Origin: a virus
Lineage: Duplodnaviria; Caudoviricetes
Strand: one strand, 5' to 3'
DNA length: 64,000 nt
Virus record (IMG/VR): IMGVR_UViG_3300028591_000010
Coordinates: 32,001 to 96,000 of that record
Made by a program: the position numbers and the translations under genes
The notes under the pieces: generated by a model
Databases searched by the model: none
Told to the model about the DNA's origin: nothing
The model's input: only the letters and a program-made list of their open reading frames with translations
Shown: positions 1 to 64,000 of the stretch, in pieces
Position numbering within the stretch: position 1 is the first letter of the stretch
How the letters are laid out: each line of letters starts with the position of its first letter

Positions 1-3000
1 ATTAATGTTGCTGACGGTGCTTCTTATATTACTGCTGATATGTGCAGAGATATGCTCAGAATGCGTGGTGCATATAATAATAAAGTACGTAAAGCATTCA
101 AGATATTGATGAGCAGTAGTAAGTATGATTGGACTAAGACAGCAGAAGCTTATAAAGAAGTCTATATGGCTCTTAATATAGTTCCTACTAAGTATACTGC
201 TTACGGATTTAGACAACATTCTTTGAACGGTAACCAGGTTAGCGACGTTGCTGTAGCATATTATAATAAGTTCGCACTCTTCCCAATATTCCCATGTATG
301 GCTACTGGTAAGATGGAAGCTGTATATTAGAAAATGGTAGACGAAAAAGTAGACATGTTACTCATGACTTCGGCTGTTAAGGTTGGTAGTCAAGGGGCCG
401 TATCGTTCGACGGAGAGACTATAAGCGAACCATTTAATAAGTATGAACAAGATTATTCTTACTTACGCAGACAGTTGAATACTGATCCTGAAGATAAAGA
501 TGAAAATCATATTGGTACACAGATGATGAAGATTGGTCTTTCTAATCTTGTTGCAGAACGTACATATATTGATATGGATGGCAATGAGATTACTGGAGAT
601 CAGATACTCGAAACAATGATGTCTTCTATCAACGAGCTTGCTAACATAGGAGCTCAGGAGATAAAAGACATGTTTATGACAGTAGATACATAGACTGATG
701 AAAACGGTAATATAATCTCTTCAGAAGAACGAATAGACTATAAGAAGTTGTCTGAATATCTGAATGAACAATTGACGTCTAGAAATGCTAATAAGACTAT
801 CATACAGGCTATTCAAACTACTCCTGATGGCAAGAAACTTTCTTCACCTTTAGCAGCTACCCCAGATGCAGCTTGGATTGAGAGTATTTTTATATCTACA
901 ATGAACAAACACATTGTTGATATAACCACTCCAGGTAAATCATTTGTGCAGCGTTCTGTTTGGGCAATGGAAGGAGATAGTAATATGTCTCCTACTCTCA
1001 ATAGGGGTTAGAAACTTCAGATGATCAACGAAGATCACAGTATGGATGCTGTTATCAGTATAGATTACTTTAAGGATATACTTCCAGAAGGATTATCCTT
1101 CGAATAGTCAAAACAATGGCTTATTGATAATGGTATTATCAGTGGTTATAGAACTAATGACGAAGATATGTCACAAGAATGGTTTGATGCTGAAGCCGTT
1201 ATGATAGGATATCGTATTCCAACTCAGGCTCAATCTTCTATTCATGCTTTACGTATTGTAGATGTATTACCAGCAACAAAGACCACTATTATACTTCCAG
1301 AAGAATTTACTAAAATTACAGGTTCTGACTTTGATATTGACCATTTGTATTTGGCTTCATTCAATTTTAGAAAAGGTGAAGACGGAATGATGACTAGGAG
1401 TTTTGATGTTGGTACAAAAGAATATCATCAAAATAAGATACTTGAAATGTTGATGGTTCTTTTGAAAGATACAGAACATTCTCTCAATCATCTATATAAA
1501 CCAATTGACAACGATACAGAACTTGTTACAGACGTATCAGATTATATTGAAGAGAGTGGAAGTACTAAAGATAGTCCTTATAACTTTGGAACTTTGCACG
1601 AGCAAGTAATACGTAAAAATGACTATATTACTGGTAAGAAAGGTATCGCTCCTTTTGCTTTGAATTCTACAAGTCACGTAATGTGTAGAAACTACGGCGT
1701 AAAGTTTAAAGGCACAAAACTTGTAAATAATACAAGGCTTAAGGATTTTGATAGTAGAACAGATAAGGATAATAATCCTGTAGAATCTTGGTTGTCTGGA
1801 TTTATCAACGCTCACGTAGATATCGTAAAAGATCCTTATATTTCTAGATTGAATGTAAATCCATTTACATACAATATGCTCAATCTTATGATACGTTGTG
1901 GATGGGGAGATACCGCATTGTGGTTCTTAGCTAATCCTATTATTAGATCTATGGCTCAAGCAAATGATCTTGCAGACAGTCAATATATGAGAAGACCTAA
2001 TAAGAATAAGACAGGTAAGTCATATAGAGAAGAGCTTATATTGAATGCTGTAAAAGAATATCTTACTGATGCAGAAGTATCTGATGAAAAGATAGAATGG
2101 CTGCTAACTAGTCCTCAAGCATCTGATCAACGTATAGCATACGTAAGAAAACTTGATCAAATACAATCTAAACTTCAAGATTGTGCAATTAAAGGTACAG
2201 TAGATCACGATACTGCGCTCACTGTTTTCTATGCTTGGAAGATTCTTGAAAAATATTCTAGAGCGTTGGGTAATCTTGTTTAGCATACAAAAGTTGATAC
2301 CAGAAAATATGGTAAAAACTTTATAGCTGTGCAGAAATACTACTCTGACTATAAGAAATTATTTAGACCTAAAGGAGAAGATGCTGAGAATAGTGTTTGG
2401 GATATAGAATCGTTAAAGAATCTTGAAGAAAATTCATGGATAGGTACAAAAACAGATCTTGTAGCTCAAATGCCAATGTAGATATTTGGTGGTCTTACGT
2501 TCAATGCAAACGAGAAATTCATAAACGCTGTAATTAAGTTCTCTAGAATACTCGAAAGGGGCGGAAAAGAATTATCTGCAGACGATGTTGTACAGTTGTC
2601 TAGACATATGCAAACAGCGATCAAGTCTAAGTATTTTGTGAAGTATGCTCACGATGTACTCAAAATGTCAGATAAAGACATAGCTGATTTGTTTACTGGT
2701 TGGAAGAGCATGAATAGACAATTAGTCTCGTTAAAAGACTTAATTGCTAATGATCCAAAATATGCTAGACTTGCTTCTAATACATTCTTAAATCAAATCT
2801 ACTCCATGCTTGAAGACAAACCCGTGTTCGCGAATGGTAGAGAAATGGCAGATAGACCTGGATTTGTTACTGTACTCGATAACGTAGATGACAGCAAACT
2901 CAATTCTGATTTATTGTCTGAAGGTTGGTTAGATCTTATGAATGATGAAGATACTAGAGTTCGAAAGTTTGCCAAGAAGATGGTACTATATGCCTTCTTT

Positions 3001-3774
3001 ACGTCTGGTGAATTTAAAGGTTGGAATAAACTTTTGAAGTATGTTCCGTACGAATGGATATCTGGTGAAGTAGATCCACAATACCAATCTTATTCTGAAT
3101 TTATTGAAGAAGAATTATAGAATATATCTGACGACTATTCTGATCTTTACGATGACATCGTTGCTAACAACTTCATGGATTATAGATTTGCTGAACAAAC
3201 GACTGTAATTAACGAAGACGATAGCAGGAATTTCTTAAACGACGATAGAGGGGTTAAGATTGGTAAAGGTGTTGTGTTTGATCAGATAGACGACCTTTCT
3301 GAATATGTAAGTATACTCAAAAAAGGTATGCGAGCAGGTCATCAAGATTCTTATGAACTATACAAGTTAATAGATGTTGTAAAACAAGGGAAGTTGTATT
3401 ACCCAGTATATGCAAAGATTAAGAAACGTGGTTATCATACACGTGGCAACGATATCTATGAATATGGATGGGATTTCAATTATGCTGAGAATGAAAGAAA
3501 AGGATCTGATACATTTGATTATGAGTCAGCTATACAAAGAGTTGTAGAATATCTGAACAATGGAGAATTGTATGGATTCTCAGATGCAGATGTAAGAGCT
3601 ATCAATAAGATATATATTAGACCAGAAAAAGAAGAGCAAGTTGCTCCAAAACCAAATGAAGATGGGGTTGAATACGATTGGTAGTATATGGAAGACTCTG
3701 GTTATTCTGGAGCACTTGAAGAATTCTCTGATGAAGATGTAAATTATGAATTTGTGAATCATTGTAAACATTAA
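1..3774 (+). CDS. Virion-packaged RNA polymerase (crAss-type giant RNAP), 5'-truncated; TAG read as Gln
   Basis: ORF fragments 40, 334, 748, 1168, 2596 and 3175 are all frame +1 and each ends at TAG; readthrough runs to TAA at 3772-3774. Catalytic GSDFDID motif (DFDID 1327-1341) preceded by GYRIPTQAQSS. Confidence 0.9.
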
Positions 3775-3779
3775 CGACT

Positions 3780-6700
3780 ATGATAATATGTCCTAATTTG
3801 AGTAACAAAGAAGTTGCTCAAGAATTTGATGAATTAAAGTCCGCTTTAATGGCGGCAGATCCTAAACATGGAGAAGCGATGGCATATTAGGTGTGGTCGC
3901 TTAACAATGGTAATGCTATAGATAAGGCCCCAAATGGGGCCGAATCTTAGCTTTTTAAAAGTTTAGTGGATTACTATGAAGGTGATCGTTCTAAAGCGAT
4001 TGTAGCCAAAGCTAAGACATATTCTACGAACTTTTTAAAATGGTTTGGTAATTGGACAGGAGAAAAAGACGCTTTACCTGAGTTTGAACAAGGAGAAGTA
4101 TCTAAAGTTGTAGATGAGAATGGAGAACCTCTTGTTGTATGGCATGGAAGCAGAATATCAAATAACATTGAAGAGTTTCAAAACGACAATACATTTTTTG
4201 CAGATAGATATACTGCGTTTTCATATACCCCATTTGATGCTGAAGACGAGAGTGAATATATGTATCCTTCTTTTTTAAGTATAAAAAATCCTAAAATTAT
4301 TGACGCAAATGGTAATTTTTGGAATAATATAGAAGGAGAATCTACTGATGATATAGCTAAGAGTCTATCGGGAAACGATGGGGCAATTATCTCAAATTTA
4401 AAAGATTATTCTGATTTTACTCCAGGAAATCCAGAACTTAGTGTTGAACTTTTAAACGAAGCACCGCTTCATACAGATTATATTACTTCTTCTTCAGATC
4501 AAATAAAACATATAGATAACCGTGATGGAGAATATACAGGATCAAATATATATCATAATTTGAAAGACGAAGATGGAAATTATGAAGACGAAGTTCCGTA
4601 CGATGAAGTTTTTTCTCCTTATCCAGAATATGACGAAGAAGCAAAGAAAATGTTTCAACGCCTTGATATATTACAAAAGGAATTTAATGACTTAAAAAAC
4701 AAACGATTAGAGCTAAATAAAAAGCTTCAAGAGGCAAAATGTGACACAATTTCTAAAAAAATAATAACACTTGGAGACGGAAGAATTAAGTTTGTAGAAA
4801 AGCCTAATCATTTATTACATATAGATAATGACCAACGTATATTTACACTTGTTTCTGCTTCTATGTAGCTTGATGGAAATGTGGTAACATTTCCGTTATT
4901 ATTTCCGTCTAGAAATGTCATAAATCCTTCGTATAATTATTATAGAACAGACAACTCTATACGCGACAATACAAATAGACTTGTATATGAAATGTTATCT
5001 GTTTTAAAAAATCATGGACACTCTATAATATATTCTCCTTGGCACGTAGTAACATCCGGACTTTATTCTGAACCAGATAATGCTGGAAAATAGATAGAAC
5101 GAATGTCAAAAGTTCTTGGCATAAAGTTATCAGATTTTGTAACGCATGAAGAAACTGTTGTAGAAGATGATCAACTAAACGGAAAAGTTAGATATTACAG
5201 AATTGTGTTTAATATAGACACAATGTTGAATAGACTTAATGTTATTGGACACAATAAAGAAATATATGACATAATCAATAAAGCTTACGAACAAAAACCG
5301 GTTTCTAAAAATAATGATCTTTTAATAAAAGCCTTATAGTCGGAAGAAAGAGATATAGATGAACGTCAATCTCAAATTCAAAAAGAGATGCGAGATATAA
5401 ATGAAGGTTTATATAAAAAAGAACAAGAAAATTCAGACTTACCGTTTAATGTAACACAAGGATCGTTAATATGGCTTGTCAAAAAATATATAAACGAAGG
5501 CAGATCTAAATAGGATTTGCAACATATATTAAATGAGATAAACTATATAAACGGATCTAAAATAAAAATTAATTGGAGTAATTTTGAAGTTTACGGTGAA
5601 TAGTTAAGTGGAAAAGATAACATAAAAAGAACAAACGACGATAATGAGGAACGCATAAAAGTTATTGTAAATTATCTAAATGAAAAATTTGGAAATAAAC
5701 TACAAGTAGAATATATAGACGAAGATGTTTGGTTAAGAGACGGTAGATTATATAATGGTTCTAATTCTTGTGTAATTGGAGATATTATATATCTTCGTAA
5801 ATCTAGAATGACTACGGAAATAGCAGCAGAAGAAATGCTTCATACTCTAATTCACGGGATGAAACATGGAAATAACGAACTCGGAAATAGATAGTTATTT
5901 GATAACCTTTTCGAAAAAGCTAAATAGTAGTTCCCAAAATTATGGGAAGAAATACAGTCTGTATATAAATATAATCATGATGAAGAACTTGTAACTTAGG
6001 TACTAGCTAGATATTTTAATAGAGATTTTGATAAACACGATACTTACAAATTAGAAGACCTTATAAACAAATTTAAAAACTGGTTTATAAAGCTATTTAA
6101 AGATTTATTAGAAGAATTTGCCGGAAATTATTATACTACTGTCGGTAATATAAACCCGTTAGTAGATTTCTAGGACATAAGTGATATGTTACTTGCAAAA
6201 AATCTAAAATTTGATATATAGACGATACCAGAAATACATAAGGAAAATTTATCTAACAAAACTTCTCATATATATTCAGAAGATCAAATATTACATAGTA
6301 TATCGACTCGTCAACAGGCTGCTCAAGATGAAGCGAACCGTCTTATTACTCGTATGAACGTATTATATAAACAATACGAAAAGATAAAAGACAAGACTCC
6401 TTCGCAAGAGAGATTAGCTAATCAAATATTTGAAACATTAAATAGACTTAAATAGCATAGAGATATATCTGCTGTACAGATAGCACTAGAACAGGCTAAG
6501 TTAACTCTTGGACAATATGATCCTACAACAGGAGAACCTGTTCAAATAAGTAGTATATACAAATATCTATACGATGCTCAGCAAAATGGATTCTCTGGAC
6601 TATCTCCACAGTCGTTAGTAGATATGTATAGAAACTCCATTAAGTTCTATAAAGACTTAATAGATAATATACCTTCTGAACAAGCTATTGATCTTACACA

Positions 6701-9700
6701 AGAAGATAAGGATTCTATAGCAAACTTGAAATCTCTTATAGACGATCATATAATGCCTATATGGACACAGGCTATTATGACTATAGGAGATCAGATAGTA
6801 GACGATTAGATAGACTCTGAAGTGTTTTCGTCTGAAGAAAATAAGGAAGATATGAAGAAAGTTGCTAAAGACTGGCTTCATAAGAATCTTATGTACGGCG
6901 ATATTACAGCAGTTACTAGCTATGTATATAACTACTCTAACTCTTCTAATCCTATAATTAAACAAGCTTTTCATCTTATACAATCTGCAGAATAGAAGAC
7001 TCTTGAAGAAGTACATGGAATAGCTCCAAAGTTAATGAAAGCTTATTAGAAAGCTAATAGTGGAACTAGGTCGTTTACTCCAGGATGGTAGTCTATGATG
7101 ATGGAATTCGATGATAAAGGTATTCCTACTGGAAACTTTGTAAGAGATATTAATTACGGTTTATATCAAAAAGACTTCAAAGAGTTTTTAGAAAAACTTA
7201 ATGAAGATTTTATACGTAAATATAAATACACATACGTTGTCGATGATACTGGCGCTATTACTAACAGCTTAACTGGTGAGTTTGCTGAAGATGAAGAATG
7301 GGGTTCAAACGGAGAAATGCCTAAATATATAGAGTATTTGCAAGAAATAGAAAACTTCAAATCAGATCGTGTACATAGGAGATATAAACCTCAATATTAT
7401 ATGGAAAGGTTGAGTAGACCTTATGATGGTACTATTGATCCTATGAATCCTGATTTCAAAGGTACGAAATTTCATCATGGTTTATCTCCAAAAACCCTGT
7501 CTAGATATTCATACTATCAGAGTAATATTAATTACTATCTGAACAAATGTTAGGATCCTGTTACGGGTTTAGTATATCCAGAAAAATTATCTAAAGACGA
7601 TTAGTTCTCCTTAGATAAATGGAAAGACAGACTCGATAAATTTACATCTATTTTTAATGAAGATGGTTCTTACAAGATTGGTGAGGATTTGAAAATGGCC
7701 TATGAAGTGCGTGCTTGGTAGAAGTGGCTTGGCCAACATACGAATGCAGAAGTGATGTAGGATGACTTTAATAGAGAGCGTGTACAAATATAGCAAGAAT
7801 CTATAAACACAGGAAATCCTAAACTGTTAGATGACTTCTTAAAGTATAACTCTAGAGCAGGTATAAATCCAGACTATATAAAACAGTCAGTAGGAAGTAT
7901 GCATTCTGATAAGATAGATACAGATACTTCATTTAGGGGTAAATTGTTAAGATCTTCATTATAGGGAATGGTTAGTAACCCTAGAATATTCGGAAGAGAG
8001 CTTTAGAAGATGATTAACAACCCATTATTCTGGTTGTAGTGTAAAGCATCTGATCAAGCTATAGAAGATGCAAACGATCCAACTAATACTAGCGGATGGA
8101 CAAAAGATCAAGTAGAAGCGTTCTAGAATGACTTTTATCAGAAAGACATTCTATATGTAGACGAGTACGGTTTTTATATTGATGAAAACGGAAATAAAAT
8201 AAACCCAAGTGATCCATCTGCGAAAGGATTAGAAGACGCTGGAAAACTTTTAACGTTTAGACAATATCTTATAAATAGATATACAGATGAAGCTTTACGT
8301 ACTGGTCAAGTTTCTGGTCTTATAGACGAATCTACAGGTACTCCAATAGACTTTAGTGGTTTAACACAAACTCAAATAAGAAAACAAATATCTAACTTAC
8401 TATCTTATAAGAAAACTTATTGGGATGAAGACGGTAATATTGATAGAATAGAAGACGAACCTCTTACTATATTCTCAATATTAGCCCCATCAAAAGACAA
8501 GTTCTTCAATACACGTACAAATAGAGAAGAGCCTACTGTTGTTTTAGTTGGAGATTCTAGATTTAAAGACTCTCAATCATTCTTGAGTGATACGTATTAT
8601 GAAAAATATAATAAAGGAAATCAAGTAGCAGAAATACCTGATATAAATTACGATAATGGCAGATACGATAATTCAGAAGCTTATAATAAAGTCATGCAAG
8701 ATGATGATGTACGCGAGTTGTATGAATTATTAGTATAGACTATGTAGGATATGCAGGCTATATACTCTACTAATAGAAAATTTAATTATAAACTTCCATA
8801 GATAAATGCTCGTACGTGTGCTTTATTCTCTAGATTACTAAAACGAGGATACACCAAGAAGTCTATACAAGGTATGTGGGATTCTATGACTAATATAGAA
8901 GCTAACGATGATTTATTGCGTACTAAGTAGGATTATTTTGTCGGTGTAGATGGAGAAGTAGGTAATGATGTACCTTTGAAGTTTATAAGAGATCTTAAAA
9001 ACAAAGAGGATTTATCTACAGATTTGGTTAGTTCTGTCATCATGTTTGTTGACATGGCTCTTAATTATAAGAACAAATCAGAAATAGATTCGAAACTCAA
9101 AGTGCTTAGATATAACATGGATAAAGATGTCCGTGAAGTATATGAGAGTAAACTTAAACCAAGACAAGAACAATCTGCAAAAGAGAATAGTAACTCCATA
9201 AAAATGTTTGATTCTATGATGGACGTGTCTATGTATGGTAATAAGTTCGGTAATACTTCTGAAGGAGGTCCAAGTCGAACTAGAGTTGCTTTACATAAAA
9301 CAGCAGATGTATTCCAAGAGGTAGAATCTACAGCAATGCTTGGTTTAAATATGTTTTCTATGGCAGTAGGGTTCGGAGATTCTATTACTCGTATCGTATC
9401 AGAGAGTGTAGCCGGTAAATATATGACAATTGGAGATTGTCTTTGGGCTTTAGGTAAATGCCTATATTATACTCCAGCGTGCATAAAAAATATGTTCAAT
9501 CCTTTAGCTAACAATAAGATGACTGCTCTCATGTAGATGAATGGTATATCTAAAGGAACATTCGGTACATATGTGAAAGCAGATTGGGGTAAAGGTAGAA
9601 AATTCTTAACGAGTATTCTTATGGGCGGCTGGTCTATGTTAGATTGGATGGCTAATGCTTTACTTATGATGTCTTTCTATCATAATTGTAGACTATACGA

Positions 9701-11087
9701 AGGTGCAGAAATACCAAAAGGATTCTATACTAAATATGAAATGCAATAGGCATTCATAAATGCTGGAAAAACAAAGTCTGATGGCACTAAAGCGTTCCAT
9801 AATTACTCGCATTTAGGTAATCGTATTACTCTGTGGGACGCATATGAATTCAAAGGAGGATAGGTATCTATTAAACCTCAATATGAACAATATGTAACAT
9901 AGAGGGTAAAGACTAACATTGCTACTAAAACTAAGAAACGTGGAGCTCTATACAATGGTATGAATCCAGATAATGATATCCCTCGTTGGAAACGTGATGT
10001 GATTGGTAGATTAGCTGGTGCATTACGTGCGTGGATTCAACAGCAAGTTCAACATCTTGTCGCAGGTGGAACAGATAGTATTGCAAGAGGCTAGCGCGAA
10101 GAACTTAGCTATGAGTCTAATACTAGCGGTACTAAATTAAAACGTAGATATAAGAATTTAACATAGGGTGAAATAGATGCGATTGACGCAGAAATAGCCC
10201 GCGCTAAAAGCGCTGGAGAAGATGTAAATTCTAAAGAGTTTTAGAAGAAACTTCGCACTATACAAAAACAAGCAAAAGATTTACAAAATGTTAGAAAAAT
10301 GGCGTGGGACTATGAAACTGGAACCCCATAGGATCAAATATTAGTCGGTTTAATAAGGTCTCTCAGAACTTTGTTTAGAGAAGCAAATCAAATGCTCTTA
10401 CATAAACCACGTACCGCTAAATTATCAGAAGTAGAAAAATATGCTTGGAAAGATACATTAATATTTATAGGAATGCTTTCTATGATGATGATAGGGTGGA
10501 CATTTATCCATGATGATGCAAGAGAAGTACCTAAACCTACTACAAGAGAAGAAGCTGGACCAGCATCAATGTTAAATCCTGTAGATTATTATGAGTATAT
10601 ACGCGACATTTATATTCCAAATCAATATTGGAAGTTAGCAACTGACGATATATATTTCAGAATAGTGGAAGCTAAAATATCAAGTGTAAACGTTCAACAG
10701 GTATTAGATATTGTGAACGCTCTTACAGCGTTGAAAAGCGGTTTCGATAATCAATTTGCTCTAATATTAAATGACGACGATGATTCTGAAGGTATATTAA
10801 AACAAGGAGGATATAAATTCTATACAAAAGGAGAAAAAGCTTTATACAAAGCAGTTGGTCCTGTGAATAATTTACATACCTTCTTGACATATTACGGTGC
10901 TACAGGTAACCTACGTTGGTATACAAATAAGTTCGGTAAAGTGTATAGAGCTTTTGGTTACGACTTTAAAGCAAAAGACAAAGCTGCAGATAAGAAAAAA
11001 TCAGCAGTAAATGAAGGATTCTCTGGAGGCGACTTCAGTGAAGGTGGATTTGAAGGCGGCGGATTTTCTGGAGGAGACTTCTTCTGA
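3780..11087 (+). CDS. Giant (~2435 aa) virion/ejection polyvalent protein with N-terminal ADP-ribosyltransferase-like and degenerate zincin domains; TAG read as Gln
   Basis: ATG 3780; fragments 3966, 4881, 5103, 6624, 7095, 8976, 9537 and 10371 are all frame +3, separated by TAG (tandem TAG TAG at 5925-5930); ends TGA 11087. Motifs FLKWFGNW..SKVVDENGEPLVVWHGS and EEMLH..EELVT. Directly follows the vRNAP. Confidence 0.8.
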
Positions 11088-11133
11088 TTTTCAAAAAGCC
11101 TATAAAACTCTCATTATATATTTCCAATAAACG

Positions 11134-11171
11134 AAAAGGGAACAACATCTTATGATGCTGCTCCCTTTTTT
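11134..11171. terminator. Bidirectional intrinsic terminator between convergent late and replication modules
   Basis: Minus strand GGGAGCAGCATC-ATAA-GATGTTGTTCCC-TTTT, with A/T tracts on both sides. Confidence 0.75.
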
Positions 11172-11641
11172 GGTATAGTTAAACCATCTTCTCCATAACT
11201 ATCTGGATAATAATCTTGTAATGGCATATCGTGGGAATACTGCGTCACTATTGACGAGTCTCCCACTAACTTATCTATAAGGTCCTTAGGAAAATTCCAG
11301 AACTGCAAAACTGAAATCTTCTGTTCTCCTGTAAGATGTACAATGCCATTTTGTTTTGCTATACCTGGTTTTATAGTAAACACATAAACATAATATGGAA
11401 CTCCTTTTACAAGTTTAACATATTTACGTTTAAGTGAACGTGAAGAATCTAAATGAATCGCTCTATTTGTAACATGATCATTTCGTATTCTATCATCGTA
11501 TACCAGATATAACTCCATATCTCCAGTAGGTTTATCTGGATCAAAGGTATAACTATCTATGAATCCTGCAGCGGCAGTGAAGTCAATCGAATTAACTCCA
11601 CCGTCGATGAAAGGAATTGTTAATTTTTCAAATGTACTCAT
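11150..11641 (-). CDS. Hypothetical protein
   Basis: 163-aa ORF, ATGA overlap with the upstream nuclease gene. Confidence 0.8.
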   Translation of the reverse strand: MSTFEKLTIPFIDGGVNSIDFTAAAGFIDSYTFDPDKPTGDMELYLVYDDRIRNDHVTNRAIHLDSSRSLKRKYVKLVKGVPYYVYVFTIKPGIAKQNGIVHLTGEQKISVLQFWNFPKDLIDKLVGDSSIVTQYSHDMPLQDYYPDSYGEDGLTIPKKGAAS

Positions 11642-12666
11642 AGGTTCAATGACTCTGAGCCATCGCCTTCATAATATTCTCTACTATGCTCCCACTTGCC
11701 TGTAGACTGATGCCATGCTATTTCATCTAGAACATCGTGTATGATTGCTATTCTAGAATTAACAGTATATTCATCAATACAAAACACACGAATCTCATAA
11801 CTACCTGTAGTATCTATACCGATAATGTAGAATTCAAAGTCCCATGTTAATGGGTCTTCTCCACATTCATTTTTTAGATACCATAAAACAGCGTTTTTAT
11901 AATAACACAACTGTCTTAGATAGTCATACATCTCTATACTTTCCTCAAAGTGCCACAGTTTTGCTGTAGTCTTTAAGTCGTATATAATAGCTTTCTTATT
12001 CTTGAAATCAAGAGTAAGACCGTCTAACAGAGATTTACATTGTACGCCTCTGCATTCCCAGTTTATATGAAATTCGTGACTGTAAGTAAATCTTGCCCCT
12101 TCGTGATACGAAACCTTTACGTCGAACGAATCTTCAAATCCAAGTTCCGTGTCAAATGGCCAGATTATCTTACGAGCAAGCTTATGAGATTGAATGTTAT
12201 GCTTGATTTTTTCAAGCATTTTAACATCCCAAGGACTAATCATAATCCTTCCATCATTTTCTTTCAAGAAGTCTATATAATCCTTCAACGTAGAGGCTAT
12301 TTTAAGGCCTTCTGACAGCATTTTGTCTTCTGACTTTCCTGCTGTACTATATGCTTCTTTATAAGCGCTTAGAATGGCTCTATTTGGCTCTATTTCTAGT
12401 GAAGATGCTAAAGCCTGACAGAACTTCTCCTGCTGTGCAGAATTAGGTCTACTTTTGTCCCAGACTACATAGTCTTTTTGGAACTCTTCTGGCTGTAACA
12501 GATATTCGTGAATCATAGTTCCACGCTCCAACACAGGATTCTTTTCTTCTGGTGGAGGATCTGTTAGCATCTTATGTAAAAAGGCTGGTCCCTTCTGTAG
12601 AAACCAGCCTATGTTCGAATTTGAGATCCTCGAAAGGTCCTCGTAATATGGAATACTTATATCCAT
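11638..12666 (-). CDS. PD-(D/E)XK exonuclease (RecE/exonuclease VIII-like)
   Basis: ISNSNI, RGTMIHEYLL, CKSLLD..IIYDLKTT and YLRQLCYY motifs. Confidence 0.8.
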   Translation of the reverse strand: MDISIPYYEDLSRISNSNIGWFLQKGPAFLHKMLTDPPPEEKNPVLERGTMIHEYLLQPEEFQKDYVVWDKSRPNSAQQEKFCQALASSLEIEPNRAILSAYKEAYSTAGKSEDKMLSEGLKIASTLKDYIDFLKENDGRIMISPWDVKMLEKIKHNIQSHKLARKIIWPFDTELGFEDSFDVKVSYHEGARFTYSHEFHINWECRGVQCKSLLDGLTLDFKNKKAIIYDLKTTAKLWHFEESIEMYDYLRQLCYYKNAVLWYLKNECGEDPLTWDFEFYIIGIDTTGSYEIRVFCIDEYTVNSRIAIIHDVLDEIAWHQSTGKWEHSREYYEGDGSESLNL

Positions 12667-13448
12667 TATTTCTTAGCAATGTTAAGGAACTCCATGATTT
12701 CATCAAACGAATCGTCAGGATTGTTCTTCAACTCCTCACCGAAGATTATGACATTATCGTGAGACACAGTCGCAACGTTACTACAGAAGTATTCTGCAGC
12801 AGCATCAGACTTATCCTTGTTGTTGATTATATCATTCAATATACCAGCAACAGTCTCCTTAGTAAGTCCCTTAAAGGTCTTCTTATAACGAATACGAGAA
12901 CATCTATCGTTCAAGTACTCATCGATTTCCTTCTCGTTGTTACAAGTACATATTACAAGCTTCTTGCAAGTAGGCTTAACACCATCTAAGAAACCCAACA
13001 GATATCGTGTATTCCAATATTTGTCGATTTCATCAAATATAACACATACGTCAGTGTTCACATTAGCGAAGAATCCTTCTATATCATCTGCAAATACATT
13101 CTTATCTATTACAATAATAGGCAATCCAGATTCTACAGCTATCTTCTTAGCCATCAAAGTCTTACCACTACCTTTCATACCACTCAACAAGACACCCGTA
13201 GTCATCTTATCGGTGTTATTAAAAGTATTAATAGACTTAGTAATGAATTTATTATCCTTATCTGTCAGATAATAAGTCTTCGGAAATTCGAAATCCTTAT
13301 CCTCTGAAAGATAATCTAAACCTTCTCCTTTATCGTGAAGCAGATTATAAACTTTGCCATTTTGAAGAGTGCAATCAAGACCCTCAGGCTTTGGGATTAT
13401 ATGACCATTGTGCTGAATAAAATCACTTGTTTTCTTTATCTTTTCCAT
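12666..13448 (-). CDS. AAA+ ATPase
   Basis: Walker A GMKGSGKT, Walker B VIFDEIDK, sensor CTCN, DRCSR arginine finger. Confidence 0.85.
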   Translation of the reverse strand: MEKIKKTSDFIQHNGHIIPKPEGLDCTLQNGKVYNLLHDKGEGLDYLSEDKDFEFPKTYYLTDKDNKFITKSINTFNNTDKMTTGVLLSGMKGSGKTLMAKKIAVESGLPIIVIDKNVFADDIEGFFANVNTDVCVIFDEIDKYWNTRYLLGFLDGVKPTCKKLVICTCNNEKEIDEYLNDRCSRIRYKKTFKGLTKETVAGILNDIINNKDKSDAAAEYFCSNVATVSHDNVIIFGEELKNNPDDSFDEIMEFLNIAKK

Positions 13449-13830
13449 TTTGTCTCTGACTTAAAAGTTCTTGGATCATTTCATCTACCTGTTTATGATT
13501 TCTCACCAGATAGCAGCGCATCTTGGAATGATGACGCTTTAAATAATATTTGAAGAGTTTCCATCTTAAAGGGAACGAATCTCCCATAAGACCTTTACAT
13601 TCTACTATAAATCCACGACCTACAAAGTCTGGTAGATATGTAATAGCACGTATTTTCTCTCCTAAAAACTCGAACTTAGGTAACAGAGTAAAATGCTTTG
13701 GCTCATATTTCACAGGTATTCCTGCTTTCATAAAAGCTTCATAAGTATAGAGTTCGAGTTTACTCCTAAAATGGATTCCATACTTATCGACCGCTGTCGC
13801 ATTTTTTACTCTGCTTTTAGAGGATGTCAT
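13423..13830 (-). CDS. PD-(D/E)XK endonuclease (DUF1064 / T7 endonuclease I-like, possible resolvase)
   Basis: FRSKLE..YEP..TYLPDF..VECKG. Confidence 0.75.
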   Translation of the reverse strand: MTSSKSRVKNATAVDKYGIHFRSKLELYTYEAFMKAGIPVKYEPKHFTLLPKFEFLGEKIRAITYLPDFVGRGFIVECKGLMGDSFPLRWKLFKYYLKRHHSKMRCYLVRNHKQVDEMIQELLSQRQNGKDKENK

Positions 13831-14074
13831 GAACAGCGTCTTTTACGCCATCCTTATCGAATCGAATAGCGGATACAATCTTACCGTCCTTACGGAGTGC
13901 AAGATAACTATTGTCTTCCTTTTCAAACTTCTTATCGATAGCAATCACCTCATAACCGTCTGACATCTGTTTAATGATGTAAGGCTGTTTGAGATATCTG
14001 TATGCTGCATATGCGGCTCCTGCACCAGTACATATCATACCAAGCAGAAAACCGAGGATCAAAGTCTCAATCAT
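13817..14074 (-). CDS. Small membrane protein
   Basis: N-terminal hydrophobic helix; overlaps both neighbours. Confidence 0.65.
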   Translation of the reverse strand: MIETLILGFLLGMICTGAGAAYAAYRYLKQPYIIKQMSDGYEVIAIDKKFEKEDNSYLALRKDGKIVSAIRFDKDGVKDAVHDIL

Positions 14075-15041
14075 ATCGCTTTACTGTATTTGTAAACCAA
14101 GTTTTCACTTGGTCATAGTTATTATTCTTTACTGCGTCTGAAATATCTTTCGATTTAAATTTCTTGTGGACAAATATAGCGTCAAATTTATACTGTTTAC
14201 TGTAATCACGAGCTTTCAACATTCCTGTTGCATCTCGATCATACAATATAACAATATGTTTCCATTTACGTCGTAATGACTTAATTATATCTTCTGGTAT
14301 AAAGGTAGTTTCACTTGATGCAGCTATAGCATTAAATCCCATCTCATACAAACACATCACGTCTTTCAACGATTTTGTGATTATAAGCAGATTTCCCCCC
14401 TCATAGGGCAATTCGGCTAATCCCTGAACGTGCCGATTTGTCAGATTGGTACGCCATTTAGTATACTTTGAGGCTAAAGGACGATAAATCTTAAACTTAT
14501 CATAAACCTTATATGCATACATAGGACTATCTTCTTTGTAGGTTCCTCTGACGACTCTATTACATAAGAAGTATTTAATGCTAAATACATTGAATCGCTT
14601 TAATGTATCAATTGATATATGAAATTGCTTCCAATATCTCTTGTCTGCTTCAGTAAACGGTTGTCGAACTATTCCGATATCAGTATCTTCTCTAGGAGTA
14701 TATGATCGCGTCACTGTTGCCGCACTGCTGGTTGGATTAGATCGCCGTACGATCCTCAGCAATTCTTTCTCTAGTTCTTCTCTCGTTTGTATTCCTTTAT
14801 AGAGCTTCATAAACTTGAGAGCATTACCTGCTACTCCAGTTCCATGATCTTTGAAGAATAATGTACCTTCTTTATTTGGAAATATACAAAAAGAGGGCAT
14901 CTTATCATCACTTCGTAAAGGACTATTCATTAACTTACCAGGCTTAAATGGGCCTAAATAATATGAATAGATTGTATAGTCATCCACTTTTGACAACAAG
15001 TCTCTAAGACTCATTGTGATTGCTGTTTTTGTGCTATACAT
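14067..15041 (-). CDS. DNA primase (TOPRIM, crAss-type)
   Basis: SPLRSDDKMPSF..FKDHGTG N-domain; IITKSLKDVMCL and ILYDRDATG TOPRIM motifs; KDISD. Confidence 0.8.
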   Translation of the reverse strand: MYSTKTAITMSLRDLLSKVDDYTIYSYYLGPFKPGKLMNSPLRSDDKMPSFCIFPNKEGTLFFKDHGTGVAGNALKFMKLYKGIQTREELEKELLRIVRRSNPTSSAATVTRSYTPREDTDIGIVRQPFTEADKRYWKQFHISIDTLKRFNVFSIKYFLCNRVVRGTYKEDSPMYAYKVYDKFKIYRPLASKYTKWRTNLTNRHVQGLAELPYEGGNLLIITKSLKDVMCLYEMGFNAIAASSETTFIPEDIIKSLRRKWKHIVILYDRDATGMLKARDYSKQYKFDAIFVHKKFKSKDISDAVKNNNYDQVKTWFTNTVKRYD

Positions 15042-15065
15042 GGCTTATAAGCTCTTTTGTATTGT

Positions 15066-15125
15066 TGTGTGTAGGGATTCGAACCCTATTACGTAATTTT
15101 TCATACGCAGCCTCCAGGATCACAC
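15066..15125 (-). ncRNA. tRNA-like element upstream of primase
   Basis: GTGTG..TAGGG-TTCGAAT-CCCTA-CACAC: perfect T arm on a short acceptor stem; no canonical D or anticodon arm. Confidence 0.55.
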
Positions 15126-15399
15126 TTCAGGTCATCTTAAACTCTTTTGTATATTCTTTGTCTTTTACACAGTTTGAATAAAACTTCCAACCCACATATC
15201 ACCATGTTTATTTCTAAGAGGAGTGATATGATTTGACCTCTTCGTTAGGGGCTGACAGGATTAACCTATCAGTCCTCCACCACTGACCGTTTTCATCAAC
15301 CACATATAGATATGAGGACAACTCCATCTCAATTTATAGAAATAAAGTTTATCCGTCCTATCTAAGTGGATGTATCTTATGATTTCCTTTTCAGGTATA

Positions 15400-15996
15400 T
15401 CAAAAAGGCAGGTCGTCAGCACCTGTTGAAGTCTCAGTCACCGGAGTAGCTGCTACGCTAAGCGGATCTGCAGCAGGCTCGTTGTCTGCTACAACTGGAC
15501 GCTCAAGAAGATCGTTCTTCCAGAGCTTAATCTGAGACTCTGTTACACTCATAGGTTCAACGAATGCACCAAGAGAACTTACTTTCGTAAATCCTTTCTT
15601 GTCATAAACCACCTTAAGACGAAGAGGAGTAGCCAACTGAACTGTTTCCAGCTGAGTTTTAACCCAATTTATCATTTCAATAAACGAGCTACCTTCAAAC
15701 TCATTATGACTACCGTTAACAGAATCTATTACCTGCAGAATACGACCGAACTGCTGATTATCGCGCTGCTGAAGTTCTTCATCAGTCTTAATCCACATAT
15801 TCTTCTCGTTCTTCCACTCAGTCATAGTTGCTGTCTGACCCTGTTCATTCTCAAAGATTATCTCCAAGAAATCACGTCCTTGAGGTGTTTTATTTACATT
15901 AACTTCTTTTAAAGTTACATTTTCGTTGATGCCTACAGGCATATAGGAGCTTGTAAACTCCTGATTATTTGTTGTTGCTGTTTTTGTACTATACAT
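15400..15996 (-). CDS. Single-stranded DNA-binding protein (putative)
   Basis: Acidic tail ending ADDLPF; sits in the replication cluster next to a Sak4-like ATPase. Confidence 0.7.
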   Translation of the reverse strand: MYSTKTATTNNQEFTSSYMPVGINENVTLKEVNVNKTPQGRDFLEIIFENEQGQTATMTEWKNEKNMWIKTDEELQQRDNQQFGRILQVIDSVNGSHNEFEGSSFIEMINWVKTQLETVQLATPLRLKVVYDKKGFTKVSSLGAFVEPMSVTESQIKLWKNDLLERPVVADNEPAADPLSVAATPVTETSTGADDLPF

Positions 15997-16022
15997 AATT
16001 TCCGATATTGACTCTAAGGTTC

Positions 16023-16766
16023 TTATTCAGGTTTATAAACACGATCCCAATAGGTTGTTATAGATCCATCATCGTTTCCGGTAGCAATGACAATGTCCTT
16101 GCCCGCGATATGTCTAGCGCGAGCTTCCATGATCGTTCCATCTCCTCCGGATTTAAAACTAATGTGCGTTTCATTATCCTTCCGATAGACGTATCCGACT
16201 GCATCAGCCATTCCGCAGACAATCTTTCCAAGTTTTCCAACGAGGTCGATTTCTTTGGCGTTGACCTCTTCGCCATCTTTATCGGTGATACTATCTTTGA
16301 CATGTCCTATTAGGATAAACTCGTCACACAAATCTTTGAACATATCGATTACTTTCTTTACAGCATCGCGTAAGTACTTATAACCTGCACCTCTTGCGAG
16401 TGTTGTAACATCAGTACCTTTCCAGTTTTTACCCAGTTCAGTCTGCTGATACAATTTGCAAGCATAAGACATACATATGTCCTCTAATCGTGTAGCATTA
16501 TCTATTGTTATATGTTTATAGAAATTATGTCCTACCTCATCGTTCTTAGCTCTAATGGCTTGTGCTATCTCTCCCAGATCATTGATGGTACGTGCCTGAA
16601 CAGCTAGCGCATCTATGAACTGAGATCCGCCTTCAAGGTCTATGATGAGATTATTCTCCAACTGTGCTACACACGAAGTCTTACCAGACTTAGGAAGTCC
16701 GTATAGGATTAAATATGTAGGATTAGTAGAGACTGCAGGAACTTTTTGAGTAGGTAATGTTATCAT
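16023..16766 (-). CDS. AAA_24 / Sak4-like P-loop ATPase (ssDNA annealing/recombination)
   Basis: ILYGLPKSGKTS, IIDLEGG, ITIDN, ILIGH, ADAVGY. Confidence 0.8.
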   Translation of the reverse strand: MITLPTQKVPAVSTNPTYLILYGLPKSGKTSCVAQLENNLIIDLEGGSQFIDALAVQARTINDLGEIAQAIRAKNDEVGHNFYKHITIDNATRLEDICMSYACKLYQQTELGKNWKGTDVTTLARGAGYKYLRDAVKKVIDMFKDLCDEFILIGHVKDSITDKDGEEVNAKEIDLVGKLGKIVCGMADAVGYVYRKDNETHISFKSGGDGTIMEARARHIAGKDIVIATGNDDGSITTYWDRVYKPE

Positions 16767-16787
16767 ATTGACTTAAAGTTCTAATAA

Positions 16788-17282
16788 TTAAAGGATGTTA
16801 ATATTAATGTTCTTAGCACCCTTAATATAAATGTCGATGATAGTCTTCTTCTTGTTCTCAGCAAGAGAATTCAGGAAGGAAATATTACCGAAGTCCTCGT
16901 AATCGAAGAAATCGTAACCAATCTGAATATTATTCTCGTAGAAAACAATAGGAGTACCATCTGACAGAGTATAACACTTACCGATAATGTACGGGAGCTT
17001 ATACTTCTTGGTATACAACTTATAATTGGTAAGGAACTTACCAGCATCATACAACTTGGGACCGCCCGTCAGGATAATATCACCTGAAGTTTTGCTGAGG
17101 AAATAATCAGCGTCCTCATTCTTTGTACTCAGATTCTTGAACAAATACTGGTTCTTGTCGATTATATCAGTAAGAATGATATCATCGAGAATCTTAGAAT
17201 AGTTTGTACTGCTGGGATTAGCCAGAAAGGAATAATTCTTATTGTTGTTCTTAGTCTTACCAAAAGTGAAAGTCTTTGTCAT
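16788..17282 (-). CDS. Hypothetical protein
   Basis: 164-aa ORF in operon. Confidence 0.75.
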   Translation of the reverse strand: MTKTFTFGKTKNNNKNYSFLANPSSTNYSKILDDIILTDIIDKNQYLFKNLSTKNEDADYFLSKTSGDIILTGGPKLYDAGKFLTNYKLYTKKYKLPYIIGKCYTLSDGTPIVFYENNIQIGYDFFDYEDFGNISFLNSLAENKKKTIIDIYIKGAKNININIL

Positions 17283-17327
17283 AATTCAGCCTAAATTTAA
17301 AAGTTAATACTTGTCATCCACAACGTA

Positions 17328-18251
17328 TTAGCTTTCAATCAGATTATTAAACATAAGGTCATTCTCGAATTCAAGTATACAAGGTTTACCTGCATCTCTG
17401 TTTTTCAACATATGCATGTAGACTTTGTTTTGTGTAGGTAGATGATTCGGACCATATTCTTGTATGTTCAAAATCTCTGGTCTATGCATTACGAGCACAT
17501 AATCACTCGCTTGAAACATTGCATCGGATGACGATAAATCGCTGCGCATTGGGTAATGACTCAGCGGATTGTTTATCCTTTCTGAAGATTCAATGTTTCT
17601 ATTCATCTGTGCTATTTGCACTACTGACGTTAACGGGAACTTTTTAGCTTGTATGAAAACACGCTCAAGTTCTGCTGTTGTCTCTATTACAGAACCAACT
17701 TGTTTCGTCAGCAGAGTATGGTCATACACTATTAAGAAGTGCTTGCCCGTATCTTTCACATAGGTGAAATAGAATTCATTTATAATACGTCTTACATCTT
17801 CAGGAGTACCTGGATTATCTACAAAATAGATAGGATATTCCTTTAGCTGATTAGATACTCTAATGACTTCCTTAAAGGTATTGTCATCGAGGTCCGTCTC
17901 CGAACTATACAAGGTAGAAGTCGTTTTACGAAGTTTATTCGAAAGCGTTCTTCCAACTTGCCTAAATCCAACCATCTCTAATGAGAATGATAAGATGATT
18001 ATATCTTCATTAGGATTCAAATCAATCACATCAGTAGTTAGCTCATTAACAAACGAGCTCTTACCGGAACCAGAGATACCAGCTATGGTATAAACGGTAT
18101 TTGGTTCAATACCTCCCATACACTGCTTATTAAACTTAGACCACCTAGTTTTCAATGAAACAATATTATGTTCCCTTCTACCTCTGATATAGTTGATAGC
18201 TTCTTGAGCTACAACACTCATTGGACGTACTTTAGATGATATCTGTTCCAT
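17328..18251 (-). CDS. dnaB: DnaB-like replicative helicase (C-terminal ATPase domain)
   Basis: AGISGSGKSS, FSLEM, IVYDH, AQMNR, SDLSSSDAMFQASD, KNRDAG. Confidence 0.9.
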   Translation of the reverse strand: MEQISSKVRPMSVVAQEAINYIRGRREHNIVSLKTRWSKFNKQCMGGIEPNTVYTIAGISGSGKSSFVNELTTDVIDLNPNEDIIILSFSLEMVGFRQVGRTLSNKLRKTTSTLYSSETDLDDNTFKEVIRVSNQLKEYPIYFVDNPGTPEDVRRIINEFYFTYVKDTGKHFLIVYDHTLLTKQVGSVIETTAELERVFIQAKKFPLTSVVQIAQMNRNIESSERINNPLSHYPMRSDLSSSDAMFQASDYVLVMHRPEILNIQEYGPNHLPTQNKVYMHMLKNRDAGKPCILEFENDLMFNNLIES

Positions 18252-18798
18252 AAGAATTTACTGCTATTTTGTTCGTATCTTCCATTTCTTCCTCGATGGC
18301 CTCCCATTGGCTTCTAGTGAGCCAATTCCACATAGTCATCATATAACTAAGGGAGCCTTCTCTCATGCGCTTAGACACCTCGTAGTCGAGGCATTTAATT
18401 ATATGCTCTGCCATAGCGGAGCTTTTACCACATTTAGTATTGAAGAAATGCCGACATTTATTTACATTGGCACGAAGATAGCTTTTAGTGCCATCTTTAC
18501 GCATCACATATACTGGATACATATCGTAAAACAAGTCGAAATAGCTCTTATTAGGAGTTATTGCTTTATTCAACTTGTCTGTTGGTTGATATGTCACAGA
18601 GTCTCCTCTCTCTATCGACTCGACTAATAAATTATCGATTAAGTATGATATCTCGTCGTCGCTGATTAGGCTGACAATCTTGCGGACGTCTTGATATGAT
18701 GGTTGATTCTTATCCAATACCATACTTAAGAACAGTAATTGATTTGAGTTTAGCTCTGGAAATTCATCCAAGAGCTTAGTGTTTACTTCAATAATCAT
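18232..18798 (-). CDS. Putative replication initiator / helicase-loader-like protein
   Basis: FDLFYDMYP..WNWL pattern; lies between PolB and the helicase. Confidence 0.5.
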   Translation of the reverse strand: MIIEVNTKLLDEFPELNSNQLLFLSMVLDKNQPSYQDVRKIVSLISDDEISYLIDNLLVESIERGDSVTYQPTDKLNKAITPNKSYFDLFYDMYPVYVMRKDGTKSYLRANVNKCRHFFNTKCGKSSAMAEHIIKCLDYEVSKRMREGSLSYMMTMWNWLTRSQWEAIEEEMEDTNKIAVNSYGTDII

Positions 18799-18827
18799 AC
18801 TGTTGACTCGGGGTTCTAAGTTGGTTA

Positions 18828-20693
18828 CTAAAATAATGATAGCTGTTGTTCAGTGAAGTCCGCTATCACTTTTTTGGCTTCACTGATATAGTACCGATAG
18901 TTAATCTTTCGATCTTCTATCTTGCGATCATCAAACTTATTCAGGATTGTTACTCCTGATTTTGTTAACATATTTGTTCGGTCTCTATCGTCTTCAGGAT
19001 TATCCTTGAAGAGATATGCTCCGTTTGTACTTGCGTAAAATCTATTGATACGTTGTACAGGTTTATCACCATGTATAACTTTAAACTTCTTGTCTACTGC
19101 TTGTGACATCAAGAAATCACGGATTTCTCTATCCTTCTCAATAGTTTCTGTCACTGGAATATGATGAACAAAGTAATTTATAACTGCCTTAGGTATGACT
19201 ACAGGTGCTAGTCCCTTACCTAATTTGTTTTTAGTTATAAACATACCTTTTTCTTCTATCTCACCATTCTTCAAGACCCCAAAGTAGTCGTTGATAGCGT
19301 ATTGATAGAATGCTTCGTACTCATCGGTTTCAAACATAAGCTGTGTAATCTGTTCAACCTCTGAGATGGCTTCCTGAATTCCTTCTCTAAGGCTGTTTTT
19401 AGCCCTGTAGACGACGCCATCGGTGTTGACCTGTATAATCTCACATCCGAGCTCTAAAAGCCTGTCTACGAGCATTAAAAGGATTAGCTGACCGTTTATT
19501 CTAATCTTAAAAACATTGAACGGATCATACATCCAGCTTACCTCCTGTTGCATTTTACCTGTAGGAGAATTAAGCACGATCTTTAGAAACAAGTTCTTAA
19601 TCTTTTGACCTGTACGTTTTGCTTCTACTCGCTCAGCATATAAGTCAGCGAATATATCACAAAAGATTTTTCCTAAGTGGCGAGGTCCCCATTGATATTT
19701 AATCAAGAAGGACGGATACATCGAAGTCACATCTGCGTGACCTATAAACTCGTCATCTTTAGGTAGGAATATCTGCGGTGTGTGGATGGAGTGTATACCA
19801 CCCACGCCTACAGAGTATACCACGTTTGAGAGAACAAACTTCTTCTCATAGCCTTTGCGTTCTTTAGAGTATACGACTTGTTTCTTCATATCTTCTAGAA
19901 CGTCTTGTAACTTTGGATTTTTGTATTTTATATATGGCAATATGACATCCTTCAATGGAATATAATCCATTGGAGAACGCATCTCCTTTATAACATTTTT
20001 AGGAATACCTGTTCTCTTAGAATATTCTTCTAACAGAAAGGTTTCTGCCATCTTCACACTATCCATAGACAAACAGTCTATGCCGTGTTCTTGTTCAATG
20101 AACAAACGCAATTCAATATCTGGTTTCAAACGGTTTAATAACTCTTCTGTTGAATCTACGTCGTTTATATTATATGCAATCATCTCATCGATGTCATCAT
20201 CTTTGATAGGAGCATTAAAGTCACCATCATACTCCTGCACATTTCTATAATGCATTGTCACCTGCATAGTCTTAAGACCAACACGTAGTTTTCTACTGAA
20301 TTGCATTGTGAGCAAATCCATCGATTCGAAGTAATGTGCATACTTCCATCGCTTAATCCGCTCGTATTTTTCATCCTCCGTTTCCACTATATATTTCGAT
20401 AAGTTGTAAAGAGACTGACATATCTTTAAATAAGACATATTAGACAACTTATAATAGTAATCTATTATATAGTTAATTACAACATCATCATAGTGATGAT
20501 TATTATAACCACAGAACATCTTTTCAGAACTATCATAATAGAAAAAATCAACTAGACTGTCTAGCTGATTCTTTCTATTAGATATTTCGAATTTATGTAT
20601 TTGTCCACTTTCAGTATCTTTACAGCAACAGTGGAATGCGTTAGGGAAGATCTCTACGTCATATACGTAGACTCGTCGATTTCGTATCCACAT
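18828..20693 (-). CDS. polB: Family B DNA polymerase with 3'-5' exonuclease
   Basis: YDVEIF, GYNNHHYD, YNINDV, DVTSMYPS, KIVLNSPTG, QVNTDGV; C-terminal QLSLF; stop is TAG followed by TAA. Confidence 0.92.
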   Translation of the reverse strand: MWIRNRRVYVYDVEIFPNAFHCCCKDTESGQIHKFEISNRKNQLDSLVDFFYYDSSEKMFCGYNNHHYDDVVINYIIDYYYKLSNMSYLKICQSLYNLSKYIVETEDEKYERIKRWKYAHYFESMDLLTMQFSRKLRVGLKTMQVTMHYRNVQEYDGDFNAPIKDDDIDEMIAYNINDVDSTEELLNRLKPDIELRLFIEQEHGIDCLSMDSVKMAETFLLEEYSKRTGIPKNVIKEMRSPMDYIPLKDVILPYIKYKNPKLQDVLEDMKKQVVYSKERKGYEKKFVLSNVVYSVGVGGIHSIHTPQIFLPKDDEFIGHADVTSMYPSFLIKYQWGPRHLGKIFCDIFADLYAERVEAKRTGQKIKNLFLKIVLNSPTGKMQQEVSWMYDPFNVFKIRINGQLILLMLVDRLLELGCEIIQVNTDGVVYRAKNSLREGIQEAISEVEQITQLMFETDEYEAFYQYAINDYFGVLKNGEIEEKGMFITKNKLGKGLAPVVIPKAVINYFVHHIPVTETIEKDREIRDFLMSQAVDKKFKVIHGDKPVQRINRFYASTNGAYLFKDNPEDDRDRTNMLTKSGVTILNKFDDRKIEDRKINYRYYISEAKKVIADFTEQQLSLF

Positions 20694-20719
20694 GACTCAA
20701 AGGTTCTTTAGTTTATACT

Positions 20720-20841
20720 AGTAGAATGGTGAGGAGTCGAACCTCACATCACCGATTGGAGGGAAACCTTATTAAAGGAAATATTGAGTTTCTCGAATAT
20801 CTTTACACCATCCCCGTTCTTACCTTTAAATGACATTCTAC
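20720..20841 (-). ncRNA. tRNA-like element upstream of polB
   Basis: GTAGAATG (20841-20834) pairs with CATTCTAC (20728-20721), stacked on GTGAGG-TTCGACT-CCTCAC; long non-canonical insert. Confidence 0.55.
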
Positions 20842-21081
20842 ACTTGCGCACACCGTGGAATTCAACCACTCTCCGTTTCGAATGAGACGCTTGGCGACTC
20901 ACGAAGAACTGCGCGGTCACCCCCGATTCTTTCGAATCTGCCGATGTCGTGACATGCAGTAGTGTGCTACACAGTTACGTTTTAGTTCCGCTATCGGGGA
21001 GCTCAACTCTCGTATTACATTTTTTCCGTTTGCTACGAATTTCACGTAGCGATGGTGTACTAAAAGAGGCTTTACTGTGCA

Positions 21082-21933
21082 TTATGCGGCTTGAGGCAAG
21101 ATCATACGACCCTTCTTACGCTTATGGTCTTTCAGGTTTGATGCTACAAGCTTCTTATTCAGAGCTTTAGCCTCGTTCGTAATCTTCTGTGCCTTTCTCA
21201 GCAGCTTAGAGTTTTTATCCAGCTCATTCACACGATGACCATCACCGTTGATGTCTTTCAACTCTGCTATTTGCTTTTCCTGATACTGTGCAGTACCAGA
21301 TTCACTGATTTTGTACCGACCAGTGAGCGGTAACTTGTCAAACATAGAGACAACGAAGTCTCTTATTCGTATCAAAGCCTGTTCCTTCTCAGCTTCCCAA
21401 GCAGGAATCAATTCGTCCTTAAACAAATCGTCGTCAGGACAAGGCTTCGGATGTTTCTTCTCCCATTTCTTGAGCTTATCTTGAGTATAAAACTCCATCT
21501 TGGCTGCTTTGCCTAGATTCTTCCACAGTTTCTTTTGATAATCCTGTGAGTTGGGATACTCTGATGGATAGTCCCATTTCTTAAGTTCGACTGTTCCATC
21601 CTTATGTTTTATCCACTTCTCTCCGCGTATTCTCTTATAAAGAGACTTGCACTGTGGATACTTCTCGTGTTTCCAATTACAAGTGAGTTGATGATACGTT
21701 AATCCGTATTTATCAGGTTTATCGTTAATCACCATATATGCTCCAGCCATATTAGGTCCTACATTGAATCTAGATAGCTTATTTGTTATTGTATTCCACG
21801 GAACCTGATATATCTTCTTATCAGAAAACTTTTTAGGTACGGTACAATTTCTAACGGAGAATTGACGACTCATGGCTGCAAGATGCGCTACTTTTCTTCT
21901 ACGCACCTTAGGACGTACACTGCGACTTCCCAT
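21082..21933 (-). CDS. Basic hypothetical protein ending in ..PQAA
   Basis: 283-aa Lys-rich ORF. Confidence 0.8.
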   Translation of the reverse strand: MGSRSVRPKVRRRKVAHLAAMSRQFSVRNCTVPKKFSDKKIYQVPWNTITNKLSRFNVGPNMAGAYMVINDKPDKYGLTYHQLTCNWKHEKYPQCKSLYKRIRGEKWIKHKDGTVELKKWDYPSEYPNSQDYQKKLWKNLGKAAKMEFYTQDKLKKWEKKHPKPCPDDDLFKDELIPAWEAEKEQALIRIRDFVVSMFDKLPLTGRYKISESGTAQYQEKQIAELKDINGDGHRVNELDKNSKLLRKAQKITNEAKALNKKLVASNLKDHKRKKGRMILPQAA

Positions 21934-21962
21934 ATCAGTTTAGCTATTAAATCTAACATAGG

Positions 21963-22661
21963 TTATGCGGCCTTTTTAAGGCCTTCTGAGCTCTTTTTAG
22001 AGTTCAGCTGGACAGTTGTACTACCCTTCTTCTTTGCTGCCTTCTCAGTGGCCCATTTGTCGCGTAGAGATTTTACTTGAGCTTTGAAGTTTTTACGATT
22101 CTTCTTGCTCATATTAGCAACATTATAGCGCTTTTTGAGAACGTTCTTACCCTTTGGGCGGCTATGTGGAACGTTCTTGTTCTTGGGTTTCTTCGGAATC
22201 TCCTCTTTGGATATGACTGATTCCATCTTCTTAGCATATGGATATATCTTTGCTTTCGGAGGAGCAATCTCACGAATCTTCGCGAGTATATCCTGATTAC
22301 CATCTATAGAGAAGTACGTATCTCCGTGATACTTATACTGAATCTTGGCTTTTGCCAAAGCCTCCTTCATCATAGCACTATCCTTTGTGTCTAGCATTAC
22401 GAGGATGCTATATTCCTTCGGAGCATTAAGTTGCTCTATGAGTTTCTTAACCAACTCCTCTGTCTTCTCTTCCGTAAACTTCATACGAGCACAACGGCGA
22501 CGTAGTGCATTAATTCGGAAATTACGGAACTGTTCTTCACGAGCCTTTTTACGAGCTTCTGCGTCTTTAATAGACTTTACCTTACCTGTAGGAACATTAG
22601 ATGTATTCTTATTGGTAGCCTGACCATTCTTGGCAGTTTCTACCTGCGTATTCTTATTCAT
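21963..22661 (-). CDS. Very basic hypothetical protein ending in ..GLKKAA
   Basis: 232-aa Lys-rich ORF with A-rich leader. Confidence 0.8.
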   Translation of the reverse strand: MNKNTQVETAKNGQATNKNTSNVPTGKVKSIKDAEARKKAREEQFRNFRINALRRRCARMKFTEEKTEELVKKLIEQLNAPKEYSILVMLDTKDSAMMKEALAKAKIQYKYHGDTYFSIDGNQDILAKIREIAPPKAKIYPYAKKMESVISKEEIPKKPKNKNVPHSRPKGKNVLKKRYNVANMSKKNRKNFKAQVKSLRDKWATEKAAKKKGSTTVQLNSKKSSEGLKKAA

Positions 22662-22892
22662 ATTGATTATGATGTTTTTAAAAGTTAAAATAATTTGTTA
22701 ATTGTACGCGCAAACCAATTCATGCGCTTGAGCATATAGACTATATTATTGTGGTCATTATAGACACCAATAACTTTGTAGTCTTTTGACAGCTCTTCGA
22801 GACGAGTATTACTGATAATACCGTCACTGGTTATTTGGATATATTTTTGTTTCATATTGATTACGATTTAAAAGTTTTGGGAAATATTTTTG

Positions 22893-22951
22893 TGATCGGT
22901 TACGGGAACGATCCGCTCATACATAGAAATGTATGCACCAACATTCCGATC
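22893..22951 (-). ncRNA. Degenerate tRNA-like element
   Basis: GATCGG/CCGATC stem, CATACAT-TTCT-ATGTATG arm and GCGG-ATCGTTC-CCGT T-like arm. Confidence 0.35.
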
Positions 22952-22960
22952 GGTTTTCGC

Positions 22961-23515
22961 TTATATAGCGAAATCCTGCTCAAACATAGTAGCAGTCTTA
23001 TCGTCAAGAGTAATCTCAGTATTGTTATTGAAATTCTCCATATTAGTGTCAAACTTATTAGCCTTCAACTGCAAATCCTTAATCAGAGCTGCAATCTTAG
23101 CACTTGTGAAAATCTCCTCCTTACCAATATTCTTAAGACCCTTCTGAGCCTTAGTCTTCTGGTCAAGCGTAGGAATCATCTTAAGCTGTGCAATAGCCTC
23201 CTTCATCTCACAAGCCATGAAGATGCTATAATTGTTGGTCTTCTTGAAATCCTCAGCATTGAACGTATCAATACCCATATTTAAATAAAACAACATACCT
23301 TTAATATACACCAGCTTCTCTGCCATCTGAGTAATCTCGTTATAGAGAGCCTTCAGATCGTGTGTACGGAAGCCATTCTTAATCTCTTTCTTAGAGAGCA
23401 GATTCTCTGCCTTAATATAGCTCCAATACTTCTTCTTCTTACTATTAATATCATCACGCATATTAATAATCTTACCTGAGTTCAACTTAATTGATTTCGT
23501 CATATATATAAACAT
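22961..23515 (-). CDS. Hypothetical protein
   Basis: 184-aa helical ORF. Confidence 0.8.
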   Translation of the reverse strand: MFIYMTKSIKLNSGKIINMRDDINSKKKKYWSYIKAENLLSKKEIKNGFRTHDLKALYNEITQMAEKLVYIKGMLFYLNMGIDTFNAEDFKKTNNYSIFMACEMKEAIAQLKMIPTLDQKTKAQKGLKNIGKEEIFTSAKIAALIKDLQLKANKFDTNMENFNNNTEITLDDKTATMFEQDFAI

Positions 23516-23625
23516 TTGATTTAGTTAGACTTCGTGTTAATTAAATTGAATTCGAGTATCATCTACCTGTGACTTATAGCAAATCGCTTCACTATAAATC
23601 TAAACAAATCTCTGTGAGGGCAGAA

Positions 23626-23976
23626 TCCCGCAAGATTCTACCCTCAAACTCCCGCAAGAGTTATAGACGAGATAAGTTTTATGAAAATAGCATTATCGAC
23701 AATGACCTAGATATATTCATTGCTCAGTTCATCAAGATGTTATTATACTACCGCAATAATATAACAACTAAATCCCGCAAGATTTATTAGTCTCGACTAA
23801 TATGAGCTCCGACTACACCCATTTCAAGGTCAATAAATGCTCTACCAGTTGCGTCTGGAAAACGATACGTATGAGTACGTGTACGAGTATTAACGTTAAC
23901 GACAATGTTTGTGTCATTGGCAGGTGTCTCAGTGACTACAACCCTTGAGCCCGACTTCCTCTGGTCTCCCGCAAGA
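23626..23976 (-). repeat. Four hairpins sharing TCTTGCGGGA (loop UUGCGG)
   Basis: TCCCGCAAGA on + at 23626, 23650, 23773 and 23967, each with different self-complementary flanks. Confidence 0.75.
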
Positions 23977-24377
23977 GACGATTGTCCGTCACCATTACAC
24001 ACATGTCTATAACAATCCATCAGACGATTAACTACATCGTTATACTTTTCCGCACGTTGTGCTTCCTTAGCTATTTCAACACTCAAACCTTCTTCCAATG
24101 CTTTCGCATTTAATCCTGAAGAAAGGTCAACCAGGGCATCCCATACAGCGAGAGCCCAACTTTCAAATGTAAGTTCGCGCTTACATCCGATCAGCTGATT
24201 CCAGAACCAATGAGTTGTTTCACCAAGAATCACGGTTCCTTCTACATCGTCAATACGATACGTCTTGTATGATCTACCCTCTTTGCCAGCAGCTTTTACC
24301 TTATTGGCAATAGTTTCATTGTTCATCAGAATCTCCATATATTTTACGGAGTCTGGAACGAGGGCTGTTTTCGGCAT
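23787..24377 (-). CDS. Hypothetical protein
   Basis: 196-aa ORF. Confidence 0.8.
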   Translation of the reverse strand: MPKTALVPDSVKYMEILMNNETIANKVKAAGKEGRSYKTYRIDDVEGTVILGETTHWFWNQLIGCKRELTFESWALAVWDALVDLSSGLNAKALEEGLSVEIAKEAQRAEKYNDVVNRLMDCYRHVCNGDGQSSLAGDQRKSGSRVVVTETPANDTNIVVNVNTRTRTHTYRFPDATGRAFIDLEMGVVGAHISRD

Positions 24378-24379
24378 AA

Positions 24380-25033
24380 CTATTCAGTTACGTGAACATT
24401 TACAATTGCATCTGCGTTTACGTCAGACTTAATATCGAGATTATCGATCTTAGACTCTGACCACTGACGCTTGTACTCAGCAGCCTTACGGAGATTTTCC
24501 GTAATAGCAGTCTCTACAGACTGACGCTGACTCTGAAGAGTCTTAATCAGCGCATCGATCTCTGCCAGAGTACCCTTATTGGCCTCATTCAGGACAGATA
24601 CAGTTTCGTCAACTGCGACAAAGAAGTTCTTACCTGTGCCACGCAGAGCATCATTGATAGCATCGCGCATAGACTTCTCTACAACCAGAGGGTTAGTGCC
24701 ATTCAAGGGGCACTTGAAGTCACTTTCGCCATTATCCTTCAAGTTAACAGCAATACATACACGCTGGGAGTCGCCAAGACCTTCCGTCACATAGTTGACA
24801 CCTTTGATGTCAATCAGACGAATGGTGTAACGCTTTGGCGACTGGTTCACCATCAAAGTATTACTTGCAGTAGCAAGATTCTTAGCCTCTTCAAACTTGT
24901 CCTTACCACCAGGCCATGTGGGCTGACATTCTACTTTACCAAAAGTCTTACCGAGAAGACCACCGATGAAACTCGCCGACTGACGAGTGCTTGCAATCAC
25001 CTCATTGAGGTTAATTTCTACGTTTTTATCCAT
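24380..25033 (-). CDS. Hypothetical protein (C-terminal coiled coil)
   Basis: 217-aa ORF with strongly biased codons. Confidence 0.85.
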   Translation of the reverse strand: MDKNVEINLNEVIASTRQSASFIGGLLGKTFGKVECQPTWPGGKDKFEEAKNLATASNTLMVNQSPKRYTIRLIDIKGVNYVTEGLGDSQRVCIAVNLKDNGESDFKCPLNGTNPLVVEKSMRDAINDALRGTGKNFFVAVDETVSVLNEANKGTLAEIDALIKTLQSQRQSVETAITENLRKAAEYKRQWSESKIDNLDIKSDVNADAIVNVHVTE

Positions 25034-25049
25034 TTTTACTTATCCTTTT

Positions 25050-27170
25050 TGATACCGTGGTTGATCCACCAACGATAAGTTAGAATATTTCCTACTTCAG
25101 GGTGTAGGTTCACCGCTATAGAGAGATTTACGTCCGGCTCGGCGGCTCTATGTCTGGACGGTGTTCGTCATACTTATTTTTACTTCGGTAGCTGTGCTAA
25201 TGGGAAGCTTCGTTTGCTTACTAGATTGTTACACTTCTATATTCCTTAAAATGAAGCTCAACTCATGTAACGGGAGCGAAATGGTATCGCATGTATACCC
25301 ATAGACTAATAATATTCGAAGCTTTAAATGCCGAATGTGTAAATTCAATTTCTAAGTTTTCTTGAACAAGATATTTATTGTTTGTAAAATATTCACTAAA
25401 TACTTTCCCTTACGGTACTAAATCCAGAGTTTATACTTGTCCGTTGGCAAAATTTTGGCTAGGCCAACTAATGCTCATAGGACCCCACAAAAATTCGCGT
25501 AATTTCTTCGTTAGTATATTTCCCGTTGTCTATCGAATCATTACTGCGACGATTGTTGCTTAACCACAGATTTTCTCTGATGTTGCATGGTTTAAGGCCC
25601 ACACTACTATTTACCTATATTCCCTTTTAATCATGACGTGCGTGTGTCATTGCACGGGACGTGCTTCATTATCGAACGATCTAGGCTCCAGAACCAAATA
25701 ACCTTACGGCTTGTTTTCTTCTATTGGCATATTGCTTGCCTCATTGTTTATAGTGCACGAATACTGGAGGAATTCCACCTCATACGTCTAGATTTATCAC
25801 CCACCTAAAGATTCATTTTTATCGGTTTCCATTACTACTACTTACACACTAGGTATAAGGTTCATGCAGGTCGCTTTACCCCTCCTAGACAGGGAGGTGA
25901 TTACTAATTTCACGATAGGCTGCCTTGCATCTGGATTTCTCCTTTGTCACGTATATTGCTTCATGGTCCGAACGCACCATCTAGATTTGCTGTCTAGACT
26001 TCTGGTCTACCATCTTGCTACTTGCTTCTCAGGAACGGTTGGCACTCGAACTTCCCGACTTCAACTGCTTCTCATACAACGAGAGCTAAGGTCTTCTACA
26101 CCTTTTTCTATTATTACGTCTATCGGGGGACATCAATTTTTGTTAAACATGTTAATTAACTCTACGGCACGTTTTTCTACTCACATTTAGTTTCATCAGA
26201 ATCTACTACATCGATATGTTGTTCACGTATAGTATACAGTTTACTACTCTGCCGGGACTATATGATATAGTAACATAAGGAATCATCTGATTATATTCAT
26301 GCTTTTGAGGAAGCGGACTTAAGTCTGTACTGGTGTGTACAGGGTCGGATCAACTCCCTAGATAAGTAAATTTGGCTGTCACGTTGCCATCGTACCACAG
26401 GACATTTCCTTTTACTGTGGGTCCTTCTATAGAATCATACTCGCTTACCAGTACTATCTACCTTTGAAATAGCGTTTCTACGCGCGCTTCATCCGCGTAT
26501 TGTAGGCACCTGTCCTACAAGTTAAGTAGTGCATCTACCCGCTGTCCTTTTACTTTTATATACCGCATAAATGACGAAAGCCTGGCGGTCAACATTTTCC
26601 TCAGTACCCCATCCCCGGTGACCCATTGAAACCTTAGCTTCAAAGGTGGTCATTCTGTCTCGACACAGAAAGGATTTCTTCAAGGACCATATTTACGATA
26701 TGGCGCAGACAGTCAAACCTTCTGCTAGGCACATATGTTATTTCTTCATCCCTTTATACACGCTGTGGAGGCGTGAAACACTAGATTACAGCTAATTGAT
26801 ACATCATTACAAGTCATGGTCAAATGTAATGTTGCGACTCCTGTCTCGTTATACTACCCTTATGTATCCTCAGATAGCATGTCGAATACGGCATCATTCT
26901 GCGCTTCTTGCGACTTACTCGTTTTTATGGTAATCCCTCACCAAACGGTTCTCAGGGGCCAAAGGACTTGATACAAACGCTCTGTCCTCTTACTATGAAC
27001 TTTTCTGTTATGGAGTATGCATAACATCATAGCATTTCATCCTACCTTTTGGATATCTCACCTTTTGAGAAGGCTAACATATTCTCGGATCAAGTTATAC
27101 TCTTCGCACCTGGGCTAATGAGACCCATCTGAAATGTGCTAAGCAGGTGCCACTCTGGCTGGAGCCACAG
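25050..27170 (-). ncRNA. Candidate very large structured non-coding RNA region
   Basis: About 2.1 kb with no minus-strand ORF in the track, inside a dense minus-strand operon; many hairpins (25881-25897, 25963-25980, 25980-25998, 26472-26483, 26500-26520, 26653-26670, 26687-26703; CC-GTAA-GG twice). Confidence 0.55.
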
Positions 27171-27175
27171 TAATC

Positions 27176-27676
27176 CTACTGTGACTCCCCTGTGGAGTGA
27201 TTAACGTTTTTAGAGTATACAACTTCACCGTCGACAGTGAGCTGTATAGCAGATTCTTTAGAAGAACCTACATCACACTCTCCAGTTTTCTCCTCACGAA
27301 CTGGAGCTCCTTTGTTGCTAACAGTATCCACAGATGTCGGCTTTGGAGTAAGCATCATCCATGAATAGTCTGTCACTCTCGCGGGCGAGCTAACCCTTGA
27401 GAATTTTGTTTTAATAACTAGGATCTGCGGACGGTCCACATACGCAGTATCGTGTATGTACAGAGTATCTCTGCTGACCGTTGAATCCATTTGTACCGGC
27501 TGCTTCAGGGATGCCTGAAGGTCGTATGGCAACTTAGATATCTCCAGTGGAGATAACGTAGCTGCACTGAGAGTCTGATGCTTAGCAAAAGAACTCCCTG
27601 TACTATTTGACATTGCCAGGAATCCGCCAGCTAAGGCGAATGCAATGCAACAAATAATTGTTGTTACGTATTTCAT
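27176..27676 (-). CDS. Exported/membrane-anchored hypothetical protein
   Basis: N-terminal signal/TM segment; ends at TAG. Confidence 0.7.
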   Translation of the reverse strand: MKYVTTIICCIAFALAGGFLAMSNSTGSSFAKHQTLSAATLSPLEISKLPYDLQASLKQPVQMDSTVSRDTLYIHDTAYVDRPQILVIKTKFSRVSSPARVTDYSWMMLTPKPTSVDTVSNKGAPVREEKTGECDVGSSKESAIQLTVDGEVVYSKNVNHSTGESQ

Positions 27677-27716
27677 CTTTGATAGATTAATTTACCTAGT
27701 TGCCGTAGTATACAGA

Positions 27717-29105
27717 TTACTTCTGCTCTTCAGCAGGAGTCTCTGCCTGGGCAATTTCGGTGATGTTACTTTCTGAGTAAGCAATCGACTGAGAAAGAGG
27801 ATCACGGAACAGGTTAACGATGATGCCGGCACGCTGCTGTACGTTGTGCAACAGTGAATCCATATCAACCTTAGTCAGATCAGTACCCTTATAATAGGTG
27901 TTGATGATCTGGTCAACAATCAGGTGAGCACGCTTGTAGTCAGCGTCGGTGTCATCCTTCTTGTTGAAGTTGTCGATGAGGTTGTCAACGTCCTCGATAG
28001 AGGGGTTGTTCATACCAATAACAATGCCGTTCATCTCATTGATAGTGTTGTTACATTTCTCAATGTAATCCTTGTGGGTTTTGATGTCAGTCTTTGCAAT
28101 GTTCACCTCAGTTGCATCTTTGTTTTCCTTAACAATTTCCTCTTTCTTCTTGATGATGCGCTCATTCTCCTTAATTCCCTTCTCTGCCTTAGAGATTTCC
28201 TCTTTACAGGACCAAGTGATCATGATACGGACCAAGTCGGCAATGAAGTCGTTGGTGAGAGCACCTTTGGTGTCGATCTTATCCGCATTGCGGCGATACA
28301 TACAGAAAGGACCAATGATTGTACCAACGTTGACGAAGTTCTTGCGGAACAAGCCAGCGTTACCAACCAGACCAACGGGACACGGACCTACGACAGCAGC
28401 CATTTCAGAGAGAAGGTCAGAATAGCTCTTATTCTTCACCTCTTCAAGAGCAGCCTTCTTGTCTTCAGCCTTGTTTGCCTGAATAGTCAGATAACCACGA
28501 TAGAAATCGGTAGCACGACGCATGCGGGCAATAATGCCCTCATTACCTCTACTGATAAGCAGAGTCAACGATGCAGCGAGTTGCTCGGGACTAGTAACTT
28601 CTGCAGGGTTGGTCACACCTTCCAACTTCTCTTCGGCAGCAATCTTCTTCTTCATGTCATCACTTACCTTTACGGCAGTGGACGGAATCTGAACATCACC
28701 CTTCTCATTAGGAGCGGGCAAAGCCTTCACATCAATTGCTACGCCAGTGAACTCGCTGATGGCGTTTACAGCTTCTACCTGGTTCTTCAGCATCATTTGT
28801 GCAAATGGGCTCTTATTTTCATGAACCTCAATAGCCAATACTGTTGCAAAGCCAGTCAATGTGAATACATTGATACTGTGAATCGTGTCTTCAGACAGAT
28901 TATAATATGCAGCAGCGTTAGGATTGTCGTGGATCATACCTTTCAAGCCATTCAACGCCGTTACAGTCGCATCGGGGCTTAATCCACTCTTTATCCCATT
29001 TACCACTGTCTTAACAGCTGGATTTTCTACTTTTGGAGTCTGCTGTGCTGCAGCCTCTTCTGCAGCCTGCTGTGCAGGACTCTTCTTGTTATTCTTGTTT
29101 GCCAT
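27717..29105 (-). CDS. Hypothetical protein, probably highly expressed
   Basis: 462-aa ORF with strongly biased codons. Confidence 0.9.
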   Translation of the reverse strand: MANKNNKKSPAQQAAEEAAAQQTPKVENPAVKTVVNGIKSGLSPDATVTALNGLKGMIHDNPNAAAYYNLSEDTIHSINVFTLTGFATVLAIEVHENKSPFAQMMLKNQVEAVNAISEFTGVAIDVKALPAPNEKGDVQIPSTAVKVSDDMKKKIAAEEKLEGVTNPAEVTSPEQLAASLTLLISRGNEGIIARMRRATDFYRGYLTIQANKAEDKKAALEEVKNKSYSDLLSEMAAVVGPCPVGLVGNAGLFRKNFVNVGTIIGPFCMYRRNADKIDTKGALTNDFIADLVRIMITWSCKEEISKAEKGIKENERIIKKKEEIVKENKDATEVNIAKTDIKTHKDYIEKCNNTINEMNGIVIGMNNPSIEDVDNLIDNFNKKDDTDADYKRAHLIVDQIINTYYKGTDLTKVDMDSLLHNVQQRAGIIVNLFRDPLSQSIAYSESNITEIAQAETPAEEQK

Positions 29106-29188
29106 TTTGATAACGGTTTTAAAGATTAAATACTTGTAGCTGGTTAGACTACTTAACTATAACCAATTGCCGAAAGTAGACGTTTCTT

Positions 29189-29593
29189 TCAAGAATCATC
29201 TATAATTGCAACCGAGTTTGGTGGATTCGGCAAGATATGGATGTATCCCTGAGTCACCTCAGAGACATTACTCAAGGTAAAATTACGCTCATAAGCAGGT
29301 ACTATTGCCTGACTCACAGGTTCTGAAGTTACCTTCTTAGGTGCTGGTAGACCATCATCTGCTAAAAGGTATACTAATGAACCTGATGAAGCCGCCAGCC
29401 CCTGTGTGGGCTGTACCTGCATGAACGTCGTCTTACCTTCATCTTTAGCGAAGCTATCATGGATAAGCTTAACGCCTGCAAAGCCCAACACATAACATGT
29501 GAGCAATGCCCAGAACAGCTTATTACTTTCATTGTATCGAGCAATGAGAGTAATTAATACTATTCCGAGAATGAAAGTGAACAATGTCAACAT
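29189..29593 (-). CDS. Membrane protein (2 TM)
   Basis: Two N-terminal hydrophobic helices; directly downstream of the sigma gene. Confidence 0.75.
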   Translation of the reverse strand: MLTLFTFILGIVLITLIARYNESNKLFWALLTCYVLGFAGVKLIHDSFAKDEGKTTFMQVQPTQGLAASSGSLVYLLADDGLPAPKKVTSEPVSQAIVPAYERNFTLSNVSEVTQGYIHILPNPPNSVAIIDDS

Positions 29594-29596
29594 AAC

Positions 29597-30166
29597 TTAA
29601 ACGTTAATTTTGGTTTTTAATTTGCGTCTAGTTCTCGACAACGTTGACTTTATAGTTCCTGTTGGGATTTTTAACGCTTTACTAATCTTTTTAACTGGTA
29701 AATTATCGACATAAAACAACTCAAAGATCTTACGAGTGACCTCTGGTAGTTTTTCGAATTCAGCGACAACTTGTTTATACGTCAAATGATTGACTAGATC
29801 ATCCTCCGCTGATACTTGAACATTTTTAAGTGACAGTCTATCACCTTCATCTTCAAGTACAAGTCGCTTATTACGCGTCTCACGTAAATAATCTACAGCT
29901 GTATGATTAGCTATAATTCTCAGCCAACCTCCAAAGGAGTTGTAAGCTGTGAATGTCGAGAGTTTATCATACACTTTAAGAAATACAATATTAGCGATAT
30001 CTTTCGCTTCATCCATATCTCTAAGATATTGGAATAACACACTTTCAACAAACGGTTTGTATCTTCTATAGAGTGTATTAAAAGCAAGCTCATCGCCTGC
30101 TTGCGCCTTTTTGATTAGACCAATTTCAACATCGGTGATTCTAGGATTCTTCATAATCAAAAACAA
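29597..30166 (-). CDS. ECF-type sigma-70 factor
   Basis: AQAGDELAFNTLYRRY, AKDIANIVFLKVY, FGGWLRIIANHTAVDYLR (region 2); LPEVTRKIFEL..ISKALKIPTGTIKSTLSRTR (region 4). Start may be at MKNPR. Confidence 0.92.
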   Translation of the reverse strand: MFLIMKNPRITDVEIGLIKKAQAGDELAFNTLYRRYKPFVESVLFQYLRDMDEAKDIANIVFLKVYDKLSTFTAYNSFGGWLRIIANHTAVDYLRETRNKRLVLEDEGDRLSLKNVQVSAEDDLVNHLTYKQVVAEFEKLPEVTRKIFELFYVDNLPVKKISKALKIPTGTIKSTLSRTRRKLKTKINV

Positions 30167-30218
30167 TTAGCCGGTTATTAAGGTGTCACTCCTGTAACAG
30201 ACGGTGCTGCATATAGTG

Positions 30219-30335
30219 TAAGAAGTATGAGCAGGGTTCAATTGGACTTATCTTTAGGATTAGAGTACCTTCACTAGTTGCCAACCATCGCTCTGTACTC
30301 CCAGATCGACTGCTACGAATCTTTCATACTTCTTA
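30219..30335 (-). promoter_or_regulatory. Structured RNA in the sigma-factor leader
   Basis: Perfect 12-bp stem TAAGAAGTATGA/TCATACTTCTTA enclosing further helices. Confidence 0.45.
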
Positions 30336-30377
30336 ATTGTGGGCAGTTGCTATCAAAAGCTACCTCAAGGGACTGCC

Positions 30378-30800
30378 CTAGAACGGGAGATCTTCAGTAT
30401 TTATCTCTGACATCTCCTGCCTTATGTTAGAAGTTAAGTTATGATGTATCTTTTTCGCGATGTCATCTGGTACATACCAATCGTCTACTAGCTTATTTAA
30501 TGTACTTGTAAATATACGAATTCGTACATCTATAGCACGATAATCCGTTATTCCAATAGCTAATACAATACGATCGTTAACCCACTTTAAGAGATTTCTT
30601 AAATGTGAGTTTGTACAAATGGCATATATAACATCTTCATCTAACTTCTCGTCTCCAGAAACAAATATTCGTGGACATTCTAATGCGCAATTGCGCCTTG
30701 ATTGTATGATACGCAACTGGGCGTACTGTTCACTAACTTTTGTTTCATCAGTAATTGTGACTCCTAAGAGTCTTAAATAGTAGGAAAATATACTAAACAT
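30378..30800 (-). CDS. Hypothetical protein with SSB-like EDLPF tail
   Basis: 140-aa ORF; TAG stop right after DLPF. Confidence 0.75.
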   Translation of the reverse strand: MFSIFSYYLRLLGVTITDETKVSEQYAQLRIIQSRRNCALECPRIFVSGDEKLDEDVIYAICTNSHLRNLLKWVNDRIVLAIGITDYRAIDVRIRIFTSTLNKLVDDWYVPDDIAKKIHHNLTSNIRQEMSEINTEDLPF

Positions 30801-30806
30801 ATTCCT

Positions 30807-31304
30807 TTAATACTTACCTTCTATACAACATATCAAGAATTCTGCTAAGTTATCAACATACTGATACTTTGCTTCTTTCTCCTCCTGCGTACAATTGGGA
30901 GAAGGTAATAGCCAAGAAAGATAATCTCGAATGATTTCAATCTGTATATCAAAATCATCTTTACCTTTCTGTTTAGAGATACTGTATGCATGTTCAATGC
31001 ACTGAAATTCTTTCATGAACCATTTAACCCATTTAGAGATACGTTCCCAATATTCTTTTTCTTCATTGGTTAAATCGTCCCAATTAATAGTTTTATCAAA
31101 CTCAAATTGATATTTACCATGTTCAGCAATGCCCAATGCTATACGAGTAGCATTATTACGCTGATCTTTATCACGATATATACCAATAAAATTTGAATAA
31201 ACATGATCTATCCACTTTTCTTTAGCTTTACGCCATTTAAGTGCATAGTTTACCATCTTGGGACAACGGTCCCGTAACATTTCTTTGTATCCTAATTTCT
31301 TCAT
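30807..31304 (-). CDS. Hypothetical protein
   Basis: 165-aa ORF starting just after tRNA-Arg. Confidence 0.8.
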   Translation of the reverse strand: MKKLGYKEMLRDRCPKMVNYALKWRKAKEKWIDHVYSNFIGIYRDKDQRNNATRIALGIAEHGKYQFEFDKTINWDDLTNEEKEYWERISKWVKWFMKEFQCIEHAYSISKQKGKDDFDIQIEIIRDYLSWLLPSPNCTQEEKEAKYQYVDNLAEFLICCIEGKY

Positions 31305-31308
31305 ATTG

Positions 31309-31382
31309 TGATTCCTAATGGATTCGAACCATTGACCGACAGATTAGAAATCTGTTGCTCTATCCAGCTGAGCTAAGGAACC
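31309..31382 (-). tRNA. tRNA-Arg(UCU)
   Basis: GGTTCCT/AGGAATC acceptor, GCTCAGCTGGATAGAGC D arm, ACAGA-TTTCTAA-TCTGT anticodon arm, AATGG-TTCGAAT-CCATT T arm. Confidence 0.93.
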
Positions 31383-31456
31383 GTTACGTCAGCGGCTACT
31401 ATTATTCACCGCTGACTACTATTACAAATCGTTCATTAGACATTGCCTCACGGCAG

Positions 31457-31503
31457 GAGTGAGGTAGGGATTCGAACCCCATACTCCAACATAGTCCTCA
31501 CTC
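31457..31503 (-). ncRNA. tRNA minihelix at the 3' end of the tmRNA coding piece
   Basis: GAGTGAGG/CCTCACTC stem plus TGGGG-TTCGAAT-CCCTA; 14-nt linker, no anticodon arm. Confidence 0.65.
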
Positions 31504-31725
31504 TGTCTGGGCACTTAGGTAGCCCGTAACACCGACTTTACGCTGCCTCCTTGAGGCCCGTATAGTCTGCAATGTTAATATTGCCAGTTAATTTTATATC
31601 AGAGCGCTTCACGACTTACCGTCTACCGCTGTCAAATCCAAATAGGCCCAGATACTCATGTTAGACTGGTGGACCTAGAGGGATTCGAACCCTCGTCCAA
31701 ACGGCTTATTCTCAGTCACGCTAAG
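31504..31725 (-). ncRNA. ssrA: Circularly permuted (two-piece) tmRNA; tag (A)GNINIADYTGLKEAA
   Basis: Acceptor piece GGACGAGGGTTCGAATCCCTCTAGGTCCACCA ends at 31667; 17-nt spacer; coding piece starts GGGCCTATTTGGATTTGAC at 31649. G3:U70 and A73. Tag ORF 31585-31538 follows TAACT. Outer boundaries approximate. Confidence 0.88.
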
Positions 31726-31926
31726 ATTCTTTTGATGTGATGTTGTCAAATCATGCTACATCTCTTGTGAACTCTATGATGATCAGTCACAGAATTCGAT
31801 TTAAGGCCATTTTCAGCCGTTCTAAGGCGTTTTCTAACCTCTAATGGGTAGCTAATCCATAAGCGGTTATTAAACGCTTCAAAACGGCTTTTTGGGACCC
31901 CATAAAAAGCACATTGCCCTACTACT

Positions 31927-32211
31927 GACTCTAAGGTTCTGAATAGAATATGCTTGCATTCTTGATATACAATGCAGTGTCAATATGTTGATACAATCTC
32001 GTACTGTAGCACCGGCTCTCAGGCTCGTACATTGTAATTTTTGATCAAATGCCCACATATTATTACACCGTGTGGACAGTGGCAGTTCTCCGCACGTGGC
32101 TCTCAGGCTCTTGTGACAGATGTTAATTCACCCGTATCTAATACCCAATTCTATAGGCGATGCCATCATCTTTTGAGATTTACATAGATTTAGACGTGGC
32201 TCAAAGGCTCT
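31927..32211 (-). repeat. Non-coding cluster of four AGARCY-N-RAGYC motifs
   Basis: Copies at 31927-31940, 32014-32027, 32098-32111 and 32198-32211, spaced 84-100 nt. Confidence 0.7.
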
Positions 32212-32238
32212 TGTCTTGGAGAACTTAGAGTAGTATGA

Positions 32239-32745
32239 TTAATACCAATAGCATTCTACGTAGTGGCGATATTCGCCCTCATACGAGTTACGCAGCTCGC
32301 GCATAGCGTCTTCATACTGCTTGTCAGACTCAGAGACCTTCTTTCTGAAGTCCTCTTCCATCTTCTTAGTCTCGGCTTCGTGCTCAGTAGGAGTGAGCAC
32401 CAGTTTTGCGTCGATCTTTTTCTTGGTCGGGATCAACTCACCGTCCTTGATTTCACACTCGACGCCGAGCACACGCTCCACCAGCTTCTTGGTAGCATCG
32501 AGCTTCTCCTTCGTGATATCGTCCTCACGACGGCGCTGCTGGAGCTGGAGCAAAGTCTTGCGGTTGACATAAGTAGCGATACAAATCTGCTTCTTAGCAG
32601 CGCGCTTCTTTTTGTCATCCTTTTCTTTTTCAATCTCTGCCAGGGCATTTTCGATAGCCGTGTCAGTTACTTGGTTACCAGTGCGAATAGCACCTTCTAC
32701 TCCCTGTGTGGCCTCCTGGGCCTCTTTCTTTGTTTTTTCTGCCAT
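32239..32745 (-). CDS. Charged coiled-coil hypothetical protein
   Basis: 168-aa ORF with biased codons and a TATCAAAAATG start context. Confidence 0.85.
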   Translation of the reverse strand: MAEKTKKEAQEATQGVEGAIRTGNQVTDTAIENALAEIEKEKDDKKKRAAKKQICIATYVNRKTLLQLQQRRREDDITKEKLDATKKLVERVLGVECEIKDGELIPTKKKIDAKLVLTPTEHEAETKKMEEDFRKKVSESDKQYEDAMRELRNSYEGEYRHYVECYWY

Positions 32746-32779
32746 TTTTGATAAATGTTTAATTGTTTAACTTAAAGTT

Positions 32780-32905
32780 TTATTGTTTATACTCTTCAGT
32801 ATAGTTACCTTTATGCTTTGACCTACGAGAGTAGGGTATTGCATTTGCGTGATGTCCAGTGGTTCCAGGTCTGGCTTGCCATCTGGGTCTGAATTCTCCA
32901 TGCAT
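32780..32905 (-). CDS. Small basic hypothetical protein (41 aa)
   Basis: ATG 1 nt after the upstream stop: MHGEFRPRWQ... Confidence 0.5.
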   Translation of the reverse strand: MHGEFRPRWQARPGTTGHHANAIPYSRRSKHKGNYTEEYKQ

Positions 32906-32906
32906 A

Positions 32907-33383
32907 TTAATGATTATAATATACAGATTTGATTGTGTGTACAACCTTTTCTGTAAAACCATATTTCTTTGCAATATCCTTAGAGATTACGCCTGATTCT
33001 GTAGCGAGTATTTCTACGCTTTTACGAGTAGTTTCATCTCTATTACATTCTGTCATGAGATGCAAAACAAAAGAGGAATAATCACGTGTTTTCTTACATA
33101 TGGAAATATCTTCAGAAAAGTGTTTTCCAATATGTGCTACAGCGGCCACAATTTTCTCTTGTGATGAAGAGTCTTCAACAGAAGCGTGCACATGTATACT
33201 TGGAATCTTTTCTGCAGCTAATATAGCATCTGAAATTGATTCTGCATCTTTGTATACAATTGTGACATTATCAGTATAGGAGATAATACCATTATCAATT
33301 AATGTTAATACAAGAGCATCGTGTGCAGCTTGCGTCAATTCTCTACCGTTGTACAATACTGTGAGACAGCAAATCTTACTCAT
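32907..33383 (-). CDS. Hypothetical protein
   Basis: Likely start MSKICCL overlapping the upstream stop. Confidence 0.75.
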   Translation of the reverse strand: MSKICCLTVLYNGRELTQAAHDALVLTLIDNGIISYTDNVTIVYKDAESISDAILAAEKIPSIHVHASVEDSSSQEKIVAAVAHIGKHFSEDISICKKTRDYSSFVLHLMTECNRDETTRKSVEILATESGVISKDIAKKYGFTEKVVHTIKSVYYNH

Positions 33384-33918
33384 ATGTCGTTTCGATTTTA
33401 GTTCGTACTTTGTAGGTTTTGCCACCTATAGTAGTATCGTGCTGAGTATACTCAACTCTACCTACAGGTGCTGAATCAGGCCTATAAGGCTGACCACCGG
33501 CACTGCTGCTTGTAGGGGGGAGCACAGACTTTGTCGAATCAGAAGATGGTAAATTGTTGTATACGTCTTTGTTCGCTCGATACTCATACACTATACCACG
33601 TTTAGACACATGTCCTTCACGTTTAATACACACAGAAGCAACGTTCTTTAACACTTCTTCAGGCATAGTGTTAAATACGTCATCAATAGCTTGACCTTCA
33701 AGATATTTTGTTCTGAAAGCCAATACATCGTCCACACTGTTAAACAGCGGGTTGATGTAGTTCTGTACGCCTGCAGCTATCGTGCTGTCGACATACTCCT
33801 CAGTGACTCTGTCTCTGGAACCTAATCCGAAAACGTCTTTCTTACCACAGGAACTAATACCTATGGTAACAAGGGAAGCTATCATTAGCACCCCCAAACA
33901 ATACAGGAATTTTTTCAT
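33376..33918 (-). CDS. Lipoprotein
   Basis: MKK, hydrophobic stretch, then lipobox ISS-C followed by GKKD. Confidence 0.8.
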   Translation of the reverse strand: MKKFLYCLGVLMIASLVTIGISSCGKKDVFGLGSRDRVTEEYVDSTIAAGVQNYINPLFNSVDDVLAFRTKYLEGQAIDDVFNTMPEEVLKNVASVCIKREGHVSKRGIVYEYRANKDVYNNLPSSDSTKSVLPPTSSSAGGQPYRPDSAPVGRVEYTQHDTTIGGKTYKVRTKIETTYE

Positions 33919-34107
33919 CTTTGATAAATGAATTAAATAAAACTTATAGTTTGAATCCAGTCTTTAAGGAAGACTTTGAAAAGACCTACTTTAACCATCC
34001 CATGTTCATACTAAGAGATAAGATAAATCCTAATGTGAGAATAACAATGAGAATAGATTTAAGAGTTTCTTCTTTCATATTTAGTGAATTAAATTAATAA
34101 AAGTTTG

Positions 34108-34179
34108 TAGTCTCAAGGAGAGTCGAACTCCTCTTTACAGAATGAAAATCTGTCGTCCTAACCGATAGACGATGAGACC
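34108..34179 (-). tRNA. tRNA-Glu(UUC)
   Basis: GGTCTCA/TGAGACT acceptor, GTCTATCGGTTAGGAC D arm, ACAGA-TTTTCAT-TCTGT, AGGAG-TTCGACT-CTCCT. Confidence 0.92.
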
Positions 34180-34243
34180 GAATGCCCCACCGCTGTGGGG
34201 CCAATCAATTCAATTTATGGAAAAAAGAATGTCCGCTAGGACG

Positions 34244-34317
34244 TGGACCAGTCTGGGCTTGAACCAGAGACCCCCTGATTATGAGTCAGGTGCTCTAACC
34301 AACTGAGCTACAAGTCC
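34244..34317 (-). tRNA. tRNA(CAU), probably Ile2 (lysidine, reads AUA)
   Basis: GGACTTG acceptor, CCTGA-CTCATAA-TCAGG anticodon arm, TCTGG-TTCAAGC-CCAGA; paired G1-C72 excludes fMet. Confidence 0.88.
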
Positions 34318-34858
34318 AAAATAATCTATAATTACACGCGGAGTTTGACGACATAACTAATTTTCCTTTTATCGAAGCCTTGAACCAAATAATATAACAC
34401 GCTACAACATCTCTATGTTGATTATAATTATAGATTATATAAAATACATCCTACACACAATGCAAAAAAGCGCCAAGCACTGCACCCCCAACCTACCTCG
34501 GATGTAATAGTTCCCACAGTTGGTTTTGCACCTACGCACATTTCGCTACGTACTGTGGGTAGTCCTCATACTTCACACACATGTTTATGGCACCACGTGA
34601 TTTCATCTTATTGGACTGATTGAATTCAATTATGTACCCTCTCGTCATTATCAATACAGTATCATAGGAAGATTATGATATAATTCTGCCAAGACTGTGA
34701 ATATTCTTCCTTTATCACAGCAATGTTTATGATTTACAGGGCTTGAGGTTTCCTGTTATAGCTGACTTCTATACATAATTTGAATACATAGCTATTCTCA
34801 CGAACCGCTATGTAAAGAATGAATTGAACTAAAATGCCTAAAAAGCAAATAATATAGA

Positions 34859-35056
34859 CTAAAAGTCCGTAATTTCAATAAATATAAGAATTGATGCAAC
34901 AAGCAGAATAAATGCTACGATCACGAAAGCACCTGCTAGTGCATGAGGCAACTGATATAACCATTCAGGACAATGGTACATTGTTGCAAACATCGATAAA
35001 GATACTCCGAATAATAGTATTACTACAATTATTGGAAGATTGCTATCTTTTTTCAT
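34859..35056 (-). CDS. Small membrane protein (2 TM)
   Basis: Two hydrophobic helices; TAG stop. Confidence 0.65.
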   Translation of the reverse strand: MKKDSNLPIIVVILLFGVSLSMFATMYHCPEWLYQLPHALAGAFVIVAFILLVASILIFIEITDF

Positions 35057-35241
35057 ACTCTTACTAATATTATGTTATTTTCTATACAATCCAATTCTTT
35101 TAGATTACTACGAGTATCAATGATATTTGGACATTTTCGAATATCATTCAATGAACATCCTTGACATCCAAGCTCTCTCTTCCTTGCACGATATAATATA
35201 CCGTTTAACCAAAAGAATTGACCTGGCCTTGGTGTCTTCAT
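35053..35241 (-). CDS. Small Cys-containing hypothetical protein
   Basis: CQGC motif; ATGA overlap with the next gene. Confidence 0.7.
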   Translation of the reverse strand: MKTPRPGQFFWLNGILYRARKRELGCQGCSLNDIRKCPNIIDTRSNLKELDCIENNIILVRV

Positions 35242-35242
35242 A

Positions 35243-35656
35243 TCATACGACTTTTTGATCTACAACTATTTTTACGCACATTTCTCCACAAGATAGCATT
35301 TTTGTCTTGCTGAGAACAACAAACACATGGCGATATTCTCTCCATGCTGTTCTGAAACACACAAGCTCATAATTCTTATTGAGGAATGAGAGCCAATGTT
35401 TTGTAGCTGGATGAGATACGACCCATTTGCGTCCTTTAGCTAAATCCATTAGCATTGGTTCGCTTACCGTAAGAGTAAATATACTACAGACATGTACATT
35501 CTTTTTCAAGATTAGAATGTTTGGTTCATCTGTACCAATTACATCTGCATACACGCGATCGTCCTTAATAACTTGAATTTGCATATAAGGACCAATAGGA
35601 GCACCATCTGATGCTTTCCGTCTTATAATATCACCTACTTTCATACACCACGACAT
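35243..35656 (-). CDS. Hypothetical protein
   Basis: 137-aa ORF. Confidence 0.7.
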   Translation of the reverse strand: MSWCMKVGDIIRRKASDGAPIGPYMQIQVIKDDRVYADVIGTDEPNILILKKNVHVCSIFTLTVSEPMLMDLAKGRKWVVSHPATKHWLSFLNKNYELVCFRTAWREYRHVFVVLSKTKMLSCGEMCVKIVVDQKVV

Positions 35657-35803
35657 TTGTACGTTATGTATAGAAAAAGGGCAATAACTATAAGACCAAT
35701 CCAGAAACCTGGATCAAGTTTGTTTTTGTTAGTTGTTGACGTCATTTTCTAACTTAACATTGATTGTTAAACTTGGTAGGACATTACTCACCTTTCCTTG
35801 AGT

Positions 35804-36031
35804 TTATTTTGAGTATGGTCTCAAATAACAATTATGTGGAATTTCTTCCATACAACGTTGTTGAGTCCACTCATTAGTTGGACCCCAACCACCAATGAAG
35901 CATGGAATAGGATTATTATTTGCTTGACACATACAACATCTACGATTAGGCATAGATGCTTCTGTTATCTTATAATCCTTACCGTTTACTTGAATTATAT
36001 CTCCTGGTTTATTCATTTTCCTTGAACACAA
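35804..36031 (-). CDS. Small Cys-rich hypothetical protein
   Basis: KPGDIIQVNGKDY..CCMC, resembling 35053-35241; real start probably MNKPG. Confidence 0.65.
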   Translation of the reverse strand: MCSRKMNKPGDIIQVNGKDYKITEASMPNRRCCMCQANNNPIPCFIGGWGPTNEWTQQRCMEEIPHNCYLRPYSK

Positions 36032-36249
36032 ATCAGATTACCTTCTAACTTAGTACCTAACTTATTTGTTAGATCATTGAGAGATGCTACAAGAGCACGA
36101 TATCCATTCTCTGTTATCCCTTTACAAAATAACATAGAACTATTACCTGACTTGAAATAGACACGCTTACGGTCATTCCCGTAAGAGTCCACACGCTTCT
36201 TTTTAGGAAGCGGTGGATGCTCTTGATTTTGATGTTTTTGTGCTATCAT
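36013..36249 (-). CDS. Hypothetical protein
   Basis: 78 aa with ATGA overlaps. Confidence 0.65.
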   Translation of the reverse strand: MIAQKHQNQEHPPLPKKKRVDSYGNDRKRVYFKSGNSSMLFCKGITENGYRALVASLNDLTNKLGTKLEGNLICVQGK

Positions 36250-36665
36250 TTTACTATACCTATTATTATTACCCCAAACGTTTCTTTGAGATAATCAAAT
36301 AAACACTGAAATAGCTCCTCATCTGTAGGCTCATGTTCAGGTTCACCTGGATTATCATCAAGGTTGATTTGTTTAGCCCTATCTTCCTTATATAATGTAG
36401 ATAATAACTGAATGAGTTTAGAATGACTCATTGCTACATCTGAACATACTTCAGGGCTAAACTCTTTACCTCCATTGCGTTCAGCAATAGAAATATGAGT
36501 GTTGTTCTTAGTTTCAATGCGATGATTGATTTTCAAATCTCTCTCTGCATTTACTATACGATCCATGTATTGAGGATTGTGCATAATATCCTCAATCTTT
36601 GCTGGCACAGGGATAGAACTCCTGATAATAATGCCATCTTTACCATTGATTAGTAATGTACCCAT
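36246..36665 (-). CDS. Hypothetical protein
   Basis: 139-aa ORF. Confidence 0.7.
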   Translation of the reverse strand: MGTLLINGKDGIIIRSSIPVPAKIEDIMHNPQYMDRIVNAERDLKINHRIETKNNTHISIAERNGGKEFSPEVCSDVAMSHSKLIQLLSTLYKEDRAKQINLDDNPGEPEHEPTDEELFQCLFDYLKETFGVIIIGIVK

Positions 36666-36669
36666 TTTG

Positions 36670-36975
36670 TTATTTATTTAGTTGTTCATCAACTTGTTTT
36701 AGGTATTTTTTATATACCTTTCCTGATTTCTTAGACACTTTCAGGATATAGTGTCTACCTTTAGAGGACACATAGATAGGATATTTATTCCCATCTTTGT
36801 CAATGTAAATCATAGTAGTCTTATGACCACTATCAACTACTTCAACAAAAGCATTACCTTTACGTTGAACTTGTACACTTTGTGCTTTAGCACTAGCAAT
36901 ACATATGAAACATATTGCTATAATAGCCAAGAACGTGACTGTGTACTTGATGATTTGTTTGATACGATAATCCAT
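36670..36975 (-). CDS. Secreted hypothetical protein
   Basis: Signal peptide ending ASAKA-Q. Confidence 0.75.
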   Translation of the reverse strand: MDYRIKQIIKYTVTFLAIIAICFICIASAKAQSVQVQRKGNAFVEVVDSGHKTTMIYIDKDGNKYPIYVSSKGRHYILKVSKKSGKVYKKYLKQVDEQLNK

Positions 36976-38293
36976 TGTTTTAATTTTGATAATTATAAAC
37001 TATGCTGTGACATTTATTAAACCCAGCAACAGCATCAGGGTTGAAATGGTGAAATGATAACGATATCTTTTGCATATTCATCATCTTTTTCATAATGATT
37101 TAGTACATCTTCTAATGTCATACCAAACCAATATACAACATATATATTCATATTTAATTGTATTATATTCTTTCAAAACACCATGCACAGAGCTCCCGCT
37201 GAAGATGTGCATGATGGCGTAGGAGAAAAATGAGACAAATAAGTGTATTAATTACCTCAAATGAACTATCAATCGTATGTCACTATTTCACAATAGTGTC
37301 TCCTACTGATTTCAGAAACTATCATTCTAAAACACACAAATATTATGAATATCAATAGAACCTGCTAATTATACGACATAGGATAATAATAAAGCGGGGA
37401 ATGTGCACACGTATACACGCTGAATACACAAACCCCGCATCATACAGAAACCACACACAGTACAATGTATGGCTGTCCTTTCCTAAGGGACATTTGCAGT
37501 TTTATCGCTCTGCACAAATATCAACGCATTCCACGTACGATATTAACGCCTGTTTACTCATTAACTGTCGACTGAATAATGAGATTATATGAGCTTTCGG
37601 TATTACTCAAACCAGGAAAATATATCTTCACATGACCTGACTGCACAGTATACTGTACACATGTTGCACCTCTATTCCCTCAAGGTATTGGGAATTGCAG
37701 GAGTATCATCACACATTTGACTTATAAAACTACATTCGTCCTTCCCACTTCTCTCTTCCGACTTAAACGGTCTTTGTTGGTTAGATTCTGAATTTAATAG
37801 TCTTATCATACCAGATAGTACTGTAAGCACATGTAGATGTGATGCTTGTCAATCAGATGAACTGATTAAACAGGATACATTTATCCGCCCCATTTATATC
37901 GCGGACGGCAGATACTGCCCGCTTTTGGTTCTCAATAGTAGTATCGCTCTACATAATGTTCTATTTCAAACATTTAAAGAGATATGTGTTTTGATAACAC
38001 ATAATAATGTTCCTACGTATACTCTACAGGAATATTGAGCACACGTACATGTCCTGGCCAACGAGTTATTTCTCTAACATAATCATGATCAGCGATTGTC
38101 TTTGCCTCTTTATCGTACGTCATATACTATATAAATAAAGTTAAAACGTAAACAAGAGTAGCTGCTGCAACATACATATAGATGTACGTATTAGCTAGCG
38201 GATGAGAGTTTGATAATTTCTTCATATATCTTGATATATTGATGGATAATCAATGAATAGCCTATAAACATATATTCTGCATTAAAACTTAAC

Positions 38294-38334
38294 AAAATAA
38301 AGGTGTACACGCAGTGTTACCTGCGCATACACCT
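38294..38334 (-). terminator. Intrinsic terminator
   Basis: AGGTGTATGCGCAG-GTAACA-CTGCGTGTACACCT-TTATTTT downstream of the 38353 gene. Confidence 0.75.
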
Positions 38335-38352
38335 CATTGAACTTGTTCAGGC

Positions 38353-39006
38353 TTAGAACGCATCTTCATCAGTGTTGTCATTCGGGTCAGTTGGAGTCTC
38401 GACTGAGCGAGTCTGTACTGCCTTCTGATAGAAGCGGTCTTGCATCTCCTGACCTTTGACCTCGGGACTGATACCACCAACATAAATGGTCTGCGGCTTG
38501 CCGTCCTCGCCAGGAATGATACGCTCTACTTGTACAAAGACCCTGATAATCTCCTTGACGACCTTCTGTCCTTGCTTGTTTGTTACAGGCTGACCGTTGA
38601 CGTCGTTGGCATAACGAGCACCTTGCAGTTTGTATGGGACAACCATACCGCCAGGCACCTCGAGATACAGGTTCTTGATACGCTTCTCAGCACGTGAGCC
38701 AGACTCTGCGGCATCAAAGATTGCGTCAATGTCAACGATGAATCCGCCCTTTGCGTCCTTCATCTCTTTGCCCTCAGCATCCTTCTTGATGTACTCCTTG
38801 AGCTTCTCAAAATTTGATGAGCCCATATCGTCCTCGAAGATGATGTCACGTACTGGCTTAGCACGACCTGAATAGGTTGACTGATAGGTGAACACTGCGA
38901 AACGGCTCTTTTTGCCGTCACGATTCTCCTTTTGTGCCTTACCAAGTGAAAGTGCAATTGCCTCGTATGAACCAAGTTCATTTCCGTTAATAATGTTTGT
39001 TTCCAT
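38353..39006 (-). CDS. Early hypothetical protein (acidic tail DEDAF)
   Basis: 217-aa ORF with biased codons, its own upstream motif and terminator. Confidence 0.85.
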   Translation of the reverse strand: METNIINGNELGSYEAIALSLGKAQKENRDGKKSRFAVFTYQSTYSGRAKPVRDIIFEDDMGSSNFEKLKEYIKKDAEGKEMKDAKGGFIVDIDAIFDAAESGSRAEKRIKNLYLEVPGGMVVPYKLQGARYANDVNGQPVTNKQGQKVVKEIIRVFVQVERIIPGEDGKPQTIYVGGISPEVKGQEMQDRFYQKAVQTRSVETPTDPNDNTDEDAF

Positions 39007-39159
39007 AATGCAGTTTTTATTTAATTGTTAATAATTGAATTATCGAACATTTATTACTATCCGTTCTTTAATAGAAGACAATGTTTGGAAATTGAAACAA
39101 GCGAATTTGTGTAGTACAACATACCTGTATTTCTCAGATAAATGTACTACACAATTAAA

Positions 39160-39261
39160 TCAATCTTCATACTTTCTGAAGTGAGGTTCTATACTTACTT
39201 CAATTTCTACAACATCCTCAATTGGGACATTATACATTTCTGCAAATTGCTCTTTTGTCAT
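39160..39261 (-). CDS. Small hypothetical protein (33 aa)
   Basis: MTKEQFAEMYNVPIEDVVEIEV... Confidence 0.45.
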   Translation of the reverse strand: MTKEQFAEMYNVPIEDVVEIEVSIEPHFRKYED

Positions 39262-39331
39262 ACCTCTTATATTTATTGAATATGAATATAACGCTATGTA
39301 TTAAATAGAAGGAAAAGGACGAAACTACGCA

Positions 39332-39544
39332 TTACTGCGCAGCCTCGTACCTGATGTCCTCTACCACAGTTGCAGGCATAAAGCGAGCGTGTGTTTTGAG
39401 GCGAGCACGTTTGATGAACTCGAGTGCGTCCTCGATATTTGCACTTGGTACGCTGTTGTACCATTTGCCCTCAAACTTGACTGATGCATAATAAACAGTC
39501 GTCGCTTTCATTTCTTTCTTATTTGCTTCCATATTGTAAAACAT
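39332..39544 (-). CDS. Early hypothetical protein
   Basis: 70-aa ORF downstream of a motif copy. Confidence 0.7.
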   Translation of the reverse strand: MFYNMEANKKEMKATTVYYASVKFEGKWYNSVPSANIEDALEFIKRARLKTHARFMPATVVEDIRYEAAQ

Positions 39545-39854
39545 TTTAGTTAATAATCCGTCACTTAATAACAGAAGAGTTTTGGTTTTTGAAGCATAAG
39601 AAAAGGAGGGAACGAACGTAACTCGTTATAATCCCTCCACAACACGAACGGCGTAGCTAACTGGGTGTCACTATGCGTGTTGCACTTCCAGCCCCGCGAC
39701 AGATGTGCCGTCACATTGTTGTGAGAAGTTACGTTTCTCACATCCGTTAGTTATGAGAAGACAACGTTTGGCCATTGAAAGGGTACGGGGGTAGTTTCCA
39801 TTTGCCTATCGGTGGGGGAGGCGTTATGTTGCTGTTTCTCATCTTTACACCCAC

Positions 39855-39907
39855 AAAACAAAAAAAAATAAAAAAAATTTAGGGAAGCCTTATTCAGACT
39901 TCCCTAA
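39855..39907 (-). terminator. Strong terminator separating the recoded lysis cassette from early genes
   Basis: TTAGGGAAGTCT-GAATA-AGGCTTCCCTAA followed by long T tracts. Confidence 0.85.
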
Positions 39908-40114
39908 TTCTCTCTCCATAACATCACTTGGTCCATGTATCCAAGATGTTATTGTTTTACAATTTTCCACCTCTTCAGCTATCTCTAATGCTTGCTGAGG
40001 TGTTACATCTATGTCTTCTATATCTACTTCAAATGTAGGTCTTGTTCCCGGTTCTGCTCCGTTATTTAGGATGCAGAAGGATAGCTTTATTCCGCTTTTC
40101 TTAGTCCTCTTCAT
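39890..40114 (-). CDS. Hypothetical protein
   Basis: 74-aa ORF; its stop lies within the terminator hairpin. Confidence 0.65.
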   Translation of the reverse strand: MKRTKKSGIKLSFCILNNGAEPGTRPTFEVDIEDIDVTPQQALEIAEEVENCKTITSWIHGPSDVMERELGKSE

Positions 40115-40319
40115 ACGCTCCCATAAGGAATATTGTTTCTCCGATACTATTTGTATTAACTGTTACCGATTTTACTGGCTATATTGTACCATCTGGATGG
40201 TGTACATACACAACAGCATCCTTAGCTTTGTCTCTAAGTATATTTAAAGATGTTATGATCTAGTCTGCTGTCATTCCGTCACCTTTATGGAGACCTTTAA
40301 TTTTTACTTCATCTTCCAT
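40101..40319 (-). CDS. Hypothetical protein, 72 aa with two TAG=Gln
   Basis: MEDEVKIKGLHKGDGMTAD*IITSL..GTI*PVKSV..AYEED-TAA fills the gap and overlaps the next start. Confidence 0.65.
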
Positions 40320-40406
40320 AACATTTTCCGTCTAACCCACAATGTGAATATTGCTCTCCCTCTGTCTCTAAGACATCAGCCTCTATTGGCTCAAAATCAT
40401 CCATAC

Positions 40407-41060
40407 TTACTTCTTCCTAATTATTATCTTAAACAACAGTTTTACGAATTCCCATATGAAATACAGGGGATTAGGCCTTGACTCTTTTGAGGAGTTCCCT
40501 GAAGTGGAATTTTCTTCCCCAGGAACCACAACTTCTCCTGATTCTACCACAGGTTGTTCCAAAACCACTTCTTCACTTTCTTCGACAGGTTCTTGTACTT
40601 CCTCTGGCTCTGGTTTTGCGAATTCATCTTCAGCTAATACGTTATTCCACCATTCTTTAACATTGAAACATGGGCACATCTTATGCCAGTCTTTAGGGTT
40701 AGGTCCCCATATATCCCTATGTCCTAGGATTTCAGCGTCTGGGTAGCGCGAGTGTAAGTCTTTTAATATGGACGCTAGAGCTTGTTTTTGGGCATCCGTG
40801 CGATTATCTACAGCTCTTCCTTGCTTATCAACCCCTCCAATATAGCAGACATTGATTGAGGTGCTGTTGTATCCAGCTACTCCGTTTGAAGGTTTGTCTT
40901 CGGGCTGTAAAGGTACTATCTCTCCATCTGGCTTTATGATATAATGGTAACCTGGATTAGTCCATTTGTTGTGGTTTTTCCAGTATTTTTGTATCTCTGC
41001 AACTGTCTATGTCTGTGGACCTGCCGTGCAATGCACGAATATCCTTTTTATTTTCCTCAT
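40407..41060 (-). CDS. Endolysin, N-acetylmuramoyl-L-alanine amidase (T7 lysozyme/Amidase_2 type), one in-frame TAG
   Basis: MRKIKRIFVHCTAGPQT*TV..GYHYII..GYNSTSINVCYIGG..ILGHRD..KMCPCF; TAG at 41007-41009; acidic linker and amphipathic C-terminal tail. Confidence 0.9.
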
Positions 41061-41244
41061 CTTCAAAGAAATCTATTAATCCTTTACGTACTTTTTCGTT
41101 TTTTATGGGCTCTAATATATAATCCCAGCTACTTCCAAGCTTATGCCTATATATTATCTCCTGTTTGTCCTCTTCAGACAGCCCAAATTCGTCATTATCA
41201 GCACTAATTATGCTCACATAGACGTAGTTTTTAAGTTCATCCAT
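40957..41244 (-). CDS. Hypothetical protein overlapping the endolysin start
   Basis: Likely start MDELKN overlapping the upstream stop; 104-nt overlap with the amidase. Confidence 0.55.
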   Translation of the reverse strand: MDELKNYVYVSIISADNDEFGLSEEDKQEIIYRHKLGSSWDYILEPIKNEKVRKGLIDFFEDEENKKDIRALHGRSTDIDSCRDTKILEKPQQMD

Positions 41245-41593
41245 TGACTTCTTCAATTGGTTCAACATATTCATCCATTACAGTCTCTTTTTCCTCATTC
41301 TCAACCTCAGCTTTAAGCTCTTCCATAGCCTTCTTTATCTCATCTTGAGTAGTATTCTGCATATGTGGCATCAACTCTGGGTGTAAGAGGTATTGATTGA
41401 AGATATATGACTGTAAATTACGTATATAAGTATTATAAATACTTACTTTAGGGTCTTTAGGGTCTAATTCCTTCAGTTTTTCCTTATAAGAATCAATCTT
41501 TTGCTGTGCCGATTCTATCCTCATTTGCTCGACATCTCCTGCTTTACGGATAATTTCTCCGTCTATATCGTATATATTACTATCAGTCGTCAT
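41237..41593 (-). CDS. Hypothetical protein
   Basis: 118-aa ORF. Confidence 0.75.
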   Translation of the reverse strand: MTTDSNIYDIDGEIIRKAGDVEQMRIESAQQKIDSYKEKLKELDPKDPKVSIYNTYIRNLQSYIFNQYLLHPELMPHMQNTTQDEIKKAMEELKAEVENEEKETVMDEYVEPIEEVNG

Positions 41594-41628
41594 AAAAGTG
41601 ATTTTTTAGTCTATTTGCGGTGTCCCGC

Positions 41629-42129
41629 TTAATTTTCTCGTAAGCTTCTAACCAAGCCTGGTCTTCCAAGCATTCTTTCAGCGTGGTATACATACTTCGT
41701 ACATTCTATTTTTTGGGGGTCTCCATCTTCATTGATTGCTGTATGGTAGAATATCTAATCATTCTTCCAAGTGTTATACATGTTGAATGCCTATTTACGT
41801 TCATGTTTGCTTGAATATTGGTGTATACAGTTCAACATTCGTATAGCATCTACACAACCACATGCTTTTATACAACAAATCTCATCAATGAAGGTTTCAA
41901 CTCCTTCTTCTCCGTACTTGTCTTTTATAATTGAATATTCTGCTAGTGCCTATTGGAAATACTTGTTCTAAGCGTCATATTCAGGTTCAAGGCCTAGTAT
42001 AAATGCACTGTTTATAGGGACTCCATGAATATAGAAATACTTACAATTATCTGTTACAGGCTATCCTATATCCTTCAAGCTTAAGAAATCTGAGTAAAAT
42101 AGTATGGCATTCAGTTCTATATGATTCAT
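41629..42129 (-). CDS. Hypothetical protein, 166 aa with five TAG=Gln
   Basis: ATGA overlap at 42126-42129; open to TAA 41629 when TAG is read through (MNHIELNAILFYSDFLSLKDIG*PVTDNCKYFYIHG...). Confidence 0.75.
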
Positions 42130-42545
42130 TTAGTTAACGTTTTGTATATACATTCCGTAACCCAGCCTAATAGATAAGCAAGTAACTCATTACTATCGTC
42201 TTTAAAGACTTCTTCTCCGATTTTCGAATATATTCTCATACAAACATGTAGAGCTTCATGAGCACAAGTATTTACTAAATCTACTCTTTTATCTATCCCT
42301 GCAATTTCATATGGATGATTATATTTGACTAATATTATAGCTCTATTAGTCTTTCGATCATAGCCAGATTGAGTAAAGCATATACAATCATCATCTTCAA
42401 AGTCTTTATCGTCTATAGTCTTATAACGTTTATTTATCTGTTCAATAGTTGTATGTTTATTAGCAACTACTAGATCTACGTTATATACTGTAGGGTATAC
42501 ATCTATTATACTCTTCTTCTTAGTCTTACTATTTCTGTTAAGCAT
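42126..42545 (-). CDS. Zincin-like metalloprotein (HEALH)
   Basis: CAHEALHVC..NELLAYLLGW. Confidence 0.7.
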   Translation of the reverse strand: MLNRNSKTKKKSIIDVYPTVYNVDLVVANKHTTIEQINKRYKTIDDKDFEDDDCICFTQSGYDRKTNRAIILVKYNHPYEIAGIDKRVDLVNTCAHEALHVCMRIYSKIGEEVFKDDSNELLAYLLGWVTECIYKTLTK

Positions 42546-42591
42546 TATATAATATATATTAGGGGGTTCTTAGGGGGAATTTTTGTCCTAT

Positions 42592-42671
42592 TAACGTAAA
42601 AACAGCCAAATCGGCTGCATTTTAAAAATTTTTATACTATTTTGCAACCACTTTAGTAAAAGTATACGTTA
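42592..42671. promoter_or_regulatory. Divergent ECF-sigma-type late promoter pair
   Basis: + GCAACC-N15-TACGTTA (42644-42671); - GCAGCC-N14-TACGTTA (42618-42592). Confidence 0.7.
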
Positions 42672-42701
42672 TGCCGGCGAAATTTGAGAAAAACAAATAG
42701 T

Positions 42702-43118
42702 ATGAGCAAGATTTTAAGAGTAATTGATCCGTTTTTTACAATGGATGTCGACGATACATTTACTCTGTCTGACGACGGTAAGAGTTATGTAGCTGAGAGA
42801 AATGAGGAATTCCACACCGCTAAAGATGATGGTGATTTGAGTTCTACTTTTAGTTCTACGTTCACGCTGTCTCCAAAATGGGCACAGCATCTTATCGAAG
42901 AAGGTTATCTTGAGGAGGTTACTCCTACTGAGAAACCAAGCAAAGATTTTGTAAACGTATTTGATGAAATTGATAAACTTATTGAGAAGTACAATGCAGA
43001 ACTTGTTCAGCTTCCAAAGACAATGGCAGATACACCAGAATGTCTGAGAGTTGAGAAGACTACAGTACTTACAAACCTCTTGAAGGTTTTGAATTATCTT
43101 AAGTCATTGAGAAAATAA
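42702..43118 (+). CDS. Hypothetical protein, first late gene
   Basis: ATG 42702, MSKILRVIDP. Confidence 0.8.
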   Translation: MSKILRVIDPFFTMDVDDTFTLSDDGKSYVAERNEEFHTAKDDGDLSSTFSSTFTLSPKWAQHLIEEGYLEEVTPTEKPSKDFVNVFDEIDKLIEKYNAELVQLPKTMADTPECLRVEKTTVLTNLLKVLNYLKSLRK

Positions 43119-43522
43119 TGGAAGATAAAGAGATTATCGACCAGTCGCAGCTCGCACAGGACGTAGCCGATAGAATTAAATATAGTTTCTTCGACTACTT
43201 CCTCGTCAAGCCGCTGGAACCGGTCAAAGTAAAGAAAGAGTTTAGTAAACCTGTCGATGCCAAGACAACTGTAGATGCAGATGGTATTGAAGCACAAGAC
43301 TTCGAAAAGGTTGAGACAGAGGTTAAAGAAGTTGATTCTGATTATCGCAAGGGTGTTGTTATCAAGTGTCCAACATATTACGGCGAAGAAGGTGCAAAGA
43401 TGCACGCTAAAGTCGGCGATGTTGTGATATTCAGAGATGCTGCAGGTTTGAGATTCGATCTGGTTAAAGATAGCAGATTGCTCAGACTCTACGATATCTT
43501 AGGAATTGAAGAGACAGTGTGA
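43118..43522 (+). CDS. groES: GroES/Cpn10-like co-chaperonin
   Basis: DYFLVKP..long mobile loop..KGVVIK..KVGDVVIF..LLRLYDILG. Confidence 0.7.
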   Translation: MEDKEIIDQSQLAQDVADRIKYSFFDYFLVKPLEPVKVKKEFSKPVDAKTTVDADGIEAQDFEKVETEVKEVDSDYRKGVVIKCPTYYGEEGAKMHAKVGDVVIFRDAAGLRFDLVKDSRLLRLYDILGIEETV

Positions 43523-43734
43523 TAACAATTGAAGATGTAATCAAAGAAGTATCTAAAAGAACTGGAATAGACAAGGATATAGTTGCTACAATATGTAAAC
43601 ATCCATTCGAATGTACAGTAGAGACTATGAAAGATCCAGAAGCTAGTCAAGATATACTATTCAATCAGTTGTTCAAGTTCAAACTAAAGAGACGCTTCAA
43701 AGAAAACAAAACCCAAAAATATAGTTCAAGATGA
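43519..43734 (+). CDS. HU/IHF-like DNA-binding protein
   Basis: IEDVIKEVSKRTGIDKDIVATI..LFKFKLK. Confidence 0.65.
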   Translation: MITIEDVIKEVSKRTGIDKDIVATICKHPFECTVETMKDPEASQDILFNQLFKFKLKRRFKENKTQKYSSR

Positions 43735-44084
43735 AGACGATGTACATTAGAGAGGGCAGTAATATGACAGTAGACTTCGATACAAATGAAGTTAGTCATA
43801 TCCCCTCAGCAAGAGAAGCTATTTAGCGTATTTATGTTGCTCCAGAGCCCATGCATGTTGTTTACCAGAGTGGTGATCGTAAAGAGGAAGCTGATGTCGA
43901 AAAAGACGATGTTATTGTGACATTCTACACTGATGAGTTCGATAAGCGAATGATTGTTGTAAAGAGTGCAGAGTGGACAGCTAACATTACAGCTTATGAG
44001 AAGCGCATGGAAGAAGTAAAATGGAAGCAAGCTGAACAATGTGCCGAACCGTGTTGTGATGAATGTAATTTGAAAGCGGCATAA
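43731..44084 (+). CDS. Hypothetical protein, one TAG=Gln
   Basis: ATGA overlap at 43731; TAG 43824-43826 in frame with the 43851 fragment; Cys-rich tail ending LKAA. Confidence 0.75.
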
Positions 44085-44104
44085 TCAGATAAAAATATAA
44101 AGTC

Positions 44105-44446
44105 ATGAAGAAAGAAACTAAAACTAAGAAAACAACGAAGAAGACTGTAAGCCCTAAGTTTATTGTAGATCTTACTAAGGCAGAGAGTGCTACTGATGTA
44201 TATGCTCAGTTTGCTCTTGCTAAGCAGGAAGCAGGTCTTCCTCTCTCTAACGAAGAGTTCAACGCTATAATGCTTATAGCAGGTGTTGTAGCTGTAGAAG
44301 CTCTTGGAGAGGCAATAAATAAGGTATCTAAGAGCATTGAGATTAAGAACGACGAGAAGCTGGTATTCGATGCTAAGGGTCACTTTACAGTTAAGAAACC
44401 TAATATTTTCCGTAGATTCTGGAATTGGATCACAAGGAAGAAGTGA
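44105..44446 (+). CDS. Hypothetical protein
   Basis: 113 aa with amphipathic tail IFRRFWNWITRKK. Confidence 0.8.
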   Translation: MKKETKTKKTTKKTVSPKFIVDLTKAESATDVYAQFALAKQEAGLPLSNEEFNAIMLIAGVVAVEALGEAINKVSKSIEIKNDEKLVFDAKGHFTVKKPNIFRRFWNWITRKK

Positions 44447-44532
44447 TGATACAGCCGATACGTGGGAGGCTGAGATCCTGGTGGCCACTAGGACCCACGT
44501 GATACATAAGTTAAAGTTAAAATTAGTTGGTA

Positions 44533-44583
44533 GATCTACGATAGGTCCTTATCAAGAGCGAGGTTCGAATCCTCGGTAGATCG
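44533..44583 (+). ncRNA. tRNA-like minihelix
   Basis: GATCTAC/GTAGATC acceptor, CGAGG-TTCGAAT-CCTCG T arm and a single small hairpin between. Confidence 0.65.
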
Positions 44584-44629
44584 CTCTAATATGAGTATAT
44601 TAGGCATAATCATGTAAAATTTAAATTTT

Positions 44630-44680
44630 GGTGGTTTTGGAACAGTTTCGGCTGGGAGGTTCGATTCCTCCACCAACCAC
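44630..44680 (+). ncRNA. tRNA-like element abutting the suppressor tRNA
   Basis: CAGT-TTCG-GCTG hairpin plus GGAGG-TTCGATT-CCTCC; imperfect GTGGTT/AACCAC stem. Confidence 0.5.
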
Positions 44681-44755
44681 TGCTCCATGGTGTAATGGTA
44701 GCACGGGAGGCTCTAACCCTCCAGGCCCGGGTTCGATTCGATGGTGGGGCGACCA
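44681..44755 (+). tRNA. Amber suppressor tRNA(CUA), Gln-type body
   Basis: TGCTCCA/TGGGGCG-A-CCA acceptor, TGGTGTAATGGTAGCAC D arm, GGAGG-CTCTAAC-CCTCC (CTA at 44713-44715); irregular T stem. Confidence 0.9.
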
Positions 44756-44781
44756 ATATAATTATAAAAGGTATAAAGCAG

Positions 44782-45291
44782 ATGACTATTAATTTTAAGA
44801 AACTTTCAGATAAGGCTGTAACGCCTACACGTGCCACCAACAGTGGTGCAGGATACAATTTGACCGCTGCTGAAATCACAACTGAGATTAACGAGCGTGG
44901 TCAGCTGATATTAGTATATCACACAAAGATTGGTGTAGAGATTCCTGAGGGATATGAAGGAATTCTTCGTCCTATGCCCGGTATTGTAACTAAGACGTTG
45001 CGTATGTGCGATGCTCCTAGTGTAATTACAGGCAATATCGACGACGAGCTTACTGTACACTTTGTGTCTACGACAGATGTTGTACCTGCAGTATACAAGG
45101 AAGGCGAGCAGATTGCTCAGCTTGTACTCAACAAGATTGAAGACGTAGAGTTCGTTGAGATCGTTGAGCCTGTAACCGAAGATAGCGCAGCTACGGAAAC
45201 TCAGAGTCCTTCAGAAGGTGAAGGCATGCCTACAAACTCTGAGCCCGCACCAGAGCCAGCGGCTGGGGAGAACGCCCCTGAGCAGGCATAA
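44782..45291 (+). CDS. dUTPase-fold protein with degenerate active site
   Basis: FKKLSDKAVTPTRA..GAGYNL..IPEGYEGILRP..GEQIAQLV; catalytic motifs altered and motif V replaced by an acidic tail. Confidence 0.75.
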   Translation: MTINFKKLSDKAVTPTRATNSGAGYNLTAAEITTEINERGQLILVYHTKIGVEIPEGYEGILRPMPGIVTKTLRMCDAPSVITGNIDDELTVHFVSTTDVVPAVYKEGEQIAQLVLNKIEDVEFVEIVEPVTEDSAATETQSPSEGEGMPTNSEPAPEPAAGENAPEQA

Positions 45292-45409
45292 TAATAACGT
45301 TATAAAAGCCTGGGTAACCGGCGTCTGAGATGGGGCAATGGTTACAACGGAAAGGGAGTCCAAAAGGGCTCCCTTGACCCGTATATATAAACATCAAAAG
45401 AGTGCTCTA

Positions 45410-47314
45410 ATGGAAAAGATTAATTTTAGATTTTTAAATTACAAACATTACGATACGTTTTTACGTGATCTGAACGATAATGTTACGCTGGAGCGTCCAT
45501 ATGGTGCGATCAGGTAGGATGCTATCGTATTTATACAAGACAAACTTCGTATTTGGGCACGCGGTAAAGAATATGTCTGTGATGGACAATATACTTCAAA
45601 TATTGAAGGTAATACTTTAACCTTCAAAAATAATTCAGATGATGTAATCTTCACCCTTTCTTAGTCTGACGGGACAATAACATTTACAGATTCTAACGGA
45701 AATGCCGTAACGGGTTCGTATGTACTGGATAAAACATTTTCAGATACTATTACTGATATAAGAAGATCTATAGAAACTAAATAGGAGAAACTTACAGCCA
45801 GATATCCTATATTTATAGATAATAATGTAATAGGAGCTAATATTGATGTAGAATTATATGTTATTGTAACTGAATTACCAGACACATCTCTTGCAAATAC
45901 AAATAAGATATATTTACATGAGATTCCCGATGGTAATGGTGGATTTAAATATAATCAATATAGAGTTAGAAATGGACAATGGGTGCCTATAGGAGGTACA
46001 CAACTAAACGTAGACTTATCCAGATATCTTAAATCTGAAACAGCTGCATTATTATATCAACCGATAGGCAATTATTTAACATCTGTAGACCTTACTGGGT
46101 ATGCAAAACTTACAGATATAGAAGATCTCCATATAAATAATTTTGTCCAGCTTGAATATCTTAGAGATAATTACGCATTAAAATCGTGGGTTGAAGATAC
46201 GTTTGTAAAGAAATCAAACGTGTACGATCCAGATTTATCATCTGGTTTAGGTGAAAGTACAAATTCTAACCCGTCATCGGGAGGAATAGTAATACCATCT
46301 GCCCCTACTGTAATAGTAGACAGTATTCTTGATGAAACTTCTTCAAATGCTATAGAGAATAGAGCTGTAACAATAGCGTTACAGAATAGAGCTACAAAAG
46401 AAGACCTAAGAGAATACGCCAAAAAGACTGATTTGAATAGTAAAGCGGATACATCTGTTTTAGACAATTATGTAACAGCTACTAAACATCAGTAGGATAT
46501 TGATACAAAACAAGACATTCTTACAGCAGGAAGAGGAATATCTATTATAAATAATGTAATAAGTTCTACTCTTGATACAAATATATATATTATTGTACAA
46601 GAACTTCCTGAAAGTGGAGACCCAAACAAAATATATTTGCTGGAAACCTACGACGACGGAACGCCTATTTATACTGAATATAGGTGGGATGTAGATAGAG
46701 GTTGGATAGAGCAGAGACAGATTAATCCAGAAATAGACTTATCTGGCTATCTAACTAGATCCGATGCCGCTACTACATATCAACCTGTAGGAGATTACGC
46801 TACTAGAACAGAAGTAAACAATGCTCATCAAGATATTGTTGACAACTATGCTACTAATGAAGAGTTAGAGACCGTAGACAATAGATTTAATGATTATTCG
46901 TCAAAAGACGATTTAGAATCATTAAGAGAAAATATAAATAACGCGTTCTAGAGAAAAGGAGATTATGCTATTGCTTCAGATGTAGCTACAGCATTTTTAA
47001 TTTTACAATAGATCATTGATCAAAAATACGTCTTAAAGAAGGATGTATATATACCTCCTAAAGGTAAATGGAGTGCAGAAAGAGGCACTCCTATATCTAT
47101 AGCTGGAGCTTCTGGTGGAGTTTCGTTAGGCGACGGAAGCAGTTTAATTACTCTTACCGAAAAAGAATATTAGCTTCTTGTAGAGAATGATATGATCGAC
47201 GATTCTGTATATTATTTTACATACGAAGGAGAAATAAATTGGACATTCGGAGGTACGTTCCCGATCATCTTAGGTGGTGAAGGCATTGGTACACTCCCAA
47301 TAACATTGACATAA
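45410..47314 (+). CDS. Tail fibre-like protein (~634 aa), TAG=Gln
   Basis: Frame +2 readthrough joins the 45983 and 46637 fragments; internal repeats KQxxLTA..NNVI, ELP..NKIYL and DLSGYL. Confidence 0.8.
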
Positions 47315-47315
47315 T

Positions 47316-48809
47316 ATGAATTTAAATCATAATACAAATAAACAAACAGGTGATCAGCTTACGGCAGCCGAATGGAACAATCTTGCTGCAGATGTAAACG
47401 AATTGGGTGCTGGCGGTGGTTCTAATAGCGGATCAGCAGCAGCCATCGATACAAATGGTGTAGTCTCTGTAAACAGCAAAGGTAATACAACTATCTCTGC
47501 TACAAAGCATATTAATATCGAACCTGCTTACGTTGCTAATGGTGGCGAAGGAACATACGGAGACGTTCAGATTAAGCCAGGTGATGATATTACACTTGAA
47601 TCGCATCATAGAGCTACTGATAAACGCGATGAGATCACAATTAAGACCTCTAATGGTCAGGATGGTGCTGCTAAAGCTCCTGTAAAACTGCAGGTAATTG
47701 CAGCAGATATGACTCTATCTTCTAAGGGTAAAACTGAAGATCCTAACGTAATGAACGTTAACGTTACCACTGGTAGTGGTAAAGGTTATCTAAAGGTTCG
47801 TGCACAAGCTATTGATCTCCGTTGTGAGGAACATGGTGGTATCGCTCTTCAGCCTAAAGGTAAAGACAGTCAGAACCACATGAACAAGATTAAGTTCGAA
47901 CACGGTGGCGGTGATGGTCTTGAGTTTGGTACATTCAACACGGAGAAGACGTCCATCTTTACAGATGAATATCGCTTCAATAGAGAAGGTGTTTGGAAGA
48001 TGGCTACACGTCAGACACAAGCTTCTGACAAAGCAGATGTTAATGATGATACTACTGCATTGAAGTATGTAAAGTAGGCTGATGATTTCTATGATGTAAT
48101 CTCATTGACCGATGAGCAGTGTACCACTAAAGACATCATTAAGACTGCTTATGCAATGAACGGCGGCAAAGATCGTCATACTAAGATTACTAATAAAGGT
48201 GCTATTGAGATTGCTACAAATTCTACATATACTGTAGTAATTGAACAAGATCCAATTGAAGAATCTTTTACTCCTGTATACGAAAATGAACCTGTAAATG
48301 GACCCCAAGAAGGTAGTGGCGGCAATACTGCAACGCCAATTGCATTGATCTCTACAAAGATAGCAGGACTTGCATCAGTATCAGCTGGAGATGTATTTAA
48401 TGAAGGTGATTTCGAAACACTCCCAACAGCAAGTACAATTTATACTAATGGCACACAGAATTTCTCATTTACAGAAGTAGCTGCTCCGGCTATTAAGATT
48501 GAGTCAGGTGGCGAACTGAAACTCGGCGGCATCCTTGACTTTGGTAGTTCATTCAACTTTGGTGAAACTGATAATGGTATTGAATTCCAGTACAAGCTTA
48601 CTAAGAAGAACGCTGAGAAGGACTGTGGTGTGCTGAAGGTAGTTGGTGTAAATAATCATGCTACTAACGATCTTACAGTAGAAGGAATAACGATCGCTCC
48701 AGGACAGTCTGCTACTATCGCACAATGCTCGGTACTTGATATTATCAAGCTTGTAAATTACATGAAGAATAATAATCAAGGTCCCTGGACAGTACAATCA
48801 AATCCTTAA
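47316..48809 (+). CDS. Virion structural protein (~497 aa), one TAG=Gln
   Basis: 47316 and 48105 fragments are in the same frame, separated by TAG 48075-48077; NKQTGDQLTAAEWN N-terminus. Confidence 0.8.
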
Positions 48810-48815
48810 TAAACT

Positions 48816-49004
48816 ATGATACACATAAACAATCATAATATAACTGGTGTTTATAGTGGACATAGAGATATTGTAAAAGTATTTAGCGGGCTTAAGCTCG
48901 TATGGAGTAAAGTAACAGAAATATTGAGTTGTTATTCTAATGGGTATTGGATTGATCAATACCCATGGATAGACGATGCTTTCTGGAAAGACAATTTTAA
49001 TTAA
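48816..49004 (+). CDS. Small tail-associated protein
   Basis: 62-aa ORF tightly packed between neighbours. Confidence 0.75.
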   Translation: MIHINNHNITGVYSGHRDIVKVFSGLKLVWSKVTEILSCYSNGYWIDQYPWIDDAFWKDNFN

Positions 49005-49005
49005 T

Positions 49006-52000
49006 ATGGACGAACAATTATATACAAATAAAATAAACGAGTTTGTTGACTGGGTGTCCGGTGAAAATGTTTTTACTGGAGAGCAGGTTACAGGCGGATA
49101 GAAAGTGTCTGGAGGTAGCATTAGGGAATTATTACAAGAAAGACTTAGACATCCTATTGTAGTAGACGAAGACCAAAAATAGAACTTATATAGGTTTTTC
49201 TCTAGTGATACAGCTAAAAATTTGTATTATGAAAATCCTTCTGATAATGCCGGATTACAGTTATTTACTGTACCAAGGCCAAGTGACTACACATTAACCC
49301 TTACTATTTCGAACGATGGAGACAGATACGTTAAGTTGGGTGACGACGTTACAGATAAAACAAAAATGTAGTTCACGTGGAAGATTCATAACGATAGAGA
49401 AGATGATACTTCCGACATACTTAACATAACGTATGTAATAACGAATGCAGACGGTTCTTCATATACATTTACTCGTAGACGCAATCATCATTAGGCAGAG
49501 GACTATTCATTATACGAATATATTAAACCCGGTGTAAATAACGTTTCTATAGAAGCAAGGGGAAGTTCTACTGGAGCTTTACGCACCTTGAGTTTTAAAA
49601 TAATAGTACTTGATTTACGTGTAACGTGTAATTTTAATTTTGCAGGAAGTCATGCTAGAAACGAAGCTTTGCGTATACCTTATACATTCTACAGAAACAA
49701 TACAGATGGTACGGCAAAGATATATTTCTGTGTAGACGGTGTAGAACTACCTTAGGCCACAGTCGACGTATTTGAAGGCGGATAGTTAACAATTGAGGAT
49801 TCCGGTAAAATGATAAGTCCTACATTGACTGCAGGACAGCATTCATTATAGGTTTATGCGTTGGCCAATTATGACGGTCTTGATGTATATAGCAATATAT
49901 TGTATTTTACATTTGTAATAGATTCAAATGAAGCAGGTGCTATAGATAAATTTATAAACGTAGCAACTTCTTTAACTAGTGGTATACCTCCATTTAGTAC
50001 TTTAACATTATCCGGAGTATAGTATTATGCGTCTCAATTAAGATGGTCGTATTATACATATGCAGCTAATACTGATACAAAACTATCTATAACTTGGAAA
50101 CTTCTTGAAGGAGAAAACGATCAAGATCCGCAAGTATTTTCACCAATAGACGCACAGACTGGTTATGAACCAGACGCACTGGACTATACACCTATTATAT
50201 ATACAAAAACAGAATAGCTGTATTTAGCTGCATATTATACAGCATAGGGAACAGAGACGTAGTTGATTAGAATACCAATACAGATAATTCAGAATAACAC
50301 TCTTAAGGATATATATGAGACTGACAACTATGAATTAAAGATGTCTGCATATGGCAGAACAAACGGAAGTGCAGATAGAGCTGTATGGAACGATGTAACA
50401 GATACAATAACTACTACGTTTACAGGAATTGACTGGAACCCTAATTCAGGATGGTATGAGAATAGTTTTAGAACATCTGGTATCGGTCATTATGCTGTAA
50501 TAAATTTTGAACCTTTCTCCACGTTTTCTTTCGAATATGGTAAAACTATAGAAATAGAATTCGAATCGGAGAAAGTAAATGACGCATCTGATAAACTTAT
50601 AGTTATAGGCAATCCTGATGGTGCACGCATTGAGATTACTCCTAATACAGCTACATTATATGCAAATAAAGTATTTGATTAGACTTTATAGGAATATGTT
50701 GATGCTGAAGTAGTTCATACAAACTATAAACCAAACGAAAGAATAAAGCTCGCATTCATCATAAACAAAGAAGATGAAGATGTATCTAAGAGATCAGTAG
50801 ACGACGGGCTCGCATATATAGTAAACAACGGCATTCTCGAAAGAGGATCGTTAGCTAGCGGTAGATCGTTTAATACAACTGGAGCTCTCGATGGACTTGG
50901 GAACCTTGTTTCTTGCAATATTAAAATAGGCGGATCTAATAGCGGCGTAAGAGTATATAATATAAGAATATACGATAAATCAATATCATATTCAGATGCC
51001 TATAATAATTTCGTATATGACAGCAGCGATAAAGTATCTATAGTAAAAAGAAATAATATACTGAATCAAGGCGAAATATCTTTTGATTAGTGTAGAGATA
51101 TGATTGATACTATAGTCATTACTGGAGATCTTACTAACATCCTCGATCAAACAATGGGCAAGGACGAGTCTACTACAGATGTAATGATAGAACGTTATTG
51201 TTATTATGACGAAACAAAAGATTTCTAGATAGGTGATATAATAGATGATCCTGAAAGACCGGGCAAACAAAAAGTTGTAAACGGTTGTCAAATAAGAAAA
51301 CACGGACAATCTACGCTTAACTATCCTATCGCATCAATGAAGTTCTGGATGAACAAATCTGTATCGGGAGAAGTACCTATTTTTGAAAAGACCGGCCAAA
51401 GTAATATGATGCTTAACAAAAATAGGTATAAGATGAAAAATGGATCTATACCTGCTAATAAGTTTGTGTTACAAGCCAACTATGCAGACTCATCTGGTGT
51501 GCACAATGGAGGATTACTCAGACTCATACAAGATTCTTGGTATAATGCTAGAATAGAAGGCGTAAGTGATCCTTATAAGCTTAGAACTCTGCCATAGTTA
51601 TTTGCTTCTATCAAATCAAACGAGAAATCTAATTACGGATTAAAGCATGTATGGGCAGATTATTTTCCAAAGAATGACTTCCCATATACTATAAGAATTG
51701 CTCCAGATTCATTTCCATGTGCAGTATTTTATAAAGATTTGAGCGGTTCGGGCAAACATGTGTTCTTAGGACAATATGTTTTCATGGATGATAAAAAATC
51801 TGATTTCTGTTTCGGAGAACGTTCTATATATAAAGTACAAGCGGATCCATTTTGTCTTACTGTTACCCATAAAGATGAAGATACTAATACCAATAAAATT
51901 TGGGATAACAGTAACGTACTTCAAATAGAAGTACTTGAGATTAATAAAAACTATTCATCTTATATAACAGATCAAGGATTTGATACATTCTCGGGTAGTA

Positions 52001-55000
52001 GATATGGATGGGAATCTCAATTTGAGATGATATATCCAGATCCAGATGACATAGAAAAAGATGACTAGAAGAACGGATTAAATAAGGGTAATCCTAATTC
52101 TAAGTTTGCAAAAACAGCTAAACCGTTCGTAGATTGGTACAAATGGTTAATAAGTACTAGAAACAACCATCAGAAATTTAGAGACGAAGCAGCAGACCAT
52201 CTTGACCTATATAAGCTTGCGGCATATTATATATTTGTATTAAGATTTGCACTTGTTGACTCGTTAGAACGTAATGCTCAGATTAAAACGTATGATGGCG
52301 TACACTTCCATTACGAACCTTGGGATATGGATATTGCCTTAGGTAATAAGAACGATGGTGGTATCGCATTTAATCCTCCTGTAGATCGTAATACTAAGTT
52401 GAATACAACTACGTATGCCATATCTGGTAGATCTGCAGATTAGAATGGAAACATTATAAGTTCTAACTGGTTGTGGGATGCTCTTGAAGCGTGGCCAATG
52501 TGGATGAACGAAATTGTTCCAAAAGTGGCAGATGCTTTATTTAAAACGGGTATACTTACTTACGATAATGTAAGTAATATGTTTGATACAGAATATGCGA
52601 ACAAGTGGTGCGAGATTATGTATAACAGAAGTGGCCACTTTAAGTATGTAGAATCTGCAGGTGGCGATTTTACTCGTTGGCTCGGGTGGTTACAGGGAGC
52701 TCGTATGTCACACAGACACTGGTGGTTAAGTACTTCAATGGACTATTATGACGCAAAATGGTTCTGTGGTGATTATAAAGCACACAAAATATATCTTGCA
52801 GCAAACGTATCAGCTGACCCTAATAAATACATTAGGGTAACGCCGAACGGTTCTACATATATGACTGTAACCGTAAACCAGCTTGATGAAAACGATAACG
52901 AAATAGAGGGTAGTGAAGAAGTAGATACCACAAGAGAAGTATCAAAATAGAATCCTTTAATATATAGTATGGAAGACGGAGCTAGTACAAAAGCTCCTAT
53001 ACACATATACGGTGCAAACTTTATGGAATCTATAGATATGAGTGATATTGCTACCGGTATAGATGGATTAGACTTAGTTGGTACATATTCTGAAGTATTA
53101 GGCGCTCCTCTTAGAGAACTTAATATAGGTACTCCATTAGTAGGAAGCGGTAATTAGTTTACAACAATACTTAGTCCATCTACATGTGGTGTATCTCCTG
53201 TTCAAAGTGGCAAAAATGCATTCTAGAATCTTGAGACGTTGAATATTCGAGGACATAAGCACCTCGGTAACGTATTACAGTTCACGTTTGGTATCAATTA
53301 GTGGATTAGAGACTTAAACATGACTCAGCTCAAGAATTTCTATGCTATGGGCTCTAATCTAATTAACTTTTATAGTTCTAACGACGGTAATAATTTTAAC
53401 GATATAGAGCTTCCTTCATCTGTATCCATATTAAATATAAAGAACTCTACATGGAACAACATGACGTTCTGGGATACTATAGAAGGATAGAATGAACAAG
53501 CTACTCTAAATTATCATCAAACAGAAATAGATACTGGCATATATACAAATATACCTCCGACTGTAAGTGAGGTGCACTTCTTAGGATCTACAGGTAGAAC
53601 TAGAGAATCATTGTTATTTATTAGAGAGTGGATTAAATCTATTGTAGCAACTTATGGAGAGAGTGCTCTTTCTAATTACACTCTCGAAATGGATGATGTA
53701 TTCTGGTCACCTGATGTAATAGGAAATGATAATGATCTGCTTACGTACGACGAACTCAGACTTATATCTAAAACAAGTGGCGGACATCCTAATATTAGAG
53801 GATACGTTATGCTGAAATACGAAGGAGCTGGAACAGAGCTTACCTCGCAACAGCTTACAGAAATACGTAACTGGTTTGGAGATTCTGTATTTACTAAAGG
53901 TTCAGCTGGTCTTGTAGTCGACTATAAACACGATTATATTCAGATAAATATTGGTGGTGATATCACCATAGTAAACGGTGATGTTTATCTAACAGAAGGA
54001 AACAATGCCATTCTTAGTGCTACTGAATTCCATCTTGCTGAACCAGATCAATAGAGTTTGTAGAACTACGTATGGGCATTAAGTGAACATGGATCTGCTC
54101 AAGCATCTCCGTAGATATATGGTGTGAGAATAGAACAGTCTGAACGTGATCACAACTGGTATTTGTTAAGTTCTGAATCATAGGTTGGTCATGATTACCA
54201 AGTAGACGTAAAGGTTGCTGCAGGAAATATTACATATGTAGCTACTATAAATATCATAGCTGCTAAATATCCATCTTCTGTGTTTATCGATGTACAACAA
54301 CCCACTACCGGAGCAGGTAATGTATCTGTTATTAGAACAGTAGGCAATATTGTTACGTTGCATCAAAACGGTATGTAGTGTAATCTGTTTATGTCTACAA
54401 ATGATAATTCTTATACAGCATCTATAAACAGTATATTATACACTATTACTGACGGGGAATATACAACTACATATTCTTCTACAGCAGGTCCTACTTGGAG
54501 TGGCGATTTATATAATGTGGGAGATCATCTTAATATACAAGAGAATACCTAGGCACTTGGTATGAATAATACTAAATGTATTAAAGCTACTGCTATGGGT
54601 GTTCCTTACGATAACACTATATATGAGTATACTGTGACGGCAGTTATTGAATTTACATCTAATAAGAGAATGACTGCTACTAGAAGAATACTTGTTATGA
54701 ACGATGGTGTTGCTGTGGTTTCTGTAATGCAAGAACACATATATAGCGCGTTCTCAACTGCTTGGAATACTTAGTTTGGAGAACAATTGACCAAATCATA
54801 GTTATATAGAACAGATTTGTTATCAATGACCGGCGCTCTTACATTCAATACCAGCGTCGATAATATAATAGCATATTCTGGAACATCTTCAATACTTGCA
54901 TATTTGCCTAATATAACAGATCTTGTATTTGATGGAAATGCTAATTTAACGAGTACGTTCACCACATTGTCTAACGAAACGATAGATCAGTTCATATTTA

Positions 55001-55665
55001 ATAATACTCCAAATTTATAGACGTTATCTATACAAAACTGTTCTAATCTTACGGATGATATAGACTTGAGCATGTGTCCTGAATTGTTAGAAGTTGATGC
55101 TTCTGGAACAACGATTAATGTAAATATTCCCACAGGTTCTAAGATAACTAAATATGAGCTGGGACTTCCCACTGAAGTTAATATTATTAATCCTACTGTA
55201 TTACAACCTAGTGGAGTTGAGTTAGATGGGTATAAAGACATAACGTCTTTGGATATTAGAAATATACCTAATAATAAGACTTACGCCATGTTTGGTAAAA
55301 TAATGTAGAATTATTTTGGTAAAATACTTCTTTATACAGCGTATGATTATAGTGGCGGTAAAATACAGGAAGTAAATGGATCATATGCGTCTGGCAGCTG
55401 GTGTACTACACTTATAAATATAGTTGGACATAATAATATTAAAGCTACTTTTGATTCAACCGGTATTATTGCAACTATTGTTGAGTAGGATAGAGAAAAT
55501 ATATGGAGTTGGATAAATCATACATCTCCTTTTATTGTATCTATTGGAGGATGGTCTGATAGAGCTTATTATATCAGATTTGAAGGTGCTATGAGTTATT
55601 AGCCAACTTACTTTAAAGTTGAAGATACAGATACAAATGAAATACTATTTTATTGGAGGGCTTAA
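49006..55665 (+). CDS. Giant (~2219 aa) tail/receptor-binding protein with CotH-kinase-like and LRR regions; TAG=Gln
   Basis: Nine + strand fragments (50263-55308) are all frame +1 and end at TAG. HGQSTLNYP, LQANYADSS, FLGQYVF, VDSLERN..PWDMDIALG; LRR-like C-terminal half; TAA 55663-55665. Confidence 0.8.
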
Positions 55666-55668
55666 CAT

Positions 55669-57894
55669 ATGACACACTTAAATATACAACAAGGATAGAA
55701 TATAGAGGTAGTAAGTACTAACCTTATAAAGAAGTTATATGAAGCTGCTTTATCTGTACCTGAACCATTAGAAGGAGAGTAGGATGCTGCATATATGTCT
55801 GGTAATCTATAGGTAGATAAGAGTTATAGAGCATAGGTTGAGTATTTGACTAATAGATTTGATGATCTGCATATAAACGTAACAGATAGCTATTATATAC
55901 CATTTGAAGATAGTGCTGTATTAAACGTATTGCTTGCTAATAATATAGGATCTGATGGCATTGGAATAACGGAAGCAGAAGCTGCCAATGCTACTCTTAC
56001 AAATAATACATTTAAGAACAATACTACTATTACATCGTTTAATGAATTTTCTTATTTTACTAGAGCAAATATTAATCCAGTAAATAATTTATTTGAAGGA
56101 TGTACTAATTTAGAGGAAGTTGATTTATCTTAGGCTACAAAAATATCAGAGGGAGAATTTTTATCATCTGGAATAAAAGAAGTATATGCACCATCATTAA
56201 TAGAAATAGGATAGGCCGCTTTTAGAAATAGTTCAGTTGAAACAGTAACTTCTTTAGGTAACATAGTAAGTATTCCATTTGGTTGTTTTATGTATTGTAA
56301 TGATTTACAAACAGTACAATTACCTAGTTCAGTAACAACTATTTCTCCTGGAGCATTTTCTGTATTAACTAATGGTGTTAGTAGTCTTACTTATATAAAT
56401 TTAAATAATGTAACATCAATAGATAATTCAGCGTTTACAAATTGTAAATTATTAAATATTGATGCTTCAGATTTATCTAATTTAGTATCTATAGGAGGGG
56501 AAACTTTTTCTAGTTGTTTTAGTATTCATGGAGAATTAAATATGCCCAATTTAATATCTGCAGGAAATAAGTGTTTTAATAGTTGTAGTAGGATAACTAA
56601 AGTAAAATGTTTAGGTAAAATAACAACTATTCCAGAATTTTTTATGGTTAAATAGTTTAGTTCTGGAATGGCATTAACTGAAGTTTATTTACCTTATGAA
56701 TGTACATCAATTTAGTGGAATGGTTTTAATGGGTGTTCTGCATTAACAACAATTAAACAATATACACAATCAGTAGATAATTGGGTTAATGGAGAACCTT
56801 CAAGTTACGGAAGAATTACTAGAATAACAGCTTTCGGAGATTAGTGTTTTTAGAATTGCAGTTCCTTAACTATCACAACAGAAGATATTGAAAATGCGGT
56901 TACTATTGGGATGAGTGCTTTTGCAAGTTCTGGACTTACCGGAAATATAAATCTTCCTAATTTAACATCGCTAGGACAATACGCATTTTATGCGAGCGGA
57001 GTAACAGGAGCTACTGATCTTGGAAGTATTACAGAAATCCCGCAGTATTGTTTCTAGTATTCCGGATTGTAGTCAATAACACTCCCTAGTACTTGTACTA
57101 CTATAAAAAGTAGAGGATTATCTGATATGACTACTCTTACTACTGTAAATGGTATGTCAAATGTTACTACTATAGAAAGTTATGCTTTTTATAATGATAC
57201 TAATCTAACGTCTGTAGCTGGATTATCTAATGTTACTAGTATTGGAGAAGGTGCATTTTATAATTGTCCTATTACTGGAACACTAAATCTTCCAAATCTT
57301 GTTTCTTTAGGAAATATTGCATTTCGATAGACCAATATAACAAGTGTATAGAATTTAGGATAGGTTTCCGAAATAGGAGATCCTTTTTGGAATTGCCCTA
57401 GTATTACAGAAATAATTTTACCTACTACATTAAGAAAATCGGGATGCTTTTATAATACACATGTATCTAAGCTTATATATCCTTATGGATATACAGAATA
57501 GACTGCATCATCTCTGTGTGGAAATCAACAAGGAGCGTATTTATAGTATATACAATTTCCTAGTACTATAACAAAAATAGTACTTGACGATATGTATAGA
57601 GACTCTGGAAGTAGTAGAATTACTTGTCATGTTGTCATATAGGCTACAACCCCTCCTAATACAAACAGAAATCCTTCTGATACTGAACGTGCTGGCCTCG
57701 GATGGGGATGGGGAGATCCAAGAAATGCTAGATGGTATGTCCCAGATGCAGTAGTAAATACATACAAAGCAGATACACAGTGGTCTTCTATTGCAGATTA
57801 TATATTCCCAATATCTCAATTGGAAGCAGATTCTCCTACTTGTTGGGCTTGGTATCAAGCAAATAAAGATTACGGAGTACCTGCACAATCATAA
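55669..57894 (+). CDS. BspA-type leucine-rich repeat (LRR_5) protein (~741 aa); TAG=Gln
   Basis: LPSSVTTISPGAF and VTSIGEGAFYNC repeats; YVPDAVVNTYKA..WS cap; frame +1 readthrough. Confidence 0.85.
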
Positions 57895-57921
57895 CAGAAC
57901 CTCAACTGTCTAAAATGAGGA

Positions 57922-57963
57922 TGCATAGAATGGTTAACGTAGGTTCGATTCCTACCTATGCAC
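57922..57963 (+). ncRNA. tRNA minihelix
   Basis: TGCATAG-AATGGTTAAC-GTAGG-TTCGATT-CCTAC-CTATGCA. Confidence 0.65.
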
Positions 57964-57972
57964 AATAAATAT

Positions 57973-58075
57973 TGCGAGGTAGCTTAATGGTAAAGCTGGA
58001 GACAAGTGCTTGTAAACGCGTTGTGGCGGCAAGTGAAGGAGGCACCTGTAGATGGTTCGATTCCATCCCTCGCGG
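57973..58075 (+). ncRNA. tRNA-like RNA with intact acceptor, D and T arms but an enlarged non-canonical anticodon domain
   Basis: TGCGAGG/CCTCGCG, AGCTTAATGGTAAAGCT, GATGG-TTCGATT-CCATC; a ~52-nt insert replaces the anticodon and variable arms. Confidence 0.65.
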
Positions 58076-58141
58076 CAAACAGACCAACTGTATAACTGGT
58101 TACTAATTAACTTTATTTACTAATTAAACTAAATTAAACTT

Positions 58142-59023
58142 ATGGAAAGTTCTAAGATTATGATGTTCCCTGAGATGGGAAGTAATAGCATTGATCCAAA
58201 TCTGTTGATGGCTTTAAACAATAATGGTGGATTTGGTGGTAACAACTGGATATGGATTCTGTTCCTGTGGCTCATTTGGGGCTGGGGAGGTAATGGTAAC
58301 TGGGGTGGTAATGGAGCTAACGGCTTCCTTTCTAACCAGATTGCTAATGACTCCGGTCGTGAGCTGCTTATGAACGCTATTCAGGGTAATGGTAACGCTA
58401 TACGTGATATCGCTACTATGCTGAATACTGAGGTTCAGACTGTGCAGAATGGTATATTCACATTGAACAATGCTATTACTTCTGTTGGTACTCAGGTGGG
58501 CATGAGCGGATTGCAGATCTAGAACGCTATCCAGAGTGGTAATGCATCTATCGCAAGTCAGATTTGTCAGTGCTGCTGCGAGAATAGACTGGCTATTGCT
58601 AACCAGACTAACACACTGCAGTCACAGATGGCAGCTGCTCAGGCAGCAGATCAGCTTGCTGTATGTCAGCAGACTAATACACTCTCCACACAGGCAGAGC
58701 GTAATACTCGTGACATAGTAGATGCTATACAGAGTCAGAGTGTTATGATCAACGATAAATTCTGTGATCTTGAGAAGAGAGAACTGCAGGATAAGATCAA
58801 TACTTTGACGGCTGATAATGCTCTGTTGCGTTCTAATGCTAATAATGCTGCTCAAACTGCATTCATTAACGAGAAGTTCAATACTATTAACGCTGAACTT
58901 GCTGCTATTAAAGCTTCACAGCCTAATACAATTCCTGTTCAGTGGCCTAACGTACAAGCTGTAAACACTACTCCTTATGTGGGTAACTTCTACGGTTGGG
59001 GTTCTAATAGCTTCTGGAATTGA
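58142..59023 (+). CDS. Gly/Asn-rich coiled-coil protein with TM segment (QCCCEN family), one TAG=Gln
   Basis: 58142 and 58628 fragments are in the same frame; TAG 58520-58522. Confidence 0.85.
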
Positions 59024-59041
59024 TTGAGAAAGGAGGTACTT

Positions 59042-59398
59042 ATGTTTGGTACTACTAATTATCCATTCAATTTCTCTAATAGAAGAGGAATTCCTATGTT
59101 GGAAAGTACATCTGTCACTGTAACAGATGACAACGTGGTACTGAATCTTCCGAATAGAGCTTTTAGATGGTTGAATGACAAAGGTGTTATTTTATTCCGT
59201 TTAAATCAGCCTATTCCCGAAGGTACAACCGGAACACTTCCAGTACTATTTTCATCCAACGATTTTACACAACCGCTGACGAATATCGGAGGTACAGCTA
59301 TTACTGCTGCTCAGATAACTGGCACAGGTGTATACCTTATCTATTACGATAAAGGTGCTAACCTGATGCAGTTAATGACAACCGCTATTCCAGCTTAA
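59042..59398 (+). CDS. Hypothetical protein
   Basis: ATG 59042, MFGTTNYPFNFSNRRGIP. Confidence 0.8.
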   Translation: MFGTTNYPFNFSNRRGIPMLESTSVTVTDDNVVLNLPNRAFRWLNDKGVILFRLNQPIPEGTTGTLPVLFSSNDFTQPLTNIGGTAITAAQITGTGVYLIYYDKGANLMQLMTTAIPA

Positions 59399-59423
59399 TA
59401 CTAACTTTTAACTTTATTGAATT

Positions 59424-59723
59424 ATGGTAGTTATTGAAATGCGCGAAGCCGCACAAGAAAGAGCTCTTGATCTCGTAGACGAACTTCACGAGTTAGGTCA
59501 TGAGAAGAAAATGATTTTATGTGAGCTCGAAGATACATTGTATGATTGTTTTGAAACTCCTAAAGACGAGAAAGAGGAAGGGTCTGATGAAGGCACTGAC
59601 CTCGGTTTCAAGCGTCGTTACGCAATGCGTAACTTCAACGAAGATGAGGACAGAGATACAGAGAAAGTCCATCATTATCGTAGAATGCGTATGCGTAGAA
59701 ATAGGATGGGTAGATATGTATAA
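59424..59723 (+). CDS. Hypothetical protein (acidic, with Arg-rich tail)
   Basis: 99-aa ORF. Confidence 0.8.
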   Translation: MVVIEMREAAQERALDLVDELHELGHEKKMILCELEDTLYDCFETPKDEKEEGSDEGTDLGFKRRYAMRNFNEDEDRDTEKVHHYRRMRMRRNRMGRYV

Positions 59724-59778
59724 TTAATTGTGCACTCGGGGGCTACGGCCCCTGACAATGCACATAAAAAGTAATAAT

Positions 59779-60276
59779 ATGTTTTCAGGATTAAGACAAG
59801 GTACAGCTCTTTACGTATTAGATAAGAGCAAAGAACCTAAAGTTATGACGGGCTATGTGGAACGTATAAGTGCTCCACACCCTATGTATCCTAACTACAA
59901 CCCATCTGTAAGCTTTGGAGCAAACCTTCAAACTATTGTAGATGTGACGGTTAAGTTGGGCGATGAGAGAAAAGAATTTATGGGTGTACCTAGTACAGCT
60001 GTAATTCATTCTTATGGTGATTACGTACTTAGTGAATCTAAAGATAGTATGATTCAGGAGGTTACTACGATGCTAGAGAACAGTAAAAGTATTCTAGCTA
60101 ATGTAGACCAACACAAATCTAACATATCAGCTTGTGAGAAGATACTTAAAGAGTTGAATCCAGTATACGCTAAAGAACAAGAAAGGGATGAAGCAATAGA
60201 CAACATCTCTGGACGTATGGATCGTATAGAGGATATACTTGCTAGGCTTGAGAACAAGTTAGGTACGTAGATATGA
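59779..60276 (+). CDS. Hypothetical protein (C-terminal coiled coil)
   Basis: MFSGLRQG; readthrough of TAG 60268-60270 gives a TGA overlapping the next ATG (ATGA). Confidence 0.8.
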
Positions 60277-60668
60277 TAGCCCAATACATAAAATTAGGAG
60301 ACAAAGGATGGAACGTTCTAGTGTACTACGGTGTACATAGAGAAGACTTTATTGAAGTAGAGGACGCCCTTAAATAGTTGGGGTGCTCATATAGAGATAT
60401 ACGTAGATCTTTAAAAGTGTTAACTAAATAGAATACTGGTTTTACGTTTAGTAACTCTGATTATAAGATGAGTATAATATGTGTAGGTCCTTCTTCAGAT
60501 GTAAGTCAATTTGTGAACACTGCTATACACGAAGCTAAACACGTTCAATCCCATATATGTTCATACTACGATATCCCAGAGAACAGCGAAGATGCCGCGT
60601 ATCTAATCGGGTATCTAGTACAGAGAATGTACAAAATGTTCTCTAAGATAATAAAATAGTATGTTTGA
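60273..60668 (+). CDS. Zincin-like protein (HEAKH), three TAG=Gln
   Basis: MIAQYIKLGDKGWNV..AIHEAKHVQ..SEDAAYLIGY; same motif layout as 42126-42545. Confidence 0.75.
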
Positions 60669-61179
60669 TATTAAAGGTGATAAAATTTCTCTCGCAACAG
60701 AGGACTTGGCTATACCTCCATTCAGAGAGCATTACAACAATGCTAAAGACAAGTCTTCTGCTGTGAAGGAGATAGAATATGTAATATGGCTATACAAATG
60801 GAATACTCCATATGAAGCATATCCTCTAGAGACGAGGGCTTCGACTGTAGCCAAAGATATATTTGGGGATGAGAAATATATACCCACTGAAGAAGTGAAA
60901 GCTCTAGCAAAGCGGTTCTTAGAGTTTCAAGAGACTCCTGGAACTAGGCTACTATCAGCTTCACAAACTGCAGCAGAAGGACTTATAGCAGCTTTAAATG
61001 ACTATTCTCAAGGGAATATGGACATTGATACGGCCATTAAAGTTACGCGTATATTAAAGGACGTAGGTAACATTGTTAAGTCTTTAGATATAGCAATGAA
61101 ACAAGCTAAGGCAGAACAAGTAGATGCAGGTAGAGTTAAAGGTGGTGGTATAATTGGAAGATACGAAATACCTAGGTAA
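60661..61179 (+). CDS. Hypothetical protein
   Basis: 172-aa ORF. Confidence 0.8.
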   Translation: MFDIKGDKISLATEDLAIPPFREHYNNAKDKSSAVKEIEYVIWLYKWNTPYEAYPLETRASTVAKDIFGDEKYIPTEEVKALAKRFLEFQETPGTRLLSASQTAAEGLIAALNDYSQGNMDIDTAIKVTRILKDVGNIVKSLDIAMKQAKAEQVDAGRVKGGGIIGRYEIPR

Positions 61180-61191
61180 AAATATTATAAT

Positions 61192-63945
61192 ATGATAAAT
61201 ACAATATTTTATTTTATAGATGATCTGTCGTTTGAAGATTATCAGGGAATGTTATAGAGAGAAGAGATAGCACCACATACGATAGTCTTTGTTTCTAGCG
61301 ACAAAACTATATACAAAGGTGGCGTATAGTACGGTACCACTAGTGATGAGGATCTATTGGAGACTTTAAAAAAGCTGATAAAATAGAATCCCGACTATAT
61401 ACTTCCTGCCGCTACTTCTACAAAACTAGGAGCAATAAAGATAGGTTATCCTGAGAATCAAAGAAACTATGCTGTCCGTTTGGATGAAGAGACAAAGAAA
61501 GCATATGTTACTGTACCCTGGGATACTCAAGTTGGTCCTAAGGGTGATAACGGTAGAGGTGTTGTTTCTATAGAGCTCACTAGTTCCGAAGGCACCAATC
61601 CTAGAATAGACACATATACCATAACTTACACAGATGGTACTACTTCTACATTCCAAGTAACAAACGGTGTTATTGGTAGAGATGGTAGAGATGGTGCTAA
61701 AGGAGATAAAGGTGCTAAAGGCGACAAAGGTGATAAAGGAGATAAGGGAGATCCTGGTGAAAAAGGTGCTAAAGGAGATAAAGGTGATAAAGGAGAAAAG
61801 GGAGAAAAAGGTGACCCTGGCGTAGGAGGTACAGTACCAGAATACGACGACACAGAACTTCGTAACCTTATTAGTCTTTTACAAGACGCTCTTGATGATG
61901 CAAACGCTGTAGCAAATCAAGAAAAACAAAGACTCAACGATCTTATAAACGGTCTTGATGCATCCATAAGACTTAAAATAGAACAGTTAATGGCAGATGC
62001 TAACTGGGTCTAGAATAACTTTCCTGAAAATACACCGGGTAGTCAATCTAACTTTGGGCAAAGTGATGTAGAGGCTTATATACAAACTCTTGGTATCTGG
62101 GCAAAGGATGGAGATGTAACTAGAACAAGCTGGAATACACTTAGTCAGAATGTAAGTTCATAGGGAGATAGACTTTCGTCTATTGAAGGTAGAGTTACAA
62201 CTCTTGAGGGTACTACAGCTACAGGTGGTAACGTAAACTATAATCTGTTGTCTTCAAGCTTATATGCGTGGCTTAACGATCACTATACCGAAAGTGGAAT
62301 GGAATCTACATGGGCTAAATTCATGCAGCTTAGTTCAGATGAGATATAGATGCTCAAATGGATGTCTTCCGGATGTAGATCTTATATAGATACACAATCA
62401 GAAACAGCTGTTGCCCAGTTATTTGCTGCTGCTAGAGATTACGCTGATAATCAGACTGTACTCTCTTAGGCAGCTGCTGATGTGAACGCTTTGGTAGAAA
62501 GAGACGGTAATAATAATCTTGTGGCTAAATCTGCTATGACAGCTATGGTAGATAACGCTATTACAGGTATTATCAATACAGCTACAGGAACTTCTGTCGG
62601 CACTACTATTTTCACACAGATGGAAAGTGACATCGATGCCAACAAAACCAATATTGCTGCAATCGCCACAAAGCTTACCGGAAACAGTGCTAATATTTCT
62701 GTCGGAGCAAAACTTGATGCTTTCACAGCAGGACTTATAACTAACCTCAACTTGGACAGTGCAGTAAATGGATTGCTAGCAACAAGTACTACAGCTACTT
62801 ACGGCACTGTTAGTGCTGCAATAATGCAGAACGTTAGTTCAGCACTTAGTGCTCAGCAAGACTTTGTATTAAAGAATGATCTTACATCTGCATATATTAT
62901 ACAGAAGATAAATGGCAATCAGTCTGAGACTACTATTGGATCAGATAAGATTAATATACATGGTGCACTTATCGCAGAAAACGCCACTATTACACAGTTG
63001 GTTAGCGACTTTATTTCTGGCGGAAGCGCTACATTTACTGGAGCTGTATAGGCAACATCATTCGTAGCCGGTGATCCGAACGGTATAAATATTACGACTA
63101 CAGCAAATCAAATTGCATTTAGAAACGGTGTTGATACTAGAGCGTATTTTGACTTGAATGGCAGCGGTATGCAGTTGCATGTAAAAGACAGTAGTGGTGA
63201 TTGGTATACTATTGATTTTGCATTCTGGAATAACGAAGGCGGAAATAATGGTCCTGCTAATCACGTAACGTTATTTAAATTAAAAAATACTATTCCACAA
63301 GATGCAATTAATACAGAAGAAGTAAAAGATAGTACTAAAACAATTTATTATACTAATTTAAGGAAATGTTATACGGATTATGCTGGAACCACTGTCGCAT
63401 CAAATTCAAACACATCTGGATATTATATAAATATAGCAGACTATAGAGACATAACTGCATCGAATGTTTGGCCTGCTGGAGATAATTTAAATTATTGGAG
63501 AGTTTTTTATACATATACTTATCACCATCCTACGTCTGGGGATTATACATATCCTGCTGTACTTAGTGCTTGGCCAGTAGAAGCATACGCTCCCGTATCG
63601 TTTGATAATTATGGTCAAATGATAATTGATACAAATCCTAATAACTTTATAGTAGTTACACGTGCGAGAGAATATGGAGGCTACGATTATGTATATTACT
63701 TTAGAGGAGCCTCTGTTACTACTAGTATACCTATTAGTAGTACATTCACTGGTTATAAAACAAATTCTGGTTCTGGTGGCGGAGATGCAGATATCCCCGT
63801 AGGAGGACCGTCGCGTATTGCAGGATTTTCTAGCGGTAGCAACGACTTATATATAGGTACTCTAACTAGATCTCTTACTACTATGAGTGGTCACTTCTCT
63901 ACTGGTATATATAGCGGAGGAACTCTTACAGTCGCTAGCTATTAA
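61192..63945 (+). CDS. Collagen-repeat tail fibre (~917 aa); TAG=Gln
   Basis: Frame +1 readthrough joins the 61480, 62482 and 63154 fragments; LPAATSTKLGAIKIG; Gly-X-Y run; coiled-coil shaft. Confidence 0.85.
61675..61821 (+). repeat. Collagen-like Gly-X-Y coding repeat
   Basis: GRDGRDGAKGDKGAKGDKGDKGDKGDPGEKGAKGDKGDKGEKGEKGDPG. Confidence 0.9.
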
Positions 63946-63967
63946 TCTATTAGAAATATAATTGATT

Positions 63968-64000
63968 ATGGAAAGAATTAAAACCATATTTTATTTTGTA
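63968..64000 (+). CDS. Start of next tail-fibre-like gene (truncated by window)
   Basis: MERIKTIFYFV resembles the MINTIFYFI start of the 61192 gene. Confidence 0.55.
   Translation, partial: MERIKTIFYFV

Follow-up and report, generated by a model that had tools for sequence, protein, structure and literature searches.

The motif shared by the replication genes of this phage was found to be an element of 12 to 14 nt in which four base pairs covary and two fixed bases are left unpaired, and it is best read as the operator of a translational regulon, a reading that we consider probable. The phage is an uncultured, tailed, dsDNA crAss-like phage of the gut, and the window, the whole stretch of DNA that was analysed (64,000 nt), is part of its 106-kb genome. 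From the comparisons described below we infer that a protein reads the element, that it does so in RNA and that what it controls is translation.

The first-pass annotation had derived the consensus AGARCY-N2/3-RAGYC from six sites, all of which were found at the minus-strand coordinates and ATG distances that it gave. This consensus is enriched in the window, with 11 matches against about one by chance, all 11 on the minus (gene-sense) strand, whereas equal frequency at random positions and strands had been named as the outcome that should count against the motif. The form AGARCYNNNRAGYC had nine matches against 0.53 expected (nine or more in 0 of 100 shuffles), and the 13-mer form had two against 0.42 expected. 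Beyond the window, the 106-kb genome contributed one further match, on the plus strand and within a coding region, the pairs of which are not preserved in relatives. Eight genes carry a copy within a span that runs from 35 nt ahead of the A of the ATG to 18 nt past it:

20694..20707, minus strand: AGAACCTTTGAGTC at polB, abutting the ATG (20693), 0 nt
18805..18817, minus strand: AGAACCCCGAGTC, with a 2-nt spacer, 6 nt 5' of the ATG of a 188-aa organiser-like gene (18232-18798)
16770..16782, minus strand: AGAACTTTAAGTC, 3 nt 5' of the ATG of the Sak4-like ATPase gene (16023-16766)
16010..16023, minus strand: AGAACCTTAGAGTC at SSB, 13 nt 5' of the ATG (15996)
15042..15055, minus strand: AGAGCTTATAAGCC at primase, abutting the ATG (15041), 0 nt
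13458..13471, minus strand: AGAACTTTTAAGTC at the AAA ATPase, 9 nt 5' of the ATG (13448)
11643..11656, minus strand: AGAGTCATTGAACC, 1 nt 5' of the ATG of the last operon gene (11150-11641)
30137..30150, minus strand: AGAATCCTAGAATC in the sigma-70/ECF-like gene (29597-30154), starting 1 nt after the ATG (30154), in codons 2-6

The consensus masks the true rule, which is one of base pairing. The element has the form 5'-(A)G-b-x-y-z-(N2-4)-z'-b-y'-x'-C, in which the four pairs are G:C, x:x', y:y' and z:z' and in which an unpaired base b, an A in the window phage, stands once in each strand. As judged from its sequence, the element is a nearly two-fold symmetric mini-helix. The pairing was tested in ways that avoid circularity. 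Among frames of the type G-b-NNN-N2-3-N-b-NN-C in the sense strand of 80 related loci, 533 were fully complementary against 303 expected, whereas the antisense control gave 312 against 307, and 25% of the fully complementary frames lay close to an ORF start (-9 to +25 nt), as compared with 2.3-2.7% of the other frames. Similarly, 168 of 228 GA-RY...RY-C frames were complementary (AC/GT 80, GT/AC 36, AT/AT 30, GC/GC 22), against 16 of 64 in the antisense control, and true direct repeats were scarce (AC/AC 2, GT/GT 2). A further test used 28 distinct sites picked solely for abutting an ATG, with G at position -13 and C at position -1; in these, 98.2% of the cells were paired, with 25 double-change cells, a result matched by 0 of 500 shuffles, while slid registers gave 10-43% paired. 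The modelled helix would not form by itself, its dG being +2.8 to +6.9 kcal/mol, the minimum free energy structure of the bare motif is an open chain in 12 of 13 copies, and in copies with a 2-nt spacer the innermost pair cannot close in a simple hairpin. The loops are mostly U/A-rich and 2-3 nt long, and GGA is absent from them.

Conservation upstream of orthologues, the lack of which the first-pass annotation had named as a refutation, was observed at seven genes, from 44/80 to 68/77 relatives, as compared with at most about 10% at gene-internal control positions. The polB copy is retained in 57/69 relatives, with a spacing of 0 in 19 of 22 distinct contexts, and the primase copy in 44/80, with a spacing of 0 in 10 of 12 contexts. 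The copy of the organiser-like gene (68/77 relatives, mostly at +6) has an outer pair that covaries from G-C to T-A in some lineages, for example in TAACC-AAA-GAGTA. For Sak4 (57/77), the ATG of some relatives lies within the element, as in AGAACCT-ATG-AGTC or AGAGCCT-ATG-AGCC, and there the Ser codon AGU or AGC covaries with the upstream base. The SSB copy (60/79) is found 6-21 nt from the ATG, mostly 11-21, and in most relatives a purine-rich, GGAA-like stretch separates the two. The AAA ATPase copy, which lies within the 3' end of the preceding coding sequence, is retained in 29/38 relatives at +7 to +10, with a compensated variant GAATT-ACT-AAATC. The least clean site is that of the last operon gene, the halves of which are swapped relative to polB and which is retained in 20/36 relatives at +1 or -7. 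The sigma-70/ECF-like assignment of the gene at 29597-30154 comes from Pfam (Sigma70_r2, 6.3e-14; r4_2, 3.5e-12) and a PHROG sigma factor match (5.2e-23).

The base b is A, T or C, and it is uniform over all copies of a given genome, whether at start codons, in the sigma gene, in the upstream non-coding copy or in the array described below. For instance, in the T-type genome cr7_1 the equivalent codons of the sigma gene read GTATC-AGC-GTATC. On a tree built from helicase, primase and Sak4, T arose in two separate clades; one of these is sister to an A-type group, and the C type falls inside the other. The base b switched from A to T at least twice and from T to C once, each time at every copy of the genome. 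A single putative trans-acting reader for all copies is strongly supported, because both unpaired bases switch in concert at all of them, and the earlier proposal of a shared trans-acting factor behind the motif is thereby strengthened.

We propose that one sequence-specific trans-acting factor would clamp the mini-helix and read its two unpaired bases. The near two-fold symmetry of the element suggests that this factor is a dimeric protein. Since the unpaired base changed again and again inside a single phage subfamily, the phage probably encodes the factor itself; a host factor may also be the reader. At the eight genes the element would fall within the footprint of the initiating ribosome, so that the bound reader could set the efficiency of initiation on the mRNAs that carry it. 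Since the AUG adjoins the element, lies in it or precedes it, repression by occlusion appears to be the likelier direction of control. Several observations weigh against the operator reading: G-U mismatches show no excess, copies with a 2-nt spacer cannot form the innermost pair as a simple hairpin, six copies are away from start codons, and the distance to the AUG, from overlap to 21 nt upstream, allows no one geometry on the ribosome. The idea of a replisome regulon holds for the replication genes, which do carry copies, but it is too narrow, since a sigma-factor gene and a non-coding RNA are also included.

Six copies in the phage genome are distant from start codons, namely the one at 25136, the four of an array and the one at 29311, and they are listed here together with the gene next to the array:

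25136..25149, minus strand: AGAGCCGCCGAGCC, non-coding copy; the next ATG (25033) follows 102 nt downstream
31927..32211, minus strand: non-coding array of four copies (31927-31940, 32014-32026, 32098-32111, 32198-32211)
29311..29324, minus strand: AGAACCTGTGAGTC, perfect consensus copy inside ORF 29189-29593
32239..32745, minus strand: gene for a highly charged 168-aa protein, which the array always follows

The copy at 25136 lies where a 2.1-kb stretch free of ORFs ends on its 3' side. Its equivalents in five relatives lie 4.1-4.4 kb from the polB copy and covary from GAGCC/GAGCC to GAACC/GAGTC, with the T-type form in cr7_1. The copy at 29311 had no equivalent in G001 or G002 when a 3-nt spacer was searched. 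The array begins 27 nt past the stop of the 168-aa gene and lies upstream of a permuted tmRNA and a tRNA-Arg. A further 26 genomes yielded arrays, mostly of 3-4 copies (range 2-5), each with the b type of its own genome; they begin 19-57 nt past the stop of the homologous 168-aa gene, and their copies are most often near +30, +140, +225 and +310. No array was found in G015. Profile matches to the 168-aa protein were obtained in 27 of 30 genomes, including cr10_1; cr115_1 and cr50_1, which were checked for the array and lack it, also lack this gene, as does G013. The array would bind the same factor as the mRNAs and could serve as a decoy or a loading platform. The 168-aa protein, for which no Pfam or PDB relative was found and the tree of which gave no resolution, is possibly the reader of the element, as a lead only; none of four candidate binder proteins had an informative fold or family. 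A self-contained post-transcriptional circuit of one crAss-like subfamily can be outlined tentatively, in which a dimeric RNA-binding protein, possibly the 168-aa protein, would read two flipped-out bases of the mini-helix and control translation of the replisome and sigma-factor genes, a decoy RNA with 3-4 sites would buffer it, and the specificity base would have been recoded at least three times. If this is true, the recoding of that base (A to U twice, U to C once) took every operator along.

Alternatively, an endoribonuclease that recognises both structure and sequence, like T4 RegB or Cas6, could process or inactivate the transcripts at the element. Cutting at or beside the mini-helix would free tRNA-like RNAs from mRNAs, trim leaders or destroy initiation regions at a set time, with the array as a run of cleavage sites yielding small RNAs. 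The copies at polB and primase follow two tRNA-like genes closely, both called by ARAGORN at relaxed settings only:

20721..21042, minus strand: tRNA-like gene, tRNA-Gly (tcc) with a 244-nt insert; 13 nt separate its end from the polB copy
15064..15309, minus strand: tRNA-like gene, tRNA-His (gtg) with a 158-nt insert; 8 nt separate its end from the primase copy

The T arm of the first is visible in the sequence. In relatives, ordinary tRNAs stand directly ahead of polB, cr131_1 has a tRNA-Leu directly ahead of primase, and cr130_1 has a tRNA-Gln and a tRNA-Leu about 260 nt upstream of it, so that these transcripts are processed anyway. Furthermore, copies also occur in non-coding RNA adjoining the tmRNA and tRNA genes, and the concerted switch of b suits any sequence-specific protein, a nuclease included. 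However, a tRNA before polB is also found in subfamilies without the element, and tRNA processing therefore does not require it. In addition, Pfam and PHROG scans of 20 neighbouring minus-strand ORFs returned no nuclease-like family, and the placement of the element follows the AUG with gene-specific spacing rather than transcript boundaries. A cleavage site of this kind is unlikely.

It could also be supposed that the element is a cis-acting start signal, read directly by the host ribosome or a host factor, which replaces the Shine-Dalgarno sequence and marks independent initiation sites within the operon. Initiation in Bacteroidota proceeds largely without Shine-Dalgarno pairing, the flush copies occupy the position of the SD-antiSD helix, and the element is found at genes with independent starts or a need for initiation of their own and is missing from the tightly overlapping, translationally coupled starts of helicase (kept in 2/78) and exonuclease (1/73). 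A general start signal is nevertheless quite improbable. The element is limited to the middle/replication region, with no copies ahead of the plus-strand (late) genes, and it is absent from sister subfamilies and crAss001 despite the same gene set. Its gene-specific spacing, from an AUG inside the element to 21 nt upstream, counts against a single ribosome geometry, the base b differs between close relatives such as G010 and the cr7-like clade, a pace at which the conserved ribosome is unlikely to change, and the non-coding arrays serve no start codon.

A DNA-level element appears highly improbable, whether as a promoter or operator read by the phage's sigma-70/ECF-like factor, as a single-stranded hairpin promoter of the N4 type, or as a replication or recombination signal at module boundaries. 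In its favour, the phage has a sigma factor of its own, GAAC and GTC in the halves resemble ECF -35 and -10 boxes, G-U single mismatches do not outnumber A-C ones (23 vs 23), so that the mark by which pairing in RNA is usually known is missing, as expected for DNA pairing, and conserved junctions could aid recombination, DNA-polymerase genes being swapped among crAss-like phages. In ECF/sigma-70 promoters, however, the -35 and -10 boxes are about 16-17 bp apart and upstream of the start site, whereas the halves here are 2-4 nt apart; the compensatory changes (AC/GT, GT/AC, GC/GC, AT/AT) do not suit sigma reading of duplex DNA; an element flush with, around or after the ATG puts a downstream start site inside the ORF; the sigma gene also occurs in subfamilies without start-codon copies; and there is neither a common upstream element nor a Bacteroidetes TAnnTTTG box, so that the first-pass rejection of a promoter is borne out. 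The N4 hairpin promoter has a stem of 5-7 bp and a 3-nt loop, and transcription from it starts about 11 nt past the loop. The element does not fit this model: the bulged stem here has four interrupted pairs, and in copies flush with the ATG a start at that distance would fall in the ORF.

A translational operator of this kind has partial counterparts in known systems. T4 RegA acts as one factor at the initiation regions of many early and middle, largely replication mRNAs and shuts them down, and here too copies overlap the initiation regions of several replication mRNAs. To this extent the analogy drawn by the first-pass annotation is valid; however, RegA sites are AU-rich and unstructured with a loose consensus, and the present consensus hides four covarying pairs with two fixed unpaired bases, so the element is unlike them. 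Pfam and PHROG scans of 20 minus-strand ORFs returned no RegA-like family. The coat operators of MS2/R17, Qbeta and PP7 are hairpins with an unpaired purine at or over the start codon, the flipped-out bases of which are read by a repressing dimer. The present element resembles them in the unpaired base at or over the start codon, here on both strands, and, with the Qbeta operator, a 3-nt loop in most copies. In contrast, the coat operators form a stem of about 7-8 bp without help, are present as one copy per genome and have the capsid protein as their reader, whereas the element has 4 bp interrupted by two bulges, is not stable by itself and is found in a dsDNA phage at eight genes plus non-coding copies. 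CsrA/RsmA is a dimer that binds GGA motifs in hairpin loops across mRNA initiation regions, with CsrB/RsmZ arrays as decoys. A non-coding RNA carrying an array of the mRNA target site and a dimeric binder, putative here, are common to both systems; here, however, the bulged bases and mini-helix would be recognised, the loops are without GGA, the array is limited to 3-4 copies and is invariably found behind the same protein gene, and the ORFs scanned gave no CsrA-family match. T4 gp43 and gp32 regulate single genes autogenously through translational operators, each with its own distinct structure; a structured RNA element in the initiation region of replication genes is likewise proposed here, but one element is common to many genes. 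Compared with the six sites of the first-pass annotation, the present analysis added the copies at 11643-11656 and 30137-30150, the five non-coding copies and the internal base pairing.

The phage is crAss-like, with a genome of 106,373 bp bearing direct terminal repeats, and belongs to Crassvirales, Suoliviridae, Oafivirinae, its nearest named relatives being cr272_1, cr273_1, cr131_1, cr130_1, cr7_1, and cr124_1. Phages of this kind are among the most abundant viruses of the gut, and to our knowledge post-transcriptional control of expression in them has been little described so far. On the minus strand the replication genes run from about 22.7 to 11.1 kb, in the order two basic proteins without known function, polB, a 188-aa organiser-like protein, a DnaB-like helicase, a 164-aa protein, a Sak4/RecA-like ATPase, SSB (with a DDLPF tail), a DnaG-type primase, two small genes, an AAA ATPase, an exonuclease, and a 163-aa protein; the starts of the helicase and exonuclease genes overlap the gene before them.

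The first-pass annotation had proposed a motif shared by the start codons of six replication genes, and all six sites were found, position and distance to the ATG alike. When frequency at random positions and on both strands was examined, the consensus proved to be enriched in the window (9 matches to its 14-mer form against 0.53 expected, and 2 to its 13-mer form against 0.42 expected), and every match in the window was on the sense strand. Further copies are as follows.

25136, minus strand, consensus match
29311, minus strand, consensus match
31927, 32098, and 32198, minus strand, consensus matches in a non-coding array
32014, minus strand, fourth array copy, from looser structural scans
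30137, copy in a sigma-factor gene, from looser structural scans
11643, 1 nt 5' of the ATG of the last operon gene (11150-11641, minus strand), from looser structural scans

Outside the window, the sole plus-strand consensus match in the genome, AGAGCTTATAAGTC (G000:C1:5643-5656), is within a small conserved ORF. Opposite-strand matches, one each in four relatives at places not confirmed to be the same, have A-C and G-T combinations instead of the pairs, and the match looks like coding conservation and not a member of the element family.

Conservation at the starts of orthologues, which had been anticipated for a true operator, was observed at seven genes among 80 relatives, while control placements within genes contained the element in at most about 10%.

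Retention of the element in relatives and its spacing to the ATG
polB: 57/69; spacing 0
organiser-like gene (18232-18798, minus strand): 68/77; spacing +6
Sak4: 57/77; spacing 0, or ATG within the loop
SSB: 60/79; spacing 6-21 nt (mostly 11-21), with a purine-rich stretch between
primase: 44/80; spacing 0
AAA ATPase: 29/38; spacing about +9
last operon gene: 20/36; spacing +1, or ATG inside
helicase: 2/78; no spacing
exonuclease: 1/73; no spacing

Relative to the A of AUG, the element ranges from 35 nt upstream to 18 nt downstream, and in the form with the ATG inside, codon 2 alternates between the Ser codons AGU and AGC in covariation with the base 9 nt upstream. The element also occurs in the ORF at 29597-30154 (minus strand), which encodes a sigma-70/ECF-like sigma factor (Pfam Sigma70_r2 and r4_2; PHROG sigma factor) and whose real start is the ATG at 30154; there it begins one base later and spans codons 2-6. 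In most SSB orthologues (loci L014-L093) a Shine-Dalgarno-like AAGGAA or GGAA stands between the element and the ATG, and in this phage only GGAAA is left of the purine-rich stretch (15997-16009, minus strand). Such a stretch is unusual in phages of Bacteroidota hosts. A promoter was rejected, as there is no conserved upstream sequence save an A, no Bacteroidetes TAnnTTTG box, and the geometry is incompatible.

The copies at polB and primase are preceded, at 13 and 8 nt respectively, by the ends of tRNA-like genes. The long ORF-free gaps 5' of both genes finish in clear tRNA T-arm and acceptor halves, and ARAGORN, with introns allowed and a relaxed threshold, called the two genes below, at which neither default ARAGORN nor Rfam made a call; they may be tRNAs with introns, or else larger RNAs that end in a tRNA-like part.

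20721-21042, minus strand, tRNA-Gly(tcc) with a 244-nt insert
15064-15309, minus strand, tRNA-His(gtg) with a 158-nt insert

The element is genuine as well as conserved, and its structure follows the pairing rule G-b-x-y-z-(N2-4)-z'-b-y'-x'-C, with four pairs and one unpaired base, b, in each strand. Compensated variants were found at orthologous upstream regions in relatives (for example GAACC..GAGTC, GAGTC..GAACC, GAGCC..GAGCC, GAATC..GAATC, GAACT..AAGTC, GAGCT..AAGCC, GTATC..GTATC, and GCATC..GCATC), and the outer G-C pair is replaced in some by A-T or T-A. The rule was examined by four tests that do not presuppose it. Among frames drawn from 80 related loci with no constraint other than G, b=b, and C, 533 were fully complementary on the sense strand against 303 expected, compared with 312 against 307 expected on the antisense strand. 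An ORF start was nearby (-9 to +25 nt) for a quarter (25%) of the fully complementary frames and for 2.3-2.7% of the others. In the 4x4 table of inner dinucleotides from GA-RY...RY-C frames, 168 of 228 were complementary, and 16 of 64 in the antisense control. Finally, 28 distinct sites picked only because they abut an ATG with G at -13 and C at -1 were 98.2% paired, with 25 double-change cells and zero single-side changes; no shuffle matched this degree of pairing, and slid registers gave 10-43%. The modelled helix has a dG between +2.8 and +6.9 kcal/mol, and 12 of 13 copies, taken as bare motifs, fold to the open chain. The helix is unstable by itself, and what selection on the pairs maintains is therefore something that arises only within a complex.

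Several known architectures were rejected on these patterns. In a direct repeat of GARYC, AC/AC and GT/GT would be expected, and these are nearly absent while complementary combinations dominate; a hammerhead core and a K-turn with tandem G-A both conflict with the covarying pairs and with b being T or C; and a trans-acting antisense RNA is excluded because x and y vary among sites, so that no single RNA pairs with all. Rfam gave no match at the start-codon copies and, over the array, only RAGATH-22, far below threshold (23.9 against 120 bits).

The unpaired base is identical in both halves of a copy and across all copies in a genome, and it differs by lineage. This phage is of the A-type; the T-type comprises a cr7_1-like clade and a second clade with G003, G006, G009, and G016, and the C-type comprises G007 and G008. 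Start-codon copies and the non-coding array carry the base of their genome in each of the three types, and in T-type cr7_1 the sigma-gene copy and a copy 4.4 kb upstream of polB do so as well, the N-terminus of the sigma factor having changed from K-N-P-R-I to E-Y-Q-R-I with the change from GAATC..GAATC to GTATC..GTATC. On a tree built on helicase, primase, and Sak4, the T-type is split between two distinct clades, both with good support. The sister group of the cr7-like clade, L079/G010, has A as its b in every copy, the C-type is nested inside the other T clade, and a basal clade of about eight loci is without start-codon copies. Recoding of a non-paired base together at about a dozen dispersed sites is predicted by co-evolution with one sequence-specific reader and is not predicted by a purely cis-acting structure. 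This is good comparative evidence that a single trans-acting factor would read the element.

Translational control appears to be the best-supported function. At copies that are flush with the ATG, contain it, or follow it, the helix would have to open before the 30S subunit could engage, and a factor clamping the helix would block initiation; we therefore favor repression as the direction of control. If the adjoining tRNA-like genes are processed like tRNAs, the element would make up nearly the whole leader of the polB and primase mRNAs. Recognition by a site-specific endoribonuclease, which would make the same element a cleavage site, is an unlikely alternative that we nevertheless rank first among the others. 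A start signal read by the ribosome or the host is more doubtful still. Least probable of all is action in DNA, the phage sigma factor included. Single G-U and A-C mismatches number 23 each, which is as expected for pairing in DNA. A duplex-DNA palindrome was rejected from the sequences themselves, the paired positions being shifted by one relative to the outer pairs and thus having no dyad. The missing G-U excess is the main oddity for pairing in RNA, and the comparison is uninformative as a test at that level; equal numbers are expected also if the reader demands Watson-Crick geometry.

The best lead to the reader, and a lead only, is by position the 168-aa charged protein at 32239-32745, which 27 of 30 genomes were found to encode. 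All but one of these 27 have an array that begins 19-57 nt after the stop of this gene; it comprises 2-5 copies, usually 3-4, placed most often near +30, +140, +225, and +310, and its b is always that of the phage genome carrying it. Pfam and PDB searches gave no relative of this protein, and b type did not cluster on its poorly resolved tree. Another ORF, of 90 aa, has a basic N-terminus and a conserved R-x-HH...K-x-W-C and is located about 2 kb upstream of the array, for example at the following positions.

G006:C1:6462-6731, minus strand
G003:C1:73190-73435, minus strand
G008:C1:10218-10505, plus strand
cr7_1 17556-17828, plus strand

It is present in every T- and C-type genome in which the region is covered and absent from 16 A-type records and the partial C-type record G007; its presence in A-type G010 rules it out as the general reader. 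Three further candidates were rejected. The 283-aa basic protein (21082-21933; AF2 pLDDT 64.6) had no Foldseek match with E <0.001, and its best VIA-align Z, 6.3, covered a helical hairpin only. The 165-aa protein adjoining tRNA-Arg (30807-31304, minus strand) is predicted with high confidence to be an all-helical domain (pLDDT 93.8, pTM 0.86) and had no Foldseek PDB match with E <0.001 and a best VIA-align Z of 5.2. The 164-aa protein (16788-17282) had no Pfam or PDB relative, and its detectability and similarity follow b type only loosely. Presence/absence profiling against motif-negative subfamilies returned dozens of fast-evolving ORFs and singled out none.

Start-codon copies were absent from Uncouvirinae cr115_1, Boorivirinae cr10_1 and cr50_1, and Steigviridae crAss001. 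All five Suoliviridae genomes checked have a sigma-factor homologue, the ones from Uncouvirinae and Boorivirinae, which lack these copies, among them. The array and the 168-aa gene are both present in cr10_1 and in the basal-clade genome G012; the gene is missing from cr115_1 and cr50_1, and a scan of cr115_1 showed no array. The array and its preceding gene predate the start-codon copies.

Three known systems are close in function, and the element lacks a defining feature of each: the long stable stem of the coat-protein hairpin operators of ssRNA phages, the unstructured AU-rich site of the T4 RegA regulon, and the GGA loop of the CsrA/CsrB decoy arrangement. It would therefore work like them and be a member of none; the analogy with RegA drawn in the first-pass annotation would hold for function and fails for the site, which is structured. 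Text searches of the literature found no description of the element, and the phi14:2 preprint describes sigma-70-like middle promoters only, with early genes having no shared motif. If our reading is correct, a clade of uncultured phages would have a defined regulon tying replication proteins to a phage sigma factor, through a compact module for RNA-protein recognition, the specificity base of which was recoded several times in nature. Nature would thereby have supplied a ready set of orthogonal operator variants and an experiment in how a regulator evolves together with all its sites, and a search for protein residues that track the A, T, or C type would be a concrete route to the regulator. 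The element also shows that Watson-Crick pairs can be kept by selection even where the helix needs a partner to be stable.

Other features were observed in the course of this work. The 164-aa gene, in the interval between helicase and Sak4, is preceded at 17283-17327 (minus strand) by a different conserved box, GTATTAAC-N8-12-AGGCTGAA-N1-4-ATG, found at the same spot in L001-L005 and L094-L096; its AGGCTGA part is retained in cr115_1. In that motif-negative genome (L094, 897-938 and 2951-2992), polB and the organiser-like gene have in common an 11-mer, AAACTTTAATG, 2-3 nt before their ATGs, which may be an analogous yet distinct shared leader element. A stretch of 2.1 kb in this phage (25034-27175, minus strand) has no ORF of at least 60 aa on the gene strand, and the copy at 25136 is at its downstream edge. 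A 103-nt Rfam tRNA match, possibly with an intron, is located at 57973-58075 (plus strand). A suppressor-type tRNA with anticodon CTA (ARAGORN 'tRNA-Pyl') at 44681-44755 (plus strand), together with the short ORFs in much of the plus-strand late region, hints at TAG recoding in the late genes of this phage.

Follow-up and report, generated by a model that had tools for sequence, protein, structure and literature searches.

A conserved 2.1-kb non-coding interval in Suoliviridae phages as a candidate large structured RNA

Introduction

What occupies an interval of 2142 nt (25034-27175, minus strand) that fills the entire space between two minus-strand genes of a crAss-like phage operon, and in which a first reading of the sequence had found no convincing ORF? 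We address this question in a window of 64,000 nt, the whole stretch of DNA analysed here, from a ruminant-gut phage whose genome record is complete at 106,373 bp with direct terminal repeats. The minus strand is the sense strand of the operon surrounding the interval, and the sequence-only reading had placed on it either a very large non-coding RNA (ncRNA) or an RNA array that would fit none of the known classes.

Few RNAs are both large and highly structured, and those that have become well known are either core machines or unexpected architectures: the ribosome, RNase P, and group II introns are examples, as are the more recent GOLLD, ROOL, and OLE assemblies. The Suoliviridae are one of the commonest gut phage families, and a conserved 2-kb structured RNA across this abundant family of the gut and rumen would constitute a new class, exceeding the biggest ornate phage RNAs known so far by a factor of 2.5-3.5. 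In each genome this concerns ~2% of the sequence, which is left unannotated in RefSeq or is filled by spurious small ORFs.

Coding potential and composition of the interval

The interval is non-coding. There is no ORF longer than 60 aa on its minus strand under any of four codes (table 11, TAG=Q, TGA=W, and TAA=Q), which bears out the first reading, and the syntenic interval is also closed in five annotated relatives, which together with the phage of the window provide the six sequences used for frame opening. All six have ~50 stop codons in each sense frame, and reassignment of one or two stops in any combination gives no frame longer than a few hundred codons in these syntenic homologs. In an RNAcode-like analysis of alignment variability, the period-3 power ratio of the gap has a median of 0.5 and exceeds 4 in none of 38 windows, with the period-3 signal absent from every 150-nt window; for a flanking gene from the same genomes the median is 12.4 and the ratio exceeds 4 in 11 of 11 windows. 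Having neither an open frame nor a period-3 signal, the stretch is therefore truly non-coding.

The phage carries a suppressor tRNA with the anticodon CTA and is evidently amber-recoding, with TAG=Q as its code. When the whole genome is read in this way almost all other gaps close, and 25034-27175 is the largest non-coding stretch of the 106 kb. We also note that under TAG=Q a spurious antisense frame is all that splits the interval.

The sense strand of the gap contains 33.5% A and 23.1% G, and the resulting purine content of 56.6% agrees with its earlier description as purine-rich. Its G+C content is 0.41-0.43, relative to ~0.37 for the genome. No internal repeats, tandem repeats, iterons, or inverted repeats are present within the gap, and there are no tRNA genes inside the element (23 loci).

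Conservation across the Suoliviridae

Matches found by blastn among 50,697 phage records are patchy and are restricted to crAss-like phages of the Suoliviridae, and at the equivalent place the matching records have either an unannotated gap of ~2.0-2.2 kb or tiny or antisense 'hypothetical proteins' that fill it. A 17-nt invariant island used as the query recovered over 100 contigs from IMG/VR, the majority 95-104 kb long, and with an nhmmer profile nearly all of these proved to be true homologs, ~40 of them full-length and ~50 distant. The full-length homologs, when made non-redundant (n=21), are 2054-2292 nt long. At the ~50 distant loci only the 5' core is recognisable, sometimes with the central block too, and this core of 136-283 nt (mostly 143-252) lies inside an interval of 2.0-2.5 kb that is ORF-free on the sense strand.

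All five subfamilies (Oafi-, Louti-, Boori-, Beari-, and Uncouvirinae) have an unannotated gap of 1.9-2.5 kb in the same syntenic slot, which was placed in the Loutivirinae, Boorivirinae, and Bearivirinae by matching representatives to RefSeq genomes, and was located in the Uncouvirinae and Canhaevirus via the shared ECF sigma-factor gene. Reading along the slot, the sigma factor and a small gene come first, followed by proteins of 460-570 and 130-165 aa; the gap is next, and beyond it lie proteins of ~200 and ~190 aa. In 10 of 11 pairs of genomes the gap has a higher DNA identity than either flanking gene (in one case 69%, as against 51% and 50%), and three anchor blocks, the 5' core, the central block, and the 3' stem, occur with the same order and spacing from one subfamily to the next. 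The narrow length range together with the conserved order and spacing of these blocks argues for an integrated unit, without proving a single transcript. A hallmark hairpin of the element (see below) recurs in Canhaevirus, and Aurodevirus has a looser version of it, each having a stem sequence of its own; it was not found in Besingivirus, and its strict form has no match in Aurodevirus.

In PhiCrAss001 (Steigviridae), the first 100 kb of a 102.7-kb genome contain no profile match, no hallmark motif, and no gap larger than ~0.9 kb. A single one of 120 GTDB contigs with the 17-nt core pattern is a true homolog; this contig, of 101.6 kb, is crAss-like and was binned with a metagenome-assembled genome of Segatella copri, and a cellular homolog was rejected on this ground. 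By these sequence comparisons, the element is retained at the same spot in every subfamily of the Suoliviridae.

Consensus structure and covariation

Base-pairing was examined with the partners of each pair slid by 1-3 columns, and with 500 shuffles, as controls. In the 5' domain (21 sequences, 31 pairs), 93.3% of the cells are paired compared with 35-45% in the slid controls, a contrast that, like the others of this kind below, is somewhat inflated in that the consensus structures come from the same alignments used for the pair counts; double-change cells number 108, compared with 12-27 when slid, and none of the 500 shuffles reaches the observed values. The 5' core aligned across four subfamilies (33 sequences) behaves similarly, with 95.5% of cells paired (27-50% in the control) and 107 double-change cells (8-29 in the control), again reached by 0 of 500 shuffles.

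The whole element was folded with RNAalifold from a gap-trimmed alignment of the 21 sequences, which yields a consensus of 264 pairs at -286 kcal/mol, whereas column-shuffled alignments yield 82-91 pairs at -31 to -44 kcal/mol. Pairing holds in 88.8% of cells versus 33-45% in slid controls, and there are 763 double-change cells versus 134-201, with each 300-column segment enriched three- to five-fold. An independent scan for covarying stacked antiparallel helices returned 12, nine short-range and three mid-range, and the parallel-register controls returned none at those ranges. Among covarying helices spanning more than 400 nt, including a global closing stem, none exceeds the parallel-register control. 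In total about 28 well-supported helices (153 pairs) tile the element from 27139 to 25038 with compensatory changes, and they are either local (<60 nt) or domain-level (60-400 nt). The parts of the element are as follows.

27140..27175, minus strand: variable 5' flank, just past the stop codon of the upstream gene (alignment columns 1-100), with lineage-specific hairpins in relatives.
27106..27139, minus strand: first conserved hairpin, with outer stem 27139-27136/27109-27106, inner stem 27127-27123/27115-27111, and invariant loop UCUCAUUAG.
27039..27090, minus strand: helix AUCC/GGAU (27090-27087/27042-27039) around a small CUCAA-loop hairpin, in the 5' core recognisable in four subfamilies.
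26935..26957, minus strand: hallmark hairpin, in which the stem 26957-26954/26938-26935 clasps the invariant loop GAGAACCGUUUGGUG; supported by covariation and seen in four of five subfamilies.
26853..26878, minus strand: 7-bp hairpin with double changes in 7 of 7 pairs.
26653..26786, minus strand: cluster of covarying hairpins (26786-26783/26751-26748, 26775-26771/26763-26759, 26704-26699/26691-26686, and 26670-26666/26657-26653).
26538..26580, minus strand: long hairpin of 15 pairs within the most conserved sequence island (CAGGCUUU...AUGCGGUAUAUAAAAGUAAAA), from the covariation set.
25752..26048, minus strand: central domain, with hairpins 25999-25993/25985-25979 and 25844-25839/25831-25826.
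25673..25740, minus strand: CCGUAAGG hairpin (25740-25737/25729-25726) and helix 25708-25700/25681-25673, adjoining invariant GUUCGAUAAUGAA; supported by covariation.
25211..25352, minus strand: 3' domain hairpins 25352-25349/25342-25339, 25322-25318/25215-25211, and 25290-25287/25279-25275.
25038..25080, minus strand: terminal stem 25080-25071/25047-25038, with 9 pairs of which 6 covary (99% paired); within it lie an inner hairpin and the near-invariant AUCAAAAAGGAU.

Several of these parts are supported pair by pair. The inner stem of the first hairpin is 97% paired, with double changes in four of its five pairs, and the AUCC/GGAU helix is 98.5% paired in the cross-subfamily alignment, with all four pairs covarying. 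The hallmark stem has pair types of CG 11, UA 10, and AU 8, and of AU 17, UA 6, CG 5, and GC 4. In the central domain, which is detectable also in the Loutivirinae and Boorivirinae, the mid-range helix AGUGC/GCACU (26046-26042/25756-25752) links the invariant islands GAGUGCCAACCG and AUAUUCGUGCACUAU. Between the 3' arm of the terminal stem and the downstream gene, whose ATG is at 25033, there are 4 nt.

The minus strand is favoured as the structured one. The sense fold has an energy of -286 kcal/mol versus -234 for the antisense fold, and G.U combinations outnumber A.C by 607 to 156 in the structure, the two being roughly equal in slid controls.

Folding energy gives a different picture from covariation. 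Relative to dinucleotide shuffles, the minimum free energy of sliding 200-nt segments of the gap has a mean z of -0.22 (19 windows) with none below -2, and the flanking coding regions are, oddly, far more negative by the same score (mean -1.8 to -1.9). Of the signs sought in a structured ncRNA, compensatory base-pair changes in excess of phylogeny-preserving controls are thus present, whereas the gap folds no more stably than shuffled sequence. With null z-scores, the structural case rests on covariation, which is evolutionary evidence, and not on folding energy, and the early description of the region as hairpin-dense fails in the thermodynamic sense. Of six hairpins that had been named in that description, four are supported by covariation in the 21 genomes, namely TTCTGT/ACAGAA (26670-26666/26657-26653, 5/5 pairs covarying), CCATAT/ATATGG (26704-26699/26691-26686, 4/6 pairs), the TCTAGA pair (25999-25993/25985-25979, 6/7 pairs), and the CCGUAAGG hairpin (4/4 pairs). 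The other two, TTGTAGG/CCTACAA (26500-26520) and ATGGT/ACCAT (25963-25980), are not among the conserved helices.

Genomic context and flanking proteins

Two genes abut the element.

27176..27676, minus strand: upstream flanking gene, 166 aa, with a hydrophobic N-terminus; syntenic in all relatives, no family match.
24380..25033, minus strand: downstream flanking gene, 217 aa; syntenic, with 18-40% aa identity among most relatives.

On the same strand, an ECF-type sigma factor is encoded two genes upstream, tRNA genes and that of a permuted tmRNA are also found on the upstream side, a few kb away, and replication genes lie downstream. Apart from the ECF sigma factor, the flanking proteins have no Pfam or PHROG family, no look-alike in the ESM Atlas, and no sequence match in the PDB, and Foldseek found nothing resembling an AF2 model (pLDDT 74) of the 217-aa downstream protein at E up to 0.001. 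The suggestion that basic flanking proteins form a ribonucleoprotein system with the RNA thus gains no support from families, PDB sequences, or folds. Promoter and terminator predictions are at chance level with none on the sense strand, in scans with a sigma-70 consensus, a pattern unsuited to Bacteroidota and to phage polymerases.

Three regulatory or templating roles were considered and rejected. An operator-like motif AGAAC...AGUC that occurs elsewhere in the operon and in the replication genes is absent from the gap, which gives no support to a sponge for that motif. The longest complement to the element in the phage genome is 14 nt, at the level of shuffled sequences (13-15 nt), so that an antisense regulator of phage transcripts is not indicated. 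A reverse-transcriptase template was dismissed since there is no reverse transcriptase (PF00078) in the complete genome.

Presence in RNA libraries

Ten RNA-seq runs from sheep and cattle gut contain the stretch. Contigs of four runs from four ruminant studies, selected because they contain the stretch, were mapped over 14 kb, and the depths are listed here.

Run X3: gap depth 21-60, adjacent genes 0.3-12.
Run X5: gap depth 15-92, adjacent genes 0-25.
Run X11: gap depth 0.5-7.7 (4.4-7.7 over 25.1-26.5 kb), adjacent genes 0-2.6.
Run X1: gap depth 114-197, adjacent genes 50-70.

In all four runs the region 25.1-27.4 kb is more deeply covered than the genes next to it, as judged from contigs only, which carry no strand or end information and could include DNA carry-over. 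Uncovered parts of the flanks in X3, X5, and X11 were not counted as evidence of absence. The RNA contigs are fragmentary over the gap in three runs, and one X1 contig bridges 23766-25257. These data give a weak hint that the element is expressed as RNA. Joints inside the gap occur in single RNA contigs with short sides at 90% likeness, and we have treated them as strain or chimera noise.

Comparison with known RNAs

A cmscan with all 4227 families of Rfam 15 gives nothing at gathering score in the gap and nothing at E up to 10 in 24800-27400, and the gaps of seven homologs have no match at E up to 1. This was one of the checks proposed with the first reading, and its outcome agrees with the view that the element belongs to no known family. 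The covariance models of GOLLD, ROOL, OLE, HEARO, raiA, and other large bacterial ncRNA families are all without a match; we take GOLLD to be represented by RF01998 and ROOL by RF03087. Rfam gives a single match close to the gap, a snoRNA at chance level (18 bits, E 3.4) that lies outside of it.

Comparison with individual large RNAs shows both likenesses and differences. GOLLD is a giant ornate RNA of phages and prophages with a cryo-EM structure (PMC12286853). The element resembles GOLLD in being large, phage-encoded, and without coding capacity, in having many conserved helices with invariant loops, and in having tRNA and tmRNA genes a few kb away on the same strand, but it is ~2.1 kb rather than roughly 0.8 kb long and sits inside a crAss-like phage operon without a visible promoter or terminator of its own. 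A homo-oligomeric RNA-only cage is a further trait of GOLLD. ROOL, the rumen-originating ornate large RNA, is often phage-carried and is known from rumen samples; it too is large, and the phage of the window is present in sheep and cattle gut RNA libraries, although the element is ~3.5 times longer and belongs to a different host-phage lineage. OLE, the ornate large extremophilic RNA of about 600 nt, forms a membrane ribonucleoprotein (PMC9723947). It too is large and structured, and through its work with partner proteins it can serve as a model for a scaffold, but it is a bacterial gene of Bacillota with the defined partners OapA-C.

Group II introns and rRNA domains share with the element a kilobase scale, purine richness, and short helices grouped into domains by mid-range helices, but neither intron domains nor rRNA are matched in Rfam, and here there are no split exons at the flanks. 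A group II intron was rejected from the lack of both an Rfam match and PF00078 in the complete genome, and a group I intron likewise has no Rfam match, the flanking ORFs being complete separate genes in all relatives. We found no description of the element in the full-text literature, and a key paper on crAss-like phage genomics does not mention it. A paper on UG/Abi reverse transcriptases names crAss-like phages for taxonomy only.

Discussion

We have described here an interval that is very probably a gene, or a tight gene cluster, for structured ncRNA on the minus strand, transcribed with the operon and kept across the Suoliviridae by selection on RNA base-pairing. The earlier proposal of a very large ncRNA or RNA array of no known class draws support from the conservation, the synteny, the covariation over the full length, and the Rfam result. 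That proposal was right to name both forms, one RNA or an array.

The element would be transcribed with the surrounding early or replication-side operon, a proposal we make because there is no room for its own promoter or terminator. The operon transcript could then be processed to a stable RNA, or the element could act within the long transcript; in either case it would act as RNA. Its likeliest form would be one large multi-domain scaffold, with the invariant loops as putative tertiary or protein contact sites, and by analogy such a scaffold would most likely function in the manner of the ornate RNAs GOLLD, ROOL, and OLE. That the element forms one molecule of at least 1.5 kb we regard as evenly balanced. 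A bolder proposal, possible if somewhat short of an even prospect, is that a single RNA of ~2.1 kb forms an rRNA-scale multi-domain particle, either RNA-only or with proteins and possibly catalytic or cage-forming, in every member of the Suoliviridae; if true, it would be the largest structured ncRNA from any phage known to us, and a new class. The region 5-12 nt before the ATG of the next gene is base-paired in the covarying terminal stem, which may either couple the RNA to translation of the downstream gene or mark a processing site.

Such an RNA would raise the testable question of why crAss-like phages need it, and the element provides a concrete target for RNA structural biology, with more than 100 natural sequences for modelling. 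Annotation pipelines could also mask the spurious ORFs called within it.

Among the other plausible configurations, the one that survives best, although we consider it doubtful, is an array of separate small or mid-size structured RNAs (modules of ~150-400 nt) that are co-transcribed and then cut apart. Every supported helix is local or spans no more than about 300 nt, with none beyond 400 nt above the parallel-register control, and local z-scores near zero would fit many small independent hairpins. The fragmentary gap contigs in three RNA runs point the same way, although such fragmentation is expected anyway in low-coverage metatranscriptomes. However, separate modules do not readily explain why total length is held at 2054-2292 nt in close relatives and at 1.9-2.5 kb in five subfamilies, nor why the three anchor blocks retain their order and spacing across subfamilies, and there is no internal repeat or repeated module.

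An improbable alternative is a giant cis-acting leader, a 5' UTR through which the downstream genes would be regulated in translation or stability, with no action in trans. The element does abut the next gene, with the covarying terminal stem just upstream of the ATG at 25033 and no terminator between the two in the sigma-70-type scan, and the X1 contig spans 23766-25257, but the start region is contacted by the last ~45 nt only, and conservation is higher in the element than in the gene under its supposed control. We know of no precedent for a 2-kb conserved structure regulating a 217-aa protein.

A DNA-level element such as a replication origin or packaging site is very improbable. The locus is on the replication-gene side of the genome, and transcription-primed origins exist in other phages; nonetheless, the GC-skew inflections fall near 11-12 and 42 kb of the window and not at the gap, which is G+C-richer than the genome and is devoid of iterons and of tandem or inverted repeats, and a phage replication origin was rejected for these reasons. 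Over 150 compensatory pairs and a tolerance of G.U confined to one strand indicate single-stranded RNA.

The phage recodes TAG and has a CTA suppressor tRNA, and crAss-like phages are known for recoding and introns (PMC7886860), but a hidden or decayed protein gene, concealed by an unusual code, frameshifts, introns, or small ORFs, is barely credible given that no reassignment opens a frame in six homologs, that a period-3 signal and Rfam matches to group I or group II introns are lacking, and that length and sequence islands are conserved in five subfamilies, unlike what is expected of decay.

Amber recoding and non-coding stretches outside the gap

Read with the standard code, the complete 106,373-bp virus record has more than 30 gaps of at least 450 nt, and nearly all of them close when the amber stop is read as Gln (TAG=Q). 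Because of this closure, and because the window encodes a suppressor tRNA whose anticodon is CTA, we conclude that amber recoding is used by the phage over much of its genome. The small RNA genes and motif copies in the window are as follows.

Small RNA features and motif copies in the window
44681-44755, plus strand: suppressor tRNA, anticodon CTA
57973-58075, plus strand: Rfam tRNA match, 103 nt, 37 bits; no call by ARAGORN
within 31305-32238: tRNA-Arg(TCT)
within 31305-32238: permuted tmRNA (Rfam RF04321, 58 bits)
13458, 16010, 16770, 18805, 20694, 29311 and 31927, all minus strand: AGAAC-N3-6-AGUC

The 103-nt match may be a tRNA that carries an insertion or intron. The stretch that holds the tRNA-Arg and the tmRNA ranks second by size among non-coding stretches under TAG=Q, and within it the bin 31609-32075 reaches depths of 340, 161, 283 and 210 in the four ruminant-gut RNA runs, far above the neighbouring bins in every run. 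This may reflect an abundant small RNA, or bacterial tmRNA-like pieces that cross-map to the bin. Three further intervals of 0.6-0.9 kb each (35657-36245, 37593-38352 and 39007-39927) are ORF-free even under TAG=Q, and are possibly additional non-coding RNAs or regulatory regions.

All seven copies of AGAAC-N3-6-AGUC are in the sense orientation of the operon around the gap, compared with 2.6 expected, and at least seven were found in 3 of 100 shuffles; none of the seven is inside the gap. In the coding flanks of the gap (minus strand, 22000-25033 and 27176-30400), MFE z-scores are strongly negative: the means are -1.8 to -1.9, and 45-57% of 200-nt windows fall below -2. Such values are unusual for mRNA.

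Related genomes

In one relative (L037:1235-1565, minus strand), the 5' part of the homologous RNA has an insertion of ~150 nt directly behind the first conserved hairpin. The insertion contains a tRNA-like T-arm (GGGGUUCGACUCCCC), and ARAGORN called no tRNA there. The RNA also has a full-length homolog in JAJWOH010000001.1, a contig of 101,563 bp that is the size of a whole crAss-like phage and sits in the bin of a Segatella copri MAG; this placement is a weak hint as to the host, or else a binning artefact.

TROVE-domain (Ro60-like) proteins are binders of small Y RNAs elsewhere, and the gene for one adjoins the biggest unannotated gap of PhiCrAss001 (Steigviridae), which spans ~0.9 kb (MH675552 95965-96869; L242:45965-46869 in the piece of that genome used here) and is possibly an unannotated ncRNA locus.

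Follow-up and report, generated by a model that had tools for sequence, protein, structure and literature searches.

A doubly bulged hairpin is shared by a putative four-site non-coding RNA and the start codons of replication genes in a crAss-like gut phage

Results

Gene neighbourhood and layout of the four-copy array

The DNA analysed here (the window, 64,000 nucleotides) corresponds to positions 32001-96000 of a phage genome. This genome is complete (106,373 bp), carries direct terminal repeats, and has a GC content of 37%; its nearest published relatives are the uncultured Crassvirales cr131_1 and cr273_1 (Suoliviridae, Oafivirinae). crAss-like phages are among the most abundant gut viruses, and, to our knowledge, almost nothing is known of their post-transcriptional control. 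A block of minus-strand genes spans ~11 kb to 44 kb of the window. Its replication genes encode a PDDEXK nuclease, an AAA ATPase, a DUF1064 protein, a primase, an SSB-like 198-aa protein, an AAA_24 ATPase, a DnaB-like helicase, an initiator-like protein of 188 aa, and polB, and a sigma-factor-like gene lies further up the minus strand. The interval of interest is flanked by a 168-aa gene and a permuted (two-piece) tmRNA gene, after which comes a tRNA-Arg gene (Table 1). Relatives were collected by two routes, using either the 168-aa gene or a conserved block 3' of the array that adjoins a hairpin with the loop CUGAUCA, the latter yielding the more distant ones, and in all of them the array and the tmRNA gene are adjacent.

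On the minus strand, which is the sense strand here, the interval carries four copies of a short motif, at start-to-start spacings of 100, 84, and 87 nt. The sequence-only reading had described four copies 84-100 nt apart in ORF-free DNA upstream of the tmRNA, none of them preceding a gene and the last identical to a copy at the SSB gene. All are present as quoted, none of the four is ahead of a conserved gene, and the copy at 31927-31940 is identical to that at 16010-16023, 13 nt ahead of the ATG of the SSB-like gene. That reading had also proposed copy number in relatives as a check, and we find exactly four copies between the 168-aa gene homologue and the tmRNA in 17 of 17 genomes (the window, G001-G010, cr131_1, cr273_1, L002, L003, L043, and L046). 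The four hairpins are individually orthologous and not recent duplicates. Over the 106-kb genome, the strict pattern GARCCTNNGAGYC occurs seven times on the minus strand and never on the plus strand, compared with a mean of 0.06 and a maximum of 2 in first-order Markov shuffles.

No conserved ORF is present in 31760-32238, where the longest frame has 59 aa in code 11 and reaches 81 aa if TAG encodes Gln. Across relatives, the ORF beginning at the homologous ATG of the array region has 59, 12, 38, or 19 codons (by eye), and the indels in the alignment are not multiples of three. Amber recoding (TAG=Q) reveals no hidden coding capacity in 31700-32260 or 25000-27200. The first hairpin, H1, starts ~17 nt past the stop codon of the 168-aa gene, and the minus strand has no sigma-70-type promoter or terminator inside the array; co-transcription of the array with the 168-aa gene and the tmRNA is therefore likely. 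A candidate terminator after the fourth hairpin, H4, was rejected, its U-run in the window being absent from relatives. Nor does the array have the make-up of a CRISPR-like or ToxI-like repeat array: its copies share just the 13-nt core and have different stems, they recur every 84-100 nt, and the sequences between them are conserved from genome to genome.

Table 1 Features of the window discussed in the text. Coordinates count from the first base of the window; offsets are those of the motif from the ATG, in nucleotides, and alignment columns are those of the array-region alignment unless a single copy class is named.
Feature	Coordinates	Strand	Remarks
168-aa gene	32239-32745	minus
Conserved structured non-coding region, from the 168-aa gene stop to the tmRNA 5' end	31760-32238	minus	Non-coding in both codes; 8-genome alignment
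Array copy AGAGCCTTTGAGCC	32198-32211	minus (sense)
Array copy AGAGCCTGAGAGCC	32098-32111	minus (sense)
Array copy CGAGCCTGAGAGCC	32014-32027	minus (sense)
Array copy AGAACCTTAGAGTC	31927-31940	minus (sense)
Hairpin H1, core GAGCC-UUU-GAGCC (32198-32210), outer stem AGAC/GUCU	32192-32216	minus	Stem covaries
Single-stranded box GUGAAUUAACA (TGAATTGACA in relatives), 8-9 nt 5' of H2	32121-32131	minus	Near-invariant in alignment; homologous sites L001-L009
Hairpin H2, core GAGCC-UGA-GAGCC (32098-32110), covarying outer stem	32090-32119	minus	Stems of relatives
Pseudoknot-like element, conserved loop CGGUGUAAUAAUA	32050-32083	minus	Stem columns 220-235 with compensatory changes
Hairpin H3, core GAGCC-UGA-GAGCC, closed directly by a flanking pair	32013-32027	minus	Columns 2:16 pair in this copy class only
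Hairpin H4, core GAACC-UUA-GAGUC (31927-31939), two-tier stem	31907-31955	minus	Long-range stem AAGCAUAUU/AAUGUGCUU
Long conserved 67-nt hairpin without the motif, apical GGAUUAGCUACCCA	31819-31885	minus	Columns 438-502; compensatory changes in most pairs
Hairpin with invariant loop CUGAUCA, covarying 11-bp stem	31769-31797	minus	Columns 525-553
Permuted (two-piece) tmRNA gene, directly 3' of the array	31538-31729	minus	Rfam RF04321, 58.2 bits, E = 1e-8; same neighbour in relatives
Sigma-factor-like gene, motif in codons 2-6 (ATG, two nt, motif)	30137-30149	minus
Intergenic copy, ~100 nt before the ATG at 25033	25136-25148	minus	Covarying outer stem CGUCC/GGACG
polB, motif abuts the ATG (offset 0)	20694-20706	minus	Offset 0-1 in relatives, including dialect lineages
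188-aa gene after polB, offset 6	18805-18816	minus	Offset 0-6 in relatives
AAA_24 (Sak4-like) ATPase, offset 3	16770-16781	minus	Upper closing pair U:A, not C:G; outer stem includes the AUG
198-aa SSB-like gene, offset 13	16010-16022	minus	Start-codon copy
Primase, offset 0	15042-15054	minus	Upper closing pair U:A; U-bulge orthologue GUGCU-UAU-AUGCC
85-aa ORF (ATG at 14074), motif in codons 3-7, at the primase stop	14056-14068	minus
AAA ATPase, offset 9	13458-13470	minus	Start-codon copy
163-aa gene, offset 1	11643-11655	minus	Outer stem CUCA/UGAG takes in the AUG

The motif is predicted to form a covarying mini-helix with two bulges

The motif has the general form G-A-x-y-C, a spacer of 2-3 nt, and G-A-y'-x'-C, where x pairs with x' and y with y', and its half-sites come in the combinations GAGCC/GAGCC, GAACC/GAGTC, GAGTC/GAACC, GAATC/GAATC, and GAGAC/GATCC. 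A hand count of GARYC-N(2-3)-GARYC on the dominant strand of seven related genomes, made without a pairing filter, gave 64 copies; both inner pairs are Watson-Crick in 56 of these, with G.U in four and a mismatch in another four, while chance would make about a quarter fully Watson-Crick. Among 58 aligned copies, no cell is unpaired in the four core pairs, the inner pairs being AU25/GC23/GU1 and CG38/UA10/AU1 and the upper closing pair CG46/UA3, but this set was partly filtered for pairing and the hand count is the unbiased figure. The copies with U:A for C:G (GAACU..AAGUC and GAGCU..AAGCC) indicate that the upper closing pair is real too, and the outer G:C changes to A:U in a lineage whose bulges are U (see below).

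Only one register fits the covariation: G1 pairs with C13, A2 is unpaired, two pairs follow, A10 is unpaired, and C5:G9 closes the loop. The predicted mini-helix has two-fold pseudo-symmetry, with one bulged adenosine on each strand. Exceptions to pairing are G.U on the sense strand and never A.C, a pattern that extends to sense-strand G.U in the outer stems of the array, and the structure therefore forms in the sense-strand RNA. Readings of the motif as a K-turn, a boxB element, or a T-arm were rejected, as the covarying register sets both GA dinucleotides 5' of a pair and not in tandem sheared pairs, and also on the loop sequence, which is not conserved.

These properties bear on whether the motif instead acts in DNA, as a promoter, a replication-origin iteron, or a primase site; the sequence-only reading had itself allowed that the copies might map as promoters or iterons. 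In favour of such an element, the motif is short, repeated, and intergenic, and a TTGACA-like box lies upstream of the second hairpin, H2. However, the half-sites are complementary and not identical, with G.U but no A.C exceptions on the sense strand, and in some genes the ATG lies upstream of or inside the motif, where a promoter would cut off the start. The minus strand of the array is free of sigma-70-type sites, no GC-skew inflection is seen there, and the TTGACA-like box was rejected as a -35 element for want of a -10 partner. Promoters in the crAss-like phage phi14:2, where the middle ones are sigma-70-like and early transcripts share no motif (10.1101/2020.03.07.982082), likewise count against a DNA-level element. 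Both promoters and iterons are thus disfavoured, and we regard any DNA-level role as scarcely tenable.

The same hairpin lies at the start codons of replication genes

In its complementary form, the motif has 12 minus-strand copies, all in the minus-strand gene block, and two on the plus strand, with shuffles giving 3.85 on both strands together. At orthologous genes in relatives, the offsets from the ATG span -18 to +14, and the start-codon positions are all inside the ribosome footprint on the initiation region. A conserved covarying hairpin on or adjoining the start codon, as in a structured operator, is what these genes carry. Several of the copies have a short outer stem with the AUG in its 3' strand, and the hairpin loop at the 163-aa gene contains the ATG in one relative, L028, although start-codon copies usually have no stabilising outer stem. 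The outer stem of the intergenic copy covaries to CAUCC/GGAUG and CGCUC/GAGCG in relatives. The 85-aa ORF, which occupies 13817-14074 on the minus strand between the primase and DUF1064 genes, matches PetG weakly in Pfam (E = 0.0017), short of the curated cut-off, and its product may be a small membrane protein.

The placement of copies at gene junctions and among stable RNA genes could also be explained if the hairpin were the site of a structure-specific endoribonuclease (with Cas6-, RegB-, or RNase III-like logic) that cleaves polycistronic mRNAs where genes begin and either chops up the non-coding region in fragments of ~85-100 nt or trims the precursor of the tmRNA. The regular 84-100 nt spacing would suit such an enzyme, nearby tRNA-like elements suggest heavy RNA processing, and a nuclease as the reader of the hairpin would fit the shared dialects described below. 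Yet Pfam detects no such nuclease among the minus-strand ORFs, and 5-bp stems are too short for RNase III. Moreover, in the sigma-factor-like gene, the 85-aa ORF, and the 163-aa gene of one relative, the motif lies after or around the AUG, where a cut would destroy the message. We consider cleavage at the hairpin distinctly unlikely.

Fold of the array RNA

The array hairpins are embedded in a larger structured region. RNAalifold on eight genomes finds compensatory changes in 36 of the 59 consensus pairs, and the folding energy of the array region in the window sequence has z = -4.19 relative to shuffles. The outer stems of H1, H2, and H4 vary in sequence among genomes while keeping their complementarity and average 5-6 bp, compared with 2.6 bp in the null and 3.5 bp in the start-codon copies. 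That of H1 is paired in all eight genomes (4-7 bp against the null mean of 2.6) and reads AGCC/GGCU, ACAC/GUGU, UCCACG/UGUGGA, or ACGUCG/UGACGU in relatives; H2 has CAC/GUG and, in relatives, UAUC/GAUA, UACGUA/UACGUA, and GUAC/GUAC. H3 is closed by a single flanking pair, C:G in the window and U.G or A:U in relatives, and its loop is often 2 nt. In H4, columns 360-364 pair with 404-408 with compensatory changes, and outer stems of 4-8 bp form in the eight genomes.

Between the hairpins, the GAAUUGACA box, the pseudoknot-like unit, and a block reading UAUCAAGAAUGC are conserved. The box upstream of H2 (TGAATTGACA in relatives) is the one that resembles a -35 element, and it may be a single-stranded recognition or tertiary-contact element. 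The second stem of the pseudoknot-like unit is GUCCACA/UGUGGGC in the window and CUGCA/UGCAG, CAGCA/UGCUG, or CCUCA/UGAGG in relatives (by eye). Against Rfam 15, no families other than tRNA and tmRNA reach the gathering score; in the array, the strongest of the remaining matches is RAGATH-22, with 23.9 bits against a gathering score of 120.3. The RF04321 match covers the tmRNA interval of Table 1 only, and nothing tmRNA-like appears at 31760-32238 even at E <= 10.

Array and start-codon copies share motif dialects

Across the relatives, the motif comes in three dialects, namely with A bulges, with both bulges U, and with an extra U:A pair. In G006 and G007, both bulges are U in 4 of 4 array copies (GUGCC-UUC-GUGCC and similar). 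The U bulges recur in G006 (locus L049) at polB, where GUAUC-UUA-GUAUC is followed by the ATG, at the next gene, at the SSB-like gene, and at the primase, and the same two candidate start-codon motifs are listed for G007, not mapped to genes. In G008 and G009, all four array copies have a 5-nt spacer (UAUUA), with UAAUA and UACUA in the start-codon copies, which reads as a probable extra U:A pair plus a triloop. This dialect link between array and start-codon copies is new in this analysis.

Since the two sets share their dialect in each genome, one trans-acting reader is expected to act on both. The simplest reading is that such a factor constrains both sets and senses the bulged bases and the helix length, whereas gene conversion is unlikely to homogenise 13-nt sites in unrelated contexts. 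A change of dialect between close relatives points to a fast-evolving reader, more likely phage-encoded than ribosomal.

The dialects also bear on a role in ribosome docking, in which the hairpin would be an enhancer or standby site replacing Shine-Dalgarno pairing in a Bacteroidota-type host, and the four array copies would hold the position of the tmRNA pseudoknot arc and aid docking of the tmRNA on ribosomes. In a permuted tmRNA gene, PK2-PK4 would lie in the DNA 5' of the acceptor piece, the place that the array occupies, and a pseudoknot-like unit follows H2; copies at translation starts fit as well. On the other hand, a switch of the bulge from A to U among close relatives is hard to square with a highly conserved ribosomal reader, the late structural genes on the other strand carry only 0-2 motif copies, and a hairpin containing the AUG should hinder initiation. 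Ribosome docking therefore seems to us highly improbable.

Candidates for the reader

Pfam searches of the ~40 minus-strand ORFs found no known RNA-binding regulator. Six-frame searches of the whole phage genome gave no match to CsrA (PF02599) at E <= 1, and those of the phage with RegA (PF01818), SmpB, L7Ae, and bS21 gave none either. The 168-aa neighbour of the array was rejected as the reader, as its phmmer match to ribosomal protein S10 (E = 0.02) disappeared with a profile of eight homologues. Its AlphaFold model (pLDDT 77) shows two long helices and a beta-hairpin in a charged protein, which has no PDB match at E <= 0.001 (Foldseek) and no PHROG or Pfam family. An RRRED-ITKEKL stretch is invariant in the closer relatives of this protein; the RRRE stretch does not track the dialects, being retained by the U-bulge lineage but missing from one with the ordinary motif. 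The 188-, 163-, and 198-aa proteins were likewise set aside, with PDB sequence matches at chance level only. In the ESM Atlas, the 188-aa protein has replication-initiator-like neighbours, and nothing is found for the 163-aa protein.

Discussion

A four-site RNA and start-codon operators as proposed competitors for one reader

In the model that best explains these observations, a folded non-coding RNA of ~480 nt would be made from the minus strand of the interval that separates the 168-aa gene from the two-piece tmRNA. It would present four stable copies of one element (G:C, bulged A, two free pairs, bulged A, C:G, and a short loop), and the same hairpin on or near the start codons of ~ten genes of the replication block would be bound by the same trans-acting reader, most likely a fast-evolving, dimeric, phage-encoded RNA-binding protein. 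On an mRNA, the reader would repress translation by covering the AUG or locking it up, and the four-site RNA, by competing for it, would set the level of free reader. Taken as a whole, this decoy or buffer model has in our estimation slightly less than an even chance of being right.

Its parts differ in strength. Most likely, the array RNA binds a factor that controls translation of the replication genes, and it may soak that factor up. That the reader is a protein we infer. Repression is the presumed direction of control because the hairpins abut or include the AUG, and titration is proposed because the array sites are predicted to be more stable and are located among stable-RNA genes. With four sites against ~ten on mRNAs, titration would work only if the RNA is abundant.

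The sequence-only reading had proposed a CsrB/RsmZ-like decoy within a phage-encoded circuit of repressor, operators, and sponge. The proposal is supported in part: covariation and G.U pairs place the elements in sense-strand RNA, the same element is found on replication-gene start codons, four array copies occur in every relative examined, and array and start-codon copies change together. The likeness to CsrB/RsmZ does not extend beyond circuit logic. As with CsrB/RsmZ and CsrA/RsmA, a short motif lies at the initiation regions of mRNAs (~ten here) and is repeated as hairpins in a non-coding RNA (four here), which makes competition possible. In contrast, the phage element is a bulged mini-helix with a free loop sequence instead of a GGA loop; its sites are four fixed orthologues, not 7-22 loosely conserved ones; and it belongs to a larger conserved RNA, phage-encoded and joined to the tmRNA gene, whose spacers are conserved and folded. 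The phage has no CsrA homologue.

Other known systems share the targets or the hairpin. Replication-gene mRNAs of T4, including those for DNA polymerase and SSB, carry start-site operators (the RegA regulon, gp43, and gp32), but RegA binds poorly conserved sites that lack structure, and gp43 and gp32 act on their own genes only, whereas here one structured, covarying hairpin is common to ~ten genes and no RegA homologue is present. We know of no decoy RNA in T4. The MS2/PP7 operator is a small hairpin with a bulged A that is bound by a coat-protein dimer and includes or abuts the start codon of the replication gene. The hairpin described here is similarly small, bulged, and placed, yet has two bulges on opposite strands of a pseudo-symmetric helix and a free loop, and it belongs to a phage with a DNA genome, at many targets and in an array. 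These resemblances to CsrB/RsmZ, T4, and MS2/PP7 are ones of logic, targets, or hairpin, and not family membership. The long intergenic regions of phi14:2, a crAss-like phage of a different lineage, are transcribed early and above most genes (10.1101/2020.03.07.982082); we note the likeness of these abundant early RNAs to the array RNA and claim no relation in sequence or motif.

A possible working RNP and the link to the tmRNA

The conserved structure between the hairpins and the constant adjacency to the tmRNA point to a function beyond passive titration and suggest that the array RNA is also, or mainly, a working RNP. Pursued to its end, this idea has the reader work mainly with the four-hairpin RNA, which might be a 5' extension of the tmRNA acceptor piece, while the start-codon copies mimic that RNA for feedback, much as ribosomal proteins occupy rRNA before any excess binds their own mRNAs. 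In both cases, a stable structured RNA is accompanied by mRNA leaders with look-alike sites, although neither a ribosomal protein nor rRNA is involved here. Conservation well past the four hairpins, the unfailing proximity of the tmRNA, and the longer and stabler stems of the array hairpins, as primary sites should have, all favour this order of binding, and the shared dialects fit it equally well. Against it, we can name no function for such an RNP, and the searches gave no partner protein; a sponge would show the same pattern of binding, so that sequence alone does not tell the two apart. We consider an RNA whose primary role is that of an RNP to be rather unlikely.

The array also recalls the pseudoknot arc (PK2-PK4) of tmRNAs, including permuted ones, in having tandem folded units, one of them pseudoknot-like, directly 5' of the tRNA-like acceptor piece. 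However, the Rfam model of the permuted tmRNA stops at 31729, leaving the array outside, and the array units carry a hairpin that is also found on mRNA start codons, which is not a tmRNA feature. A further, quite improbable, proposal is that the four-hairpin RNA stays on the acceptor piece of the tmRNA and physically links a lineage-specific phage RNA-binding protein, the gate on replication-gene translation, to trans-translation; stalled ribosomes could, for instance, be where this protein is loaded or released. If true, this would tie the synthesis of replication proteins to the translation state of the host, through a tmRNA-borne regulatory platform of a kind not described before.

Novelty and use of the hairpin

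Returning to the decoy or buffer model, full-text literature searches found no published description of the hairpin or the array element, and no phage-encoded RNA that buffers the phage's own translational regulator. Bacterial RNAs that titrate proteins include CsrB/RsmZ and 6S, and we know of no phage-encoded protein-titrating RNA with such a buffering role. The locus offers a compact, testable circuit, in which a 13-nt covarying hairpin at ~ten replication-gene starts is combined with a four-site RNA. Naturally occurring specificity variants, with bulged A, bulged U, or one more base pair, are ready orthogonal controls for pull-downs, for reporters, and for finding the reader. Pairs of hairpin and reader might also serve as orthogonal translational switches for Bacteroidota, for which we know of no Shine-Dalgarno-based tools.

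Other RNA features of the window

Additional features were observed in and around the minus-strand gene block. A tRNA with the anticodon CUA, an amber suppressor labelled tRNA-Pyl by ARAGORN, is encoded on the plus strand at 44681-44755 and suggests TAG recoding in the late plus-strand genes. Two tRNA-like modules on the minus strand (20720-20841 and 31457-31503) consist of a T-arm GGUUCGAnUCC followed by an acceptor-like strand; one lies just 5' of the polB hairpin and the other 3' of the tmRNA coding piece. In relatives, the polB-side module ends in CUCACUCC, ~14 nt ahead of the motif. These modules may act as RNase P/Z punctuation and so define the 5' termini of the regulated mRNAs.

In the middle of the gene block, a 2.1-kb stretch (25050-27170, minus strand) is without a minus-strand ORF of at least 100 aa in code 11, the maximum with TAG=Q being 97 aa. 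The intergenic motif hairpin at 25136-25148 is at its 3' end, and the stretch may be a second large non-coding RNA.

Finally, in the U-bulge primase copy of L049 (G006:C1:9000-28999, record ~24120), the change of the 3' bulge from A to U creates an AUG inside the hairpin. The long ORF of the primase region in this relative starts from that AUG, the start codon having moved into the operator.
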